DNA from: a bacterium
GTDB taxonomy: Bacteria > Hinthialibacterota > Hinthialibacteria > Hinthialibacterales > Hinthialibacteraceae
DNA length: 64,000 nucleotides
Reading direction: 5' to 3'
NCBI GenBank assembly: GCA_963662285.2
Contig: CAXXMV010000002.1
Span: 416,001 to 480,000, forward strand
Shown: piece after piece, positions 1 to 64,000 of the stretch
Layout of the letters: every line of letters starts with the position of its first letter
How positions within the stretch are numbered: position 1 is the stretch's first letter
Translations under genes and position numbers: made by a program
Notes under the pieces: model-generated
The model's database searches: none
What the model saw: the letters and a program-made list of their open reading frames with translations, nothing else
What the model was told of the DNA's origin: nothing

Positions 1-13
1 TGGGAGGGATGTA

Positions 14-1441
14 ATGGTAAATCAGTACTTAATTAATGTGATTTATATGTATGTTTTGCTTTTCGCTTTAATTCCTGTGTCTTTTGCTCAGGATGCAGTG
101 AATATTCACAAAGTAACTGCTGTGGGTTGGGTTGACGTCGATTTGCCCTCTTTAGGGACGGGATTACCAGGCGGCGAGTTGGCCGTAAGCGTTAGATTTC
201 CCAAGGTAGCGCGATACTCTGACGGCGCTCCTACACTAATCTATGTTCCCGGAGGAACGACGCCCGGGAATAGTCTGGATTCATCTTTATCGCGTTACGC
301 CGATGATATAATTCTCGTCACATTTTTGTTCCCAGGTGGCTTTAGTATCACAGCTGGCCGTGAATCAGATGGAACCTATGATGATCGCGGTGAAAACTGC
401 ATCTTGGCGTTGCGCGATGTCATTCTCTTTGCGGCAGGGGAAAAGGCCGATAGTCTGGGACGAACTATTGATGATCTTTCTCCGGTTACCGTATTGCATA
501 ACAATGTCGGGCTATTAGGCTCCTCCAATGGAGGAAACATTGTGATCGCTGCACCTGCTTCGTATGGCGTCGATTTAGTAGATTACTTGAAATACATTAT
601 TCAGTGGGAATCCCCTGTTTGCAGCCAGTTCGCCACTACCAATCTTGGTGGAGTGCAAATTCTTTGTGGAGGTGATGATCAATACTGGCGCGTTGTCAAT
701 CCACGGTATCAAGCCTATGGATCGCTCGAAGTGGATATCGACTATAGCCAACTTGCATTTAATCCCTCTGGAGATAATAAGATATTCTTTGATGGCGATG
801 CAGATGGCGCCTATACGGTTAAAATTACCGGAGCGACTCCTTGTGTTACACCGGATGTGAATGGAGACGGCGTTCTCTCCAATAACGAAGATTTTGCTTT
901 GAGCGCCTACCAGGATGGAATCAAGGATGTTTATTCACGTCAAGCAACCAAGGCCTTTTTAGATTACGATATTTTTAATCTTTCCGATCCAGCGAATTCC
1001 TGGCCGCACTTTATCGCAACTCCCGCAGAAGCAGATGCTTATTGGGATATACGTGAAGCAGTGCGGATGTATCACGATGCATTTACGAACGTTCCATTGC
1101 TGGAAGGGATGGTGCTTGGAAGCGTGGTTGATCACGTACAAACCGCCCCGGATCATCCGCACATTCACCAGATGTTTGATGGATGGGATTATCATGGGAA
1201 ATGGATTCAGATTAATCCCAGTCCTTCTTATATGATAGAAGTATCACCCCTTATGATCCTTCGTACTGACCTGCCTGATAATACAGCCAATACGGAACCT
1301 GTGGATTGGACTGATTCGTCAGCCTATCTTATGGCGGAAGATATTTCTGATGACATTTACCAAATGGCTGCTATTTTACAGATGGCAGACCGGGCGCACG
1401 ATGCTGCTGCGACGGCTATCTCTGATTGGATGACCTTTTAG
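14..1441 (+). CDS. Secreted alpha/beta-hydrolase-fold protein with Dx[DN]xDG Ca-binding-like motifs and conserved C-terminal W motif
   Basis: GGAGG at 3-7 before the ATG; signal peptide ending VSFA-Q; PTLIYVPGG oxyanion-like strand; nucleophile elbow GLLGSSNGG; DGDADG and DVNGDG motifs; ends TAISDWMTF. Confidence 0.65.
   Translation: MVNQYLINVIYMYVLLFALIPVSFAQDAVNIHKVTAVGWVDVDLPSLGTGLPGGELAVSVRFPKVARYSDGAPTLIYVPGGTTPGNSLDSSLSRYADDIILVTFLFPGGFSITAGRESDGTYDDRGENCILALRDVILFAAGEKADSLGRTIDDLSPVTVLHNNVGLLGSSNGGNIVIAAPASYGVDLVDYLKYIIQWESPVCSQFATTNLGGVQILCGGDDQYWRVVNPRYQAYGSLEVDIDYSQLAFNPSGDNKIFFDGDADGAYTVKITGATPCVTPDVNGDGVLSNNEDFALSAYQDGIKDVYSRQATKAFLDYDIFNLSDPANSWPHFIATPAEADAYWDIREAVRMYHDAFTNVPLLEGMVLGSVVDHVQTAPDHPHIHQMFDGWDYHGKWIQINPSPSYMIEVSPLMILRTDLPDNTANTEPVDWTDSSAYLMAEDISDDIYQMAAILQMADRAHDAAATAISDWMTF
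1412..1441 (+). other. C-terminal motif copy 1 (TAISDWMTF*)
   Basis: Matches [TV]x[VI]x[DEN]Wxx[YFH]-stop, shared with three other secreted proteins. Confidence 0.75.
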
Positions 1442-1478
1442 GGTGAATCGGATTTGGCCTTCATTGAATCTGCGTTAT

Positions 1479-1509
1479 AAAAAAAAGCCCCCGGAAAGGG
1501 GGCTTTTTT
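1479..1509. terminator. Bidirectional intrinsic terminator
   Basis: A8-GCCCCC-GGAAA-GGGGGC-T6 between convergent genes. Confidence 0.9.
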
Positions 1510-1530
1510 AGAATGCATCAGTGGTTTTCT

Positions 1531-1560
1531 CTAATGAATCATCCACTCTTTTACATCTGT
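1531..1560 (-). other. C-terminal motif copy 2 (TDVKEWMIH*)
   Basis: Matches the shared motif; preceded by a GGPP linker. Confidence 0.75.
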
Positions 1561-3060
1561 TGGCGGGCCGCCTAGGATCAATACGCCGTAACTGGATTCT
1601 ACGTGTGGAGTACCCTGCCAACGCAGTTGATAGTCGGGTTCAGTGCCGCCTTCATCGTCATCGTTTACTGTGAAAGTGATGCCGATTGGACCAGTACCAA
1701 CGATCATTTCCTTTTTGAAACGTATTTCTCCAACCCATCCGGTATCGGTAATGGTGGCCCAACCCCACCAATCTTCATTATCCGTGTCGCCGATGAGCGG
1801 ACTGTTAGTGGTATTTGCATCCCGTGTGGCGTTGCCTGCAGTTAAGACAAACTGGCCTTCAATTAGATCTGCGCTGCCATAGCGGTTGTTGCTGGTATCT
1901 GCGCCATGATCCAGATCCTGATCGATGAATACCTCCATAGAGTCGTCATGCCATGTGTTGGCGTTATGCGATCCCTCCGGTTCGGTGTCGTGAAGAACTG
2001 TTTGATCTAAAACATCTGCAGCAACATATAACCAAACATCATCATGCATTGTGTAAATAGTGAATGATATATCACCTTCTAAAGCGGGCATGATGTCTTC
2101 AATTAAGATTCCACTCTTTGGCGTTATGGTTTCTGATGCAGCTAAACTCCAATCGGCTTCATCCATCACACCGTCAATAGTTACTGGTCCGTTGACAAGG
2201 GGCGCTGTGATTTCACGAGGACCAAAATAAAGCGTTCCATAAGTGGATTCCACATGCGCTAATCCGCACCACCTCAGTTGATAGCGGGGATCTGCGTCAT
2301 CGTCATCATCATTAATTGCTATATTGAAACCAATCGAAGAGCCTTTGGAGGGATTCCCGATGATGGAAAGTTTGATCTTGAATTCAACATCATAGCCATT
2401 GTCGGTTAATTCAGCGCGTCCATACCAGTCTGCATCTTCTCCAAAAGTGGGATTGCCCGCTTCGTTATCACGCCGGGCGTTAACTGCTGTTATAACGAAT
2501 TGCCCGCCAGTAGCGAATTCACGCGCCTGATCATCCGCCGATGCTTGAGTAAGCGATGTTTCGAATTTGCTGTTGTCGCCATCGATAAATATTTCTACTG
2601 AATCATCATTCCATGTGGATTCATCTTCACTGTCAGGAGCGGCGTCATTGTATGCAACGAAATCGTCCAACACTCGCACAGCGATATAAAGGTATTCTTC
2701 ATCATAGGCGGTATAAACTGTACAAGAGCAATCAGCGGTGCTATATGGGACGTCATCGGGGATATTTGAATCAACCAATCCACTCTGGATTACTCCTTCA
2801 TCGTCTAAGCCTATGTCCCATAGGATTGACCAAAAAGAGCCTGACGCGCCGGAACTGGTGGCGGAAAACTGCCACTCTATATCATCTATGTATCCATCAA
2901 CAATTGGCGTCAGCATTCCCTGGTCTGCGAAGAACGAAACCGGCTCAGTGACTTCAAAAGGAAACTCCGCGCAGAATACGGGAAGCGCTGAGATGCCAAG
3001 TAGAATCATGCATACTGTCAGGCTGCTTAATCTTTGATATAAAGTAAATTTCATAATCAT
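1531..3060 (-). CDS. Secreted acidic protein with two tandem CBM9-like (DOMON-type) sugar-binding domains
   Basis: Signal peptide; repeated motifs VDGYIDDIEW/IDGVMDEADW, WNDDSVEIFID/WHDDSMEVFID, IGFNIAINDDD/IGITFTVNDDD, YQLRW..HVES.YG; ends TDVKEWMIH. Confidence 0.8.
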   Translation of the reverse strand: MIMKFTLYQRLSSLTVCMILLGISALPVFCAEFPFEVTEPVSFFADQGMLTPIVDGYIDDIEWQFSATSSGASGSFWSILWDIGLDDEGVIQSGLVDSNIPDDVPYSTADCSCTVYTAYDEEYLYIAVRVLDDFVAYNDAAPDSEDESTWNDDSVEIFIDGDNSKFETSLTQASADDQAREFATGGQFVITAVNARRDNEAGNPTFGEDADWYGRAELTDNGYDVEFKIKLSIIGNPSKGSSIGFNIAINDDDDDADPRYQLRWCGLAHVESTYGTLYFGPREITAPLVNGPVTIDGVMDEADWSLAASETITPKSGILIEDIMPALEGDISFTIYTMHDDVWLYVAADVLDQTVLHDTEPEGSHNANTWHDDSMEVFIDQDLDHGADTSNNRYGSADLIEGQFVLTAGNATRDANTTNSPLIGDTDNEDWWGWATITDTGWVGEIRFKKEMIVGTGPIGITFTVNDDDEGGTEPDYQLRWQGTPHVESSYGVLILGGPPTDVKEWMIH

Positions 3061-3202
3061 CCTCCAAATTCATTGAAATGATGCGAAAGAATTCGCATAA
3101 TCAAATATTTCATACTTTTTTTTATAAGTCAACGGAGGTTAGGAGAAATATAAACAAATTATTGTTTTTATTTATATATGTAGATGCGTTAAAAAAACAG
3201 AC

Positions 3203-3237
3203 AAAAAAATCCCCTTTCTATAGGGGGTGAAAGGGGA
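3203..3237 (-). terminator. Intrinsic terminator of the 109-aa gene
   Basis: 9-bp stem TCCCCTTTC (3210-3218)/GAAAGGGGA (3229-3237) followed by T7 on the minus strand. Confidence 0.8.
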
Positions 3238-3254
3238 GAAATAGGGGGTGAAAG
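3220..3254. repeat. 14-bp direct repeat ATAGGGGGTGAAAG x2
   Basis: Identical copies at 3220-3233 and 3241-3254; a partial third G5 copy at about 3257-3268. Confidence 0.8.
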
Positions 3255-3339
3255 AATTGGGGGTTGAGTGATCCAATTCGTTTGTGAGCTTTTTTTAAGA
3301 ATTGCTCTGAAAGAGCATGTTTAGCACATTACGATTAAT

Positions 3340-3669
3340 TTAATTTGCGATAATCTTAGATGTTGAGGCTGAGTCGGCGTATTGTTTGCGTAATTCAAGA
3401 AGTGATTTTTGAACCTCTTCCAATCTCGACTGATATTGAGGTATTTCCTGAGATACTATATCCATCATTCCGTAATCGCGATTGCGGATATTGGTTAATT
3501 TTACATCGTCGAGCACCAGAACCATCGCTTCAAGGAATTCAGCTTTATCGATTAGCCGTTTTTCCATCTGCACCCAATGATCGCCAGCGGTTTTGATGCG
3601 ATCAGTATAGCGAGTTGATGTTGTTTTGATATCTTCGGATTTGGTTGGGAATGTCAGGATGGTAGCCAT
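3340..3669 (-). CDS. Hypothetical helical/coiled-coil protein (109 aa)
   Basis: ATG with upstream GAGG; own promoter and terminator; heptad-like C-terminal half; no family recognised. Confidence 0.7.
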   Translation of the reverse strand: MATILTFPTKSEDIKTTSTRYTDRIKTAGDHWVQMEKRLIDKAEFLEAMVLVLDDVKLTNIRNRDYGMMDIVSQEIPQYQSRLEEVQKSLLELRKQYADSASTSKIIAN

Positions 3670-3709
3670 GTTAATTAACGCCTCGTTTTCTAATATGCTT
3701 AACTAGAAA

Positions 3710-3725
3710 AGCAATGGGCGTGCCA
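3710..3725 (-). promoter_or_regulatory. Sigma54 (RpoN) -24/-12 promoter
   Basis: Minus strand reads TGGCACGCCCATTGCT = TGGCACG-N4-TTGCW consensus, 40 nt upstream of the ATG at 3669. Confidence 0.85.
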
Positions 3726-3858
3726 TCTTGGTAATCATTATTTATATCTTGATTTTATTGAATTTGAGTGAAAAGGTTGTTGGATTTGAAGGGAAAGAAA
3801 GTTCTCTTTACCAGATATCGGCAGAGAACATTTTGCCGGAGCGTGCTGCTTTATCGCC

Positions 3859-4212
3859 TTAATCGTCTAGTCCAGGTTTTCTTCTCAACTGTTTTTTTAA
3901 TGAGATTTGCTTTTTTTGAGTGAGTCTCTTTATATGGACTTTTCCGGGGATGGATGTTGGCACTCTAGGGCGGCGCCTGAAATAATAACTTTGCAGTTTT
4001 TGACGCAATAGTTCTAATGCAATCTGTTTATTTCGATATTGGTAGCGCTCTCTCTGGCAGGTGACAGTAATTCCAGAGGGGCGGTGTCTAAGCCGAACAG
4101 CTGTTTCCCGTCGGTTGACGTTCTGTCCCCCCTTGCCGCTGGAGCAGTAGGTATCAACATTGCATTGAGCAAGCAACTCGTCATTATCTGAGGGAATTCT
4201 TGATGAAATCAT
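3859..4212 (-). CDS. arfB: ArfB/YaeJ-like peptidyl-tRNA hydrolase (ribosome rescue, RF-1 GGQ domain)
   Basis: [22 protein letters not shown]; basic tail RVPT...[17 protein letters not shown]; start reassigned to ATG 4212, which overlaps the rnd stop (ATGA). Confidence 0.75.
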
Positions 4213-5363
4213 TTTTTGTTTTCCAGAATATTGACAATTGAAGGCAGTAAAATCTCTGCTTGCCACTGCATCATGGGGCTGCATTCCATAATATTTTTTA
4301 CTGTAGTAGGCCGGTTGTGCGCGATAGCGGTGATAGCGGCGCGCGTGGCGAGAACGGAAGGAGGAATGCCCAGTTTTTCGGCAATTTTTCCACTTTGATT
4401 TAATAAAGCGTTGACTTCTTCCTTGCAATTGGGTAAGGGAGAAGAACTGCGGGGCAGTTTCCGGATTTCGGGCCATTCCGATTCAGGTAAATTGTTGGCT
4501 TTTTGTATGGCTTTCTCAAGATATATCAGCCGATTACCTGAGCAATTGCGCGGAAGACGCGGACCACCTTTCAAGGTGGGATGGGATTGTGATGTAACCC
4601 AATGAACGATATCTAATATTGTATGGTTGCCGATGATCTTAAATGGAGGCAGGTCGACCATTTGGGCTTCATTTTCTCGCCAATGCCAAATTTCATGCAA
4701 AAAAGCCATCTGGCGCCGATTTAAGTAACGAACCCCTTTGATTCGCCATGCTTTTTCAATATCTCTTGGTTTATCGATTGCAGTAGCTTGTACAACTCTT
4801 TCGCACGCTTCCTTATGCCATTCAATGCGCTTTTGTTCGATCAATTCTCTTTCAAGATGTTTTGCTAATGGAACAAGGTAATGGGTATCCTCATAGGCGT
4901 ACTTCAGTTGTTTTGGAGTTAGAGGACGTTTAGACCAATTGGTTTTCTTGCCTAAATTATCTAAATCCTTATTAAAGAGCATCTTAACCAAAGGAGAAAA
5001 CCCAAATTCGCTGTATCCTAAAATCTGAGCGGCGAGCATGGTGTCGAACACCGGCTTATTGGGCCGGAAATCAAAGGATGATCTCAACATGCGTAAATCG
5101 TAATCGGCGCCATGAAATATCAGATGCTTGTCAGATATAATTTTTAAAAACGAAGATAAATCCAGTTTGGATAATGGATCGATAATAAAGTTTTCATTAT
5201 TTATAGTTAACTGAATCAGGCAGACTTTGGCGTAATAATGATGAAGACTGTCGGCTTCAGTATCTAATGCGATTCTCTTTACTTTTCTTATTTGGTTGAT
5301 AAGTTCATCAAGAGCATCGTCGGTATCAATGTATTTAAATTGGTTTTCTTCCTGGGTACCCAA
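4209..5363 (-). CDS. rnd: Ribonuclease D (DEDD exonuclease plus HRDC)
   Basis: [43 protein letters not shown]; [20 protein letters not shown]. Confidence 0.9.
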
Positions 5364-5412
5364 ACTAATTCAATCCTCCCTGCCGAAGAAATTAGTGATT
5401 TTAAGATTAACC

Positions 5413-5517
5413 TTATTCTTTTTTGGATTTCTTACTTTTATTCTTTTTCTTCTTCTTTTTGGTTTTACACAATTTGGTGCAAATACCTTTATCATCGCAT
5501 AACTTACATCCGCTCAT
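5413..5517 (-). CDS. Small Cys4/poly-Lys peptide, 34 aa (MSGCKLCDDKGICTKLCKTKKKKKKNKSKKSKKE)
   Basis: Read by hand, below the ORF-track cutoff; ATG at 5517, TAA at 5413-5415, GGTGA upstream; lies directly upstream of rnd on the same strand. Confidence 0.6.
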   Translation of the reverse strand: MSGCKLCDDKGICTKLCKTKKKKKKNKSKKSKKE

Positions 5518-5739
5518 GCTTATTCACCAGTAAATATTGTAATTAAGAAATAATATATCAAAATTATACTACTGGTTTCTCATCTAGGAAGCATGATTGG
5601 AGATGGTTTCATTAAAAATATAGGGCGATGGGTTAATTTCGTGTTACCTTCACTCTCAACCCTGAATCCATCGTTGTTTCTGTATTATGCTTATAATCAA
5701 GAAAGAAAGCAACTTTACCAAGCATGGAGGGAAGTGGAA

Positions 5740-7848
5740 ATGATTATTTATTCACACTCAATTAAAAAGTTGAAACTCAATTATTTATTAAGGGTATTTG
5801 CGATTTTTTCAATATTATCATTCATTTCCATAGGATCGTGCACTGCTGAACAAGAGTACTCTTTGGATGGTGATTGGCTTTTTAAGCTCGACCAGACAGA
5901 TAAAGGATTAAGCGATAAATGGTTTAATACACAGCATGACCTGTCGTCATGGGAGCATGTAACTATCCCTCATACCTGGCAGGTTGAATCCGGGAAAGAA
6001 GATTATTATGGAGTCGCCTGGTATAGCCGGACGGTAGCGGGGGATTTATCCTGGCGAGAAAAAATAATCCGGTTAGAATTTGATGCTGTATATCGTGATA
6101 CTATGGTTTGGGTAAATGGAAAGAAGATAGGCGACCATATCGGCAGTGGTTGGACTCCATTCGCATTTTCTATAACGGAATTTTGGAATCATAGCGGCGA
6201 TAATATAATCACGGTTAGGGTTGATAACCAGTTTTCTAAAAAGGCTTTGCCTTATTTGCGTTCATCTGATTGGGCGGCGGATGGAGGGATTATCCGCAGC
6301 GTTCGTCTTAAAATATTACCTCGCGCATATATTGAGAGTATTATGGTTCAATCTATCCCGAATCAAGATAACTCTTCAGCCAAACTTGATGCGCGTATTA
6401 AGTCTATCACTCCTATTGGCGACAGTCGATCCTATTCTTTGTTTGTTTCTGTTTTTAACCCGTTAGGCAATATTCAGTCTTCTTCTCAGGTCGCGTTCGA
6501 CGAAACTACTCCGGGGATGCTATCAGCTAATATTGCTCAAGTTATTCAATCGCCAATATTATGGCATTTTGATCAACCAAGACTTTACCGTATGGTGGTT
6601 CGTTTGCTTGCAGGCGGTGAAATAATACATCAACGCGAAACCCGTTTTGGCGTCCGTTCCATTGAATTAAAAGATGGTTTTATCTTTCTTAATGGAGAAG
6701 CTATGCGCCTTATGGGCGTCGAATGGATGCCGGGCAGCGATCCGCGCTATGGTATGGCCGAGTCTCCCCGATTTATGCGTGATATCCTGGCTGATATGAA
6801 AGAACTTAATTGCATTATCACCCGATTTCATTGGCAGCAGGATCAATCGGTTTTCGAATTCTGCGATAACAATGGAATGCTAGTACAGGAAGAAGTTCCT
6901 TCTTGGGGAGGTAAAACCATGGAAGGAGATTTCTCTGGCATCCAGTCGATGCATACTCGGGAAATGATTGAACCTCATTACAATCATCCCTCTATATATG
7001 CTTGGGGGCTTTGCAATGAAATTGGCGGCCAGAGCAAGGCGGCCCATAAGTTTATTAGTGACGGCATTACTCTGGCGCGGGAGATTGATCCCTATCGGCC
7101 TTTGACTTATGCATCAAATTCGCTGCAAAATAATCACGGGGAAGATGCTTCTAAGTTACTGGATTTTTTGGAATGGAATGATTATTACGAATCCTGGTAT
7201 GGTGGATCGGTTCGAGACGCTGAATCTAACCTGGAAAAAATCGCCAAGGCTTATCCCGGTAAATCGTTGATTGTGTCTGAATATGGTCTTTGTGAATGTG
7301 ATCCCAAAAATCCAACCAGCGACGAGCGGCGTATTGAGATATTAAAAACCCATACGGACGTCTATCGTAAATCACCACTTGTAGCGGGCGCCATCTTCTT
7401 TGATTATAACGATTATCGCACCCATATTGGAGATAAAGGACAAGGATCGTTTCAGCAGCGCGTTCATGGAGTAGTCGATCTTCAGGGTAGAAGAAAACCA
7501 TCCTGGGAAGCGCTGAAGCGTGAATCGTCTCCTATTCGTTCCATCTCCATCAGCGATCCCCGGACAATGGATTCCAAGACCAGCGCTTCGGTTGAAATAT
7601 TGACCCGTTCATTGGAAAACGATCTTCCGGCGTACACTCTTCGTGGATATTTATTAACATGGGTGGCTTATGATTCTAATGATCTGCCTTTAGGAACCGG
7701 AAAAAAAGTTTTGCCTGATATCTCGCCGGGAACCAGACATCAAGTCAAAATTGAATGGCCCAAAATAGATGCTCTTAGCCGTATTCGCGTGGATGTCTAT
7801 CGTCCTACGGGATATTCAGTATCCGGCGCTGACTGGAAAACTAAATAA
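5740..7848 (+). CDS. Glycoside hydrolase family 2 (beta-galactosidase/beta-glucuronidase-like), exported
   Basis: SLDGDWLF, LEFDAV..VWVNGKKIG.H.G..TPF, RFGVRSIE, NHPSIYAWGLCNE (acid/base), IVSEYG (nucleophile); likely start ATG 5740. Confidence 0.9.
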   Translation: MIIYSHSIKKLKLNYLLRVFAIFSILSFISIGSCTAEQEYSLDGDWLFKLDQTDKGLSDKWFNTQHDLSSWEHVTIPHTWQVESGKEDYYGVAWYSRTVAGDLSWREKIIRLEFDAVYRDTMVWVNGKKIGDHIGSGWTPFAFSITEFWNHSGDNIITVRVDNQFSKKALPYLRSSDWAADGGIIRSVRLKILPRAYIESIMVQSIPNQDNSSAKLDARIKSITPIGDSRSYSLFVSVFNPLGNIQSSSQVAFDETTPGMLSANIAQVIQSPILWHFDQPRLYRMVVRLLAGGEIIHQRETRFGVRSIELKDGFIFLNGEAMRLMGVEWMPGSDPRYGMAESPRFMRDILADMKELNCIITRFHWQQDQSVFEFCDNNGMLVQEEVPSWGGKTMEGDFSGIQSMHTREMIEPHYNHPSIYAWGLCNEIGGQSKAAHKFISDGITLAREIDPYRPLTYASNSLQNNHGEDASKLLDFLEWNDYYESWYGGSVRDAESNLEKIAKAYPGKSLIVSEYGLCECDPKNPTSDERRIEILKTHTDVYRKSPLVAGAIFFDYNDYRTHIGDKGQGSFQQRVHGVVDLQGRRKPSWEALKRESSPIRSISISDPRTMDSKTSASVEILTRSLENDLPAYTLRGYLLTWVAYDSNDLPLGTGKKVLPDISPGTRHQVKIEWPKIDALSRIRVDVYRPTGYSVSGADWKTK

Positions 7849-7862
7849 AGGATTATCAATCA

Positions 7863-10800
7863 ATGCGTTATTTGTTGTCGACCGGGATCAATGTTCTAAT
7901 TCTTTGCGCTTCAATATGCGCATTTGCGGATGTAGAAAATGCTGTTTTAGGCGGAATTGGAACAGGGAAAATCGAAATTCAGTCAAATGGAAGATTGGCC
8001 AATATCACTATTAACCATAACCAGTTAAAACCCATAAACGATGAGAATGGTTGTTTTGCTGCAATCGCGGTTAAAAGTGGAAAAGAGTCTATTGTCAAGC
8101 AATTATACGTGAACGATGATGATTCAAATTGCATTGATGAGGTTAGCCTAAAAGGTGAATTTCCTTTCGCGCGGATTGATTATAAAGATCAACAACTTCC
8201 GGTTTCAGTTTCTCTAAGAACTTTTAATTCTGTCCTTCCCGGCAACCTGGATGATTCATGTTATCCGGCTATAGCATTCAAATTTTCGGTGCAGAATCCA
8301 GATAAACGTCAACATGAGGTTTCGTTGGCCATGTCATGGCGCAACCTGATTGGATTAGGCGGAACAACTCAAGAGACTATCGATCTTGCGGGGAAAATGA
8401 AGCACCATATATATAGCGGCAGCCGTATGTCGGGCGTCCAGTATCAATTCGAACCAGCTGCGGTGGAGGGATTCGCCCAAAATACTCTGGGAGAACATGC
8501 GCTGGTTTATCAGTCAAGTAATAAAGAAAAAGCATCAATCCTTCCTATCTGGCATCCTGAATCCGACCCTACGGCTTTTTGGTTGTTCCTTAATGATGCG
8601 GATAAAGTGAAGAAAACCAAAGACGCCGCGTTCGATTATGCTGGCGCCGGTTTTAATCGACCCGCAGCAGCTGTTGCATCGACTCAGTCAATTCCTCCCG
8701 GCGAGTCGCGGGATTTTGTGTTTATCCTTGGCTGGTATATGCCCCATCAGGTTAGTCTTGATGGCGTAGATCATGGCGTATATTACGCTTCGCAGTGGAA
8801 ATCGCTTGATAAGGTTATCGGCGTTTTTGGTAAGTATTGGCCTGAACTTGCGGATCAAGCGCAGGCGTGGCGTGATAGTTATCTCAATTCTTCGCTGCCC
8901 GGCTGGTTGGTAAACCGTATGCTGAACGGTATGGCGGCGCTGTCGTGGGATGGACTGTATCTCAATGATGGCCGTTTCTCGTTATTAACTCGCGATCCTC
9001 AATATCCGGGGAATCTTGGTTCGCCGGAAGAGCGCCTGGTTGATTCGCTTTTTATGTTGCAATGTTACCCGGAATTACTACGTTCTGAATTGCGCCTTAT
9101 GGCCAATTGTCAATTGGCGGATGGCGAAGTTCCATCGGCCGTTGGTAATTTGTATGGTCTTGTCGAGAATGGCAATATATCAGGCGGTTTTATCGGCAGA
9201 CCGGATTCAACATCTGCTTTCGTCTTGTTGGTTTATCAATACTTTCTTTGGACGGGAGACCGTGAATTTCTGGATGATATGCATCAACATGCGCGTTATG
9301 CTTTGCGTTGGCTGATGTATCGCGATGCTAACCAGGATTCCGTTCCTGATGGGGCGTCGCTATGGCGGTGGGGGAAAGATGGCGTGACATCATTGTTTTC
9401 CGGGAATCTGGCGCTTGCGGCATTTCGGGTTGGAGAAGAATTAGAACAGATATACGGCGATCTGGAGTTCCAGAACTGGTGTAGGAAGCATGGTGAAATA
9501 ATCAGTCGTAATCTGAACAGTCAGTTGTGGAATGGATACGCCTATAACGCATTTTTTGATCCTGCCCGTCCAAGCGCATTGGATAGCGGTAATAGCATCC
9601 CTGGTCTTCTGTGCGGCGAATGGTATGCATCGCAGCAGGGATGGGACAAGTTGTTTCCAGCGGATCGAGTATTCCGGATGACGCAGACTTTGGCCAACCG
9701 CATTAATGCGGTGGATAGCAATGCCGGTTCATTTGTTTTTGGACCATTGGCTGAACCGGGCTGGCGCTATGGATTCGCCGCGGCGTCTACCGGATCGCTG
9801 TTAGTGCGTAACGGTTTTTACGATTCAGCATTTCGCTTGCTTCAGATGAAATCAAACACTCCAGAATTATTTTCTCAAAAAGATACTGGACTATGGTCGG
9901 TTACTGCTTCTTTGCAAGGCTTGAGCGTTGATATGCATCGTCACTGTCTGATTGTAGGTCCAAGCCTTCCCGCAGCGTCGCAATCATTCGCCGCTCCCTT
10001 CTCAACCCCGCTCTATTCCGGCGAACTGCGTTATAGCCGTTCATCGCTGTCCGGGCAGATGCAATGTGAAATTGAATTTGATCGCGTCCCCGACAAGAAA
10101 GAGTTCAACCTGCAGCAAATTGCTTTTGCTTTACCTGGGAACGTTGATGCCAACCAGATGATATTGCTGGTTCACCACAATGGAAAATCATTGGTCGGAC
10201 AGGATTTCTCCCGTGAATCATTGCGCGTGTTCGGTTTTCAGCCGGTGCTGCGAGTGAAAAAAGGCGATGTCCTCTCACTATTATTGAGTCCGAAAGACGG
10301 CCCCCGGTTGTTGGTCGATGTACAGACGCGTGATATTAAGAATTATGGAATTAAATGCCGCATTGAAAAAAACGTTCTGGCGCTGCCGGGCGTTTCGTTT
10401 TATATGACCAATCTTATTCAAGAGCGACAACTTGTCTCCGTCGAACTTGCTAATCCAGCCGACAATAAACAATATGCAGTTTTCATCAATGGCCAGCAAC
10501 GCCCGTTTGCGGTTCCTTCCGCTGATCCGATCCCGATGCTTCTGCCTTTGAGCCTTGTCTCGGCTGAAGAGAGTTCCGTCCTAAGTATGGCGGCTAAAGG
10601 GTGTCAGGAAACTGTGGTGAAGATATCCGACATTTCTGGAGTGGAAAAGTTAAAGAATAAACTTTGGATTCTTCAGGAAGAAGTCAACCGGCTGGTTCAG
10701 CAGGATATAATCCAGCGCGGAGTCAGGATAGACGTTATTCCCACAGATGTTGTCGAACAACTTAAATTCCCCGAACTGGATGAAACAGGAGATTCGTTGA

Positions 10801-11732
10801 ATGAAGATATCGAACGTTTCAACCAAGTGAGGACGGAATACATGGAATTTATTCAGGGATTGGGGCTTGATCCGGTTCTGGCTTCTGAACTGACGGGGTA
10901 TTTCGTTCCAGTGGATATCGCTGTATCAGCTAGTGAAATTATTTCCGGCAGCCAGACTTTTGCAGTGAATGTTCGTATGAACAATCCACAGAAGTCTCCC
11001 ATACGGGCGCGGGTGAATTTAGACATTCCTGAGGGTTGGAGTTCAGTGGCGCATGGCGATATCGAGTTTGATGACCGTACAAATGCTCAAACAGAAAGAG
11101 GCTTTCTCTTCTCGGTTGATTCTTCAGTTGGATTGTGGAAGAAACGGTATACCTTTGACGTCGTTTTCAGCGGCGCCTGGAAAGGATATCCCTTCCGTAG
11201 GGTCGTCCCGGTTTCCATCGGGCATGATTTTATTAAACGCTGGCTGATTGTCGGGCCGTTTGCAAATGCCAGGGGCGAGGGATTTGGTAATATTAAGCCT
11301 CCGGAGCATAACATTCAGACTAAAGAGACTTACTCCGGTTTAGGCGGCGAAGTCGGTTGGACGGAACATGAATTCGCTGATGGTTACGTAAACTTCGACT
11401 CAGTGCTTCAACCAAATGATAATGCTACGGCTTATGCATACACCAGTATATATTCGCCGCGTGAACAGGTAGTCAATTTCAGGATTGGCTGCAATGGAGA
11501 CTTGAAACTCTTTATGAATTATCAACCTGTATACGCCAAGCGGAATATCGGGCGCCTCAAACCGGGAGGCGTGATTATACCGCACCGCATTTATCAAGGA
11601 TGGAACCATGTAGTGGTCAAAGTCAGTGAACAGGTCGGTCCGTGGGGATTCTATTTTGAACTATATGATCCACAGGGCAATCCACTGGATGGCGTTCAAT
11701 ATGCATTGGACAAAGCGGATAGTGATGGGTAG
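7863..11732 (+). CDS. Large secreted GH116 (GBA2)-like protein with C-terminal Ig-like and beta-sandwich domains; catalytic residues appear altered
   Basis: Signal peptide; LGGIGTGKIEI, GEFPFARIDY, DSCYPAIAF, SLPGWL, LWNGYAY, L.GEWYA; C-terminal WLIVGPF...AYAYTSIYSP...GWNHVVVKV domain. Confidence 0.75.
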   Translation: MRYLLSTGINVLILCASICAFADVENAVLGGIGTGKIEIQSNGRLANITINHNQLKPINDENGCFAAIAVKSGKESIVKQLYVNDDDSNCIDEVSLKGEFPFARIDYKDQQLPVSVSLRTFNSVLPGNLDDSCYPAIAFKFSVQNPDKRQHEVSLAMSWRNLIGLGGTTQETIDLAGKMKHHIYSGSRMSGVQYQFEPAAVEGFAQNTLGEHALVYQSSNKEKASILPIWHPESDPTAFWLFLNDADKVKKTKDAAFDYAGAGFNRPAAAVASTQSIPPGESRDFVFILGWYMPHQVSLDGVDHGVYYASQWKSLDKVIGVFGKYWPELADQAQAWRDSYLNSSLPGWLVNRMLNGMAALSWDGLYLNDGRFSLLTRDPQYPGNLGSPEERLVDSLFMLQCYPELLRSELRLMANCQLADGEVPSAVGNLYGLVENGNISGGFIGRPDSTSAFVLLVYQYFLWTGDREFLDDMHQHARYALRWLMYRDANQDSVPDGASLWRWGKDGVTSLFSGNLALAAFRVGEELEQIYGDLEFQNWCRKHGEIISRNLNSQLWNGYAYNAFFDPARPSALDSGNSIPGLLCGEWYASQQGWDKLFPADRVFRMTQTLANRINAVDSNAGSFVFGPLAEPGWRYGFAAASTGSLLVRNGFYDSAFRLLQMKSNTPELFSQKDTGLWSVTASLQGLSVDMHRHCLIVGPSLPAASQSFAAPFSTPLYSGELRYSRSSLSGQMQCEIEFDRVPDKKEFNLQQIAFALPGNVDANQMILLVHHNGKSLVGQDFSRESLRVFGFQPVLRVKKGDVLSLLLSPKDGPRLLVDVQTRDIKNYGIKCRIEKNVLALPGVSFYMTNLIQERQLVSVELANPADNKQYAVFINGQQRPFAVPSADPIPMLLPLSLVSAEESSVLSMAAKGCQETVVKISDISGVEKLKNKLWILQEEVNRLVQQDIIQRGVRIDVIPTDVVEQLKFPELDETGDSLNEDIERFNQVRTEYMEFIQGLGLDPVLASELTGYFVPVDIAVSASEIISGSQTFAVNVRMNNPQKSPIRARVNLDIPEGWSSVAHGDIEFDDRTNAQTERGFLFSVDSSVGLWKKRYTFDVVFSGAWKGYPFRRVVPVSIGHDFIKRWLIVGPFANARGEGFGNIKPPEHNIQTKETYSGLGGEVGWTEHEFADGYVNFDSVLQPNDNATAYAYTSIYSPREQVVNFRIGCNGDLKLFMNYQPVYAKRNIGRLKPGGVIIPHRIYQGWNHVVVKVSEQVGPWGFYFELYDPQGNPLDGVQYALDKADSDG

Positions 11733-11734
11733 GA

Positions 11735-13222
11735 TTATTCACCCTCAACATTAAGTGATGGCCGACGTAAAAACCCGAAAGCTATTGTTATGGTTGCCAG
11801 GATTAATAAAACTGCCGAGATGGGGCGGCTTAAAAACATCAGGCTGTTGGCATCTGGCAACAATAACGCCTGACGCAAGTTCCGTTCGGCCATTGGGCCA
11901 AGGATCATGGCTAACACGACTGGCGAGGCCGGGAATCCATAGCGCTTCATGCCATAACCCACAGCGCCCATGGCGATAGCCACCCATACATCGAACATAC
12001 TGAATTGCAGCGCATAGGCGCCGATTACGCTGAGTACGCAAATGATGGGTAATAGTACGCGTTTATCGACCAGGATGATGCGGGCGATCACCCGCACGGA
12101 TAACAGTCCGATGGTCAGCATGGCGATATTGGCCAGCATCATGGCGCCGAAGATCGGATAAACCACTTCGGGATGCTCTTGAAACAACATGGGGCCGGGT
12201 TGCAAGCCCTGTACTACCAACGCGCTGAGCATGACGGCGGTTACTGCATCACCGGGAACGCCCAGGGTCAACATAGGGATCATGGCGCCGCCAGTGGCGC
12301 CGTTATTGGCCGCTTCGGCGGCGATTATGCCTTTGGGTTCTCCCTGTCCGAATCTTTCTGGATGTTTATCTATGCGTTTGGCTTCGTTGTAACTTACGAA
12401 TGCCGCGATATCGCAGCCCGCGCCGGGCAGGCTTCCGATAAAGGTTCCGATTAATCCAGAGCGCAGCAGAGTGAATTTATATTCCTTAAACTCCTGCCAT
12501 GACGGAAGCGAGAAGCGGGGGCTTTCGGTTTTACCTTCTCTACTCCATCCCTGCGATATTTCATAAAAAACCTGGGCGAAGGCGAAGAGTCCGATTAATA
12601 CTGGAATGAAACCTAATCCATCATATAAATTCGGTTGACCAAAACTGAAACGTGGAATCCCCGCAATTGGATCAAGACCAATTGTGGCGATCAACAATCC
12701 AAAGAAACCTGATAGTACTCCCTTTAGAATATCCTTACTGGATATAGTTACGATCATGCTCAAGCCGAATATGGCCAGGGCGAAATATTCTGGATAACTG
12801 AACCTAAGCGCAAAGCTCGATAGCAGCGGGCTGAACAGAGTAAGCGTAATAGCGCTGATCATTCCTCCGGTGAAGCTAGCGCATGCGGCCAGGGCGATAG
12901 CGTGCCCCGCCTCTCCCCGTTGGGTCATGGGGAAGCCGTCGAGCACGGTTGCGGCGGCGGCTGGAGTGCCTGGCGTGCAGATCAGAATAGCGGCGATTGA
13001 ACCGCCATAGATAGCGCCAACGTAGATGCCGATCAGCATGGCCATGCTCGATTGGGCGTCCAATCCCAGGCTTAGGGTGAACGGTAGCAGCAGCGTCACG
13101 CCCATAGTTGCGGTTAGCCCCGGCAAGGCGCCGAACAGGATGCCTAGCGCAACGCCCGAAAAAACCAGACATAGCATGGATGGACTGAAAGCAAGTAGAA
13201 AATTGGAAATTATTGAATCCAT
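11735..13222 (-). CDS. tctA: Tripartite tricarboxylate transporter large permease
   Basis: GALPGL, YVGAIYGGSIAAILICTPGTPAAAAT, EAANNG, LGVPGD, GLQPGP; start ATG 13222 coupled to the tctB stop. Confidence 0.95.
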   Translation of the reverse strand: MDSIISNFLLAFSPSMLCLVFSGVALGILFGALPGLTATMGVTLLLPFTLSLGLDAQSSMAMLIGIYVGAIYGGSIAAILICTPGTPAAAATVLDGFPMTQRGEAGHAIALAACASFTGGMISAITLTLFSPLLSSFALRFSYPEYFALAIFGLSMIVTISSKDILKGVLSGFFGLLIATIGLDPIAGIPRFSFGQPNLYDGLGFIPVLIGLFAFAQVFYEISQGWSREGKTESPRFSLPSWQEFKEYKFTLLRSGLIGTFIGSLPGAGCDIAAFVSYNEAKRIDKHPERFGQGEPKGIIAAEAANNGATGGAMIPMLTLGVPGDAVTAVMLSALVVQGLQPGPMLFQEHPEVVYPIFGAMMLANIAMLTIGLLSVRVIARIILVDKRVLLPIICVLSVIGAYALQFSMFDVWVAIAMGAVGYGMKRYGFPASPVVLAMILGPMAERNLRQALLLPDANSLMFLSRPISAVLLILATITIAFGFLRRPSLNVEGE

Positions 13223-13734
13223 TATGAACCGAACCACCCCGGTAAAGGAACGTTTAATATGCGTTGGAATACGAAATATAATGCGAAGGTAACGCTGATA
13301 GTCCACACTGCAATGCGCAATGGTCTGCGTTCGCCAAGCATTACAATGGTGACGGATAGAAATAGCAGAGTGGCTGCAATATAACCAAGAACGGGTATGC
13401 CTGCTGCGTACAATGCCAGCGTTATAAATGTTATTAGCGCTAAACGCTTGTTTTTTTGTCCGGCGATATGTGCTTCGCTGGATGTATGATGCCGCCATTT
13501 AATACTTATACCGCGCACTATGAGAATTATGCTCAATGGCCCCATGAAGCATGATAGCAAGCGGGGGTAAAATTGCGGCCCGAAGTTTAACTCTTCCCGC
13601 GCAAAGGCGCCGCTGCTGATATAGGCGGTCAGAGCCATAGTCAGCAGTAATGCTCCGATAATAATATCCGCCCAGGGTTGAACTATGTCTTGATCAGTGT
13701 TTGGTTTTATTGGTTGATTATTAATTGTATTCAT
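13222..13734 (-). CDS. tctB: Tripartite tricarboxylate transporter small permease
   Basis: GPQFYPR, LGYIAAT, YFVFQRILNVPLPG; 4-5 TM segments. Confidence 0.85.
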   Translation of the reverse strand: MNTINNQPIKPNTDQDIVQPWADIIIGALLLTMALTAYISSGAFAREELNFGPQFYPRLLSCFMGPLSIILIVRGISIKWRHHTSSEAHIAGQKNKRLALITFITLALYAAGIPVLGYIAATLLFLSVTIVMLGERRPLRIAVWTISVTFALYFVFQRILNVPLPGWFGS

Positions 13735-13744
13735 ACCATTGGTA

Positions 13745-14704
13745 TTACAAATCGAGTCCTTCAATCAGTTCAGCTATTGATTGAGACTCGCTGCGCAGGA
13801 AGGCTGCGAAATCTTCTGAATTCCGGTAATGCAGTCCAAGCATCATTTTCTGCGCCGTCTCTTGGAATGCTGGAGCATCAAAGGCTTTCTTGAATCCTTC
13901 TTCTAACTGATTAACGATAGGCTCTGGAGTGTCTTTGGGAACCGCCAGCCCCCGCCAGGTGGCATGTACTAAATCAAGGCCTAGTTCTTTGAAAGTGGGG
14001 ACATTAGCAAGATTGGCGAATCGCTCGTCTGACATAACTGCTAAACAGCGCAAGTCGCCGGATTGCACGAATTGTAAAACTTCCGCCGGGCTGACCGCTA
14101 CGGCGCTTAAATGCCCGCCTGCTAATTGAGTGACTGCCGGGCTGGCGCCTTCATGTGGGATATGAGTGAATTTCGTCCCGGTTAGTTTTTCCAGTTTTAC
14201 GGCGCCCAGATGCCAGACTGCCCCAGGTCCGGAATTGCCGATGGTGATCTGTTTAGGATGCGCTTTGGCGTATTTCAAGAAATCATCCAACGTTTTCCAT
14301 TCAGAATCAGCTTTAATGGTTATGGCCGCCGGGTCCTGGTTTAATTGCATGAGCGCTTTGAAATCCGTGTCATCTATTGGAGCTCTTCCCAGTGGTTTGT
14401 AAGAACAAAGTTCATAAGTGATCATGGTTACGGTGTAACCGTCAGGCCGGGCTTTCATGCCGTAGGTATGACCTACGGTACCAGAGCCGCCAGTTCGGTT
14501 TATTACATTGACGGCGACGCCGAAAACTTTTGATGCTTCCTGGGCTAGAGAACGGGCTAAAGCGTCGGTGCCCCCCCCGGCTTTCCAGGGCACGACGATA
14601 TTTATAGATTTAGACGGGAATGTGGCATCCGTTGGAGCGCAGGCGGCAAATGTTATCGCTATCGATAAAGAGATCAGGACGAGTCGAAATATGTATTTGT
14701 TCAT
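13745..14704 (-). CDS. tctC: Tripartite tricarboxylate transporter substrate-binding protein (Bug family), likely lipoprotein
   Basis: VVPWKAGGGTD, NRTGGSG, PDGYT, VPTFKELG, WRGLAVPKDTP; FAAC lipobox-like. Confidence 0.92.
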   Translation of the reverse strand: MNKYIFRLVLISLSIAITFAACAPTDATFPSKSINIVVPWKAGGGTDALARSLAQEASKVFGVAVNVINRTGGSGTVGHTYGMKARPDGYTVTMITYELCSYKPLGRAPIDDTDFKALMQLNQDPAAITIKADSEWKTLDDFLKYAKAHPKQITIGNSGPGAVWHLGAVKLEKLTGTKFTHIPHEGASPAVTQLAGGHLSAVAVSPAEVLQFVQSGDLRCLAVMSDERFANLANVPTFKELGLDLVHATWRGLAVPKDTPEPIVNQLEEGFKKAFDAPAFQETAQKMMLGLHYRNSEDFAAFLRSESQSIAELIEGLDL

Positions 14705-14957
14705 GGTTATTCCTTCCCGGATGAAGGTCGTTTATTAACGGCTTCTCTACTATACCAGAGGTTTAGCAAGGAGCAAGATGGTTTGATATAATACAAAATA
14801 TTGCTTCTGCCTCTAGACACCAAACCTTTTATTTGGCTATATGATGATAAGGGTGGTTTTCTGTGAAATCTGGGTATTTAATTACCTTAGGTGAGCAGAT
14901 TAATATTAATCACTCCAGGCGGATTATTCCGTCAACAAAATCTTAAACATATGGAGA

Positions 14958-15707
14958 ATGAAGATGAAAAGATTCGTAACAATCGCAATGATTTTCGCGA
15001 TTCCTCTAGTGTTGGTTGCGTCGCCTGCCATGGCGCAGAAATACAATCCTGCAATCAATCCACCTGCAAAACCATTTAATACCCTCACAGATCAAGAAAA
15101 AGCGGATGGATGGGAACTATTATTTGATGGCAAGACGCTTAAAGGTTGGGAAAGAGACGAGAATTTCCCCGGCGAATGGAGCGTTACCAGCGACGGCATC
15201 ATTTTTAGCGCCAAGGGAGCGACTCACCTGTTCAGCGCTAAAAAGTACAAAGATATTGATTTGTCCTGGGATGTATGCGCTTATGACGTCGGCGTGCCTG
15301 ATGTAGATGCACCTATGGCCAGCCCGCGCATGGGCAACTCAGGCGTTTTCGTCCGCGGGATCAAATCCGGCGGTTCATTCCCCCAAGGTTATGAAGTCCA
15401 GGTTGATCCTTATGATATCAAAAATCCAACCGGCGGCGTCTATGGCAAAAATCCTGGCACCCTTTTGGTTACTGAAGATGGCAAATGGAAACCAGAAGCT
15501 TTCTTCCAGATTCACGAAGGTAAATGGATGCATCAACGCGTGCGCATCGAAGGCAATCGTTTGCAGATCTGGGTTAATGGCGAAAAAACCATGGATTGGA
15601 CCGATCCAGATAAATCATTCCCCGAAGCCGGTTATATCGCCCTGCAAAATCACCACAAAACAGATGTAGTTCTTTTCACGAACATCAAAATTAAGGTGTT
15701 GGACTGA
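14958..15707 (+). CDS. DUF1080 / 3-keto-disaccharide hydrolase family, secreted
   Basis: Signal peptide AMA-Q; GWELLFDGKTLKGW, GNSGVFVR, GYEVQV, GYIALQNH. Confidence 0.9.
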   Translation: MKMKRFVTIAMIFAIPLVLVASPAMAQKYNPAINPPAKPFNTLTDQEKADGWELLFDGKTLKGWERDENFPGEWSVTSDGIIFSAKGATHLFSAKKYKDIDLSWDVCAYDVGVPDVDAPMASPRMGNSGVFVRGIKSGGSFPQGYEVQVDPYDIKNPTGGVYGKNPGTLLVTEDGKWKPEAFFQIHEGKWMHQRVRIEGNRLQIWVNGEKTMDWTDPDKSFPEAGYIALQNHHKTDVVLFTNIKIKVLD

Positions 15708-15763
15708 TATTAACTTGATTATGATTGGCTGCATGTTCAATCATAAATCATACTGAATATGTT

Positions 15764-15795
15764 AAAGAGGCGGGATTCTTCGATCCCGCCTCTTT
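15764..15795. terminator. Bidirectional intrinsic terminator
   Basis: AAAGAGGCGGGAT-TCTTCG-ATCCCGCCTCTTT perfect 13-bp stem between convergent genes. Confidence 0.85.
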
Positions 15796-15826
15796 CTGTA
15801 TCTTAATACCATTTTGAATGAATCGG

Positions 15827-18802
15827 TTAATTTGAATCCTCTTTGGTTGGTTCCTCGATCTTGATGACGCCTAAATCACGCACTTCTCCCGGTTGACCGG
15901 GGGCGATGGGGATGGTGGTTAATAATTTACCATATCCTCCGGCATCTTTGATTTTTATGATTCCTCCTTCTACCGGAACATGCTCTAATAAAAAAGTACC
16001 ATCTTTTAGATCGATTTCCGTTCTATGAAAAGCACGGTTTAAATTGTTGATGCCCAAACGGTCTTCGTGGATATTAAAATTATCCATTGTTATTTCAAAT
16101 AGAACATACGGTGGGTCTATATAATCTAACATTGTTCTCTCATAGATTAACTGCCCTTTTATTGAAAATGATTGAGTGTCATGAGTGAGAACAATCGTTT
16201 TTTCTTCATCCCTTTGAAGAGTAAAACCTTCGGATAATGTCGGCGCCGTATTTTCCGTACGTACAGATAAAAGGAAAGGACCGTCTGCAATTTCAATTTT
16301 GTCAAAATGAAATGCTCCTTCGGGATGCGAAACGTTCTGAACCAGGTAATCTCCGAATCTTGGATTACTCGGCAGTAAAAATATTGTATAGTCTTTTATG
16401 GGATTGTTATCATTCCCTAAAACAGTACCAGCAATGGATGCATAGCCATCATTGTACTTTTTCAAGACGATTTTAATATCTTTAGCAGCCCATTGAGTAA
16501 ATTCTTGACTGAATGCAAAATAATCATCCTTTGCTCTAATTGACAAGATGGTTTTTTCAAAATCATCTTTTTGGGGAATTTCCAAAAATGCATTGTAAGA
16601 ATTTTCAAAATTCAGAACAAATTGACCATTCTCATCGGTCCATGAATGAGCCCAGTAATCATAATCTTTACTCCTGGATTTCAAAATCCCTTGTATCGGA
16701 ATTCGGCTTAAAGGATTTTCTTTTTCATCTACCACCACACCGGCAAAGTAATCATTATTAACTTCCAGAACAAAATCCAAATTAGTCACTGGAATGTTTG
16801 GCTGAATGATTATATTCTTCTTTATCCCTCTATAGTAACCCTTCTTTTGTTGGGTATATATATTATATTCACCAGAAATAACCGCCCGTTGATATTTACC
16901 CTCCGCATCTGTTACTGTCCATATATCTTCCTTCTGCTTAATTTTTGGCTGAAAATAAACACCGATGTTTTCCATTGGTTTCCCAGAAGAATCAACTACT
17001 TTACCTTGAACCAGTGTTTTGGGATCGTATATAATCTCGATGTTCTTAATTTCTTCTCCAAGAGAAGGATCTATCTCGATTTGTCCTGAATCACCATACA
17101 AGGGATGATGGGATTGAAGGTAAAACTCATTATCCGAAACATAATAATCCAATATCAGTTTGAAGCGCCCTTCATTATCTGTTTTAAGAGACTGATCGAT
17201 TTTATTTTTGGGATATACTTTTGCGTAATTATGTTCTACGTCGCGCCAGATAAAAATTTCACATTTTTGTAAAGGTTGTCCTTCACTCAAACAAACCCGC
17301 CCAGAAACGCTCCATGATTTCTCTAAATAAAGGTTTATATTTTCAACCTGAGTTTCATTTTCTAATATAAGAATCGGATTCGGTTCCGGTTTGATCTTTG
17401 AATAGAGTAAGGGCGCAATCTCATGCCAAGAGATACTATTCCTTTTATATTCTGCATATATATCTGAATCCTTTCTATAATAATAAGGTGATTGAGTTAT
17501 GTAATTGATATGTGGATATATGGCAATAACGTAGGAACCGCCCGCCAACGAGTTGAAAAGGTAACTACCATCGGAATTAGTTGTTGTTTGCGCGTCTGGA
17601 GGTACGTTATACCTTTTTTTATCATAGTTCCAAAATACTTGTTTGTTTTTTAAAGTTTCGATATCGTATGCGATTACTTTTATATCACTGACTGGTTGTC
17701 CGCTATCTTTCTCAAAGACTCTCCCCGAAACAGAATATTCTCTATTCTCCAACGCCAGAGTTACTTCATGCCGGTCTTTAACAAGTTTGATTTCACATTG
17801 TGACTTTTCCCCGCTTGTATACCATACATGCTCAGCATAAATCACATATTCACCAGGAGGAACATCCTCGAAGGTAGTGAAACCGGCAGTATCGCTGGTT
17901 TCGCTGATCATCATAATGCTTCCAGTACCGGGTTTTGATTTCAAGGTAACTTTGGCGGAAAAAATTGGTTCGGATTCTACGTTTTGCACATAAACGATAA
18001 TCCGTCCTTTGGTTCTTAAATGCATAGTCGCTGGTTGTAATTCGGCATCTACATGAACAGCTTCTTCATGGATCAAATATCCAGCAGCGCTTACGCTGAC
18101 AAGATAACTACCCGCTGCGATAGGAGAGAATAATGCTCCGCCGTTTTCGCTAGTAGAACGGTCTTCCAAATCGGCGCCATCGACGCGCAACGTATCAGTG
18201 GTTGGAGTAATAGTGACTTTTGCTCCAACTACTGATTGTTCATCCTGGTTAATCACATTGAGTTGTAATGCCGCTTTGACGGCAACCAGCATTTCAAGAC
18301 TGTTGTCACCTGATGTCAGATTGCAGTCTAACTGGTTTCCAAACGTAGTGTTGTTGTTAGCGATAGTAACAGTAGTATTTACTGCATTCAGCCTATTTAG
18401 AGTAAGCGTTCCATCTTTATCCAGCGACTGTTGAAGTGCGTCATCTCCATTTTGGATGAATACTTGCTCGTTTGATAAGGGTTGACCTGACATATCACGA
18501 ACCATCAGGATGAGATTGGCTGTTTCCGGCTCGGTGACAATGGTTGACGATTGATCATCTGATTCGCCTGGCTGTTCATTGGCGTTGACAATGATATTGC
18601 TGGAATCAACCGTGATTTCTTCGCCTGCTTTGATCGATTTTTTAATCAATCCATCGTTACTGACAAACTGTACTTCCCCGGATTCCACTGAAATAGTCAT
18701 CGACTTGGGCGGCGCAGCCCATAAAGACAGTCCATGAATACACAATACCAACAACGCAATCACCAACGAATAATATGGGGAAAATCTTTTATATTTATAC
18801 AT
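15827..18802 (-). CDS. Secreted carboxypeptidase-regulatory-like (transthyretin/Cna-type) repeat protein with an N-terminal FecR C-terminal fragment
   Basis: AGGAG RBS and signal peptide; TISVESGEVQF...IKAGEEITV; many G.V.D..G.P....V / T...G.Y....L..G.Y repeats. Confidence 0.8.
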   Translation of the reverse strand: MYKYKRFSPYYSLVIALLVLCIHGLSLWAAPPKSMTISVESGEVQFVSNDGLIKKSIKAGEEITVDSSNIIVNANEQPGESDDQSSTIVTEPETANLILMVRDMSGQPLSNEQVFIQNGDDALQQSLDKDGTLTLNRLNAVNTTVTIANNNTTFGNQLDCNLTSGDNSLEMLVAVKAALQLNVINQDEQSVVGAKVTITPTTDTLRVDGADLEDRSTSENGGALFSPIAAGSYLVSVSAAGYLIHEEAVHVDAELQPATMHLRTKGRIIVYVQNVESEPIFSAKVTLKSKPGTGSIMMISETSDTAGFTTFEDVPPGEYVIYAEHVWYTSGEKSQCEIKLVKDRHEVTLALENREYSVSGRVFEKDSGQPVSDIKVIAYDIETLKNKQVFWNYDKKRYNVPPDAQTTTNSDGSYLFNSLAGGSYVIAIYPHINYITQSPYYYRKDSDIYAEYKRNSISWHEIAPLLYSKIKPEPNPILILENETQVENINLYLEKSWSVSGRVCLSEGQPLQKCEIFIWRDVEHNYAKVYPKNKIDQSLKTDNEGRFKLILDYYVSDNEFYLQSHHPLYGDSGQIEIDPSLGEEIKNIEIIYDPKTLVQGKVVDSSGKPMENIGVYFQPKIKQKEDIWTVTDAEGKYQRAVISGEYNIYTQQKKGYYRGIKKNIIIQPNIPVTNLDFVLEVNNDYFAGVVVDEKENPLSRIPIQGILKSRSKDYDYWAHSWTDENGQFVLNFENSYNAFLEIPQKDDFEKTILSIRAKDDYFAFSQEFTQWAAKDIKIVLKKYNDGYASIAGTVLGNDNNPIKDYTIFLLPSNPRFGDYLVQNVSHPEGAFHFDKIEIADGPFLLSVRTENTAPTLSEGFTLQRDEEKTIVLTHDTQSFSIKGQLIYERTMLDYIDPPYVLFEITMDNFNIHEDRLGINNLNRAFHRTEIDLKDGTFLLEHVPVEGGIIKIKDAGGYGKLLTTIPIAPGQPGEVRDLGVIKIEEPTKEDSN

Positions 18803-18833
18803 GATTTATCTCCTGATTTAGTTTTTACTGACG

Positions 18834-19424
18834 TTATTCATCTAGTCTTATATTGAACACTGTTCCTATCACCTCAATTTTACCAAACGGTGTTTGAACC
18901 AACATCAGCCGTTCAGTATCTTTGGCGGCTTCCACCCGGATCGCGCCTCCCTGCAGTGAGATATTCCGCTCGGATCCAAAGCGGACGGCGATCTGAGTTT
19001 CTGGTGAGCAGCTCAATAATGATTGGTCTTTCAAAAGAATTTTGGCCGAAATTCCTTTGGGAACCATAACAAAATTCCCGCTTTGTAATTCATTGAGCCA
19101 CAAGCGGGAAACTTGCGTTTCTTGTTGGTTGGATTCATAAACGAATTGGACTGATTGAACTGGTCCTGACACAGGTTGAACGATGTAGAATAAGCCTATA
19201 ATAACGAAGATTAGCAGCGTATAGGCTGCCGTATGACTCCAAGTTAATTGTGGGTGAAATAACCATGAAATAACAGATAATGGAGAACGGTTTTTTTTTG
19301 AAAATCGCGCTGAGGCTTCTTTCAAAAAACGTTTTTTTGCCAATTCCCGATTGTAAGAAACAGCGCATTGGTTGATGCTATCGCGTAATTTCTCTTCGAA
19401 TGGCGTTAAAGAATCTCTATTCAT
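18834..19424 (-). CDS. FecR-domain anti-sigma factor, C-terminally truncated
   Basis: One TM (AAYTLLIFVIIGLFYIV); LKDQSLL...RNISLQGG...VQTPFGKIEVIGTVFNI; overlaps the ECF sigma stop. Confidence 0.8.
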   Translation of the reverse strand: MNRDSLTPFEEKLRDSINQCAVSYNRELAKKRFLKEASARFSKKNRSPLSVISWLFHPQLTWSHTAAYTLLIFVIIGLFYIVQPVSGPVQSVQFVYESNQQETQVSRLWLNELQSGNFVMVPKGISAKILLKDQSLLSCSPETQIAVRFGSERNISLQGGAIRVEAAKDTERLMLVQTPFGKIEVIGTVFNIRLDE

Positions 19425-19987
19425 GATACTCGTTCCTCTATAATCGGCTGAATGGATTCACGCAGGCGTTTCCTAGCGCGACCCAGTAAGTTTTTTACAT
19501 GATCAATCGTGATTTCAAGCGTATTTGCAATTTGTTGATGAGATTGTTCTTCGAGAAGCCGCATTATAATTGCAGTACGTTGCAGAGGAGGCATGTTTTG
19601 TATTTCAGATTCAATAGTCTGACGAATGCGTTTTTCATGTAAATGTGTTAATGGGCATTTTTCATCCTGGTTGACATCATCCACCGTTGGAGCAATTTGA
19701 TGCAGCGATACGGTTAATAAGCCCTTTTTCTTCATACGATCAATGCAGCGGTTTCGTACAATACGGCGTAAATACGCTGAAAGAGTACCCTGCTCTTGTT
19801 TATAACGGCCTGAGCGTAAAGCCTCTAAAAAACTAATAAGCGATTCTTGTATGATATCTTCGGCGTCGTTCACCTGGCCTAAAAGCATATAACTAAGCCG
19901 CATTAGTGAATCGGCGTAGCGTTCAAAGAGTTCTTCGAATGCGCCGGGATAGCCCTCTATGAGCCTGTTTTCCAATGAATCGTTCAC
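19421..19987 (-). CDS. ECF RNA polymerase sigma factor
   Basis: AFEELFERY, DAEDIIQE (region 2), YLRRIVRNRCID, region 4 SHQQIANTL..VKNLLGRARKRLRE. Confidence 0.93.
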   Translation of the reverse strand: MNDSLENRLIEGYPGAFEELFERYADSLMRLSYMLLGQVNDAEDIIQESLISFLEALRSGRYKQEQGTLSAYLRRIVRNRCIDRMKKKGLLTVSLHQIAPTVDDVNQDEKCPLTHLHEKRIRQTIESEIQNMPPLQRTAIIMRLLEEQSHQQIANTLEITIDHVKNLLGRARKRLRESIQPIIEERVS

Positions 19988-20166
19988 GAGCGCTCCATCT
20001 AATTGTTTATTGCATCTTAACCTTTATACGATAATTTCAGAAAAAGGGTAGCAAAGCAATTTTATTACTTGATATGAATGTAAATTGAGATTGGATTCAT
20101 CTTGTAATGATAAAGGAATAAATTTGAGGGAAAATGTGATTATAAACGAAAATACGGCTCTATTGC

Positions 20167-22086
20167 TTATCGAACGATTTGATAGACCACAATTTGTCCG
20201 GGATTATCTGGATAGGCGTCGAAAACCATTTGTAGATGCGCTTGGTTTTTATCCATCCATTGTTGAAGAAAATCGCCTAGCGGCCAGCCGTAGGGGCCAT
20301 AGGATTTTCGTAGACGGTTTAATTCTGACTGGTTGAACAATATATGGGTGATGGTTCGATCCAAACCTTTTTCCAGGGGATGGTGGTTGAATACGGTTGG
20401 CGCGATGGCTTCAAAACGCGCTCCGTAGGATTGCGCTTCTCCAACGAATAACACCCGGCCAACGCGGCGGCCTTCCTCTTTTTGCAGGTTCAGCCAATCG
20501 ATGGCTCTGTAATGAGGAACCCTTTTAGCCAGGTACATATCTTCCAGCATAGGTTGGACGAGATAACCAGCGGTTTCATCTTTTAGTATTATGGTTGTGA
20601 TGCCCAAAATTTGTATGGCTGCTATTACTAGAGCGAAACCTCTAATAGCAATATCGGCGCCGTCCCTGGATAGGACATAAATTCCATAGCCGCCCAGCAG
20701 TGCCATCAGGGGCAGGATCGATGCCAGGAAGCGGTCATTTCTCTGCGTCAAAAAGAACCAGGCGCAATATGCTGTGGTCATGAATATTATTGACCTGTAT
20801 ATGGGGTGGTTTCTGGCAGTTTTCCAAATCAATGGAATGCCCAGCAGCCATAATGCCGAGAATCCTAATGGGATGGATTGAGCAAGGCTTTTCTGAAATG
20901 GCAGTGACATTATATCCAATGTAATGTTCCATGTGGAACTTAATTTTGGCGCATGAACCAGCGAGAACATTTCGGAAAAGAAATCCGGTGAATTTACGAA
21001 GTATGGCGTAAGCAGTGGGAACACAGGATTTTGATATAAAAACCAATTACGGATTGCCCAAGGCAGGAAGATCGCAACGCCGCCGCATAAAATCAGGAAT
21101 AATGGAACAAATATGCGTTTTTGAAGCGTGTTCTTTATATCAAATAATATCATTACACAGAAAGGCAAGCCGATGGATAGCGCAGCGATATATTTTGATC
21201 CAAAAGCGAAACCCAACGCAGCCGCCATCATTACCGCATCTATCGGGCGTTTTTCGGTTCGGTATCGCTCATAGGCCATCAGTAATATTATGGCTGAGGC
21301 GCTTAATGCCAGATCAATGTTGGCCTGGATTATCAGGCGCTGGGTCAGTCCGGTAGCCAGAAAAAAAAGAGGCGCCAACAGGTTATTGGAAGGTATGCCC
21401 CATATTCGGCCTAGCCTCCATACCGCTAAAGCCGCAATGCAGGCGAATAGCAGATTTATGGCAGTGCATCCAGCCGGGCTTCGCGAGGCCAGAGGCCACA
21501 TATAAAGCAATTCCGTATTCATGGGAAAAGCGGCGTAGACATTATATGGAAAGGCAACCCATGATCCTGTTTTTATATAATGATCCGGCGCCGCGAGATG
21601 GTATTCATGCGCATCATACCCCACTGGGGGTAAAACGGCGGCTATGATTCCAAGTAATAACACGACAGTTAATAGGGTGAGTTCCAGGCGGGATAGGCTC
21701 TGTAGATCAAGTTTGTAATTCGCTAAATCAATTATTCTGTTGCGCCACCAACCCCAGGAGGCGAGAATTAAGATTAGAGATGAGCCGTAGATCATCCAGG
21801 GGAAAGCCAGATGGATGGTTAATAATATAAACGCATAGGCGCTGGCCAGGCACAGAGATAGAAAACTGGCGTAAATCAGGCGCTCAATATTATCAAGTGA
21901 TTGGTTCGATGAAATCCGGTCTAGCAACAGGTTGGCAATTGGAAAGAATGATAAAAGTGGAAGCAGACCCAACAGCAGCGCCCGCAGATGTAATGTCGGC
22001 AATAGCAGCCAGGGATTGGCGTATAACAGGACGCCAAGAATGATTATCGCTAAGGCAAGCGTGAATATGGGTTGCTTTGGTTTCAT
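20167..22086 (-). CDS. Polytopic membrane protein, GT-C-fold glycosyltransferase-like
   Basis: More than 12 TM segments; loop PPVGYDAHEYHL, FP.NTELLY, GSKY, PWAIRNW...NPVFP, RFL..LP. Confidence 0.65.
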   Translation of the reverse strand: MKPKQPIFTLALAIIILGVLLYANPWLLLPTLHLRALLLGLLPLLSFFPIANLLLDRISSNQSLDNIERLIYASFLSLCLASAYAFILLTIHLAFPWMIYGSSLILILASWGWWRNRIIDLANYKLDLQSLSRLELTLLTVVLLLGIIAAVLPPVGYDAHEYHLAAPDHYIKTGSWVAFPYNVYAAFPMNTELLYMWPLASRSPAGCTAINLLFACIAALAVWRLGRIWGIPSNNLLAPLFFLATGLTQRLIIQANIDLALSASAIILLMAYERYRTEKRPIDAVMMAAALGFAFGSKYIAALSIGLPFCVMILFDIKNTLQKRIFVPLFLILCGGVAIFLPWAIRNWFLYQNPVFPLLTPYFVNSPDFFSEMFSLVHAPKLSSTWNITLDIMSLPFQKSLAQSIPLGFSALWLLGIPLIWKTARNHPIYRSIIFMTTAYCAWFFLTQRNDRFLASILPLMALLGGYGIYVLSRDGADIAIRGFALVIAAIQILGITTIILKDETAGYLVQPMLEDMYLAKRVPHYRAIDWLNLQKEEGRRVGRVLFVGEAQSYGARFEAIAPTVFNHHPLEKGLDRTITHILFNQSELNRLRKSYGPYGWPLGDFLQQWMDKNQAHLQMVFDAYPDNPGQIVVYQIVR

Positions 22087-22511
22087 TACGCCCTACCTGA
22101 GTCCAGGAAGCCTTGTAGAATCCATGCGGCGGCGGTTTTGTCGATCACTTGTTTACGTTTTTTACGGGATACGTCGCCTTCAAGCAGCGCCCGCTGGGCG
22201 GCATGAGTCGAGTAGCGTTCATCCCACATGCGAACGGTTATTTTGAATCTTTCGCGGATTTTCGATGCCAGAGTCTTGGCTTCGTCCGTCATTTCGCTGG
22301 ATGAACCATCAAGGCGTCGCGGCATGCCTACTACTACAAGAGTAACGTTCTCTTTTTGAATGATGACTTCCATTTTATCAAGTGCATCATCATGAGATTC
22401 AGGTTCAAGCGTATCATAGGGTTGCCCGGTTATGCGCAATTCATCCGATAAAGCCAATCCGATGCGTTTGGTTCCTACGTCCAATGCTAAAATTCGTCCA
22501 CTACTGCTCAC
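22086..22511 (-). CDS. ruvX: YqgF/RuvX pre-16S rRNA nuclease
   Basis: ILALDVGTKRIGLALSD, VVGMP, DERYST, DKTAAAWILQGFLD. Confidence 0.95.
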   Translation of the reverse strand: MSSSGRILALDVGTKRIGLALSDELRITGQPYDTLEPESHDDALDKMEVIIQKENVTLVVVGMPRRLDGSSSEMTDEAKTLASKIRERFKITVRMWDERYSTHAAQRALLEGDVSRKKRKQVIDKTAAAWILQGFLDSGRA

Positions 22512-23530
22512 GTTTTATTCTCCGGTATACTGAAAAGTGAAAATCGCTCTCTAGATGAAATGCTGAAACTATGACGGGGCTGATTTTCATCACGTCCGAT
22601 CTTGATATTCCTGTTCAGGTGTGCAGCCCAATATTGCAGATTGCTTTTTCCCGCACCGTAGACGATTGAGATGTCCTTGGGATTTATGATGATTTGCGTC
22701 TGGTTGCTATCTTTCATTATTGATGTAATGGCTTCTCTGGCAAGGCGTGATTCGATTTCATGGCGTAATGCGGGATGCCAGGGACCGGCGATAACCTTGT
22801 CGGCGCCGTCGCCGTCTTGGTCAGATAGTGCCAAGCCGATGCGGGCTATCGTTATATCGGCTTTAAAGAATAACCGGTATGCATGGCTGCACTGCGTTAT
22901 GGCCTGTTCGATGGTCATAGGTTGATAATCGTTGCGGTGATGCATTTTTTCCAAAGGCGTACCATGCAGAACCAGGGTTGGCGAGATACGTACTAAATCC
23001 GGGTGCAGCTGAACGGTCTCATCAACTGTTTCATAGAACGAAGACTCTGATTGTGCGGGTAAGCCGCACATTATATGAAGCCCCAGGATGAATCCGTGAG
23101 CAATAATCCTTTGGCATGCGTCCCGTATATCATCTGCAGAATGGCCGCGTCCACTGCGTTGCAGGACGTGGTCATCGAATGATTCAGCGCCCAGTTCGAT
23201 GGTTCGTACGCCATTAGCCCATAAAAACTCAAGCGTAGCATCTGATACGCAGTCCGGGCGGGTTGAGATTCGGATTGAACAATTATTGATCTTATTAATA
23301 TACGGATTGACCAGGGCGAAGCACTCTGCCATTTTTTCCTGTGATTGGCCGCTGAACGTCCCGCCATAAAAGGCGATTTCCCAGTTTTGGTCGGAATGTT
23401 GCGGGATAGATTCCAACATATTGCGCCAGTTGTCTTTATGCTCCGCGTCACCTGTTACTAATGGTTGGTTGCAATAGACGCACTGATGGGGGCAGCCTTT
23501 ATGGGGAAGGTAAATAGGTAGGATTTTCAT
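22508..23530 (-). CDS. Elp3-like radical SAM protein
   Basis: LPIYLPHKGCPHQCVYCNQ, IAFYGGTF, IRISTRPD, IELGAES, AGPWHPA. Confidence 0.85.
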   Translation of the reverse strand: MKILPIYLPHKGCPHQCVYCNQPLVTGDAEHKDNWRNMLESIPQHSDQNWEIAFYGGTFSGQSQEKMAECFALVNPYINKINNCSIRISTRPDCVSDATLEFLWANGVRTIELGAESFDDHVLQRSGRGHSADDIRDACQRIIAHGFILGLHIMCGLPAQSESSFYETVDETVQLHPDLVRISPTLVLHGTPLEKMHHRNDYQPMTIEQAITQCSHAYRLFFKADITIARIGLALSDQDGDGADKVIAGPWHPALRHEIESRLAREAITSIMKDSNQTQIIINPKDISIVYGAGKSNLQYWAAHLNRNIKIGRDENQPRHSFSISSRERFSLFSIPENKT

Positions 23531-23654
23531 TAGAGTATTTGCATATTAATTGGTTAGATATCCAAATATCCTTTACCACAAGTCGAGGTAAAACTAAAGA
23601 GGGGATGGTTCTATCAAACCTTGTTCTATCCATTTAAAAATAATTAGACCTGCT

Positions 23655-24374
23655 TTAATCTTCGTCTAACGCCAGGGTGGATAGTGCGTCAGAAGCAGCT
23701 GCTTTTTCAGCCCTTTTTTTACTTTTCCCTTTTCCATGCCCAATGCGCTTGTCCCGGATGAATACTTCAACGATGAAATCTTTGTCGTGGTCTGGACCAA
23801 CAGCTGATAAAAGTCGATAAGAAGGCAATACGCCAAATTCTTTTTGAACTTGTTCCTGAAGCTGAGATTTATAATCAATTATGCTCTCGCCCCGAACTGC
23901 TTTTTCAATTTCATCGGTTAATTGTTTTCGGACGAATTCTTTCGATGCTTCAATTCCGCAGGCCAGATGAATCGCTCCGACAATGCTTTCGAATAAATTG
24001 CCTAAAATGGAAAAGCGGTTACGACCTCCGGTCTGTTCTTCACCTTTTCCCAAGAGAAGGTTCTCACCGATGTCGAGTTCAACCGTGAGTTGCGACAATA
24101 TACGCTTGCTCACAACTATTGACTTTATCTTGGATAACTGGCCTTCACGCAAATTGGGATATCCATTGTATAGCAATTCGGTGACGGTGAAACCAACCAC
24201 GGCGTCACCCAGGAATTCCAGGCGTTCGTTGCCGAAATCGGCGCAATCTTCTTCTTCGTTGGCGTATGAACTATGGCATAGAGCCAGATGCAGTAATGAT
24301 GGATCCATATCCGGGAATCCTAGTTTTTGGGCTAGTTCCCGCATTTCCTGCTCTCGTTGGGAATCCAATCTCAT
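23655..24374 (-). CDS. rnc: Ribonuclease III
   Basis: ALCHSSY, NERLEFLGDAV, dsRBD DYKSQLQE...GPDH...GKGKSKKRAEKAAA. Confidence 0.97.
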   Translation of the reverse strand: MRLDSQREQEMRELAQKLGFPDMDPSLLHLALCHSSYANEEEDCADFGNERLEFLGDAVVGFTVTELLYNGYPNLREGQLSKIKSIVVSKRILSQLTVELDIGENLLLGKGEEQTGGRNRFSILGNLFESIVGAIHLACGIEASKEFVRKQLTDEIEKAVRGESIIDYKSQLQEQVQKEFGVLPSYRLLSAVGPDHDKDFIVEVFIRDKRIGHGKGKSKKRAEKAAASDALSTLALDED

Positions 24375-24593
24375 GAGCAACTCTCCCTTGTTGAGATATC
24401 ACGAATTAGTAAACATTTGAATTAGCGGGTTTTATCCAATTCAAAAATGATCGTGAATCGTGGATTGGGCATTCCCCCGTCGATAATCGTAAGCCAGATA
24501 TCGTCTTTGACATCTGAATTCAGATTGTCCGCGGCGATCGCCAATCGTTATATGTATTTTACATAGTTTTTCTTAGAGTGAAATAGAACTGCT

Positions 24594-25295
24594 TTAATCA
24601 AGGATAGATTGTAGAAGAAATGCAACGGCGGTGTCGTATTCATCATGCATTTCAGCCAAATCGTGTACTCGTGATTCTGAAATCTCTTCTTCTATCCGAG
24701 TCTCTGGTTTAATTAGAAAACAAACTACCAAGCCTTTTTCCATCTCTTCTGTAAGGATTTTATGGAGAACGCCAAGACAAGAACCTGGAATCGTGACTAG
24801 TTCACGCATGTCTAGTAAAACCAGTCTCTTCTTTCCTGTATTACCGCCTAATGCGGATTGAATTCGACCCATGGATTCGACGCTTACCCGTCCCCCGAGT
24901 TTGAGTATATCAATCATTCCTGCTTTAGATTTTTCAAGAATAAGGTTGTCCCGGTGGGCGCCATGACGCATTTCCTCGATAATATCCTGCTGATTGACGG
25001 AAATAACTCTTACTTGAAATGTACCCCGGCTTTCAGCGCGGCTTACATGCGCTTCAAATGAAGTGTTTGATTCCATTATCTCTGTAGAGGATATCTGTTC
25101 ACCATTCCACGAAGCGGGCGTGGGCATGAGAAATATTACTTTCCCGCGAGAGGTATTCCACGAAGAACTTAGATCAAGATAAGAACCTCTTTGATCGATA
25201 AAAGATGCAAAAAAGGTTTTTTGGCTTTCTTTATCCACGCAAACATAGAGTTGGCGCTTTTGTTCTTCTTCTTTAGGTTTTCCTGGAATAGTCAT
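24594..25295 (-). CDS. Hypothetical protein with a C-terminal STAS-like domain
   Basis: ILKLGGRVS...LVLLDMRELVTIPGSCLGVL resembles STAS; N-terminal half unrecognised. Confidence 0.5.
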   Translation of the reverse strand: MTIPGKPKEEEQKRQLYVCVDKESQKTFFASFIDQRGSYLDLSSSWNTSRGKVIFLMPTPASWNGEQISSTEIMESNTSFEAHVSRAESRGTFQVRVISVNQQDIIEEMRHGAHRDNLILEKSKAGMIDILKLGGRVSVESMGRIQSALGGNTGKKRLVLLDMRELVTIPGSCLGVLHKILTEEMEKGLVVCFLIKPETRIEEEISESRVHDLAEMHDEYDTAVAFLLQSILD

Positions 25296-25476
25296 GGTAT
25301 TTGGAGATATTCTTTCGTATGAATATAGTAAAAGAGTATAATAATTTCTTCTTATAGATATCTAGTTTGTTAAAATAATGTTCAGATTTACAACTTTATT
25401 ATAAATCAGAATAAATTTCCAGGGATTTGATGCTGATAACTAACTAATGAAATCACGCAAAGATTTTATCATCATA

Positions 25477-26604
25477 TTAAAAAACATATATATACTTGTC
25501 AGTTGCAGGTATATAGAGACGTCCTTTTTCATCAAATGAGGGTCTCGCCTGGATAGAACGTTCCGTTTCATAAAAAGGTTGGCCAATGCCGTTAATTCCA
25601 ATTTTGTGTATCAATCCCAGTGGATCGCCGATATAAACATTGTCATTGGAGTCGCTGACGGAACTGCTTAATAGATACTCGCAGCCGGTGGAATATCGGT
25701 ATAAGCGGGTGTTTCCCTTGGATATTGCATGCACATCGCCATTCAGGTCGGCGATGATAATGCTTCCATCACTCAATAAAGTTGGCGTGGCGTTGATATA
25801 TTTAGCAAAACTGCGTTTCCAAATTATCTTCTCGTGCTGGATTGACCATGCATTGAGGTAACTCTTTTGATCTATGTTGGTTATGAAATAAATTACTCCT
25901 TCGTTCTCATCCAACACTGGTTCTGCGGAGACGGTTAATCTCGTCGCTGGTTTTTTCTGTTTATCATGCTGAAAGAGAATTTTCTCTTGTCCGTTAATAT
26001 CTATACTGACAAATTGAATTCCCTTATCCCAAACAGCGCGTAAGCAGTAGAGAGTTCCATCGCTTGCGGCGCAGGCGCCAGCGTATGGAGAGATGCCAGC
26101 GTCCCAGGAGTTGATTACATCGCCATTTCGGGCGCTTAAAGCATAAAATTTTTCTCCCCAACTATTTAATACGATAGTATTGTTTTTTTGATTGTATAAA
26201 AAATCAGACAAGATGCGTGTGTCGCGCTGGCTAGAAATCTCTTTGCGCCAAATTTCTTTACCATTAGCAGCATCAAGGGCGTAGACTATGCCGCTATGCG
26301 TACCGATAAAAAGTATTTTATCATCCGGTTGCAATACCGGCGCCGCTGAAATGCCACTATCCAGTCTAATGCTCCAAATTACTTCGCCTTCGGGGCGATA
26401 GGCTTGTACTCCTCCGGCCATATCAGTAATGAAGGCAGCGCCAAACTGGTCAAAGATTACCGGAGTTTGCACCGATCCTGCGGCTTTTAAGCGCCGTATT
26501 GGCTTAGGCGAAATATTTAGTGCTCCATCAAAGAATCCCCGGCGGGAATTATCTCCCCCTGCTGTTCGCCAAACTTTTGAATTTGTAGGTTTTATAGTGG
26601 ACAT
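25477..26604 (-). CDS. PQQ-like/BamB-type beta-propeller repeat protein
   Basis: W...GGD..R.G start; VYALDAANGKEIW and FYALSARNGDVI repeats. Confidence 0.8.
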   Translation of the reverse strand: MSTIKPTNSKVWRTAGGDNSRRGFFDGALNISPKPIRRLKAAGSVQTPVIFDQFGAAFITDMAGGVQAYRPEGEVIWSIRLDSGISAAPVLQPDDKILFIGTHSGIVYALDAANGKEIWRKEISSQRDTRILSDFLYNQKNNTIVLNSWGEKFYALSARNGDVINSWDAGISPYAGACAASDGTLYCLRAVWDKGIQFVSIDINGQEKILFQHDKQKKPATRLTVSAEPVLDENEGVIYFITNIDQKSYLNAWSIQHEKIIWKRSFAKYINATPTLLSDGSIIIADLNGDVHAISKGNTRLYRYSTGCEYLLSSSVSDSNDNVYIGDPLGLIHKIGINGIGQPFYETERSIQARPSFDEKGRLYIPATDKYIYVF

Positions 26605-26606
26605 GA

Positions 26607-27842
26607 TTAACTATTAACTCTTTGATAGGTTGGTTGATATTCAAATCTTGCCGATTCTAAATCAACTCCGGCTATTTCAATATTTTTTATCCGGTTTTCA
26701 CCCATTCCTTTGCGGCGTGACATGGCTAAATAGTTGGTTCCATTGGCGAAAGGATGAGTACGGTCTGCTGCATTGGGATCAAAGCCCATGATGGCGGCGC
26801 TGACTGCATCAGTGCAAACTGCATTACGGCCAGCGATTAACAATCCAGGCCGGGTAACCGAAACCATAGAGCCATTCCACCATCCTTCAGCAGTCTGGAT
26901 AGTGCTGATGCCGTCAACTATTGTCAAATCAATGGGAAAGGCTGCGTTGAGGTCGACGATTAAGCGGGGTACGTTGTAGCCGTGATCTTGAACCACCCAT
27001 TTTCCGGTATATGTATCAACTGAGGTCAGCGGTTTGCTTTCGCAGGTGTGAACCGTCCTGCCCCGGTAGCCGATAGCGTTTTCGTCGGGTTGATCTTTTA
27101 CATCATCTCCATAAAGACTGCTGGGGGGGACGCCGATCAGGTTTTTCATCCCCATGGTCACTCCGCCGGATACGTGGCTTTTCAACTTCCCCAGTGATAT
27201 CAACACGTCAGTTTTAACGTATGTTTGATTGACCTCCCAGGCTGAAGCGATTTCCCCGCCTCCGGCAACCTTAACCAGGGCATAGGTTTTATATTGGCCG
27301 AGGTTGCGGGTATTCTCGAATCGCGCTTTGCCGTCCATGGCTTGGTTGAATTGCTCCAAATCGAAGCCATAGCCCAGGAAGGCTTCTTGATCGGGCAAGC
27401 GAAAAGGCAACTGATCGCAGAAGGTGATTTGTCTGGCGCCATAGTCTACCAGCAAACTTCCCAGGGCTTGCGCAACTATGGGGTGCGTAGTTACTGACAG
27501 GTATACAGGGATGCCGCCAACGTCTTCTTCAGACGTGTTGACCAGGTTGACCTTAATGGTTACGAATTTGTTTTTAACTAACCTGCGTACATCTCCCAGG
27601 TCATCCAGCATCACCGATAAAGCACGGCGGACTTGCGCATAATCATACCTTTTGCAAAATCCGATACTGACGGGAGCGCGGGGGATGTTTTGATTCTCAT
27701 CGGCTGCTTTGGTAGAACCGGGCGATGCAAGGGCTGGAGTAATCAGCGCAGCCGCCGCAGTATATTTAAGAAAATTTCTTCGGGAAAGAATGCCGCCGGG
27801 GCATTTTGGCGCGTGGTTCAGTATATGTTGATTATTTCTCAT
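26607..27842 (-). CDS. Tat-exported DUF362 family protein
   Basis: SRRNFLK twin-arginine motif; IKVNLV, TTHP, KLKSH...VTMGMKNLIG, D.VSAAIMGFDP. Confidence 0.8.
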   Translation of the reverse strand: MRNNQHILNHAPKCPGGILSRRNFLKYTAAAALITPALASPGSTKAADENQNIPRAPVSIGFCKRYDYAQVRRALSVMLDDLGDVRRLVKNKFVTIKVNLVNTSEEDVGGIPVYLSVTTHPIVAQALGSLLVDYGARQITFCDQLPFRLPDQEAFLGYGFDLEQFNQAMDGKARFENTRNLGQYKTYALVKVAGGGEIASAWEVNQTYVKTDVLISLGKLKSHVSGGVTMGMKNLIGVPPSSLYGDDVKDQPDENAIGYRGRTVHTCESKPLTSVDTYTGKWVVQDHGYNVPRLIVDLNAAFPIDLTIVDGISTIQTAEGWWNGSMVSVTRPGLLIAGRNAVCTDAVSAAIMGFDPNAADRTHPFANGTNYLAMSRRKGMGENRIKNIEIAGVDLESARFEYQPTYQRVNS

Positions 27843-28013
27843 TTTCCGCCCTACTCGTCTTTATCGATTCTTGTACTTTTAGATATACTCGTTTTGATAG
27901 AATTTGCTAACAAAAATTCTATGGATGAACGAATACTGTTATTCTATATTAAATTGGCATCAAAAGGCAAATATATAGTATACTAAAAAATTTCATGATC
28001 GGGGAGATTGCAG

Positions 28014-28532
28014 ATGGTAAAGCAAAATCTGGCTCATATTTCCAAAAAAAATAAGGTTATCGAAATTCTTCCAAGCAAGAAAATTCATAAAGCCGGGCTG
28101 CTTCATCGCGAGGTGGATATTCTGCTTATAAACCATTTCGGCGTATTGCTGCACAAAAGTAATGAGGCCAATAAATGGGGGCATTTCAATGAAAATGTAG
28201 GTTATAAAGAGCAGTATAAAGATGCAGCCATTAGAGTTTTTAATGAATCTACGGGCTATCATTTTACATCTAAACACTTAAAAAAAGTTGGTGAATATCA
28301 GCGGTGCGTCACTTCAGGAGATGGAATTAACAATCATTGGTCCAGAGTCTATATATCTTTCTTGCCAATTCCCAAAGATTCACTGCTAAAAAAATTACCG
28401 GAAAATGAAAACGTCAAATATTTCTCAAGGATCGAATTATTAGACCTTTTGATGGATAAGACAAGAATCCGTGCTTCATCAAAGTTCTTGTTAACTGAAG
28501 TACCCATATTCTTATACAACTGCGTGCCTTAG
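28014..28532 (+). CDS. Nudix-fold protein, IPP-isomerase-like N-terminus, degenerate Nudix box
   Basis: IHKAGLLHREVDILL; E.YKDAAIRVFNESTG where REL.EE.G is expected; GGAG RBS. Confidence 0.55.
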   Translation: MVKQNLAHISKKNKVIEILPSKKIHKAGLLHREVDILLINHFGVLLHKSNEANKWGHFNENVGYKEQYKDAAIRVFNESTGYHFTSKHLKKVGEYQRCVTSGDGINNHWSRVYISFLPIPKDSLLKKLPENENVKYFSRIELLDLLMDKTRIRASSKFLLTEVPIFLYNCVP

Positions 28533-28542
28533 ATTAATAACA

Positions 28543-29613
28543 TTATTTGATTTCTTCTTGTGAAATTTCAAACGTATCGGGATTGAAATACTTTTTGATT
28601 TCGATTTTTTCCGTGGCTTCTTCAAGCCATAACGCAAAATACTCGGCTTTTTTATGTCGAATTTGCATCTCTTTAATTGTTGCACGGGCTTCCTCAAGTG
28701 ATTGTTCATGATCGGTGGCCCAGATAATATGAAATCCAGCATCGGTCTCGACGATATCACTCAGTTGGCCTTCTTTCAAAGCGAAAGCGGCTTGTTTGAA
28801 TTGTTCTGAACCGGGGCCGGTGCGGTCGAAGAAGCCGATATCGCCGCCGCGCGTAACAGTGGCAGTATCATCAGAATTTTCTCTGGCCAAACCGACAAAT
28901 GTCTTGGCCGGTTGGTCGCCGATCATTTTCAGCAGCTGTTCCGCCCGGATGCAGGCTTGCTGGCGTTTTTCCGGTGAATCGGAAAGAGGCGATTTTATAA
29001 AAATATGGCTGGCCCGCATGCGTGATGGATAAGTGAAATCTTTCTTGTTTTTATTATAATAATCTCTGATATCCTGCTCGGTGACCTCGACATCTGCATC
29101 AACCAGTTTCTGCTTTTCGAGGATTTTTATAGCCATGTGATCTTTAATACTCTGACGGAATTTATCTTCAGTGATTCCCATCCTTGCAATGAATTGTTGA
29201 TATCCACCTTGCTTCTCCAGCGTATCCTTATAGCGGACGAATTCTGCATCCAGTTCTTCGGGGGATGGCGCTATTCCCTCCTGCTCGGCGGTATATTTCA
29301 ATACGTAAATTGTTGTCAGCGTCTTATATAGGTTGGGCGCGATGCTGTGGTAATGAGTCTGTCCCGCTGGACTATCGAAATCCAGACCTTGCTTCTGGGT
29401 CGCCATGCGTCCCAGCATCTCTAATTCATCAAGATATACGGGATTGCCGTTTATTTCCGCTATCAACGAGCGTTTTTCAGTTTTTGCGGCGCAGCCGGAT
29501 AAAAAAAGCGCAGCCAGGAAAAGAGAAAACACAATATTTCGAGCATCATGCATCTTTTTTAATATGCATGTGGAATTACTTGGTAAGACCTTGGAAAAAT
29601 AATATTTGTTCAT
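28543..29613 (-). CDS. PrsA/SurA-like parvulin (PpiC) peptidyl-prolyl isomerase, probable lipoprotein
   Basis: LFLSGC lipobox; IAEING; RASHIFI, LARENSDD..RGGDIG, S.IVETDAGFHII. Confidence 0.85.
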   Translation of the reverse strand: MNKYYFSKVLPSNSTCILKKMHDARNIVFSLFLAALFLSGCAAKTEKRSLIAEINGNPVYLDELEMLGRMATQKQGLDFDSPAGQTHYHSIAPNLYKTLTTIYVLKYTAEQEGIAPSPEELDAEFVRYKDTLEKQGGYQQFIARMGITEDKFRQSIKDHMAIKILEKQKLVDADVEVTEQDIRDYYNKNKKDFTYPSRMRASHIFIKSPLSDSPEKRQQACIRAEQLLKMIGDQPAKTFVGLARENSDDTATVTRGGDIGFFDRTGPGSEQFKQAAFALKEGQLSDIVETDAGFHIIWATDHEQSLEEARATIKEMQIRHKKAEYFALWLEEATEKIEIKKYFNPDTFEISQEEIK

Positions 29614-29850
29614 AGGATATCACTTATGAATGATGAACCGGTAAAAAGTGGATGCAAGACGGAACTTACGCAATCTTATATGAGTCAGCCTTGAACATCT
29701 TAAAATATTGTAGTCAGAAAACCATTTTAGACTGTATACCGTTTCGTCATAGAATTCATGTTTTATTTTGACCCGGCGGACTCATGCCGGATTTAACTAT
29801 CGAGAGAGTTATTATAGCTTCGCCTTCGCCCGAAGCGAACATGAGTAAAC

Positions 29851-30561
29851 GTGGAACTTGTAGTTTTTTTACCAACATATAACGAACGGGAAAACCTGGC
29901 CCTGGTTGTTGAGCGCTTATTCGGGCTGGGATTGGACATGTATATCCTGGTGGTGGACGATAGTTCTCCTGATGGAACTGGCGATATTGGAGACAAACTC
30001 GCCCAAAAATATAAAGATCGCTTTCGCATCATTCACCGTGATGGTCCGCGTGGGCGCGGCTTGGCGGGGATCGTCGGCTTGCGTGAAGCCTCCCGCATGG
30101 ATTGCCAATACGTTGTGGAGATGGATGCTGATGCATCGCATGATCCCGATGAATTGCCCAGGCTGCTGGATATAGCCAAAAATGTCGACCTGGTGATCGG
30201 TTCCCGCTATATAGAAGGCGGTTCAGCGGAAAGTTTCGGGATGTTTCGAACACTTAACAGCAAAGTCGCCCGTTTTCTTTCAATATTGTTTCTGGGATTG
30301 AATTATACTGATCCGACCTCAGGATACCGGATTTACCGGCGCGAAATTCTGGAACCTCTGCCCTGGGATACGATGATCTCTCCCGGACCTTCAATAGTTG
30401 AAGAGACGCTGTTTTATATCAAACGCAATAAAGCGCGGATCGTTGAAGCGCCTATAGCATATAAAGACCGGCATCAAGGCAGTTCAAAAATAAATATTGG
30501 TATAATCCTGCGATGGATATTAACTCTTCTGAGAATTCGCATATCGGCTGCGAAAGGTTGA
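29851..30561 (+). CDS. GT2 polyprenol-monophosphate mannose synthase (DPM1-like)
   Basis: PTYNERENL, VVDDSSPDGT, EMDADASHDP, GSRY, DPTSGYR, R..G.SK. Confidence 0.9.
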   Translation: MELVVFLPTYNERENLALVVERLFGLGLDMYILVVDDSSPDGTGDIGDKLAQKYKDRFRIIHRDGPRGRGLAGIVGLREASRMDCQYVVEMDADASHDPDELPRLLDIAKNVDLVIGSRYIEGGSAESFGMFRTLNSKVARFLSILFLGLNYTDPTSGYRIYRREILEPLPWDTMISPGPSIVEETLFYIKRNKARIVEAPIAYKDRHQGSSKINIGIILRWILTLLRIRISAAKG

Positions 30562-32054
30562 CTGTCGGTTCCTGGCAGAACCGCAGCAGTGGAGCGGCCT
30601 ACTGGTTGACCGTTGTAGTATTCGGTTGGTGCGCCCTTTATGCGTTAATATTCCTGTATCATGGCGGACGTCAGGTTCTTTATCCGTTCGACGTCGATAA
30701 CAGCGAAGCCTACCTGGTCTATCAGGGCGTGCGTATCTCTGAGGGACATTTCTTATATCCCAAACTTGAAGAACCACCGTATCTGGTTGATAATTATCCT
30801 CCACTATATCCGGCATTAATCGGGGCCGGTTTTACTTTTATGGCGCCGAACTTCCATTGGCCGCGCGCAATTTCTCTGGTTTCAACCTGTTTAACAGCGC
30901 TATTGCTGGCATTTTGGACGCTTAGGCTGACGCGCAATAAACCCGCCGCACTATTAACGGCGTTGGTTTATCTATCCTTCTATCATGTCAACAACTGGGG
31001 CGCGTTAGCACGGGTGGACGCCTTGGGCGTGGTTCTGGCGATAGCGGCATTGCTGGTCTTTGAAAAAAAGCGTTCCTGGAAAATGGCGCTGCCTTTGATA
31101 ATTCTATCGTTAGTTACAAGACAAACTCTTTTCGCCGCCCCACTGGCTATCTATGCGGCGCTGTTAACAACGCAAAACCGTAAATCGGCGCATATTTACT
31201 TCGGCGCATTGCTGGGATCAGGTTTGGTGATTGGCGTGATATTGCTGCTGGTTACATCTGGGAGGGCATGGAGTCATCTCGTAATTTATAATGCGAATAC
31301 CTTTCGACTGCGGGACGTATATTATTATTTTAACCAATGGCTTAGTCTTTATACAGTCTGGGGATGCGCTCCATTATTGATTTTCCTTACTCAATATCCA
31401 GGATCAAATCGCGAAGGTAATAGAACCAGCCCATTGCTCTTTTGGTTTACCTTGTTTGCCATCGGCGAAGCGCTGCTGTGCGGCAAGATCGGTTCGGCGC
31501 CAAATTATCTGCTTTCTTTGGCGGCGGCGTCATCGGTTGGCGTGGGTCTGATTTATTCTTATCTCGATGAGGTCAAAGAGTACGCTGGAAACAATGATTG
31601 CGTGGCGAAAAGGAATATTCCATTGATGATATTTCTGTGCGCCTGCGTTCTGCAACTTGGTTCGACCTGGCATTGGCCTAATTCCGCCCGGTCTTTTGGT
31701 TATACGCCGACTACCAAGGATGCTTTGATCGGTAAAAGGTTGATGAAAGACCTGGAGAAAGTCGAAGGGCCGGTGTTATCTGACCGTGCGGGGATTGCTT
31801 TGGTGGCGGGGCATCTCCCTGTTTTTCAACCGTTTATTCTAACTCAGTTGGCTCAAGAAGGACGTTGGGATCAAACCGCCTTGCTTAACCGGATAGAGAA
31901 CCAGGAGTTTAACAAGGTTTTACTGCATTTTGACCTGTCTGATCCCCGCTGGGATAGAGAACGTTTTACCCCGGAAATGATCGATGTCCTGCAAAAATCG
32001 TATGCGCTGGAGCAGAGTATTGGAGCGAAATATTTTATCTATCGGCCTGAATGA
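30558..32054 (+). CDS. GT-C (ArnT/PMT-like) membrane glycosyltransferase
   Basis: Multiple TM segments; D.SE, NYPPLYP, RVD, TRQT; TTG start overlapping the GT2 stop. Confidence 0.65.
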   Translation: MTVGSWQNRSSGAAYWLTVVVFGWCALYALIFLYHGGRQVLYPFDVDNSEAYLVYQGVRISEGHFLYPKLEEPPYLVDNYPPLYPALIGAGFTFMAPNFHWPRAISLVSTCLTALLLAFWTLRLTRNKPAALLTALVYLSFYHVNNWGALARVDALGVVLAIAALLVFEKKRSWKMALPLIILSLVTRQTLFAAPLAIYAALLTTQNRKSAHIYFGALLGSGLVIGVILLLVTSGRAWSHLVIYNANTFRLRDVYYYFNQWLSLYTVWGCAPLLIFLTQYPGSNREGNRTSPLLFWFTLFAIGEALLCGKIGSAPNYLLSLAAASSVGVGLIYSYLDEVKEYAGNNDCVAKRNIPLMIFLCACVLQLGSTWHWPNSARSFGYTPTTKDALIGKRLMKDLEKVEGPVLSDRAGIALVAGHLPVFQPFILTQLAQEGRWDQTALLNRIENQEFNKVLLHFDLSDPRWDRERFTPEMIDVLQKSYALEQSIGAKYFIYRPE

Positions 32055-32217
32055 CATAATTATATTATTGTGAATCTTTTTGTATGTTCTGTGTTTCTAT
32101 ACTTTTGGGGAAGACTCAGTTTATTATTCTGGTAGGATAATTATAGAGAAATAAGAGAGATTCAAGCAATAGATTTAATTAGAGCCGTGGTTCAAAATTC
32201 AATAAGATGAAAATATT

Positions 32218-33255
32218 ATGAAAAATAACGATTCACAACTTCGCCGGGATCCTCATCATGGCGGTTGGGTGTTGCTTACCCAGCAGCCCGAACGGGAGCA
32301 ATTGTTGTCCATTCCACAATCTGAATGGCCCAAAGCCTCGCCTAATGCCTTATGCGACTCAGAAGCCGGCAGCGTTCATGTGCTTTGGAGCGTTGACGCT
32401 ACGTTACCGGATGGAGAAGAGCATCGGGTCAGAGTTATCGCCAACAAATACGCGATGTACCGGGTGGAAGGCCAGGAAGATAGAGAAGGACATGGGATGT
32501 ATGATCTTATGCGGGGCATCGGCGCGCACGAGATAGTCGTCGAGAGTCCTGATCCGGAAGATACCATATTATCTCTAAGCCCGTATCAGTATGCGTTGTC
32601 GTTGAGGGCGGTGCAGGAAAGAATACGCGACCTACGTAAAGATCAACGACTGCACTGTTTCTCTGTTTTCCGGCAATGGCGATGCGGCGAAACTGAATTA
32701 AAAGTACATCCTCATTCGCAATTGATAGCCAGTTCTATTGTTCCCCTGGGATTGGCTAACGAATTGGATGCGGCGCGGTCTCATTTCGATTATAAGGATA
32801 GATGCCTTTTTTGTGATATGATCCGGCAAGAGACTGACGATGAAGATCGCCTGGTGCTCGATTCTGACGATTATATTGCATATTGTCCATTTGCTTCGCG
32901 ATATCCTTTTGAGGTGCATCTGTTTCCCAAGGCGCATACCGCCGAGTTCAGCGATGAGCCTGAAGAGCGCTTGCCTTCATTGGCGGCGGCCATTCATGAT
33001 ATTGCGGCGCGGCTTGATCAAGCCATTCCCGGTTGGGGATTATTGATGTCGTTGCATACCGCTCCGGTTCCCACTCGTCGCAGGCATTACCCTGCATCGC
33101 ACAGTTCGTTTTTCCATTGGCATATAGAATTCCAGCCGCAGCCTCCCGGATTTATTGATTGGTATTCGCGCATGGGAACACATGTGGAATGCACCGCACC
33201 GGAAGACGCCGCCGCATTCCTGCGCGACCTGAATGTCCCCTCTCCATGGGAATAG
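32218..33255 (+). CDS. GalT/HIT-family nucleotidyltransferase (galactose-1-phosphate uridylyltransferase-like)
   Basis: GAHEIVVESP, HPHSQ catalytic motif, CLFCD, PFASRYPFE, FHWHIE. Confidence 0.8.
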   Translation: MKNNDSQLRRDPHHGGWVLLTQQPEREQLLSIPQSEWPKASPNALCDSEAGSVHVLWSVDATLPDGEEHRVRVIANKYAMYRVEGQEDREGHGMYDLMRGIGAHEIVVESPDPEDTILSLSPYQYALSLRAVQERIRDLRKDQRLHCFSVFRQWRCGETELKVHPHSQLIASSIVPLGLANELDAARSHFDYKDRCLFCDMIRQETDDEDRLVLDSDDYIAYCPFASRYPFEVHLFPKAHTAEFSDEPEERLPSLAAAIHDIAARLDQAIPGWGLLMSLHTAPVPTRRRHYPASHSSFFHWHIEFQPQPPGFIDWYSRMGTHVECTAPEDAAAFLRDLNVPSPWE

Positions 33256-33261
33256 TGCAAT

Positions 33262-34263
33262 ATGCGAATACGACGAACCAGCCATGATCTTCTGCTTGTC
33301 TTAGGTCTAACCAGTTTCTTTTTTACGTTGCGCTGGATGCTGCCAGAATCTATCGATCAGCATTTCTGGGGGGCTGATGGATGGTTTATGGCCGGGCTGG
33401 TTGAGAATGTCGAGGCGTATCCATTTCCACTCTATTACCGCTCTTTGCTTGCGGTGTGGATTGATCGTCTGATCTATTTTCTTTTTTCTCCACTTGGAAT
33501 AAGCGGTTGGTTCGCTATCTCTATCAGCAGTTCCCTTGCCGGCGCCATTGCGGTTATGGCTCTGTGGCGTATTAATTCCGATGTTATATTCATTCTGATT
33601 AATGTGCTCTGCGGTTCTTTTATAGTGCTGGTCGGGCATGTGGAAAACTACGCCTGGGTCAATGCCTTTCTTATATTAAGTTTTCTGGGTGTGCAACGCT
33701 GGCTGGATAATCGGTGGAAGGTATGGCCTGCTTTCGTGTTTCTGGCTTTGGCTTGTTTGTCGCATATGTTGGCTATTTTTTATGCTCCGGCGTATATTTA
33801 TCTTTTATATAAAAATCGAAATTTTGATCCCAAAGAGGTGCTGTTGCCCATTATCGGATTTACTATGATCATTGTTATCCTTAGTTTGGGATTCGACCTG
33901 ATGGGGACGGATAACGGTTTGGAGCGGTTGGTTCCCTGGGGACGGATATGGGCTAAAAATCAATTCTTTACTTTTATGTCGGGCAAACATTTGGAAATGC
34001 TACTATACTTTCACCACCGGGCGGCATTTTTGGGCGTTCCGCTGGAGATACCCTTGTTGTTGATCCTGTGGAAAAGGATTGATACTGTATTTCTACGTTT
34101 TATGGGGATATGCGTGCTCTGTGGTTTGATTTGGACCACATTATGGCATCCCGATTGGGGTATGCGGGATTGGGACCTCTTCAGCCAGTTTGGCATCTCC
34201 CTACATCTTCTTCTGGGACTTTTGATACGGTCAAAATGGAGAAACTCAGCAACCAGCGCATAG
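33262..34263 (+). CDS. Polytopic membrane protein, possibly GT-C-like
   Basis: 8-9 TM segments; GHVENY and RDWDLF loop motifs. Confidence 0.55.
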   Translation: MRIRRTSHDLLLVLGLTSFFFTLRWMLPESIDQHFWGADGWFMAGLVENVEAYPFPLYYRSLLAVWIDRLIYFLFSPLGISGWFAISISSSLAGAIAVMALWRINSDVIFILINVLCGSFIVLVGHVENYAWVNAFLILSFLGVQRWLDNRWKVWPAFVFLALACLSHMLAIFYAPAYIYLLYKNRNFDPKEVLLPIIGFTMIIVILSLGFDLMGTDNGLERLVPWGRIWAKNQFFTFMSGKHLEMLLYFHHRAAFLGVPLEIPLLLILWKRIDTVFLRFMGICVLCGLIWTTLWHPDWGMRDWDLFSQFGISLHLLLGLLIRSKWRNSATSA

Positions 34264-35003
34264 TAATCACGCGAAGTCAGAATGACTTTTCGGCGGCGGC
34301 GGAAGCCGTGAGTCGTCGTGGGGGGATTGCTATATCCTGCCCTATGATTGAACTGCTTGATCCCCTGGATTGCTCAGCCCTGGATGACGCGATTAACTCT
34401 CTTAGGGATTTTGATTGGATATTTTTCACCAGCGCCCATAGCGTTGATTTCTTTGTTAAGCGGATGGCGACATTATCGTTTGATACGCAGCAATTGGAGA
34501 GTATGCAAACTGCGGCCATCGGGCCAGCAACAGCTGAAGCGTTATCCACTTATGGAGTGCATGCGGATTTCGTCGCCTGGAACTCAACTGGAATTAATTT
34601 TTTTTATGAATTCCAAGTTAAGCATGACGTAAGCGGGAAAAAGTTTCTATTGCCGTTATCGGATATTGCCAGGGATTCGCTGCCGAATTTATTACATGAA
34701 AATGGCGCCGTGGTTACGGCGGTGACGGCTTACCGCAATAAAGCGGTGGACGCATTTTCTGACGGGATGCTGGAATATTATAAGCGTGGTGAGATTGACT
34801 GGGTATTGTTTTTCAGTTCATCAGCTGCGTCTAATTTTGCAAGAATCATGCGCCGGTATCCTTCTGTCCCTGTAACCTTCAAAGTTGCTTCTATAGGACC
34901 ATCGACCAGCAAGACCTTACGTGACCATGGGTTTGAACCATCAGTCGAGGCTAAACCTTATTCGCTGGATGGCCTGCTGGATGCGATAAGCGCTTTAGTA
35001 TAA
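34236..35003 (+). CDS. hemD: Uroporphyrinogen-III synthase
   Basis: IVITR, DWIFFTSA, AIGPATA.AL, AYRN, FFSSSAA, SIGPSTS..L...G; start reassigned to ATG 34236. Confidence 0.9.
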   Translation: MEKLSNQRIVITRSQNDFSAAAEAVSRRGGIAISCPMIELLDPLDCSALDDAINSLRDFDWIFFTSAHSVDFFVKRMATLSFDTQQLESMQTAAIGPATAEALSTYGVHADFVAWNSTGINFFYEFQVKHDVSGKKFLLPLSDIARDSLPNLLHENGAVVTAVTAYRNKAVDAFSDGMLEYYKRGEIDWVLFFSSSAASNFARIMRRYPSVPVTFKVASIGPSTSKTLRDHGFEPSVEAKPYSLDGLLDAISALV

Positions 35004-35024
35004 TTGCCAGTTGGATACCGCAAC
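34995..35024 (-). other. C-terminal motif copy 3 (VAVSNWQLY*)
   Basis: Matches the shared motif; preceded by a GPKP linker. Confidence 0.75.
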
Positions 35025-36989
35025 CGGTTTTGGGCCTACTGTGTTGATTGTATGTTGCAGGAAGATCGGCGTGCGGGCGGTAATGAAGTCCCGCGCCATT
35101 TGGGCGGCGGCTTCCCAGTCTTCCGGGGTGCGTTTAGGATCGGAGCCTTTTCTCTCCCCCCATTTTTCCGATTCCCAGGGGATGGAGTCTTTGATCTCAT
35201 CAAGCCGGGCGTTGAGCCGGGCCAGCACATGCTCTTCGTTGAGAACTGTATCTAGATAATGGTTAACTCTTTGCCAGTAATAGGCTTGATAGTCTGGATT
35301 TTTTACTAGTTTTGAAAAAATCGGCCCGATAATGCTGTCACCTAATGCTCTATCGTAAACATCTACATCAACCGAGTAACCTCTTGATCCAGAACCAAAG
35401 GAATATTCCACATCCCAGGAGAAGAATTTCCATTTACCATCATCCGCATTTTCCCGTGCGCAAAGCCAGTTGTGGTGGGGCCAGTCATAGTTTTGCACCC
35501 AGACATTGAGCATGACGAATGTAGTGAAACTTTCCCGGTCGATTTTCTGGTCAAATTCCTCTAATCCAGCGGATGTTGAGAAATTGGTTCTTAGAATCCA
35601 TTGGGTAAACTCATTCCACAGGTTTGGATCGCCATCTTTAACGTCGCTGCCATCCGCCACAACAGTCCAGCCTTCGATACCGCTGTGTTGTTCCAGGAAA
35701 TCTTCTTCAATGCGTTCAGAGGGATTATATATACCCCAGTTCTCGCCATTGACGTATAGTTCTACGAATATTCCATCGCTGGCGGGTTGTTTCATATCCA
35801 AATGTAAATCGCGTACGACCTGATCGCTGACATAGATCGCCGTATAACGTTGCGATGCGTTGTCGTATCCCCAGGTATCGTTAAAACCTCCACGGATGAC
35901 GATCTGGTTGATCTTATCTACGCCCGCGTTGGGAAAGAGAGGGTATTCCAGGCGTTTGGCGCCATACTCAGAACGGAAATAGAGCCTGAATGATTTTTTG
36001 GGAGAACGGGTGCGAGATGCGCCTCCATGAATGCGGATTCCAGAATCTTCCTGAAATTTCCTTTCCCCATCCATTGTGAAGAATTCTACGGAGACTGGCC
36101 TTTCCCATGTTCTACCACTGTTGTTTGGATTTTGGTAAATTCCTGATGATCTACTATAAAGATCATCAGGTTCGGCTACCAGCGATAAGATTGGCAGAGT
36201 CATTTTCTCTCGGAAGATATAACTATGAGTCGCAATCGGGCTAGGCAGATAATCTTCGTGGAAAACCCGTGATCTAACTAATGTGGTTTGTGTAATTGAT
36301 AGCGGAGATTTGTATAGATTGCTTGATTGGATTGGTTCTGATCCATCCAGGGTGTAACGAATATCAGCGTCCGGGTCTTGAGTATTTAACTCAAGAGAGA
36401 CAGGTTGGGTGAATATTCCTCCAGTTATTGAAAAATCCGGGGCTTCGGCAAAGCCGATTATTCCTAAGGTATTATTGGCTTTATTTGGCGTAGGTTCGCT
36501 AAAGAACCGCCATTCCTCCGACCCATCCGGCTTCCGGCCAAAGGAGACGTCTTTTCTTTGTGCAGGATAATTAATTACGTCTAATTCCACGCTATCGGGA
36601 GAAAACAGCGCCAGCATTTCTCCATCGCGATCCAGGCGGAAATTTGTGTGATAGTTACCGTAATCGAGCAAATCATATCCTGTCGCCCAAACACGGAAAT
36701 ACCCTTTTGCCGGTAATTCCACTACGCCAAACATCCATTTGCCCGGCGCCAGAGGATCATCCGTCAGAGTATATCCTAATAGATTCTCGGCTTGATTGCC
36801 TGAATTGTATAATTCGATCCACTCTAAGGGAGTCCCAAACTCATCTTTTTGGTCTGTAGATGTCATGATTTCGTTGATGACGATATCAGTGTGACCAATA
36901 AATGTATGGGATAATATTAGAGCTAAGAACAATATTCTAAAAATATATAGCGGGGAAAGAAGACTTTCTTTTAGCAAGGTCAAATTCAT
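34995..36989 (-). CDS. Secreted CotH-family kinase with lamin-tail and Fn3-associated/chitobiase-like domains
   Basis: IVINEIM..WIELYN (LTD); IRYTLDGSEP; GIRIHG..SR...KKSFRL, NYDWPHHN, WDVEYSFG; ends VAVSNWQLY. Confidence 0.88.
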   Translation of the reverse strand: MNLTLLKESLLSPLYIFRILFLALILSHTFIGHTDIVINEIMTSTDQKDEFGTPLEWIELYNSGNQAENLLGYTLTDDPLAPGKWMFGVVELPAKGYFRVWATGYDLLDYGNYHTNFRLDRDGEMLALFSPDSVELDVINYPAQRKDVSFGRKPDGSEEWRFFSEPTPNKANNTLGIIGFAEAPDFSITGGIFTQPVSLELNTQDPDADIRYTLDGSEPIQSSNLYKSPLSITQTTLVRSRVFHEDYLPSPIATHSYIFREKMTLPILSLVAEPDDLYSRSSGIYQNPNNSGRTWERPVSVEFFTMDGERKFQEDSGIRIHGGASRTRSPKKSFRLYFRSEYGAKRLEYPLFPNAGVDKINQIVIRGGFNDTWGYDNASQRYTAIYVSDQVVRDLHLDMKQPASDGIFVELYVNGENWGIYNPSERIEEDFLEQHSGIEGWTVVADGSDVKDGDPNLWNEFTQWILRTNFSTSAGLEEFDQKIDRESFTTFVMLNVWVQNYDWPHHNWLCARENADDGKWKFFSWDVEYSFGSGSRGYSVDVDVYDRALGDSIIGPIFSKLVKNPDYQAYYWQRVNHYLDTVLNEEHVLARLNARLDEIKDSIPWESEKWGERKGSDPKRTPEDWEAAAQMARDFITARTPIFLQHTINTVGPKPVAVSNWQLY

Positions 36990-37128
36990 TCTCCCAGTTT
37001 ACGTATTTGTATATTTGTATTGTATATTACAGGATTAGTTAAATGTATCATAGCGGGAGTAAATTGTCATGAGAGATAGTTTGAAAAGGTAGTGGTAAGG
37101 GTGGCTTGTAAAACGCGATAATAACCCC

Positions 37129-37172
37129 GCGTTAGTTCAAAGTTCCCTTTTTCAGGAGTTTTGAACTAACGC
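37129..37172. repeat. Inverted repeat with 13-bp perfect arms
   Basis: GCGTTAGTTCAAA ... TTTGAACTAACGC in the intergenic region; no clear U-tract. Confidence 0.6.
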
Positions 37173-37213
37173 TTAAGCGCATATTATTCAGTTTGTTCTA
37201 ATAGATTTTGGGA

Positions 37214-39034
37214 CTATTTCTCTTCGATAGCAGCAATCGCTTTTTTGGCTGCATATTGTATATGCGCGTTATCGGTATAACGTTGGGCTGCTTTCATTAT
37301 GGCGGGGATGGCATTTGATAATCCTACATTTCCGATAGCTCGAATAACAGATTCCAATTCTATCTCATCATTGCTTTCCAATCTATCAAGTAATGATGGA
37401 AGTGTTGTTTCTCCAATATTGCCCAAAGCCAGTGCAGCATTTCTTCTGACCTCCCAGCTTATATTCTTGAGGCATTCGATCAGTGGAGCAATATGGCTTG
37501 CTTCTGATGAACGTCCGATCACGCGAACCGCCTCTGCTTTAAGTTGGGTGGTAACCGATGGGTCATCCAATACTTTTGCAGCTTCATTGATAACTCGCGG
37601 ATCAGCTGACGCTAGCTCATCGGCGGCGCGCAATGCTTCATACCGTAAATTCATGTTGCTATCGTCCGATACTGTTTGCAGCAGAGTGGGAAGAGCGTCT
37701 TGATTTTTACTGTGGGCTAATACCTGGATCGCTCGTAAGCGGACATTTTCGGAATCATCATCCAACTGTTCCATAATCACATTGATGTCTGGAGCGATTC
37801 GAAGTTCTCTGAATACCGCCAATGCGCCGCAACGCTGCCAGCAGGCGCAACCTATCCTGGCCAATGAGTCCAACGATGCCTTTTGTATGGCTGAATCTTC
37901 GTTGGCAGCAAGGCGCTTCAGCAGATGTACTGCTCGATGGTCTGCGAGTTCTCCTAAAGCTTTTATACTGCGGACGCGGATATTGATGGTTGCGCCATTT
38001 TCTGATTGTTTTAGCAAGTCATAAATAATCGGTAGTTTTAGGTTCTGGATTACATTTAGTATCTGGTTTGTAGCTTTATCGCGGTATTGAACTAAACCAT
38101 TAATAGCTGCCCGGCGCACGATAAAATAAGTGCTGCCAAGGTGTTCGATGAAATAAGGTATGGATGATTCATGCTTAATTTTCGTCAGCGCGAAGAGCGT
38201 GTTTTGCTTAATTGTTTTTCTGGAAGAGTAACGTATTTTTTCATGAAGATGAGGCAGCGCAGTTTCTCCGAATTGAGATACTGCTGCTATGGCTTGTTGT
38301 TGGATGTTTCGTGAGGAATCGCCAAATTCTTCTATCAGAGCTGGAATGGCCGATTCATCTCCAATCAAGCCTAAAGCTTCAATGGCATTTTTCTTGATAT
38401 CATTGTTTGAGCAACTCAACAGATTGACCAGTTCTGTAACCGAATCATTGTCTTTTAATTTGCCCAGAATATAAGCCATGGCTGCTTTGATCTGAGGGCC
38501 GCCGGTTTTTAAGAAATTCTGCAAAGTTGGTTTAATGGTGGAACCTAATCCCATAAAGGTATCAATCAAAATTTTCCGTAATTCCTGGTTATGAGTTGTT
38601 AAAAGGCAGACCATTTGCCGTGCGGTTTCGACGGACTGATTTTGCAAAACAAAATTAGATTGATTGCGGAGTAGTTTCAGCGCCTCATTGCGAACAATCC
38701 ATTCTTCATCATTGGTCAACTCGGCGATTTCCGGTGAAAAGCATAATTCGCCTATTTGTCCAAGAGCTTTTAACGTCGCCCACCGGATATGCGCATTAGG
38801 GTGATTCAAATACCTGGGTAATAGCATTTGATCGAAGGCTTTTTCTTCACCCACATTGCCAAGTGCAATAATCACGGCTTGGAGCACATCATCATCTTGA
38901 TCTTTGAGAGCATTAACCAGCGTCTCTCTTGCTTTGGGTTCATTGCATCTACCTAGAGCAAAGGCTGATTCTCTACGTTCGTTCCAAAATGGCGATGATT
39001 TTAATGTCATGATCGCTAGGTCAGGATTTTTCAT
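37214..39034 (-). CDS. HEAT/PBS-lyase repeat protein
   Basis: Many VR..A..ALG.IG repeats; internal CACWQRC segment. Confidence 0.85.
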   Translation of the reverse strand: MKNPDLAIMTLKSSPFWNERRESAFALGRCNEPKARETLVNALKDQDDDVLQAVIIALGNVGEEKAFDQMLLPRYLNHPNAHIRWATLKALGQIGELCFSPEIAELTNDEEWIVRNEALKLLRNQSNFVLQNQSVETARQMVCLLTTHNQELRKILIDTFMGLGSTIKPTLQNFLKTGGPQIKAAMAYILGKLKDNDSVTELVNLLSCSNNDIKKNAIEALGLIGDESAIPALIEEFGDSSRNIQQQAIAAVSQFGETALPHLHEKIRYSSRKTIKQNTLFALTKIKHESSIPYFIEHLGSTYFIVRRAAINGLVQYRDKATNQILNVIQNLKLPIIYDLLKQSENGATINIRVRSIKALGELADHRAVHLLKRLAANEDSAIQKASLDSLARIGCACWQRCGALAVFRELRIAPDINVIMEQLDDDSENVRLRAIQVLAHSKNQDALPTLLQTVSDDSNMNLRYEALRAADELASADPRVINEAAKVLDDPSVTTQLKAEAVRVIGRSSEASHIAPLIECLKNISWEVRRNAALALGNIGETTLPSLLDRLESNDEIELESVIRAIGNVGLSNAIPAIMKAAQRYTDNAHIQYAAKKAIAAIEEK

Positions 39035-39072
39035 GATGTTTCCTCCAGAATGGGCTTCTAATCATAAATATT

Positions 39073-39570
39073 TTAAGACCGCTCAATAATTCCGCAGCAC
39101 CTGTTGTCCCGGTTAACGCTTGATACATCGTAGGTGCAGGGGATATCAGATAAAATTTTCACGGCGGCGGCGAAACAGCCGATTCGGGCGCAGCTTAAAT
39201 CGCGGTGCGAAAAACCTTCATCTATTGAATATTTGCAACTCTCTTTATAAGGACAGACCAGGATGGTTATTTCTACTTTATTGGGATTAATTTCCTTGAG
39301 CTGAAAGGAACTGGGATCTTGAAATAAACCTCCTTGTACGCCTAAATTAATATAGTGCTCTATAGCTTCTACAATACTATGAGTCTTTTTTACTTCCATT
39401 CCATATTCATCCTGCAGAATCCTAAGCCATGCGCTGGTTGCGTGTTCGTAGGCGCGGGAACAGAATGGTTTGGGATATGTCCCATGAAAATCGCGCGCGG
39501 TTTCTTCCATTGCGTTCAACCATACTCGAGCTAAAAGCCAACCGCTTGATTCTTTGTTTAGGGTTTTCAC
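39073..39570 (-). CDS. Small Cys-rich V4R/MetOD1-like ligand-binding protein
   Basis: VEITILVCPYKESC...SCARIGC...C...CC pattern; GTG start with AGGAG RBS. Confidence 0.5.
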   Translation of the reverse strand: MKTLNKESSGWLLARVWLNAMEETARDFHGTYPKPFCSRAYEHATSAWLRILQDEYGMEVKKTHSIVEAIEHYINLGVQGGLFQDPSSFQLKEINPNKVEITILVCPYKESCKYSIDEGFSHRDLSCARIGCFAAAVKILSDIPCTYDVSSVNRDNRCCGIIERS

Positions 39571-39884
39571 TATTATTGCTCCTTATTTAACTAGTTGATT
39601 ATCAGTGTCGGCTGCTTAAGGCAATCTTTCTATTCAACGGCTTATTGATTTATGGCTTATCTTTATAATACTACAAAGAGCGCTTTCTGACGCATGAATA
39701 AATCCTATCTCATAAATCTATGTTTTTCTATAGTAATTCTTTAGAACGCCAAGTCAATTTATTATTAGTATGATATTCCTGTTTTGTATGCCTGATTACC
39801 CTATAATAATATGCATATATTACTGCGAATGACCTGTTGTATATATATTATATCATGGGAATCATGAATAATTATTTGTTTTAT

Positions 39885-39954
39885 AAAAAAAGCGGTTCTC
39901 ATAAGAATCGCTCTATATACAAAACGGCTAGTCTTGAATAACAAGCCTAGCCGT
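39885..39954 (-). terminator. Two tandem hairpins downstream of ackA
   Basis: ACGGCTAG...CTAGCCGT (39924-39954) and AGCGGTTCT...AGAATCGCT (39891-39912), each followed by a T-run on the minus strand. Confidence 0.6.
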
Positions 39955-39994
39955 AAGAATTATGTGTTGAATGTAGGTTTAATTGATGTGATGC

Positions 39995-41380
39995 TTATTC
40001 TTTCATAAGGCCGAGGTGTTTCAATTCTCCGCTAATATCGTCAACCGCCAGTTTTTTGCCGGTTTCCTGGTTGAATAAGGCCACTAATTCGTAGTGATTG
40101 ATATTGGGATTGTTGGCCCAAAGAAGAACCAGTTTACGCTTCTCGTCGTCCGTCAGTAATGCTTCATCCGATTCTATTGATTCAGATTGGTTCTTCATTG
40201 AATCATAAAGCGCGGAGGTGTCTCGTGCGATGGCCAGTTCTTCATTGGTTGGGACTATGAGAACTTTAACATGACCGGAGGAAATCAGTTGTGCATTCTC
40301 TTTGTTCTTTTTTTCGTCCAACACGATTCCCATGTGGTCTAAATTATCCAAGACCAATTTGCGGATGGTTCTTGAGTTTTCTCCGATTCCACCAGTGAAG
40401 ACCACGGAATCCAGTCCGCCAAGCGCAGCGGCATATGCGCCAACGTATTTTCGGATGCGGTAAGCTGTCATTTCCAGCGCCAGTTGATGCCGTTCGCTGC
40501 CTTCTTCGGCTTCCTGTTCTATTTCGCGCATGTCGTTAGATGTTTCGGTCAGTCCTAAAAGACCGCTTGTTTTGTTCATTAAGGTGTCGATTTGTTTACA
40601 ATTCAGGTTCTCGACTTCCATCAAATAAGGGATAATGGCGGGATCGATATCACCGCATCGCGTCCCCATGATTAAACCTTCCAATGGAGTGAATCCCATG
40701 GAAGTGTCAACGGAGTAGCCGTTTTTAACAGCAGTGATACTGGAACCATTACCCAGGTGGCAAGTGATCATCCGCATGTCTTTTAATGGCTTACCCAAAA
40801 TATCCGCTGCTTTCTGGGCTACGAAGCGGTGTGATGTTCCATGAAAACCATATTTTCGAATGCCGTGTTTTTCATAAAGGGCGTATGGCAATCCATAGAG
40901 GAAGGCTTTGGCGGGCATTTTCTGGTGAAACGCCGTATCAAATACGGCAACCTGGAACATCGAAGGCAAGGGGGCTTTGACTGCTTCGATACCTTTAAGG
41001 TTATGAGGATTGTGAAGAGGAGCGAATTGGCAGCAATACTTGATCTCATCCATGACCTTGTCGGTAATTACGACCGATTCCGAAAAACTCTGGCCGCCAT
41101 GAACCACGCGATGGCCTACTGCGTTGATCTCGTTCAAAGAAGATATTACGCCCTGTTCAGGATGGCAGAGGATTGATAGCACGAGACCAACAGCTTCGCT
41201 GTGATCCACGACTTCCCGAACTTCGCGGAAATCGCGATTACCCTCTGCTCGAAAAGAGAGAACGCCTGACGATGAACCTATCTTCTCAACCTGACCGCGT
41301 AATAGAGCCGTTTCGGTTTCGGTCTCAATCAACTGGAATTTTACGGATGAACTTCCGCAATTTAATACAAGGACTTTCAT
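39995..41380 (-). CDS. ackA: Acetate kinase with a C-terminal extension
   Basis: LVLNCGSSSVKF, GHRVVHGG, APLHN, FDTAFH, YGFHGTSH, HLGNGSS, FTGGIGEN, PTNEE. Confidence 0.97.
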   Translation of the reverse strand: MKVLVLNCGSSSVKFQLIETETETALLRGQVEKIGSSSGVLSFRAEGNRDFREVREVVDHSEAVGLVLSILCHPEQGVISSLNEINAVGHRVVHGGQSFSESVVITDKVMDEIKYCCQFAPLHNPHNLKGIEAVKAPLPSMFQVAVFDTAFHQKMPAKAFLYGLPYALYEKHGIRKYGFHGTSHRFVAQKAADILGKPLKDMRMITCHLGNGSSITAVKNGYSVDTSMGFTPLEGLIMGTRCGDIDPAIIPYLMEVENLNCKQIDTLMNKTSGLLGLTETSNDMREIEQEAEEGSERHQLALEMTAYRIRKYVGAYAAALGGLDSVVFTGGIGENSRTIRKLVLDNLDHMGIVLDEKKNKENAQLISSGHVKVLIVPTNEELAIARDTSALYDSMKNQSESIESDEALLTDDEKRKLVLLWANNPNINHYELVALFNQETGKKLAVDDISGELKHLGLMKE

Positions 41381-41437
41381 ATCTGCCTTTCCCTTTCAAA
41401 GGTGTTTTGCATGCGCAATATTGTTTTATGTAATGAA

Positions 41438-42454
41438 TTAACTATTGGCGCGGGCTTGCGCGGCCTGGGCCTGAACGCATGTTATTGCGACTGAATTATA
41501 AATATCGTTGGCGCTGCATCCACGTGACAGATCGTTGACCGGAAGAGCCAAGCCTTGCAGCAAAGGTCCATAAGCTTCGGCTTTGGCCAGGCGTTCCGTG
41601 ATCTTATAGCAAATGTTGCCTGCATTCAGGTCTGGGAATATCAGAGTATTGGCTTTGCCTGCTACGGTGCTGTCTGGCGCCTTGCGTTTGCCGATTGCTG
41701 CGATGATCGCTGCATCTGCTTGCAGTTCGCCGTCAATTTTAAGCTCGGGATGCTTCTCTTTAACGATGGCGGTTGCATTGACAACTTTATCAACTAGAGG
41801 ATGCTTGGCGCTGCCGTAGGTGGAGAATGAAAGCATGGCCACAACAGGTTCTATACCTACCAGCGCCTGGGTGGATTGAGCGGTTGCTACTGCGATATCA
41901 GCCAATTGTTCTTCATTGGGATCTGGAACAACGCCGCAGTCGCCATATACCAGTACGCCTTCTTCGCCGTATTCACAATCGGGAACGATCATCAAGAAAC
42001 AGGAGGAGACGGTCTTCATACCCGGCTGCATGCCAATAATCTGTAGGGATGCGCGAATTACGTTGCCTGTAGCATTAAGCGCGCCTGCAACCATGCCATC
42101 CGATTCACCCTTATGAACCATCATTGCGCCATAGAATAAAGGATCGGCTAAAATTTCCTGCGCCTGCTCGACTGTCAGACCTTTCTTTTTGCGTTTTTCG
42201 GCAAAATATTCGGCCCATTCACTCTTTTTGGGATGATTTGCAACATCGACTATTTCAATGCCGTCTAGAGAGACTTTTTCTGCGTCGGCGGCTTTTTGAA
42301 TTTCCGCAGGGTTGCCCAGTAACTGTACTACGGCGATTTTCTCGTCCGTTGCTTGACGAGCTGCTTGCAGCATGCGTTCGTCAGTTGATTCGGGTAATAC
42401 GATTCGCAGTGGATTGTCTTTCGCCGCCTGTTTAATCCGTTCCAATGGATGCAT
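41438..42454 (-). CDS. pta: Phosphate acetyltransferase
   Basis: IVLPE, SSCFLM, DCGV.PDP, AMLSFST, DGELQADAA, FPDLNAGNICYK, NDLSRGC. Confidence 0.97.
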   Translation of the reverse strand: MHPLERIKQAAKDNPLRIVLPESTDERMLQAARQATDEKIAVVQLLGNPAEIQKAADAEKVSLDGIEIVDVANHPKKSEWAEYFAEKRKKKGLTVEQAQEILADPLFYGAMMVHKGESDGMVAGALNATGNVIRASLQIIGMQPGMKTVSSCFLMIVPDCEYGEEGVLVYGDCGVVPDPNEEQLADIAVATAQSTQALVGIEPVVAMLSFSTYGSAKHPLVDKVVNATAIVKEKHPELKIDGELQADAAIIAAIGKRKAPDSTVAGKANTLIFPDLNAGNICYKITERLAKAEAYGPLLQGLALPVNDLSRGCSANDIYNSVAITCVQAQAAQARANS

Positions 42455-42457
42455 AGT

Positions 42458-42751
42458 TTATGGCCTTCTTTCAATCATTTTTTCTTTATGTTTACGAATC
42501 TGAGATTCGATTTTTCCTATAGATTTGTCGATGCACTCGCGGACATGTTCACCTTCTTCACGGGCATGCATACTTTTATGGAGCGCATGAACGGTTATTT
42601 CTACAATTTGTCCGCTGGTTCCACGCTCTAGTATCACATGCGCTTCACCATCGCCATGCGTGTATTTATCGATTTTTTGAATACGTTCCTCGATATATTT
42701 CTGCAAAAAGTCGGATAAGTCATGACCTCGGCTGGTTATTTCTAATTTCAT
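42458..42751 (-). CDS. hpf: Ribosome hibernation factor (short HPF/RaiA)
   Basis: M.LEITSRG..LSD.L..YIEERI.KI.KY; ID...KIESQIRKHKEK; AAGGAG RBS. Confidence 0.85.
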   Translation of the reverse strand: MKLEITSRGHDLSDFLQKYIEERIQKIDKYTHGDGEAHVILERGTSGQIVEITVHALHKSMHAREEGEHVRECIDKSIGKIESQIRKHKEKMIERRP

Positions 42752-43366
42752 CTCTCTGCTCTCCTTTAATTATCTTTTGTCACGAGCGCATTGACCCAGT
42801 GGTTCCGGCTTGATTCCAGGCCTTTAATTGTACATGCCCGGTGAAATTATAACCATTAGTCGAGTTAATATTACTATGTGTCTCTTACTTCGAATTATTA
42901 CTAATAGTATCTCAAATTATAAAACTTTCTTTTATAAAGCCTAAAATATTTCATTTTATTATATTATATAGTATTCCCTTCCCCTAATGGTTTATGAAGG
43001 CGAGTGAGTAGGTGTTGGTGAAAAATTATCTTATTCCTTTGTGAAACAAAAAAATAATATTTTGGAATGATTTGGTAAGGGGGAATGTGTTTAGCTGCCA
43101 ATATAGGTTTCATATTATATGAATATCTCAAATATAATTAGGTTTTAGTGATTTTGGAGCAATATTTCAACGAATTTCATGTCTTCGGACCTTAAGCCCT
43201 GTTTTTTCACATTTGTTTACTGGCGGCAATGTTTTTCAGAGGACAAATTGCCTCATTTGAATCTAACCGTATAATGATTTTTTGGTACTTATGTACTTGT
43301 TGAAATCGCAAATTGATATTTTAACAAGTTGATTACGCTGTTCTATCCTGCAATAATTCAATCACT

Positions 43367-44863
43367 ATGGTTTTATCCCCGAAACCCATGATTGTATTCA
43401 TCACTCCTCCCGTCACTTTAGAGGAACGATATGGCTCTTTGGCCTCATCGGGGAACTGTACGCCATGCCTGGCCTGTTTATTACTAGCGGCTATCGCCCG
43501 AGAAGCAGGTTATGATGTTGCCGTGATCGACGCCTCCGCTGAAAATTTAACTCTTGATGAGACCATTTCACGCATAGGTGAACTGGCGCCTGGTTTTATC
43601 GGTATAACCTCAACAACACTAACAATTCTATCGGCTGAACGAGTTGCAGTATCTGTTAAAAAACAATGGCCCAATGTGCTGATTGGCATCGGTGGGCCTC
43701 ATGTAACTGCAATACCTGAAGAGACGTTGCGACGCTGCGCCGATTTCGACCTGGTTGCTCTGCATGAGGGTGAACATACGATTATCGAAATATTGGATTA
43801 TCTACGGGATAATAATCGGGCAATGGATTCTATTCCGGGTATTGCGTTTCTGGAACCTGGGGGAGAATTGATAAAGACTCCACCCGCGCCGCAATTTAAA
43901 GACCTGGATTCACTGCCTTTCCCCGCCTGGGATCTTCTGCGAGATTTTCCTGATGCATATTCACCCGGATTCTTTAAGGTTGCGCAAATGCCATCGGTTT
44001 CGTTTGTAAGCGCCAGGGGATGTCCTTACCATTGCAGTTTTTGCGACACCAGCGTTTTCGGACAAAAGGTACGCAGTCATTCGGCTGAATATATGGTTGA
44101 GTTATTTGAGTACCTGAACAGCCGATTCGGCATCCGCGACGTAACTTTTGAAGATGATACTTTTATGTTCAATAGCAGGAACGTGCTGCGTTTCTGTGAA
44201 TTATTGCTCAAGAAAAAACTGGGAATGACCTGGGCCTGCAACAGCCGGTTGAATCTTGCCAAACCGGAATTATTGAAAACTATGAATCGCGCTGGATGCT
44301 GGCATATCAGTTATGGAGTGGAAAGCGGTTCTCAGGCTATTCTGAATCAGGAAGATAAAGGCATAACAATAGAGCAGATTCATCAGGGGATACAAAATAC
44401 CCGTGCTGCAGGCATCGCCGCCAAGGGATTTTTTATCGTAGGACATCCCGGAGAGACGCTGGATACGCTTCGGGCTACTTATGATTTGACGCAGCAGATT
44501 CCCTTCTCTGATATCAGCGTATCCTGCATGACTCCGTTTCCCGGTTCTCCACTTAGCAGGAATGCCCATGAATTCGGGGAATTTGATGATGACTGGACTA
44601 AAATGAATTTACTGACTCCGGTATTCGTGCCTCATGGTCTTACTGCGGAAGATTTGCAGAGTTGGCAGAAGAAGATTCTGCGTGATTTCTATTTCCGTCC
44701 CAGGACAGTATTGGATTACATGGGACGCATGTTGCGCAATCCCTCGCCGCGATATATTAAGGGGATAGCCGTCTCGGCGTTGGCGCTTTCAAAAACGGTT
44801 TTCACCAGGAATAAACAAAAGGATATATCAGCCAGATCAACAGCGGAGGATTGCGTTAAATGA
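43367..44863 (+). CDS. Cobalamin-binding radical SAM protein (class B methyltransferase-like)
   Basis: IGGPHVT, EGE, DLDSLPFPAWDL, RGCPYHCSFC, FEDDTF, GVESGSQ, FIVG.PGET, TPFPGS. Confidence 0.9.
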   Translation: MVLSPKPMIVFITPPVTLEERYGSLASSGNCTPCLACLLLAAIAREAGYDVAVIDASAENLTLDETISRIGELAPGFIGITSTTLTILSAERVAVSVKKQWPNVLIGIGGPHVTAIPEETLRRCADFDLVALHEGEHTIIEILDYLRDNNRAMDSIPGIAFLEPGGELIKTPPAPQFKDLDSLPFPAWDLLRDFPDAYSPGFFKVAQMPSVSFVSARGCPYHCSFCDTSVFGQKVRSHSAEYMVELFEYLNSRFGIRDVTFEDDTFMFNSRNVLRFCELLLKKKLGMTWACNSRLNLAKPELLKTMNRAGCWHISYGVESGSQAILNQEDKGITIEQIHQGIQNTRAAGIAAKGFFIVGHPGETLDTLRATYDLTQQIPFSDISVSCMTPFPGSPLSRNAHEFGEFDDDWTKMNLLTPVFVPHGLTAEDLQSWQKKILRDFYFRPRTVLDYMGRMLRNPSPRYIKGIAVSALALSKTVFTRNKQKDISARSTAEDCVK

Positions 44864-46335
44864 ATCCCGTCGTCTTTATAGAACCGCCAGTAAAAGATAA
44901 ACGTCATATTCCAGAAAGATTCGCGGGATGCAGTTATATGCTTTATCCCCTGCCTGATCTGGCGAATTTCTACATGCTCTCTTATTTGCAGAAGCATGGT
45001 TTCACTGTGGAAATCGTCAATGGCGTATTGGATGATATGACGGAAGATGAATTTATTGATAAGGTCAAATCATTACAACCAAAAGCGTTGATTTTGCATT
45101 CCGTCATTTTGGCTAAGCCGCTTGATCTATCGTTTCTGCCTAAACTGCTTTCTGAAATTGATACGCCGGTCTTGATACATGGGCCGGAGCCATCCCGCGT
45201 CCCCATGGAATATCTGGATGGCGCCGATTCATTAGCCCATAATGAACGCTTGCTGGTTTTTACTGGTGAACCAGAGAAGAATATTCTGGCTTATCTTAAA
45301 GACGGAACAAAAAATGGGCTGCATGTATATGAAAAAGATGAAATTAAGTCATATCCACATAAGCACGATTATCTTTCCATAGAAGATTTGCCTTATGATT
45401 TTCATCAGCATCCTACTATAAAGCGACTCTCTTCCCATTTCTTGAACGCCAAATTTCCTCATCAGCCGGTGGCCGCCATGCTGGTTTCTCATGGTTGTCC
45501 TTTTCCATGCTCGTATTGCGTGCCCAATTCGGTTAGTTTCGCCCGTGAATTGGATATGCGTAAAAAAGGCAGTGATCCTAAACCCCGACCGATCTACGCC
45601 AGTCCGGAGCGGGTGATCGGCGAATTTAAGATGGTTAAAGAAGCCGGATACAGATCAGTTATGGTGATGGATGATCAGTTTCTGGCCGGTAAAAAACGAA
45701 CCTTGGAAATTTGCGGGGGCATCCAAGACCTGGGATTGCAATGGGGCATCTGTTCCCGGCCGGACTTTCTGGTCGACGAAGAGGTGGTTGCGGCATTATC
45801 CGGGGCGGGATGCATCAGCGTTGATATCGGGATAGAAACTTTGTCGCAAAAGATTTTGGATGCGATTCAGAAGCGGTTGGATTTGCAGACATTTTATACG
45901 GCGATACCGCTGCTTAAAAAATACCGGATCGAACCCAAAATCAACATCATGTTCGGTTCATCCTCTGTCGAAACCGAAGAAGACATTATGCACGCTATCC
46001 GCGAGATGGAACGCTTGAAAGTTCATAATGTTATGTTCTCAGTGGCAACGCCTTTTAAGGGAACGCCGTTTTATGAACTGGCGCAGCGCGAAGGTTTGTT
46101 GATCAATGATTCGGATGAGATTAATCCCTTTGGCAAGAGCATGATTTCCTATCCGCACATGTCAAACGAACGGCTTCAGGAATTATGCCGTTATGCTTAC
46201 CGCCGTTTTTATCTGCGGCCTTCGCAAGTCTGGCATCGAATAAAATCATACCGCTCCTGGTCTTCCATCAAAAATGATCTGCGGGTGGTCGCCAACCTGT
46301 TTCTGAGGGATCAGACGCGCCGTAGCGCTAAATAA
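44860..46335 (+). CDS. B12-binding-like radical SAM protein
   Basis: SHGCPFPCSYC, MDDQF, GIET, TPFKGTPFY, AYRRFYLRP; ATGA-type overlap with the upstream gene. Confidence 0.85.
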   Translation: MNPVVFIEPPVKDKRHIPERFAGCSYMLYPLPDLANFYMLSYLQKHGFTVEIVNGVLDDMTEDEFIDKVKSLQPKALILHSVILAKPLDLSFLPKLLSEIDTPVLIHGPEPSRVPMEYLDGADSLAHNERLLVFTGEPEKNILAYLKDGTKNGLHVYEKDEIKSYPHKHDYLSIEDLPYDFHQHPTIKRLSSHFLNAKFPHQPVAAMLVSHGCPFPCSYCVPNSVSFARELDMRKKGSDPKPRPIYASPERVIGEFKMVKEAGYRSVMVMDDQFLAGKKRTLEICGGIQDLGLQWGICSRPDFLVDEEVVAALSGAGCISVDIGIETLSQKILDAIQKRLDLQTFYTAIPLLKKYRIEPKINIMFGSSSVETEEDIMHAIREMERLKVHNVMFSVATPFKGTPFYELAQREGLLINDSDEINPFGKSMISYPHMSNERLQELCRYAYRRFYLRPSQVWHRIKSYRSWSSIKNDLRVVANLFLRDQTRRSAK

Positions 46336-46365
46336 TGATGCATAAAGTTATTGTGCAATAATCTT

Positions 46366-47355
46366 ATGAGAAACCATCTTGATAATGTAAAGAAATTCTT
46401 CCGTCTGCTGACCAAACGCAGGAGCGCTTATCCGGAAGAGATACAAATTGAGGTTACCAATGCCTGTAATTTGAATTGCGCCATGTGTCCGCATTCATTT
46501 GGTGAGATTTCTCAAGAAGATTTTCCTATCGGGTTGTTCGAAGAATTGGTGCAAAATAATCCCCCGCCCAAACATCTAGTATTGACTGGATGGGGAGAGC
46601 CTTTGATGCACCGCCGGTTTTTTGAGATGGTTGAACTGAGCCAAAAACACTGGCCAGCCGCCAAAATACGTTTTACCACTAACGGTATACTGCTTAATCA
46701 AGAAAATCAACGAAAAATCGTTGAACATAACCTGGCGGGAATTACCGTCTCGGTTGATCTATGGCCTGAACGCCAATCATTGTCGGATGAGTGGCGTGAT
46801 ATTCTTCATCCCCCTTCGCCCAAGGCGTTGCGTAATTTAATTGACTATTGTTCAAATGAAATGCTCGTGGAAACGACGCCGCTAACCCTCCAATCTCTGT
46901 TGGTGCATGAGAACTATGATGATGTGAAAGAGTGGATAGAATTCGCCGCCCAACATGCCGTCGCCTCAATCAATCTGGTTCGGATGCAACAGTACCCAAA
47001 TCAAGCCTTAAAACGGCCTGAGTGGAAAGATGAACAACAGATGATCACTGATTTGATCTGCCTTGGGAAAGAGCGTGGAGTGAAAGTACGCAGCGTGAAT
47101 CAGCAGAATATGCTGCTGAGGCTTGCCACAAACTTTGACCGAACCTGCCTGCGCACCGATGACGGCGTCTATATTACTATCAATGGCGCTATAACCCCAT
47201 GCTGCAACCTGCGCGATTACTCTATCGGCGACCTGGGCGATTCTGAAAATGCTATAACCACTGCATGGAATTCTCTTAAAGAACAAAGGTTCTTTTGCGA
47301 ACAAACATCAATCTGCGGCAAATGCGACGCCCTGTTTCATGGGTATCGTGAGTAG
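46366..47355 (+). CDS. Radical SAM protein with SPASM/twitch domain
   Basis: IEVTNACNLNCAMC, GWGEPLMH, TTNG; C-terminal C...ITPCC...CGKC. Confidence 0.88.
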   Translation: MRNHLDNVKKFFRLLTKRRSAYPEEIQIEVTNACNLNCAMCPHSFGEISQEDFPIGLFEELVQNNPPPKHLVLTGWGEPLMHRRFFEMVELSQKHWPAAKIRFTTNGILLNQENQRKIVEHNLAGITVSVDLWPERQSLSDEWRDILHPPSPKALRNLIDYCSNEMLVETTPLTLQSLLVHENYDDVKEWIEFAAQHAVASINLVRMQQYPNQALKRPEWKDEQQMITDLICLGKERGVKVRSVNQQNMLLRLATNFDRTCLRTDDGVYITINGAITPCCNLRDYSIGDLGDSENAITTAWNSLKEQRFFCEQTSICGKCDALFHGYRE

Positions 47356-47362
47356 AATCAGA

Positions 47363-47434
47363 CCTCCTGATCTGGTGGTTATGGATATCAAAATGACCTG
47401 GATGAACGGACTTGAACTGATGGACAAAATTCGA
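47363..47434 (+). pseudogene. Remnant of a response-regulator receiver domain
   Basis: Reads PPDLVVMDIKMTWMNGLELMDKIR, the phospho-Asp region of REC domains, with no N- or C-terminal remainder. Confidence 0.7.
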
Positions 47435-47469
47435 AGCGGCGAACATATTTTTGACAATCGCTCTAAAAT

Positions 47470-47498
47470 AAAAAGAGCGCCGAAAGGCGCTCTTTTTT
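47470..47498. terminator. Bidirectional intrinsic terminator
   Basis: AAAAAGAGCGCC-GAAA-GGCGCTCTTTTTT. Confidence 0.92.
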
Positions 47499-47525
47499 GT
47501 AGTGCTCTGTGAAGAAATAGTTGTC

Positions 47526-47555
47526 TTAATATAAACTCCAGTTTTGAACGCTGGT
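47526..47555 (-). other. C-terminal motif copy 4 (TSVQNWSLY*)
   Basis: Matches the shared motif. Confidence 0.75.
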
Positions 47556-50012
47556 TGAATAATTATTGAGTATTAACAGTGAAGAACCAAATTCATCGTT
47601 CTCGTAATAGAGAGCTGTTTTCTTCCACTCATATTCATCATTTTCATCCTTTAATACCGAACGGAAATCATAAAAATAATTGGAGGCATCTTCGTTTTCA
47701 TCGAAAGCAAGTTGTCCGCTGGCGCCTTTGATATTTCCGCGCAGGTTTTCGAAGAAGCGGTATTCGAAATACTGCCATTCGTCTGCAATGGGATTTTCAA
47801 TACCTACTGATTGATATAGGCAAGCGGCAATCCATAGCGCGTCGTATGAATTGGTATGGGCGGAGGTTAGTTCTGGTATTGTTTCGCCATTCAGCGCCGC
47901 CATGTCATGCAGCAGGATTTGAGATTGAACAGAGAAAATCATGTTGCCTGCGGGAATGTTGGAACAGGTCAGTTGGATGTTAGAAGCAATTTCGGCCAGC
48001 TGAGGATCATTAATGACTGTCTGATTGTTTACGAAACCTTCCGTACCGAGCCATCTTACCTTACGCAAGAGGCTATCTGCGGGGATTTGTCCGATACAGT
48101 CGGCCAATTCTCCGAATCCGAAAGTTAAAATAGCGGTGTCTTCCAACTTACCAAGATTCAGTGATTGCTCCATTGCTTGCAGTTGGCTTGAAAAATCATT
48201 GCTATCAATTGGATACGGTTCTATGGCCAGCAGGTCTCCATTGAATGATTGGGCGATGAGGGAAGAGAAATCCTGTCCGTAAGTATCATCACGGTGCAGT
48301 ACGATAAGAGTATCAATATTCTTTTTTTCCAGGTAGGCGAATATCGCTTCGGAATGGGAAAAATCATTAGGCGACAAGCGTAGGATATGGTCCTCTTTTG
48401 CCAGAGATGTTGTTGTGCTGGATGGGCTGATGAGGATGAGATTATTCTCAGCGACAAAATCTTCCATGATGGATATGCAAGAACTGGCGAATGGGCCGAT
48501 GATGATCTCTACGCCTTCGCTTTGAAGATTCTTAACTTCCTGCAAAGCCACATCAGGATCGGCTTGGGTATCTTTGATAACCAGTTCAAATTCAAGGTTA
48601 TACCCTTTCTCGTTGAAGAGGTGATTAATATTCTTTAAGGATGCTTGCAAAGATTTCTCGGCGCTTGAACCAATAAAAGAAATAGAACCAGTCAGTGGAA
48701 TAAGGGCGCCGATTTTAACGGTTGTCTTTTCTTCTGGAATAAAGAGAAGGGGGTTGTAGCCATAGGGGCGGTAACCATCATGGGCGTAATCACGACTAGA
48801 CATGTCAATATCGCCATTATCATAGGTAGTGTAAGAATAGGTATCCCATAGGTTGGCGTCATTCCATTTGTCGGCTCGCATGAAAGCATAGGTGAAATTG
48901 TCTTTGTCGCCATTTTCATCAAACCTGGCTTGACCAAGAAGACCGTAAAAATGAGTTGCATTATGAATTAATGACATGCGTAGAGTTTCAAAGTCAACCT
49001 CGTTTATTCCTGTGTCATATAAACGTGAAGCCAGCCAAAGCGCATCATAAGCCAGCAATGAATAATAGGATGGTTGCGCTCCAAGATTATCTGCTATCTG
49101 TTGATAGATGCTTTCCAGGTAGAGATCCTTAAAAATGTTTCTGGTATCGAGGCTGTTTCCTGTTAGAGCGGTTCTAAATGCGAAATCCGCTACAGTTTCA
49201 TCCTGTAGAAGCGACTGGCTGCCGATCACCGCTTCGTTGGCAACCCATTTAAGGTAACGCAATGAACTGAATTCAGGGATTTGTTTAATCAGGTTTGCGA
49301 GATGATCTTCGTTGCCGATGAAAAAGACGCATGTATTTGGATAGGCGTAATCATTTATGGCAATGGCTTCTTCGGCTTTTTGTATAATATCGCTGAAATC
49401 GGTTGTTTCGGATGTATATGTAAATGGTTCAGGATGATCGTAAATGCCTAAAAACGAATTCAGCAGTTTAGTAAGCTCATACAAAGATTTTCCATAATTA
49501 TCGTCTATATATATCGGGATAACATTATCGATATCGTAATTATACATAAAGAACGTAAGCATTAATGATTGAATCTCATCGTTGGGAGCAAGCCGGTATA
49601 AGTTATCTTCCAGGCTGAGAGACATGGAGGAACTTGAGGGGCTTATCAGGAGAATATCGTTCTCGTTAGCGTAATCAACAATGGCTTCCGCTTCGTCGCT
49701 GGTCATGGGGCCAACGACTACGCGGATGCCCTGCGCATGAAGGTTTTTGAGTTCTTCCAATGCTTGAGCAGGAGAACTCTGGCTGTCCTTGATAACCACG
49801 TTCATTTTATAATCATGTTGGGTTAAAAATGTTGCGATATGTTCCTGCGCCAATTCGAGCGCCGCATTAGCGCCGATTCCTGTGGTTTTCCAACCACCAG
49901 TTAAGGGTAAGATGGCGCCGACGGAGAATTCCTTAGTTTGGGATATAGCTTGCGGCGCTAAAAAGCAAAGCGCCAAGGAGATGATGAGGCATTGGTAAAA
50001 ATGTTTTTTCAT
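47526..50012 (-). CDS. Secreted protein with two tandem type-1 periplasmic-binding (LivJ-like) domains
   Basis: Signal peptide; VGAILPLTG/IGALIPLTG, GPMTS/GPFAS, ISPSS, RLAPND/RLSPND, YDALW x2, FDENGD/FDENED; ends TSVQNWSLY. Confidence 0.85.
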   Translation of the reverse strand: MKKHFYQCLIISLALCFLAPQAISQTKEFSVGAILPLTGGWKTTGIGANAALELAQEHIATFLTQHDYKMNVVIKDSQSSPAQALEELKNLHAQGIRVVVGPMTSDEAEAIVDYANENDILLISPSSSSMSLSLEDNLYRLAPNDEIQSLMLTFFMYNYDIDNVIPIYIDDNYGKSLYELTKLLNSFLGIYDHPEPFTYTSETTDFSDIIQKAEEAIAINDYAYPNTCVFFIGNEDHLANLIKQIPEFSSLRYLKWVANEAVIGSQSLLQDETVADFAFRTALTGNSLDTRNIFKDLYLESIYQQIADNLGAQPSYYSLLAYDALWLASRLYDTGINEVDFETLRMSLIHNATHFYGLLGQARFDENGDKDNFTYAFMRADKWNDANLWDTYSYTTYDNGDIDMSSRDYAHDGYRPYGYNPLLFIPEEKTTVKIGALIPLTGSISFIGSSAEKSLQASLKNINHLFNEKGYNLEFELVIKDTQADPDVALQEVKNLQSEGVEIIIGPFASSCISIMEDFVAENNLILISPSSTTTSLAKEDHILRLSPNDFSHSEAIFAYLEKKNIDTLIVLHRDDTYGQDFSSLIAQSFNGDLLAIEPYPIDSNDFSSQLQAMEQSLNLGKLEDTAILTFGFGELADCIGQIPADSLLRKVRWLGTEGFVNNQTVINDPQLAEIASNIQLTCSNIPAGNMIFSVQSQILLHDMAALNGETIPELTSAHTNSYDALWIAACLYQSVGIENPIADEWQYFEYRFFENLRGNIKGASGQLAFDENEDASNYFYDFRSVLKDENDEYEWKKTALYYENDEFGSSLLILNNYSTSVQNWSLY

Positions 50013-50179
50013 GGTTTTAATGATCCCTTCTTTAATCTAATGATTATCTGAGTAAAAAAGAACTCAAGAATACAATCTTTATATTGGTATGAATCATGGC
50101 TTTTTTGTGCGTAATTGTAAATGTCTGTATAATTACGCATAACGATATTAAGGTAATTTTTTGTTTATAATCGCTCTAT

Positions 50180-51415
50180 TTATGGATTCCGCGCTAATCT
50201 AAATCCATAGGAGCGGCTTTTTTCTCCGCCCATGCGGGGGAATCGGTGAGTGGTGCGGGCGTAATATTGGTTGAAATTCCAGGAGCCGCCGCGCAGGATT
50301 CTCTTATGTTTGTCAGATTCCTTGAATCTGGTTCTTGATCCGGGATAGGGATGAAAGAAGTCATTGACCCATTCGAAGACGTTCCCGGCCATATCTTCTA
50401 CTCCAAAACGGCTTGCGCCAAGGGGGTAACTGCCGACTGGCGCCGTACCGCGTCTTCCCGCTTGCCATATATTTGCGCGATTTGGATCGAACTCATCTCC
50501 CCAGGGATAAAGAGCGGGTTGGGCGCCATGCGCTGCGCGTTCCCATTCTGCTTCGGAGGGTAGGCGACCGCCTTTCCATAGGCAATATGCTTCAGCGTCT
50601 TCAAAAGAGACCCAGGTAACAGGATGCTTCTCAAGACCGGGTGGGATTTGGTTCCCTTCCCAGTGTTGCGGCGCTGCATAACCCGATTCGGTGACGAAAT
50701 CCCGGTATTCCTGATTAGTTACTTCGTATTTTCCGATATAAAACGCTTCAAGGTTAATTTTATAGGGTGGTTTTTCGCATGGATCTCCAGATTTTGAGCC
50801 GACTATGACCATGCCCTCCGGGATATATATCATCCCGGGGTATTTTTGTGTAACGGATTTGAGGATTTCCTTCTGTTGGTTTGGCATAACCGCATTTGGC
50901 TCTTCGCCTTCTGGAGGAATCAATTTTTTAAGTTCAATATCGAACGAAGCGCTGATCAAGCGTCTTCCCCAGGATCCCATTAGTTGGGATGCGCTGAGTC
51001 CGGTTGATGAACGGGTCATGGTTTTCAAAATGCTTCCTTCTTTGACGTCAATGCGGCGCAGGGTGATTTCGAGCGATGATCCTCTTCGCTTAATATGCCC
51101 GGCCAACAGTTCGTCGGCGCCCACTTTTTTCCCCATTTCTGTAAAACAGGGAAGGTCGAAACATAGAGATGTAAATGATTTTGCTTTCATTATGGAGCTG
51201 AAGGATGAACGGCTTAGAATGCGGTATAAACCAGTTTTCTCGATCTCATTACTGATGAAATCGCTGAAGGCCCGCGCTTCGGCTTGAGAAGATTGCTCGC
51301 CGATGGTTCGTAATTCGGTAATAACTAATAATGGAGGGATACCCGTATCTTCTGCGAAACACGGGATAATTATCAGATGGCAAAGAATATATAAATATAT
51401 AAATAATCTAGGCAT
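50180..51415 (-). CDS. Secreted FGE-sulfatase (SUMF1)-domain protein with a CsgG/TolB-N-like N-terminal domain
   Basis: FYIGKYEVTN, HPVTWVS, RLPSEAEWE, DMAGNVFEW, RGGSW, GFRL; lacks the FGE catalytic Cys pair. Confidence 0.85.
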   Translation of the reverse strand: MPRLFIYLYILCHLIIIPCFAEDTGIPPLLVITELRTIGEQSSQAEARAFSDFISNEIEKTGLYRILSRSSFSSIMKAKSFTSLCFDLPCFTEMGKKVGADELLAGHIKRRGSSLEITLRRIDVKEGSILKTMTRSSTGLSASQLMGSWGRRLISASFDIELKKLIPPEGEEPNAVMPNQQKEILKSVTQKYPGMIYIPEGMVIVGSKSGDPCEKPPYKINLEAFYIGKYEVTNQEYRDFVTESGYAAPQHWEGNQIPPGLEKHPVTWVSFEDAEAYCLWKGGRLPSEAEWERAAHGAQPALYPWGDEFDPNRANIWQAGRRGTAPVGSYPLGASRFGVEDMAGNVFEWVNDFFHPYPGSRTRFKESDKHKRILRGGSWNFNQYYARTTHRFPRMGGEKSRSYGFRLARNP

Positions 51416-51510
51416 GAATAAACCCGGTGTTACTGATAATCTGGAGAGATTCGGATAATACCGGTATTTCCAACCAGCCTGATTTTTAGCGCCGAGCTAA
51501 CAATACCGTC

Positions 51511-52278
51511 TCAAAAATATCTTTTTTGTTGTTCAATAATTAGTTTTTCCAGTTGAGAACGTGAGCGTCCATGGTTTGGATCAATCTCTAAGGCTCTTTC
51601 ATATTCAAGCCGCGCCAAGTCGAACTTGCGGTCTGTTTCATGGATTCGACCGAGGACGTAATAAATCTCAGCGCTGTTGGGATTAAGTTCTTCGGCTTTG
51701 GCCAACTCCAGAATGGCTTCTTCATCGGCGCAATGGTCATAGAACAGAAAAGCGATTTGAGAATGCGTGTCGCTCATCTTAAGAATAATCTGTCGAGTCA
51801 GGCGATCTTCCGGTTCCATATCAAGTACGGATTGATATGATTCCAAGGCTTGTTTGTATTCTTTTTTTGATAATAAGGTTTCTGCTTTATTTATTCCGGA
51901 ATCCCATTTCTGCTTTGTTTTTCGATATTGGATATCTTGTATTTTTTGGCGTGATTTTTCATGATTAGGATCAAGTGTTAGCGCTTCAATGTAATTTATA
52001 ATAGATTTTTCTTCCTCGCCTTGAGCTTCATAGAAACGTCCCCGGCGGTAATAAAAATCTGGTTCCGGCTCTTTGGTGAGTGATTTGATTTGATTTTTTT
52101 TGATAACCACAAATTCACCAGCAACGGTTTCTAAAACCAGTACTTGTTCAGAATTTTCCAGGACGCGGCCTTCAAAAGCGCCTTTAGACATGGTGATAGT
52201 GTCGCTATGGGCGTTGTTTAGTAAGAAAAAGGATATGAACAGAATCCCGATAAATGTCAATTTCGATTTTGGAGTCAT
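51511..52278 (-). CDS. Secreted TPR-repeat protein
   Basis: Signal peptide AHS-D; TPR motifs AL.LDPNH, AEIYYVLG, YERALEIDPNH. Confidence 0.8.
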   Translation of the reverse strand: MTPKSKLTFIGILFISFFLLNNAHSDTITMSKGAFEGRVLENSEQVLVLETVAGEFVVIKKNQIKSLTKEPEPDFYYRRGRFYEAQGEEEKSIINYIEALTLDPNHEKSRQKIQDIQYRKTKQKWDSGINKAETLLSKKEYKQALESYQSVLDMEPEDRLTRQIILKMSDTHSQIAFLFYDHCADEEAILELAKAEELNPNSAEIYYVLGRIHETDRKFDLARLEYERALEIDPNHGRSRSQLEKLIIEQQKRYF

Positions 52279-52624
52279 TTTTTCTGTACCTCTCTCCACA
52301 TTTCCGTGGAATTAAGTATCGCTGGTTTAATAGTCCAATATATATTATAAAGGATACTAGTTCTTTAAGTCAAATTCATTTTCAAGTATGTTTGTGTAGA
52401 TGTTAAATTAATTGGATTATTGGAAAATATAGAATGCCCATATCCGGATAATTATTCTAAAATAAATCCTACCAGAGGATGCATAAAAAAGTCATTAAAA
52501 ACCATGTATAAAAATAGTAACGTAAATCGAATGTATTTGACCACTCTAGTATCTCTTTTTCTATAATCATGTATTTGAAAGTGAATCAGGGGAATAATTC
52601 ATAAAGAACGGGAGTATTTAAGTC

Positions 52625-53959
52625 ATGAAATGTAAAGATGTTACGCGTCGAGTTTTCTTGATGGGCAGTGCAGCGGCGATGAGCGGCTGCGCAACCAGCA
52701 GCATTCCCTCGCTAGTCAGGATGGGTTACAGGTCGCCAAACGAAAAACTTAATTTGGCGGGGATTGGCGTTGGCGGCCAAGGCGGCAGTGATGTTGGAAA
52801 TTGCGCGAGCGAGAACTTTATCGCGCTGTGCGACGTTGATTGGAACCGCGCCGGGCGGACATTTGACCGTCATCCTAAAGCTAGGCAATACAAGGACTTT
52901 CGCGTTATGCTGGATAAAGAAAAGAGTATTGACGCCGTGACTATTTCTACACCAGACCATATTCACGCTCCAGCGGCTATGGCGGCCATGGCGCATGGCA
53001 AGCATGTTTATGTGCAAAAACCGATGGCTCACTCGGTCTATGAAACGCGGATCATGACGGAAGCCGCTCAAAAATATAAAGTTGTAACTCAAATGGGCAT
53101 CCAGGGACACTCAGACGAGGGCGTCCGTCAATTATGCGAAATGATATGGGCGGGAGTGATTGGCCCGGTGCGCGAAGTTCATTCGTGGACAGACCGCCCC
53201 GGTACGGTATGGCCTCAGGGTATCGCTCAACCTCTTAAAGCGGAAACGCCGCCGGATTATCTGGACTGGGATCTGTGGCTAGGGCCGGCGCCGGAACGCG
53301 CTTATAACCCCGGTTATGCGCCACGCAGCTGGCGGGGCTGGTGGGATTTCGGCAGCGGCGCTTTGGGCGATATGGGGTGCCATCTGCTTGATCCGGCTAA
53401 CTGGGCGTTGCAACTTGGACCGCCGACCAGCGTGGAATGCGTTCAGCAAGAGGGTAAGAATGATCAGACCGGGCCGAGTAATGCCATTATTCATTATGAA
53501 TTCCCAGAACGCAACGGATTGCCTCCAGTGACTGTGACCTGGTATGAAGGCAGCATCGAACCTCCGCGTCCTAAAGGCGTTGAGAAAAATGTGTTCGAGT
53601 GGGGCGGAACCAATGGTTCTTATTTTGTGGGCGACAAAGGTTGCATCGTTTGCGGCCCCAATGGACAGACCCCCCATCTGGTTCCAGAAGAGCGCATGAA
53701 GGATTTCACCTATCCTGAGCCGGTAATTCCACGCGCCAGCGAACATCACAAAGACTGGATTCAAGCCTGCAAAGGCGGAACTCCGGCGGGCGCCAATTTT
53801 AATTATTCCGGGCCATTTACCGAAACCGTTCTGTTGGCGATTCCCGCCTTCCGCTGTGAAGGAAAACTGTTGTGGGATGCGGATAAGATGAGATTTACTA
53901 ATAACCAACAGGCCAATCAATTTTTGCGGCGGAAGTATCGTAAGGGGTGGAGTTTGTAG
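52625..53959 (+). CDS. Tat-exported Gfo/Idh/MocA oxidoreductase
   Basis: TRRVFL; GIGVGGQG, STPDHIH, HVYVQKP, WDLWLGPAP, GALGDMGCH. Confidence 0.92.
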   Translation: MKCKDVTRRVFLMGSAAAMSGCATSSIPSLVRMGYRSPNEKLNLAGIGVGGQGGSDVGNCASENFIALCDVDWNRAGRTFDRHPKARQYKDFRVMLDKEKSIDAVTISTPDHIHAPAAMAAMAHGKHVYVQKPMAHSVYETRIMTEAAQKYKVVTQMGIQGHSDEGVRQLCEMIWAGVIGPVREVHSWTDRPGTVWPQGIAQPLKAETPPDYLDWDLWLGPAPERAYNPGYAPRSWRGWWDFGSGALGDMGCHLLDPANWALQLGPPTSVECVQQEGKNDQTGPSNAIIHYEFPERNGLPPVTVTWYEGSIEPPRPKGVEKNVFEWGGTNGSYFVGDKGCIVCGPNGQTPHLVPEERMKDFTYPEPVIPRASEHHKDWIQACKGGTPAGANFNYSGPFTETVLLAIPAFRCEGKLLWDADKMRFTNNQQANQFLRRKYRKGWSL

Positions 53960-53994
53960 GGGAGTGGATAGTTGGCATGGGTGATTGTAAATTT

Positions 53995-54031
53995 CCCCCT
54001 CACCCTAGCCCTCTCCCGGTGGGAGAGGGGA
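53995..54031 (+). repeat. BoxC/REP-like palindromic element
   Basis: CCCCCTCACCCTAG-CCCTCTCCC-GGT-GGGAGAGGG-GA; 9-bp purine/pyrimidine stem. Confidence 0.65.
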
Positions 54032-54101
54032 CTTGGTTTCCCAGTATTCATAAGTGGTAATCATAACAGCACGATTTGACGCCTAAAGGGAAGGATTTTT
54101 G

Positions 54102-57100
54102 ATGATGAAACGATTTATTGCAGGTTTGATTTTTTGTTTTACTGTTGGAATTCAAGTTCAAAGCGCTGAGTTTCATGCGCCTCCTACGCCGCAGTATACC
54201 GGGCATGGCGACACCTTCTATGTATCAAAACTGGGGAACAATGAGGATGGCTCATCATGGGTTAAGGCATATCATACTATCCAGGCGGCGCTTGACGCTA
54301 TTCCCGATGATAAGGGCGGCCATCGCATCATCGTCCGGCCTGATATGTATATGGAGGCCATGCTTACTCCTGTCTTCAGCGGCGCGGCTGGCGCTTATAA
54401 CGAACTGATCGGTGATGTGGATGGGCGCTATGGCTCTGGAAAATCTGGCCGGGTGGTGATCGATTCAGGATGTATGAAGGGATTCAAGAGTTATGACTGG
54501 TGGGGGCCGATCCGGTCTAACCAGGAAGGTTGGTCGAAAGAACATACCAATCCTACCTTCTCCGCTATCATATGGGATCGTTGGATACTGAAGAATTTTT
54601 ATGTCACCGGTTCGGATGGCGGCCTGTTTTGGGATTGCACCAACCGGATTGAACCTTTCACCATTATTGTTGAGGATTGCGTGAGCATCGGACGGGCGTT
54701 CGGAGGCGGGGTGGCCAGTTGTCTTTCGCGTACTGACGAACCGATTGTGTTTCGCCGTTGTCAACTGTGGTCGCTGGACGAGTGGGGCGACACGGCCGGG
54801 GCTTATGTGCGGGTGGAGAATCCTGCTATGCCGGATCGTCCTGATATATATTTTGAAGATTGCGCCATGGTCAGCCCGCAGTGCTCGCTTAAAGGCGGCA
54901 ATTATGGTTTTCATACCTACATGCGCATAAAGGCTGAGCGTTGCCGACTGGTTACGCTCAATTTCTCTCAGCCCCAGGGCACGCCGACCGATGGAATTAT
55001 CCAAAGCGTCCAGAATGGCAAATACGTACATGTTGATCTGGAAGACTGCACCCTTATGGGATACAAAGTTTTCGGCGTGAAGGTGGATAAAGACAGCGCC
55101 AAGGATATTCAATATACCACCAAAGGCGCAGTGCAGGCCTATGTGCAATTCACCCAGGATGTCCCTAAAGGTTTCCATCGTTTGGCGCATTGGCCGGTAG
55201 AAATATTCGACTCTATTTTGCCTCAGCCTGCTCCAACTGCCGGGGCGCTTACCCAGGATGTGGAGTTGATCAGCAAAGACATGTGTGAACTGGCGCCATT
55301 TGTCTGGCAAGGTCGTTTATGTCACATGGATTGCGTACGTCCCGGCAGCGGCGGAGTTAAGTCGGATTATTACTTGCTGTTGACTGATGCTGAAACAGGA
55401 GAAGAACTGGCGCGTTTTGCAGAAGGTTATGGATTGGCATGTGCCTTGGTGCATGAGGGCGTCTTCTACGCCTTCGCTTCACGCTTCGAGAATAACAACT
55501 GGAATGACGTGACCATGTTTAAGTCCGTCGATTTGAAAAAATGGGAATCCAAAGTTGTTGTCCAACAGGAGAATGAGCATCTTTTTAACAGCTCGGTTTG
55601 CGTTGGTCCCAATGGCTTTGTAATGGCTTATGAATCCAACGACCGAACCTATCCGGCGTTTACTACTAAATTCGCGGTTGCCGAGGATATAGACAATTGG
55701 ACGAAAGTTCCTGATGCCATCTTCGGTACTGACCGCTATACAGCCTGTCCATGCATCCGTTACGCCAATGGCTACTACTATGTGTTGTATCTTGAAAACC
55801 GCTCTCCTAGGCATTATTTCGAGACATACATCACCCGATCCAAGGATCTGCACAGTTGGGAGCGTAGCGCGGCTAATCCAGTATTGTCGCCATACGCTAT
55901 CGATGACGGCATCAATGCTTCTGATCCCGATGTGGCTGAATTCGATGGAAAAACCTATGTGTACTATGCAGTGGGCGATCAGCTTACCTGGATGAATCTG
56001 AAGCGGGTGGTTTATCCCGGAACGCTAACTCAGTATTTGGAGTCCTGGTACGAGACTCCCGGCATCCCCGATTGCGGCGACCTCAAGGGGTATCAAAAAC
56101 GTAAAGCAACCGAAGCCGCCGCGGCCAAGCAGGCGCGTCTTGATGATGAACGTGAGAAGCGATGCGAGTGGTTTAAGCAAGCCAAATTCGGCATGTTCGT
56201 GCACTGGGGCGTTTATTCGGTTCATGGCGAAAATAAAAAAGGAGATTACGTCTCCTGGAGTATGAAGAACGAAGGCATCCCGGTAAGCGAATATGAGAAA
56301 TTCGCTGAGGCCTTTGCACCGACCAAATTCGATGCGGCTCAGTGGATGGATATCGCCAAATCAGCGGGTATGCGCTACACCATATTCACCTCAAAACATC
56401 ATGATGGTTTTTGTATGTTCGACAGCGCTTTGACCGATTATGACGCGCAAGAGCGTCCGGCGAAGCGTGATTTTGTGCGCGAATTGATCGGCGCCGCCCG
56501 CGATGCGGATATGAAGATCGGATTTTACTATTCAATGCTCGATTGGCATCAACCTGATTTCAAGACTGATCTGGCCAAGTATATCGACAAATATATGTTC
56601 GGGCAGGTTCGGGAACTTTGTACAAACTATGGCCCAATCGACTGCCTCTGGTTCGATGGTGAATGGGATCATCCGGCGCAGACCTGGCGCTCTGCCGAGT
56701 TGATTGAAATGATCCGCCAGTTGCAGCCATCCGCTTTGATAAATGACCGCATCGGGAAGAATGAGCGCGGCGCCACGTTATTGTGCGATTTTTACACGCG
56801 GGAACAGATGAGTGAAATCAAGAATCCCATGGAATTTGAAAAGCGTAAATCGATTCCCTGGGAAGCCTGTTTAACCATAGGCTCGTCGTGGGGTTATAAG
56901 CGTGATGATGGACCGCTGATGAGCAGCGCTGAATTGATCCGCGCGCTGGTTGATATAGTAAGCCGAGGCGGCAACCTGCTATTGAATGTTGGGCCTAATC
57001 CTGAGGGAGAGATTCCCCGGCGGCTGGTGGAAAGGTTGGAGGGTATCGGCGCATGGATGGCGGTGAATGGCGAGTCCATCTATGGCACGGAAAAGTCGCC

Positions 57101-57353
57101 TTTCAAAAATCTGCCAGCGGGTAAATGCACAGCCAAAGGCTCGATGCTTTATATTCATCTGGAGTCGCATCCGGGAGCGGCTTTGCAACTACCCGGTCTC
57201 CAGAATAAGATCAAGAGGGCATGGTTTCTGAAGACCAAAAAGGAACTTGAATTTGATGATTCCGCCAAGAGCATAATCCTGCCGGATGAATTATGCGACG
57301 ATGTGGTTTGTACGGTTGCGGTTGAATTGGATGGATCTGCCTCGGTTCAATAG
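54102..57353 (+). CDS. Secreted multidomain glycosidase: beta-helix-like domain, beta-propeller-like domain and GH29 alpha-L-fucosidase
   Basis: N-terminal FYVS..G....GSSW..AY.TIQAA; middle YTACP.I...NP.L...INASDPD; C-terminal AKFGMFVHWG, TSKHHDGF, LWFDG, INDR, GGNLLLNVGP. Confidence 0.85.
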   Translation: MMKRFIAGLIFCFTVGIQVQSAEFHAPPTPQYTGHGDTFYVSKLGNNEDGSSWVKAYHTIQAALDAIPDDKGGHRIIVRPDMYMEAMLTPVFSGAAGAYNELIGDVDGRYGSGKSGRVVIDSGCMKGFKSYDWWGPIRSNQEGWSKEHTNPTFSAIIWDRWILKNFYVTGSDGGLFWDCTNRIEPFTIIVEDCVSIGRAFGGGVASCLSRTDEPIVFRRCQLWSLDEWGDTAGAYVRVENPAMPDRPDIYFEDCAMVSPQCSLKGGNYGFHTYMRIKAERCRLVTLNFSQPQGTPTDGIIQSVQNGKYVHVDLEDCTLMGYKVFGVKVDKDSAKDIQYTTKGAVQAYVQFTQDVPKGFHRLAHWPVEIFDSILPQPAPTAGALTQDVELISKDMCELAPFVWQGRLCHMDCVRPGSGGVKSDYYLLLTDAETGEELARFAEGYGLACALVHEGVFYAFASRFENNNWNDVTMFKSVDLKKWESKVVVQQENEHLFNSSVCVGPNGFVMAYESNDRTYPAFTTKFAVAEDIDNWTKVPDAIFGTDRYTACPCIRYANGYYYVLYLENRSPRHYFETYITRSKDLHSWERSAANPVLSPYAIDDGINASDPDVAEFDGKTYVYYAVGDQLTWMNLKRVVYPGTLTQYLESWYETPGIPDCGDLKGYQKRKATEAAAAKQARLDDEREKRCEWFKQAKFGMFVHWGVYSVHGENKKGDYVSWSMKNEGIPVSEYEKFAEAFAPTKFDAAQWMDIAKSAGMRYTIFTSKHHDGFCMFDSALTDYDAQERPAKRDFVRELIGAARDADMKIGFYYSMLDWHQPDFKTDLAKYIDKYMFGQVRELCTNYGPIDCLWFDGEWDHPAQTWRSAELIEMIRQLQPSALINDRIGKNERGATLLCDFYTREQMSEIKNPMEFEKRKSIPWEACLTIGSSWGYKRDDGPLMSSAELIRALVDIVSRGGNLLLNVGPNPEGEIPRRLVERLEGIGAWMAVNGESIYGTEKSPFKNLPAGKCTAKGSMLYIHLESHPGAALQLPGLQNKIKRAWFLKTKKELEFDDSAKSIILPDELCDDVVCTVAVELDGSASVQ

Positions 57354-57382
57354 TGTTTTGCGACTGCATGACATGAATCTAT

Positions 57383-57416
57383 AAATCCCTTCACTCTTAT
57401 GGGTGAGGGGATTTTT
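57383..57416 (+). terminator. Intrinsic terminator
   Basis: AAATCCCTTCACTC-TTAT-GGGTGAGGGGATTTTT, with G-U pairs on the plus strand. Confidence 0.75.
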
Positions 57417-57817
57417 GGTATTTCAAAGAAGATGTAATCCTAAAAATCCTATAGATAGTCATTACCTGGAATATGTCCGTTTTTCAGATATATTTACTAA
57501 CTTTAGACTGTAGACTTTTTGCTGCTTCATTATCATACTGTTAGAAAAAATTATTTATTTCCAGAGAGTTGTGCATGTTCTTGCTTGCATTATAAAAAAG
57601 AATAAAGATGATATTTTTGAAGGATAAACAAGAGTTAAAGAAATGGATCAATGTCTCTAAAAGATTGATATTTGAATAAAACTAGCGTTTTCAATTCGCT
57701 TAAACTTTTGTTAACTGCTATAGTAATAGAAACGATATTGTTAAGCATTCTTTTTTTATTGAGTAAGATGAGTTCATGTACTAGGAATGCGGTTTGTTCT
57801 TCAGGAGGCTTTTAAGA

Positions 57818-59131
57818 ATGTCAACGAATAAAATGGATGCATATGCAGTGACTGAGAGGACGGAAGTATTGATTCTTGGAGGCGGAAAGGGATCGCGCCT
57901 CTATCCGCTGACTAAAGAGAGAGCCAAACCGGCTGTCCCCGTTGCCGGGAAATTTCGCTTGATTGATTTACCCGTCAGCAATTGTTTGCATTCCGGTTTG
58001 CCTCGAATATATATTTTAACCCAATTTAATTCCGATTCACTTCATCGGCACATCGCTCAAACCTACCGTTTTGATTCCTTTTCAAAAGGTTTTATTCAAG
58101 TTCTCGCTGCTCAACAGACGCCTGATAACAAAGATTGGTTTCAGGGAACAGCGGATGCCGTGCGTCATGCATTGCGCCGCTTTATAAACCGTAAACCCGA
58201 GCATGTCCTGATTCTCTCCGGGGATCATTTATATAAGATGGATTATAGGAAATTATTGGAAACTCACATAACCAATAATGCGGATTTAACCATCTCTGTG
58301 TTACCGATATCTCAAGATAAAGCGCCGGAATTTGGAATATTGAAGGTCAACGAAGAAGGCCAGATTTCTTCGTTCCAGGAGAAACCGAACACAAATGAAG
58401 AATTAGATCAACTTAAAGTTCCCTCCAAACTGTTTGAAGATAAACACATCAATGCTCGAGGAAGAGAGCATATCGCTTCTATGGGGATTTATGTATTTAA
58501 AATGGAAGCGCTTATCAAGGCATTGGAAGAAAATGAAAGTTCTGATTTTGGGAAAGATATTATACCGGCAATAATCGGAACTAAACGGGTTTTCGCCCAT
58601 TTCTTTGATGGATATTGGGAAGATATTGGAACAATACGGACTTTTTATGAAGCTAATCTGGCTTTGACTCGTCCAGTTCCCGATTTTAATTTCTATGATG
58701 AGCGCCACCAGGTTTTTACTCGACCCCGTTTCTTACCGGGCATAAAGGTAAATCAGGCAACCATTCGTTCTTCAATTATTGGAGACGGCGCTATCGTATC
58801 TGGAGCGGTGATAGAAGACAGCATCATCGGTTTACGCGGCGTGATTGCCGAAAATGCCCAATTATATAAAACAGTTATGATGGGCGCTGATTACTATGAT
58901 AGTGCTAACCATACTGTTGAAGATATTGATCCCTCTGCTCCAGCGCTGGGGATCGGAAAACGTTCTATTGTGAAAAACACCATTGTTGACAAGAATGCGA
59001 GAATTGGTTCGGATGTGAGAATTCTTAACGAGGCTGGCATCCAGGAAGCAGATGGAGATAGATACTTTATTCGAGATGGCATCGTGGTTATTCCTCGAAG
59101 CATGATTATACCTTCCGGCACGGTAATCTAG
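57818..59131 (+). CDS. glgC: Glucose-1-phosphate adenylyltransferase (ADP-glucose pyrophosphorylase)
   Basis: ILGGGKGSRLYPLTKERAKPAVP, LTQFNS, WFQGTADAV, LSGDHLY, ASMGIY, DFGKDIIP, YWEDIGT; AGGAGG RBS. Confidence 0.97.
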   Translation: MSTNKMDAYAVTERTEVLILGGGKGSRLYPLTKERAKPAVPVAGKFRLIDLPVSNCLHSGLPRIYILTQFNSDSLHRHIAQTYRFDSFSKGFIQVLAAQQTPDNKDWFQGTADAVRHALRRFINRKPEHVLILSGDHLYKMDYRKLLETHITNNADLTISVLPISQDKAPEFGILKVNEEGQISSFQEKPNTNEELDQLKVPSKLFEDKHINARGREHIASMGIYVFKMEALIKALEENESSDFGKDIIPAIIGTKRVFAHFFDGYWEDIGTIRTFYEANLALTRPVPDFNFYDERHQVFTRPRFLPGIKVNQATIRSSIIGDGAIVSGAVIEDSIIGLRGVIAENAQLYKTVMMGADYYDSANHTVEDIDPSAPALGIGKRSIVKNTIVDKNARIGSDVRILNEAGIQEADGDRYFIRDGIVVIPRSMIIPSGTVI

Positions 59132-59189
59132 ACATGTTCTATTAAACATCGATTTCATATCTGATTGGAAATTGAATTGAAACAAATAA

Positions 59190-59224
59190 AAAAGGTTATG
59201 CCAAGTAATTAAGCATAACCTTTT
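59190..59224. terminator. Bidirectional terminator
   Basis: AAAAGGTTATGC...GCATAACCTTTT between convergent genes. Confidence 0.75.
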
Positions 59225-59251
59225 ACTTTATGTTCAGATATTCGAAAATAT

Positions 59252-60148
59252 TTATAATCCAATCTCCTTTTTATTTACTTTTAATTGGCGAGCTGCTTTG
59301 GCCAAATCTTTGTTATAACGTTTATAATTGTTTTGGTGAATGATATCAGCAACTATATGTAAATTCTCCTTGGCTTCAGTTAAGTTATCGGTTTCCCGGC
59401 AGGCTTCAACTAAATCCAGAAATGTTACAGGCGAAAATGGATCGAAAACCAGAGATTGCTTGAAATAAGAGATAGATTTTTCCGCTTGATTTAGATTGTC
59501 CAAATAAGTTTTACCAACTGCATGATAAGTGCGCGCCATTTTCAATTTTTGTTCTTCGGTCAATTCCATTGTTTTAGAGAGCGCGATTGCTTCTAATAAA
59601 ATGTCGATGCCTTTTTCATATTCTTGCAGTTTCTTTGTATAGAGAGTCCCCAGGAAATGCATACCGGAAAGACTTTTGGGATTCTTCTTTAACACGTCAA
59701 GAAAAATTTCCTCCGCCTTTTTTACGCTTCCTCCCAACCAGCCGGGTATATCACGCAAAATGACGGCTTGTCCGATGCGCGCCCTTTCGCATGTGGGATC
59801 AAGTTCCATCGCTTTGTTATAAAGGTTTTTGACTTTGCGTCCATCCGGCAATAACGAGAGAGAGGAAGCGCCTTTTTTGGCGCGTTCCGCTAAACTGAAT
59901 GCTAGCGTTTGAGCTAACCAGCAGGTATATTCTGCATTTTGAGGTTCTTGCTCAATGCAATACCGGAAAACATTCTCCGCTTCACTCAAATCTTTGGAAA
60001 TGAAAAAATCTACGCCTTTTTTGAATGCATCTTGAGGCATTAGATTACTTAACTGATAATTATCGCTATAACTGAATTGTGCGGTGGAAAAAGAAAAAAT
60101 GATGCTTAAGCCGCACACAAAGCATAACACTGATCTGGCCGAATTCAT
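59252..60148 (-). CDS. Secreted TPR-repeat protein
   Basis: Signal-like N-terminus; KAMELDP, IPGWLGGS..KA, TPR helices. Confidence 0.75.
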   Translation of the reverse strand: MNSARSVLCFVCGLSIIFSFSTAQFSYSDNYQLSNLMPQDAFKKGVDFFISKDLSEAENVFRYCIEQEPQNAEYTCWLAQTLAFSLAERAKKGASSLSLLPDGRKVKNLYNKAMELDPTCERARIGQAVILRDIPGWLGGSVKKAEEIFLDVLKKNPKSLSGMHFLGTLYTKKLQEYEKGIDILLEAIALSKTMELTEEQKLKMARTYHAVGKTYLDNLNQAEKSISYFKQSLVFDPFSPVTFLDLVEACRETDNLTEAKENLHIVADIIHQNNYKRYNKDLAKAARQLKVNKKEIGL

Positions 60149-60319
60149 ATAGTGATTCCTTGATAAAATATTTGGAGGCAACACTAAGATTTTAACATAT
60201 CATAGCCCAAGCGGCAAGTTATTTATAAAATAATTAATCAGTATCCAGTGTCTAAGCAAAATTAATATGTTAATCTACTATTTATGATATTCTTTTTTTA
60301 GCGATAAGGATATTCGCTT

Positions 60320-61564
60320 ATGAAATTGTGTGATGTAGTTCAATTCTATAGTCCGCTAGGTGGGGGCGTACGCCGTTATCTTGATGATAAGATGCAATAT
60401 ATTGCTAATCACAATGATATCCAACATGACGTCATTGTTCCTTCTCATCAAAACGCTATTGATATCCTATATGATTCGAGATTGATAGAAATAAAATCAA
60501 TGCGATTAATTGGATCGTTAAGTTATCGTATGCTATTAAATCGGTCACGCATTTTATCGATTTTGGATCAAGAACAGCCCGATATTATAGAGGTAGGAGA
60601 CCCATACCGCTCCGCCTGGATATCTCTGGAAGGCGCCAGGCTCCATCAAATTCCAATAGCAGCATTTTATCACTCAGATTTTCCCCGGGCGCTGGGACGT
60701 ACGATTCAGCGCTTTTGTGGAACAAGCGTTGAACGCATACTTTCAAACTGCATCCAACGTTATATTGTTAATTTATACAACCAGATGAGCGTTACTATTG
60801 TAGCCAGCCAGCGCTTGCAGAAAATTCTCACGGAATGCGGTATAAAGCGGATTGTTTGCATTCCCTTGGGTACTGATATATCTGTTTTCCAGCCCGATCT
60901 GGAAAATCAATCAATACGAGAGGAACTTGGACTGAATGAAAATGATCGCTTATTGTTGTATATCGGTCGGTTAGCCCGCGAAAAAAATATCCACAGCCTG
61001 ATTGGAATGATGGATCAATTGTCTGATCATCCATGTAAGACCAACAGACAAACCAAGTTGCTGCTGGTGGGGGATGGAGAATTGCGCGGCATGGTTCAAA
61101 AAGCCGTGCAAGAGCGTAATGATATTGAATGGCATGGTTATTGTCAATCAAGTAAAAAACTGGCAGCGTATTACAATGCGGCGGATTTATTCGTTCATGC
61201 GGGAACCTATGAGACTTTCGGCATTACATCATTGGAAGCGCAAGCATGCGGCACGCGGGTGCTGGCGATACGCGGGGGAGGACTAGATGATACAGTACAG
61301 GGAGAAACGCCGCTGATTATGGCCGATTCCTCCTCACCAGCTGATTTAGCCTATTGCGTTAAGCAGATTGAGGATGTTGAATCCAATTCATTACAAGAGC
61401 AAAGACGGTTGCGGATAGTGCGCCATTTCTCTATCCAGACCACATTTAATCGAATATTTGCTTTATACCGGCATATACTTGCGGGATATCCGGTTGAAGA
61501 ATACGCCTATCCAGAGGAAGAAACCTGTGCAAAAGATCATCATCCGGCCATACTCTCCTACTGA
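60320..61564 (+). CDS. GT4 glycosyltransferase (MgtA/PimB-like)
   Basis: GGGVRRY, YHSDFP, YIGRLAREKN, VGDG, ETFG...LEAQACG. Confidence 0.9.
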   Translation: MKLCDVVQFYSPLGGGVRRYLDDKMQYIANHNDIQHDVIVPSHQNAIDILYDSRLIEIKSMRLIGSLSYRMLLNRSRILSILDQEQPDIIEVGDPYRSAWISLEGARLHQIPIAAFYHSDFPRALGRTIQRFCGTSVERILSNCIQRYIVNLYNQMSVTIVASQRLQKILTECGIKRIVCIPLGTDISVFQPDLENQSIREELGLNENDRLLLYIGRLAREKNIHSLIGMMDQLSDHPCKTNRQTKLLLVGDGELRGMVQKAVQERNDIEWHGYCQSSKKLAAYYNAADLFVHAGTYETFGITSLEAQACGTRVLAIRGGGLDDTVQGETPLIMADSSSPADLAYCVKQIEDVESNSLQEQRRLRIVRHFSIQTTFNRIFALYRHILAGYPVEEYAYPEEETCAKDHHPAILSY

Positions 61565-62171
61565 TCGCGATTCTATCCGGTTTATTTGTTGTGAAACCGG
61601 TTTTTCGGGCGAACCTGTCGATCCCCTGTTTTGCGACCGCCATGCTTTCGCCGATTTTTTCACCAAATATTACACGGATTGGGAACCGGAGAGTTCATTC
61701 GTTGGCGAAGTAGATGGTAAAGTAGTGGGATATTTGAATGGCTGTCTCCGTTACCGGTATCATGGATTCGCAGAGAAATGCATTATCGCTTCATTGGTTC
61801 CTAAGGTTTGCTGGAGAATAGTCAGTGGAGATTATAACCAGCAAAGCCGTTCTTTTTTACGGTGGTGCATTCTACATGGAAATAAAGAGACTCCTGCGTT
61901 TCCAAAGCAATCAGCTCATTTCCATTTCAATATTCTCCCGGAATACCGTAATTCCGGGATCGGTTTACGGTTGTTTAACCGATTTGTTGAACATCTGAAT
62001 GAGCATAAAACCAAGCGGGTGTACGCCCAACTCCAAACCAGTGATAATAAACGCACATTACGCTTGTTTAATAGGTTTGGCTTCGTTGTTACAGAACGCC
62101 GTGAAATTAGCAAATTCAGGGCTTTTCATGATGAGAAAATATATGTCACGACTATTGTGCGTGAGTTCTGA
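61527..62171 (+). CDS. GNAT N-acetyltransferase
   Basis: IRPY...D, VVGYL, AHFHFNILPEYRNSGIG.RL; GTG start 61527 with GAGG RBS. Confidence 0.8.
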   Translation: MQKIIIRPYSPTDRDSIRFICCETGFSGEPVDPLFCDRHAFADFFTKYYTDWEPESSFVGEVDGKVVGYLNGCLRYRYHGFAEKCIIASLVPKVCWRIVSGDYNQQSRSFLRWCILHGNKETPAFPKQSAHFHFNILPEYRNSGIGLRLFNRFVEHLNEHKTKRVYAQLQTSDNKRTLRLFNRFGFVVTERREISKFRAFHDEKIYVTTIVREF

Positions 62172-62189
62172 TTTTTAACGCCAGAAAAC

Positions 62190-62957
62190 TTGAGCGCTTA
62201 TATGCAAGTTGATCAAAATTCTAAATATCTGATAGTCTCGTTTCATGATCTAGCGCGTCACTCACAACAGGTTTGCGATAACGTATTGAGTGATCTGCGC
62301 GGCATTGGCGTTGAGCGGGCGTCACTTTTAGCCACTCCACAATGGCATGGCGATGAATGTATTGATGTATCTTCTGGTTGTCTCGATTGGATGATAGACC
62401 GGGAAAATGAAGGCTATGAAATATCCCTGCATGGATACACCCATAGAACTGAAATAGTCCACGGGGGAATAATCGCGCAAGCCATGGGGCGCATTTACAC
62501 CGCCAACGAAGGTGAATTTTATCAAATTGAATATGAGGAGGCCGCAAAACGCATCAATGAGGGATTGCGCATTCTTAGATCAAAAGGTCTGAACATTGAA
62601 GGCTTCACACCTCCTGCATGGCTGCTGTCACAAGAAGGAAGACGGGCGTTGGTCGACGCCGGTCTGATTTACTCCACTGAATTACAGCATATAGATTTGC
62701 TCCATCTTAATAAACGGATTTTCGCTCCCACTCTGGTATTCAGCAGCCGCAGCGTCTGGCGGCGCTTGGCCTCAATCCGCTGGGCGCCTTTTTGGGCGTG
62801 GCTCAACCGGAACCGTCCAATCATGAGACTGGCGATTCATCCCATTGATTGGCAATATCCCATAATCCGGGGAACCATTATGCGCCTTGCGAAGAAACTA
62901 ATTGATACCCGAACGCCGATAACTTATCAGGAACTTGCCCGACGATATTCTTTATAG
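62190..62957 (+). CDS. Polysaccharide deacetylase-like protein (DUF2334/CE4-type)
   Basis: VSFHD, LHGYTH, GEF, GFTPPAW, RLAIHP.D. Confidence 0.85.
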   Translation: MSAYMQVDQNSKYLIVSFHDLARHSQQVCDNVLSDLRGIGVERASLLATPQWHGDECIDVSSGCLDWMIDRENEGYEISLHGYTHRTEIVHGGIIAQAMGRIYTANEGEFYQIEYEEAAKRINEGLRILRSKGLNIEGFTPPAWLLSQEGRRALVDAGLIYSTELQHIDLLHLNKRIFAPTLVFSSRSVWRRLASIRWAPFWAWLNRNRPIMRLAIHPIDWQYPIIRGTIMRLAKKLIDTRTPITYQELARRYSL

Positions 62958-63011
62958 AGCCGATACCGTAAATTAAACGCCGATCATTTATCAAACAACC
63001 TAGTGATTACT

Positions 63012-64000
63012 ATGAAACAACCTGCAAAATGGACGCCAAATACCCTATTGAAATTCGCCTTAAAAGGGGCTGCTCTGGGAGTGGTCGCTGCGATTGGCGT
63101 TATGATCTTCTATTCCGCGCCAGATACTTATGAACATCTTAATCGTTTAAGTTGGAACATGCGATTCATGCTTTTAGGGATGATAGTGTTTGCATGGTTA
63201 TGCAATGGCTGCCGGGTCTTTATCTTATCACGGTCGTTGGGATACCGGCTCAGATATTTACAAAGCCTGTCTGTTTCTCTCTCATCAGAATTTGGCATTG
63301 CGGCTACTCCGGCGGGAATGGGAGGAGCGGCGATTCGTCTTGGATTGCTGAAACGGGCAGGAATTCCTCTGGCATATGGAACTACCATGTTGGCTATGGA
63401 TGTTGCCTTAGACAGCCTATTCTTCTTGATGTTGACTCCATTTGCGGTCGTTTCTATATATCGAAACGATAAGATTCGATCCATAATCGCAGGCGTCCAG
63501 GCTTTCGATGTAATTATTGCATTATCTTTAGCGGCGGCGTCACTTGTCATTATAATATTCTTGTTTCGTACTCAATGGATGAAACAAAATTTACATCGCC
63601 TGATGCTGACTCCTGCTTTGCGGAGATACCGCTTGCATGGACGCCTCCGCTGGTATCGCTGGAAAGTTGCGGAAGGTATTCATAAAATGACCGGAGGATT
63701 TGTTCATCTACTGCATTTGAAATGGGGAGCGGTAGTATTGACCTTTATTTTCGCCTCAATGCAATGGACCTGCCGATATAGCATCTTGCCTCTGCTGCTT
63801 TATGGTCTCTCGGTTCCTTGCGATCCAGTGTTGTTATTTTTGCTGCAAGGCTTTCTGTTCACCGGTTCGTTATTGATCGTACTGCCTGGCGGGGGTGGAG
63901 GAGTGGAAATATCTGCTGCGATTATTCTTCGCCAGATTATTCCTCCATACCTGGTTGGCGTTATCATTCTGTTATGGAGATTTTTCACTTACCATTTATA
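63012..64000 (+). CDS. Lysylphosphatidylglycerol-synthase TM-domain (MprF-like) flippase; runs off the window end
   Basis: Read by hand from ATG 63012 (MKQPAKW...); hydrophobic; TPAGMGG, PGGGGGVE, WRFFTYH motifs; no stop before 64000. Confidence 0.8.
   Translation, partial: MKQPAKWTPNTLLKFALKGAALGVVAAIGVMIFYSAPDTYEHLNRLSWNMRFMLLGMIVFAWLCNGCRVFILSRSLGYRLRYLQSLSVSLSSEFGIAATPAGMGGAAIRLGLLKRAGIPLAYGTTMLAMDVALDSLFFLMLTPFAVVSIYRNDKIRSIIAGVQAFDVIIALSLAAASLVIIIFLFRTQWMKQNLHRLMLTPALRRYRLHGRLRWYRWKVAEGIHKMTGGFVHLLHLKWGAVVLTFIFASMQWTCRYSILPLLLYGLSVPCDPVLLFLLQGFLFTGSLLIVLPGGGGGVEISAAIILRQIIPPYLVGVIILLWRFFTYHL

What the first reader, a model, noticed from the sequence alone, without database searches (positions are those of the whole stretch)
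15827..19987. ECF sigma locus with a FecR domain split across two genes
Seen: the anti-sigma (18834-19424) has a TM helix and a FecR domain that stops at VQTPFGKIEVIGTVFNIRLDE*. The next gene has its own AGGAG RBS and a full signal peptide, then starts SMTISVESGEVQFVSNDGLIKKSIKAGEEITV, followed by about 900 aa of carboxypeptidase-regulatory-like repeats. Established: FecR domains normally continue after GT.F.V with t.V.V.eG.V.v...l..Ge. FecR/FoxR-type anti-sigmas self-cleave at that Gly-Thr, and the halves stay associated. Inference: the missing strands are supplied in trans by the secreted protein, so the sensor assembles by beta-strand complementation. The junction holds a stop, an RBS and a signal peptide, so it is not a simple frameshift. 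No TonB-dependent transducer is adjacent. This would be a three-component signalling system in which binding or loss of a large extracytoplasmic repeat protein controls the sigma factor.
Basis: partly seen in the sequence, partly recalled or inferred. Interest (0 to 1): 0.85.

Follow-up and report, generated by a model that had tools for sequence, protein, structure and literature searches.

The report
FecR anti-sigma domain split between genes
An alternative-sigma-factor switch whose membrane sensor domain is encoded in two neighbouring genes, the second being a huge repeat protein that appears to supply the missing strands, so that a cut made by self-cleavage in known relatives is here written into the genome.

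Summary
On the minus strand lie an ECF sigma gene (19421-19987), a 196-aa FecR-type anti-sigma (18834-19424) whose Pfam FecR match stops at profile position 82 of 97, and a 991-aa protein (15827-18802). That protein has an N-terminal hydrophobic helix, FecR-like strands and about 9-10 CarboxypepD_reg sandwiches.

- **Recurrence:** The same three-gene split, at the same position (5-24 residues after an invariant G-T-x-F), occurs in 26 of 26 loci I examined. These come from 18 of the 35 genomes held for this phylum. The split type also accounts for 90 of the best 150 protein clusters in an exhaustive search.
- **Fused relatives:** Two 1361-aa relatives carry a complete FecR domain (5-96 of 97) with no helix at the junction.
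- **Continuity:** Joining the halves in silico raises a FecR profile score by 11-20 bits, as one domain. Controls gain -1 to +2.5 bits.
- **Docking:** A complex model docks the halves (ipSAE 0.86; best control 0.00).

The large protein is more likely membrane-anchored than secreted.

How the sigma factor is controlled remains inference. By analogy with autocleaved E. coli FecR, loss of the capping protein would trigger proteolysis of the anti-sigma. I class this as a new variant of a known kind.

The parts
20025..20053 (-). ECF-type promoter-like dyad TGCTAC + T-tract, N17, CGTATA, starting 66 nt upstream of the sigma start codon
   Evidence: Sequence read. The regex TG[CT][CT]A[CT]-N15-19-NGTAT[AT] matches upstream of the sigma gene in 9 of 23 loci, and by eye most of the others carry near-variants. 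In the own genome such sites precede 3 of the 4 split-system sigma genes. It is a consensus-type match, and function is not shown.
19421..19987 (-). ECF sigma factor, 188 aa
   Evidence: Sigma70_r2 2.2e-13 and Sigma70_r4_2 4.2e-12. TIGR02937 sigma70-ECF scores 87.1 bits, over its 42.9 cut-off. The best subfamily, TIGR02985, scores 105.4, below its 126.4 cut-off.
18834..19424 (-). Truncated FecR-type anti-sigma, 196 aa: cytoplasmic N-terminus, one transmembrane helix, and the first two thirds of a FecR domain
   Evidence: ORF; its ATG overlaps the sigma stop by 4 nt. PF04773 43.4 bits covers profile 7-82 of 97. It matches the E. coli FecR model NF007296 at positions 110-184 of 313. hhalign against complete paralogues gives probability 98.6 and E 8.6e-16, ending at template column 221.
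19176..19235 (-). Predicted transmembrane helix of the anti-sigma (about aa 64-83)
   Evidence: Hydrophobic stretch read from the translation. All 86 of 86 split anti-sigmas have a 19-residue window with Kyte-Doolittle mean of at least 1.6 before the FecR part. Topology is inferred.
18843..19058 (-). Partial FecR domain (aa 123-194)
   Evidence: Pfam stretch 123-194 = profile 7-82 of 97.
18861..18866 (-). Gly187-Thr188, the counterpart of the FecR/FoxR autocleavage dipeptide
   Evidence: G187, T188 and F190 are invariant in 86 of 86 split anti-sigmas. The site identity with E. coli G181/T182 is taken from PMC12036975 (passages read). Cleavage here was not tested.
18803..18833 (-). Intergenic junction: stop codon of the anti-sigma just upstream, then 31 nt holding AGGAG (18810-18814)
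   Evidence: In the other loci the gap ranges from overlaps of 4, 19 and 50 nt to a gap of 304 nt as ORFs were called, before start re-picking. The junction has therefore drifted independently and is not a recent nonsense mutation.
15827..18802 (-). 991-aa large partner protein
   Evidence: ORF; Pfam. The AF2 model gives H9-26, four short strands in 35-65, and beta-rich domains across 94-983.
18716..18778 (-). N-terminal hydrophobic helix (aa 9-29): a signal anchor or a signal peptide
   Evidence: Helix 9-26 in the AF2 model. Cleaved versus anchored is not decided.
18596..18700 (-). FecR-completing strands (aa 35-69: MTISVESGEVQFVS...KSIKAGEEITVDS)
   Evidence: V39, G42 and V44 are invariant and G60 nearly invariant in 26 homologues sharing 15-27% identity with the window copy. 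The segment aligns to the post-GT part of complete FecR domains and to residues 224 onward of the fused P0043, which lie inside its Pfam FecR match. Interface residues in the complex model are 30-49, 57, 65, 67 and 69. pLDDT is below 50 when the protein is modelled alone and 77-78 in the complex.
15854..18523 (-). About 9-10 tandem CarboxypepD_reg / transthyretin-like beta-sandwich domains (aa 94-983), with a helical insert at aa 446-469
   Evidence: PF13620 3.3e-42 in 6 stretches. Atlas features for 735-991 are all CarboxypepD_reg clusters, 0.93-0.95. Secondary structure comes; that model is low confidence (mean pLDDT 63.2), so the domain count is approximate.
15764..15795 (.). Palindromic 14-bp-stem hairpin between the convergent large gene and the 3-keto-disaccharide hydrolase gene; likely a bidirectional terminator that closes the operon
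   Evidence: 14 pairs, 7 GC, A-run before and T-run after. It is a consensus-type match only.

Best explanation
This is a conserved gene fission of a FecR-type anti-sigma factor.

**Composition.**
- The short anti-sigma has a cytoplasmic N-terminus, one membrane helix and the first part of the periplasmic FecR beta-solenoid. It ends one strand after the Gly-Thr hairpin.
- The next gene encodes a roughly 1000-aa protein held in the inner membrane by its own N-terminal helix.
- The first ~35 periplasmic residues of that protein form the last strands of the same solenoid: four short strands in the model of the window protein, and five in the fused relative. The two polypeptides therefore build one FecR domain by strand complementation.
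- The rest of the large protein is a string of about 9-10 transthyretin-like sandwiches reaching into the periplasm.

**Proposed control logic (inferred from E. coli FecR).**
- While the large protein caps the anti-sigma, the anti-sigma is protected and holds the ECF sigma.
- If the cap is pulled off, degraded or never arrives, the exposed partial domain is clipped by a periplasmic protease.
- The membrane stump is then cut by the RseP-type site-2 protease, and the sigma is freed.
- The sigma then transcribes its own three-gene operon from the TGCTAC...CGTATA promoter.

**Status of each step.** Shown computationally: the gene layout, the truncation, its recurrence, the homology of the two halves to one domain, the fused relatives and a confident docked model. 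Inferred: physical assembly in the cell, the anti-sigma activity of the N-terminus, the protease cascade, the nature of the signal and autoregulation.
For: **Truncation.** The Pfam FecR match covers 7-82 of 97. In the own genome, 4 of 9 FecR hits stop at profile positions 83-89 (the 89 includes a short read-through of a TAA stop), and 5 run to 94-97.

**Recurrence.**
- I examined 26 unique split loci: 4 in this genome and 22 in 17 other genomes of the same order, families f1, f2 and f3.
- In 26 of 26, the gene downstream of the anti-sigma starts with M(R), about 20 hydrophobic residues, a polar linker and V.V.V.EG.V...AGE.
- A sigma gene lies upstream in all 23 loci that returned a sigma match with at least 120 nt of upstream sequence, out of 27 loci scanned (the 26 split loci plus the fused L046, which is one of the 23). 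The other 4 returned no such match; one of them, L011, has a sigma gene too near the locus end.

**Breadth.**
- An exhaustive profile search of 1.84 billion cluster representatives found 26,390 proteins at E <= 1e-3 and 310 at E <= 1e-10.
- Of the best 150, 90 end within 25 residues after G[TS]xF.

**Rosetta stone.**
- P0043 and P0048 (1361 aa; E 7.6e-34 and 2.2e-33 to the split anti-sigma profile) are single chains.
- Each has the same N-terminus, one helix, a complete FecR match (5-96 and 6-96 of 97) and 6 CarboxypepD_reg stretches.
- The junction reads ...GTVFDVDVSSTPPTTAKINVKAGKV... with no hydrophobic helix.
- BLASTP aligns P0043 residues 194-251 with residues 7-66 of the large protein.
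- The fused locus L046 has a sigma gene directly upstream.

**Profile continuity.** Joining the halves gains 11.0-19.6 bits; controls change by -1.1 to +2.5.

**Fold.**
- The AF2 model of the fused relative's periplasmic region (mean pLDDT 80.9) has five strands beyond the split point, with block pLDDT 95-96.
- Its only Foldseek PDB hits at E <= 1e-3 are 4m0h_B, 4m0h_A, 4m0n and PupR 6ovk_R, with rmsd 2.0-2.5 A over 127-133 columns.

**Complex.**
- Score 0.86, best of 3 controls 0.00. That mark was reached by 58 of 80 solved complexes and 2 of 110 mismatched pairs. These counts hold only roughly here, because my own alignments were used.
- The three runs agree in at least 98% of contacts. Partner pLDDT is at least 77.
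- The tightest pairs are anti-sigma 181-185 with large-protein 44-49.
- Modelled alone, residues 22-92 of the large protein have pLDDT below 50.

**Precedent for the logic.** E. coli FecR autocleaves at G181/T182. Its C-terminal fragment stays bound to the N-terminal fragment and blocks further cleavage. Its removal starts the cascade that ends with RseP (PMC12036975, abstract and passages).

**Other support.** A Peptidase_M50 gene is present in the genome (595-aa frame, 4.4e-37). The promoter-like motif is described.
Against: - There is no experimental evidence of any kind. No run on record as RNA holds this stretch.
- The complex pass may reflect the model's memory of solved single-chain FecR folds (4m0n, 6ovk). 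It then shows likeness of fold rather than binding of these two chains.
- With the small 8-sequence profile, hhalign could not separate the post-GT segment (score 21.7, E 0.0031) from the first hairpin of the FecR region (score 20.5, E 0.0055). With the helix included it preferred the latter (E 1.9e-4). Only the larger 26-sequence profile resolved this.
- Pfam itself sees no FecR in the large protein's N-terminus (0 of 8).
- The anti-sigma's cytoplasmic part matches no anti-sigma domain model, so its sigma binding is inferred from position only.
- The protective-cap logic is borrowed from a TonB-dependent system, and no transducer exists here.
- The split lies one strand after Gly-Thr, so it is not an exact copy of the autocleaved state.
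Confidence: 0.72

Rival explanations
1. The composite FecR domain is the same, but the logic differs. The system is a self-contained homeostat for the large protein itself, not a sensor of an outside signal. Anti-sigma without its cap is unstable, so the sigma is active until enough large protein has been made and inserted to cap every anti-sigma. Loss of the large protein simply restores its own synthesis.
For: With crude exact patterns, the promoter-like motif was found before the sigma genes of 3 of the 4 split systems in the genome. No other site looked convincing: 12, 12, 5 and 11 total matches for the four patterns, close to what I expected by chance, and mostly not in front of genes. 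The large protein has no recognisable enzymatic or ligand-binding domain, only sandwich repeats.
Against: The pattern scans were exact-match and would miss diverged sites, so an empty regulon is weak evidence. Up to four paralogous split systems per genome, with highly diverged repeat proteins (36% identity or less between paralogues), fit diversified sensing better than bare homeostasis.
Confidence: 0.25
2. There is no functional complementation. The short anti-sigma works alone with a truncated domain. The large protein is just a co-transcribed envelope protein whose N-terminal FecR-like strands are a relic of an old fusion.
For: Pfam does not detect FecR in the large protein's N-terminus. 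No experiment shows binding. High scores in complex models can come from fold memory (caveat printed).
Against: A relic should have decayed. Instead V39, G42 and V44 are invariant and G60 nearly so across 26 homologues that share only 15-27% identity with the window copy. The break point is kept within a few residues in 90 clusters. The truncated part lacks five core strands that are modelled at pLDDT 95-96 in the fused relative. Fused forms give a canonical complete domain.
Confidence: 0.1
3. Assembly error, frameshift or recent pseudogenisation of a single fused gene.
For: Fused 1361-aa relatives exist.
Against: There are 26 independent loci in 18 genomes, with differing junction lengths and reading frames, each with its own start codon and a ~20-residue hydrophobic helix that the fused form lacks. 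Among the best 150 clusters, 90 are split and 2 are fused.
Confidence: 0.01

Closest known systems
E. coli FecI-FecR-FecA ferric citrate signalling (and the P. aeruginosa FoxR-type cell-surface signalling anti-sigmas)
   Same: An ECF sigma sits next to a single-pass FecR-domain regulator with the conserved Gly-Thr. In FecR the functional state is two non-covalently bound fragments of the periplasmic domain. The distal fragment protects the membrane fragment from site-1 and RseP cleavage (PMC12036975, abstract and passages).
   Different: Here the two fragments are separate gene products, not the result of autoproteolysis. The break is one strand after Gly-Thr. The distal piece has its own membrane helix, whereas FecR's fragment is exported through the Tat system together with the N-terminal fragment. 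It carries ~900 aa of sandwich repeats instead of an STN-like domain. No TonB-dependent transducer or STN domain was found.
PupR C-terminal cell-surface signalling domain (PDB 6OVK/6OVM) and the Parabacteroides putative anti-sigma BDI_1681 (4M0N/4M0H)
   Same: The fold is the same. The fused relative's model matches these four chains and no others at E <= 1e-3. The juxta-membrane subdomain is a twisted beta-solenoid-like pair of 7-stranded sheets (PMC7186176, passages). Such a stack of hairpins can plausibly be divided between two chains.
   Different: Those are single polypeptides followed by an STN-like or FecR_C subdomain. Neither subdomain is present here.
Fused anti-sigma/CarboxypepD_reg proteins P0043 and P0048 (1361 aa; L046, and L022 in genome G020)
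   Same: They have the same N-terminus, helix, FecR core and repeat array, and a sigma gene upstream.
   Different: They are one chain with no second helix. An AU test on a 38-row subsample rejects placing them outside the split clade (p 0.0107, with the group named after seeing the tree). It does not reject split plus fused as one clade (p 0.413). They are therefore probably secondary re-fusions rather than the ancestor.
Three-component ECF systems with a separate periplasmic partner: RseA-RseB of sigma-E, and CnrY-CnrX of CnrH
   Same: A second envelope protein modulates the stability or activity of a membrane anti-sigma.
   Different: In those systems the partner binds a complete anti-sigma domain as an independent fold. 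Here the partner is proposed to be part of the anti-sigma's own fold.
Donor-strand complementation in chaperone-usher pili, and split-protein reassembly (recalled)
   Same: A beta-sandwich left incomplete in one chain is completed by strands from another chain.
   Different: These are unrelated families with no role in transcription control.

Membership tests
ECF sigma factors (TIGR02937 sigma70-ECF) | Sigma-70 regions 2 and 4 only, with a score above the curated cut-off | tested here: met
   Sigma70_r2 2.2e-13 and r4_2 4.2e-12. TIGR02937 scores 87.1 bits against a 42.9 cut-off.
FecI-like / Bacteroidetes-type ECF subfamily (TIGR02985) | Score above the subfamily cut-off | tested here: not met
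   It is the best hit, but 105.4 bits is below the 126.4 cut-off. No ECF-group classifier was available.
FecR family anti-sigma (PF04773) | Pfam FecR match above the gathering score | tested here: met
   43.4 bits against a cut-off of 24.
FecR family anti-sigma (PF04773) | Complete FecR domain within one polypeptide | tested here: not met
   The match covers profile positions 7-82 of 97. Complete paralogues and fused relatives reach 94-97.
FecR family anti-sigma (PF04773) | Conserved Gly-Thr dipeptide at the hairpin | tested here: met
   G187-T188-x-F190 is invariant in 86 of 86 split anti-sigmas.
FecR family anti-sigma (PF04773) | Autoproteolysis at Gly-Thr | not testable with these tools
   This needs protein chemistry. 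If it occurred here it would release only a 9-residue C-terminal peptide.
Cell-surface signalling (sigma / FecR-type regulator / TonB-dependent transducer) | [quoted passage not shown] | tested here: not met
   Pfam reports no FecR_C or STN on the anti-sigma or the large protein. No STN match over the cut-off occurs in the whole genome; the best is 25.8 bits against 28.4. The TonB-dependent barrels are on other contigs.
Regulated intramembrane proteolysis of anti-sigma factors | A site-2 protease of the M50 family encoded in the genome | tested here: met
   Peptidase_M50 in a 595-aa frame, 4.4e-37. Its action on this anti-sigma was not tested.
CarboxypepD_reg repeat proteins (PF13620) | Repeated PF13620 matches above the cut-off | tested here: met
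   143.1 bits against 32.3, in 6 stretches. The C-terminal third resembles the same family by Atlas features.

The most novel reading that the evidence does not exclude
The genome has hard-wired the two-fragment working state of FecR.

- The latch between sensor and anti-sigma is a four- to five-strand piece of beta-solenoid that belongs to a separate, membrane-tethered repeat protein of roughly 1000 aa.
- Anything that pulls, unfolds or degrades that protein withdraws the strands. The anti-sigma is then handed to the proteolytic cascade.
- This would be FecR-type signalling without TonB or any outer-membrane transducer. It would be diversified into several insulated paralogous systems per genome.
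- The retained, invariant Gly-Thr could additionally clip off the last 9-residue strand of the anti-sigma, giving a three-piece domain.
- The nested position of the fused genes would mean evolution has both split and re-joined the domain at the same loop.
Probability: 0.35. Interest if true: 0.8.

Novelty: new variant of a known kind. Interest (0 to 1): 0.7.

Why it matters
**Relevance to FecR signalling.** FecR-type regulators are among the commonest partners of ECF sigma factors. Recent work argues that their active form is a pair of non-covalently bound fragments, whose separation is the signalling event.

**What a natural split family adds.**
- It shows that the FecR solenoid can work as two chains.
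- It marks where the solenoid can be divided.
- It supplies fused and split versions of one system for direct comparison.
- It extends FecR-type signalling to partners that are not TonB-dependent transducers.

**Practical uses.**
- It warns annotators that these ~200-aa 'FecR domain-containing proteins' and their ~1000-aa 'carboxypeptidase regulatory-like' neighbours are two halves of one sensor.
- It offers a compact pair for testing strand-complementation latches in signal transduction.

**Literature.** I found nothing on this in print. These full-text searches returned 0 papers:
- FecR + 'carboxypeptidase regulatory' + ECF.
- anti-sigma + CarboxypepD_reg.
- At least three of FecR, anti-sigma, 'gene fission', 'split gene', 'strand complementation' and 'two polypeptides'.

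The FecR passages of the ECF re-classification paper PMC7826278 mention no split. Supplementary tables of those papers could not be seen and might list the gene neighbourhood.

Tried and rejected
- **The search for related loci with alignments A4, A3 and A6**. All three returned an error because no stretch of 7-10 columns was conserved enough.
- **The search for related loci with the single large protein**. It found no relatives.
- **The search for related loci with P0043**. It returned only that protein's own contig. Distribution outside the 35 genomes of this phylum is therefore unknown.
- **Organism label.** One split anti-sigma cluster, P0075, carries an NCBI label 'Candidatus Omnitrophica bacterium'. 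I did not verify it.
- **Word-indexed protein searches.** They found few relatives: 10 hits for the anti-sigma profile and 3 for the large protein.
- **hhalign with the small profile**. The result was ambiguous. It was superseded by the 26-sequence profile.
- **Twin-arginine idea.** I asked whether complete FecRs use Tat while split ones do not. RR occurs near the helix in 19 of 86 split and in 21 of the 50 complete or fused proteins in which the script found a helix (of 62). The separation is not clean, and relatedness is not controlled.
- **AU test on the full 103-row tree.** It did not finish in two 300-s runs. I replaced it with a 38-row subsample that I chose after seeing the first tree.
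- **Dyad count for the promoter motif.** It did not exceed shuffles (6 against a shuffle maximum of 6). The case for the motif rests on its extended match and constant position.
- **Sequencing runs**. No RNA holder is listed; there are two DNA holders from one study.
- **Earlier findings of this scan**. Nothing was found. One search failed on a word format.
- **Whole-protein AF2 model of the large protein.** It is low confidence (mean pLDDT 63.2, 6-row alignment). I used it only for rough domain counting.
- **Programmed read-through or frameshifting.** I considered this and rejected it. The gap and frame vary between loci, and a hydrophobic helix sits between the halves.

Full report
**What is in the window**

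Three genes lie head to tail on the minus strand: an ECF sigma factor (19421-19987, 188 aa), a 196-aa protein (18834-19424) and a 991-aa protein (15827-18802).
- The start codon of the 196-aa gene overlaps the sigma stop by 4 nt.
- The 991-aa gene follows after 31 nt that contain AGGAG, 7 nt before the ATG.
- Pfam gives Sigma70_r2 and r4_2 for the first gene and FecR (PF04773, 43.4 bits, E 4.7e-11) for the second.
- The FecR match covers only profile positions 7-82 of 97.
- The third gene has six CarboxypepD_reg stretches (E 3.3e-42).
- The middle protein ends ...GKIEVIGTVFNIRLDE, nine residues after the Gly of the conserved Gly-Thr.
- The large protein starts with a basic stretch, a hydrophobic helix, and then SMTISVESGEVQFVSNDGLIKKSIKAGEEITV.

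A 14-bp-stem palindromic hairpin (15764-15795) separates the operon from a convergent gene.

**Is it an accident of this assembly? No.**

A search of the window's own genome (7.29 Mb, 8 contigs) with PF04773 gave nine hits.
- Five are complete, reaching profile positions 94-97. Four stop at 83-89.
- All four truncated ones have the same layout. A sigma gene comes first, then a ~180-210-aa anti-sigma ending just after G-T-x-F. The third gene encodes a ~970-1250-aa protein that starts with a hydrophobic helix and a V.V..G.V motif.

A profile of 86 split anti-sigmas, searched over the 35 genomes held for this phylum, matched 27 of them at E <= 1e-10. That tally includes complete FecR paralogues, so I counted only loci that I opened.
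- Twenty-six unique split loci come from 18 genomes. Fourteen genomes are in family f1, two in f2 and two in f3, all in one order.
- In 26 of 26, the gene after the anti-sigma begins M(R), about 20 hydrophobic residues, a polar linker of about 13 residues, then V.V.V.EG.V ... AGE.
- V39, G42 and V44 (window numbering) are invariant and G60 nearly so. These N-termini share only 15-27% identity with the window copy.
- The spacing between the two genes ranges from overlaps of up to 50 nt to a gap of 304 nt, as ORFs were called. The junctions are therefore old and have drifted independently.
- Of 27 loci scanned (the 26 split loci plus the fused L046), 23 returned a sigma gene upstream with at least 120 nt of upstream sequence.
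- I opened no split locus in the nine genomes of the other three families (f4, f5, f6). The one hit there, L039, is a complete FecR.

**Breadth in public data**

An exhaustive HMMER search of 1.84 billion cluster representatives with the 8-sequence anti-sigma profile found 26,390 proteins at E <= 1e-3, 310 at <= 1e-10 and 53 at <= 1e-30.
- Among the best 150, 90 terminate within 25 residues after G[TS]xF.
Exactly 6 is commonest, in 39 of them.
- G187, T188 and F190 are invariant in the 86 aligned split anti-sigmas.

**Do the two halves belong to one domain?**

Four lines of evidence agree.
1. *Complete paralogues.* After G-T-x-F-x-V, complete FecR paralogues in the same genome continue with ...tVtVyqGsVrV......LtkGdsl. 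This is the pattern at the start of the large proteins.
2. *Profiles.*
   - The split anti-sigma profile aligns to complete paralogues with probability 98.6% (E 8.6e-16) and stops at template column 221.
   - The helix-trimmed N-terminal profile of the large proteins aligns best to columns 223-254.
   - With only 8 sequences, that hit (score 21.7) was barely better than a hit on the first hairpin of the FecR region (20.5). With the helix included, hhalign preferred the latter.
   - The 26-sequence profile settled it. Searched against all 20,698 ORFs of the genome, it finds the four large proteins (E 1e-20 to 3e-25).
   - Its next hits are two complete FecR anti-sigmas, in the segment right after their G-T strand. 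These score 22.3 bits at 200-253 and 17.9 bits at 182-230. The helix-plus-first-hairpin region of the first of these scores 3.0 bits.
   - Pfam alone does not see FecR in 0 of 8 N-termini, as expected for about 15 profile positions.
   - I ran it with my own 159-position HMM of 56 complete FecR regions, leaving out the fused proteins.
   - Anti-sigma alone scores 78.8, 79.5, 65.5 and 63.5 bits.
   - Joined in silico to the mature N-terminus of its neighbour, it scores 97.5, 95.7, 85.1 and 74.5 bits, as a single domain with model start positions 12-25 and ends 146-152.
   - Joined to an internal piece of the same large protein, it scores 81.3, 78.4, 64.7 and 63.6 bits.
4. *Natural fusions.*
   - P0043 and P0048 (1361 aa) match the split anti-sigma profile at E 7.6e-34 and 2.2e-33.
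   - Each has one transmembrane helix, a complete Pfam FecR match (5-96 and 6-96 of 97) and six CarboxypepD_reg stretches.
   - They read ...GTVFDVDVSSTPPTTAKINVKAGKVLLIKGDESKTLAAGRRAVV... across the point where the split genes have a stop, a start and a helix.
   - BLASTP aligns P0043 residues 194-251 with residues 7-66 of the window's large protein.
   - The fused gene also follows a sigma gene (L046). A fused frame of 1420 aa occurs in genome G020 of the same order.

**Structure**
- An AF2 model of the fused relative's periplasmic region (42-row alignment, mean pLDDT 80.9) shows five beta-strands after the split point, with block pLDDT 95-96.
- Foldseek finds only four PDB chains at E <= 1e-3, all FecR-type regulators: 4m0h_B (5e-8), 4m0h_A, 4m0n and PupR 6ovk_R (2.1e-6). 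The rmsd is 2.0-2.5 A over 127-133 columns.
[quoted passage not shown] The short anti-sigma therefore lacks about a third of its fold.
- The complex prediction used anti-sigma 86-196 with large-protein 30-85. It gave a score of 0.86, with the best of 3 controls at 0.00.
- That mark was reached by 58 of 80 solved complexes and 2 of 110 mismatched pairs. These counts hold only roughly, since my own alignments were used.
- The three runs agree in at least 98% of contacts, and partner pLDDT is at least 77.
- The interface is anti-sigma 159-160 and 178-196 with large-protein 30-49, 57, 65, 67 and 69. The tightest pairs are 181-185 with 44-49, which is strand pairing.
- Because single-chain FecR folds are solved, this pass may be fold memory. 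It shows that the two pieces fit the known fold, not that they bind in the cell.
- Modelled alone, residues 22-92 of the large protein are below pLDDT 50 (a low-confidence model overall).

**Secreted or anchored?**

Across the 26 N-termini the uncharged stretch has a median of 20.5 residues, and the best 19-residue Kyte-Doolittle mean has a median of 2.6 (the regex misplaced three rows). Most lack a small-x-small site by eye. This reads as a signal anchor, which would keep the large protein beside the anti-sigma in the inner membrane. The window copy has a possible LWA/A site, and no predictor was available, so I leave this open.

**The large protein**

Beyond a low-complexity linker (about 70-93), it is beta-rich from 94 to 983, with roughly 9-10 sandwich domains and a helical insert at 446-469. 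Pfam and Atlas features see only CarboxypepD_reg and transthyretin-like families, including in the last 257 residues. It is very diverged. Apart from the window's own protein, the word-indexed search found only the paralogue on contig C8 (36% identity) and one weak hit.

**How it most likely works**
- E. coli FecR cleaves itself at G181/T182.
- The C-terminal fragment stays bound to the membrane fragment and blocks its further cleavage.
- When FecA and TonB pull that fragment away, the membrane fragment is cut stepwise, finally by RseP, and FecI is activated (PMC12036975, abstract and passages).

The split system looks like the same two-piece state encoded directly in the genome. I therefore propose that the large protein's first strands cap and stabilise the anti-sigma. 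Their withdrawal, by force on the repeat array, by its degradation or unfolding, or by its absence, would expose the anti-sigma to site-1 and site-2 proteolysis.

Supporting points:
- An M50 site-2 protease gene is present.
- No STN domain reaches the cut-off in the genome, and the TonB-dependent barrels lie on other contigs. The trigger is therefore not a classical transducer.
- Upstream of the sigma gene lies TGCTACCCTTTTTCTGAAATTATCGTATA (20053-20025). Related dyads (TGTCAC/TGTTAT + T-tract ... CGTATA) occur at -35 to -88 in 9 of 23 loci by regex, and near-variants in most others by eye.
- In this genome such sites precede three of the four split-system sigma genes, and I saw no other convincing site.

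This suggests autoregulation. It also keeps alive a homeostat reading, in which the large protein is both cap and main product. Anti-sigma activity of the cytoplasmic N-terminus is inferred from position only, since no anti-sigma domain model matched.

**Evolution**
- A quick maximum-likelihood tree of 103 N-terminal parts, all cut at the same point, places the two fused proteins inside the main split clade (SH-aLRT 80-90, none starred).
- It places one split subfamily (the L006 type) beside complete FecRs (SH-aLRT 90).
- The AU test on that tree did not finish.
- I then chose a 38-row subsample after seeing the first tree: 27 split, 2 fused and 9 complete. On it, split plus fused as one clade is not rejected (delta lnL 1.87, p 0.413).
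- Split alone, with the fused outside, is disfavoured (delta lnL 35.97, p 0.0107).
- The fused genes are therefore more likely secondary re-fusions than the ancestor, or the fission happened more than once. Either way the same loop has been opened and closed.

**Comparison with what is known, and novelty**

The parts are known families: an ECF sigma, a FecR domain and CarboxypepD_reg repeats. The proposed logic mirrors autocleaved FecR.

What is new is that the FecR domain is divided between two genes at a conserved position. The distal piece belongs to a membrane-tethered giant repeat protein, and no TonB-dependent transducer is involved.

The system fails two defining features of cell-surface signalling: it has no STN-like subdomain and no transducer. 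It also fails one feature of a canonical FecR protein, a complete domain in one chain. I therefore file it as working like FecR, but as a new variant.

Three full-text searches for such a system returned no paper. The FecR passages of the ECF re-classification paper do not mention it. Supplements were not visible.

**Verdict**
- Confidence that the two products form one FecR domain: about 0.85.
- Confidence in the combined statement, including the cap-loss mechanism: 0.72.
- Interest: 0.7.

Noticed in passing
window 20025-20053 (minus strand); also L004, L007, L012, L013, L015, L016, L019, L025, L032, L043, L046 upstream of their sigma genes: There is a shared ECF-type promoter-like dyad: TG(T/C)(C/T)A(C/T) followed by a T-tract, then (C)GTATA about 17 nt later. 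It starts 35-88 nt before the sigma start codon. In the own genome it precedes 3 of the 4 split-system sigma genes.
   Followed up: partly
window 15764-15795: A perfect 14-bp-stem palindromic hairpin, flanked by an A-run and a T-run, lies between the convergent large gene and the 3-keto-disaccharide hydrolase gene. It is probably a bidirectional terminator.
   Followed up: no
L003 plus-strand coordinates 662-1294 (minus strand); L005 666-1271 (minus strand): Two complete (unsplit) FecR anti-sigma loci of the same genome are each followed by a ~200-aa protein. Its N-terminus looks like a type IV prepilin / pseudopilin leader (F-T-L-x-E-L-L-I...). This is a different recurring partner for FecR-type anti-sigmas in this organism.
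   Followed up: no
L001 1977-3269: The complete FecR anti-sigma on contig C6 is followed, with overlapping stop and start, by a protein of at least 431 aa with a signal-peptide-like start. Large envelope proteins downstream of FecR anti-sigmas therefore seem to be a general habit of this genome, split or not.
   Followed up: no
L009 1294-3288: This is a FecR-domain protein without an anti-sigma N-terminus. It has a signal-peptide-like start, a FecR match at profile 1-94, and then a long Thr/Ser/Pro/Arg-rich low-complexity tail of more than 250 residues.
   Followed up: no
window 20167-22086 (minus strand): A 639-aa ORF with many hydrophobic stretches lies directly upstream of the operon on the same strand. 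It has no Pfam match at E <= 1e-5.
   Followed up: no
proteins P0003, P0005, P0097, P0113, P0146, P0083, P0124 (the L006 type): One subfamily of split anti-sigmas groups with complete FecR proteins (own L001, P0107) rather than with the main split clade in both trees (SH-aLRT 90 and 81). This may hint at a second, independent fission at the same loop. One clade for all split forms is not rejected (p 0.413).
   Followed up: partly
protein P0075 (cluster of the L004 type): This cluster carries an NCBI name from a metagenome-assembled genome labelled Candidatus Omnitrophica/Omnitrophota. That is the only organism label seen for any split anti-sigma. Whether the system occurs outside the window's phylum is unknown.
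   Followed up: no
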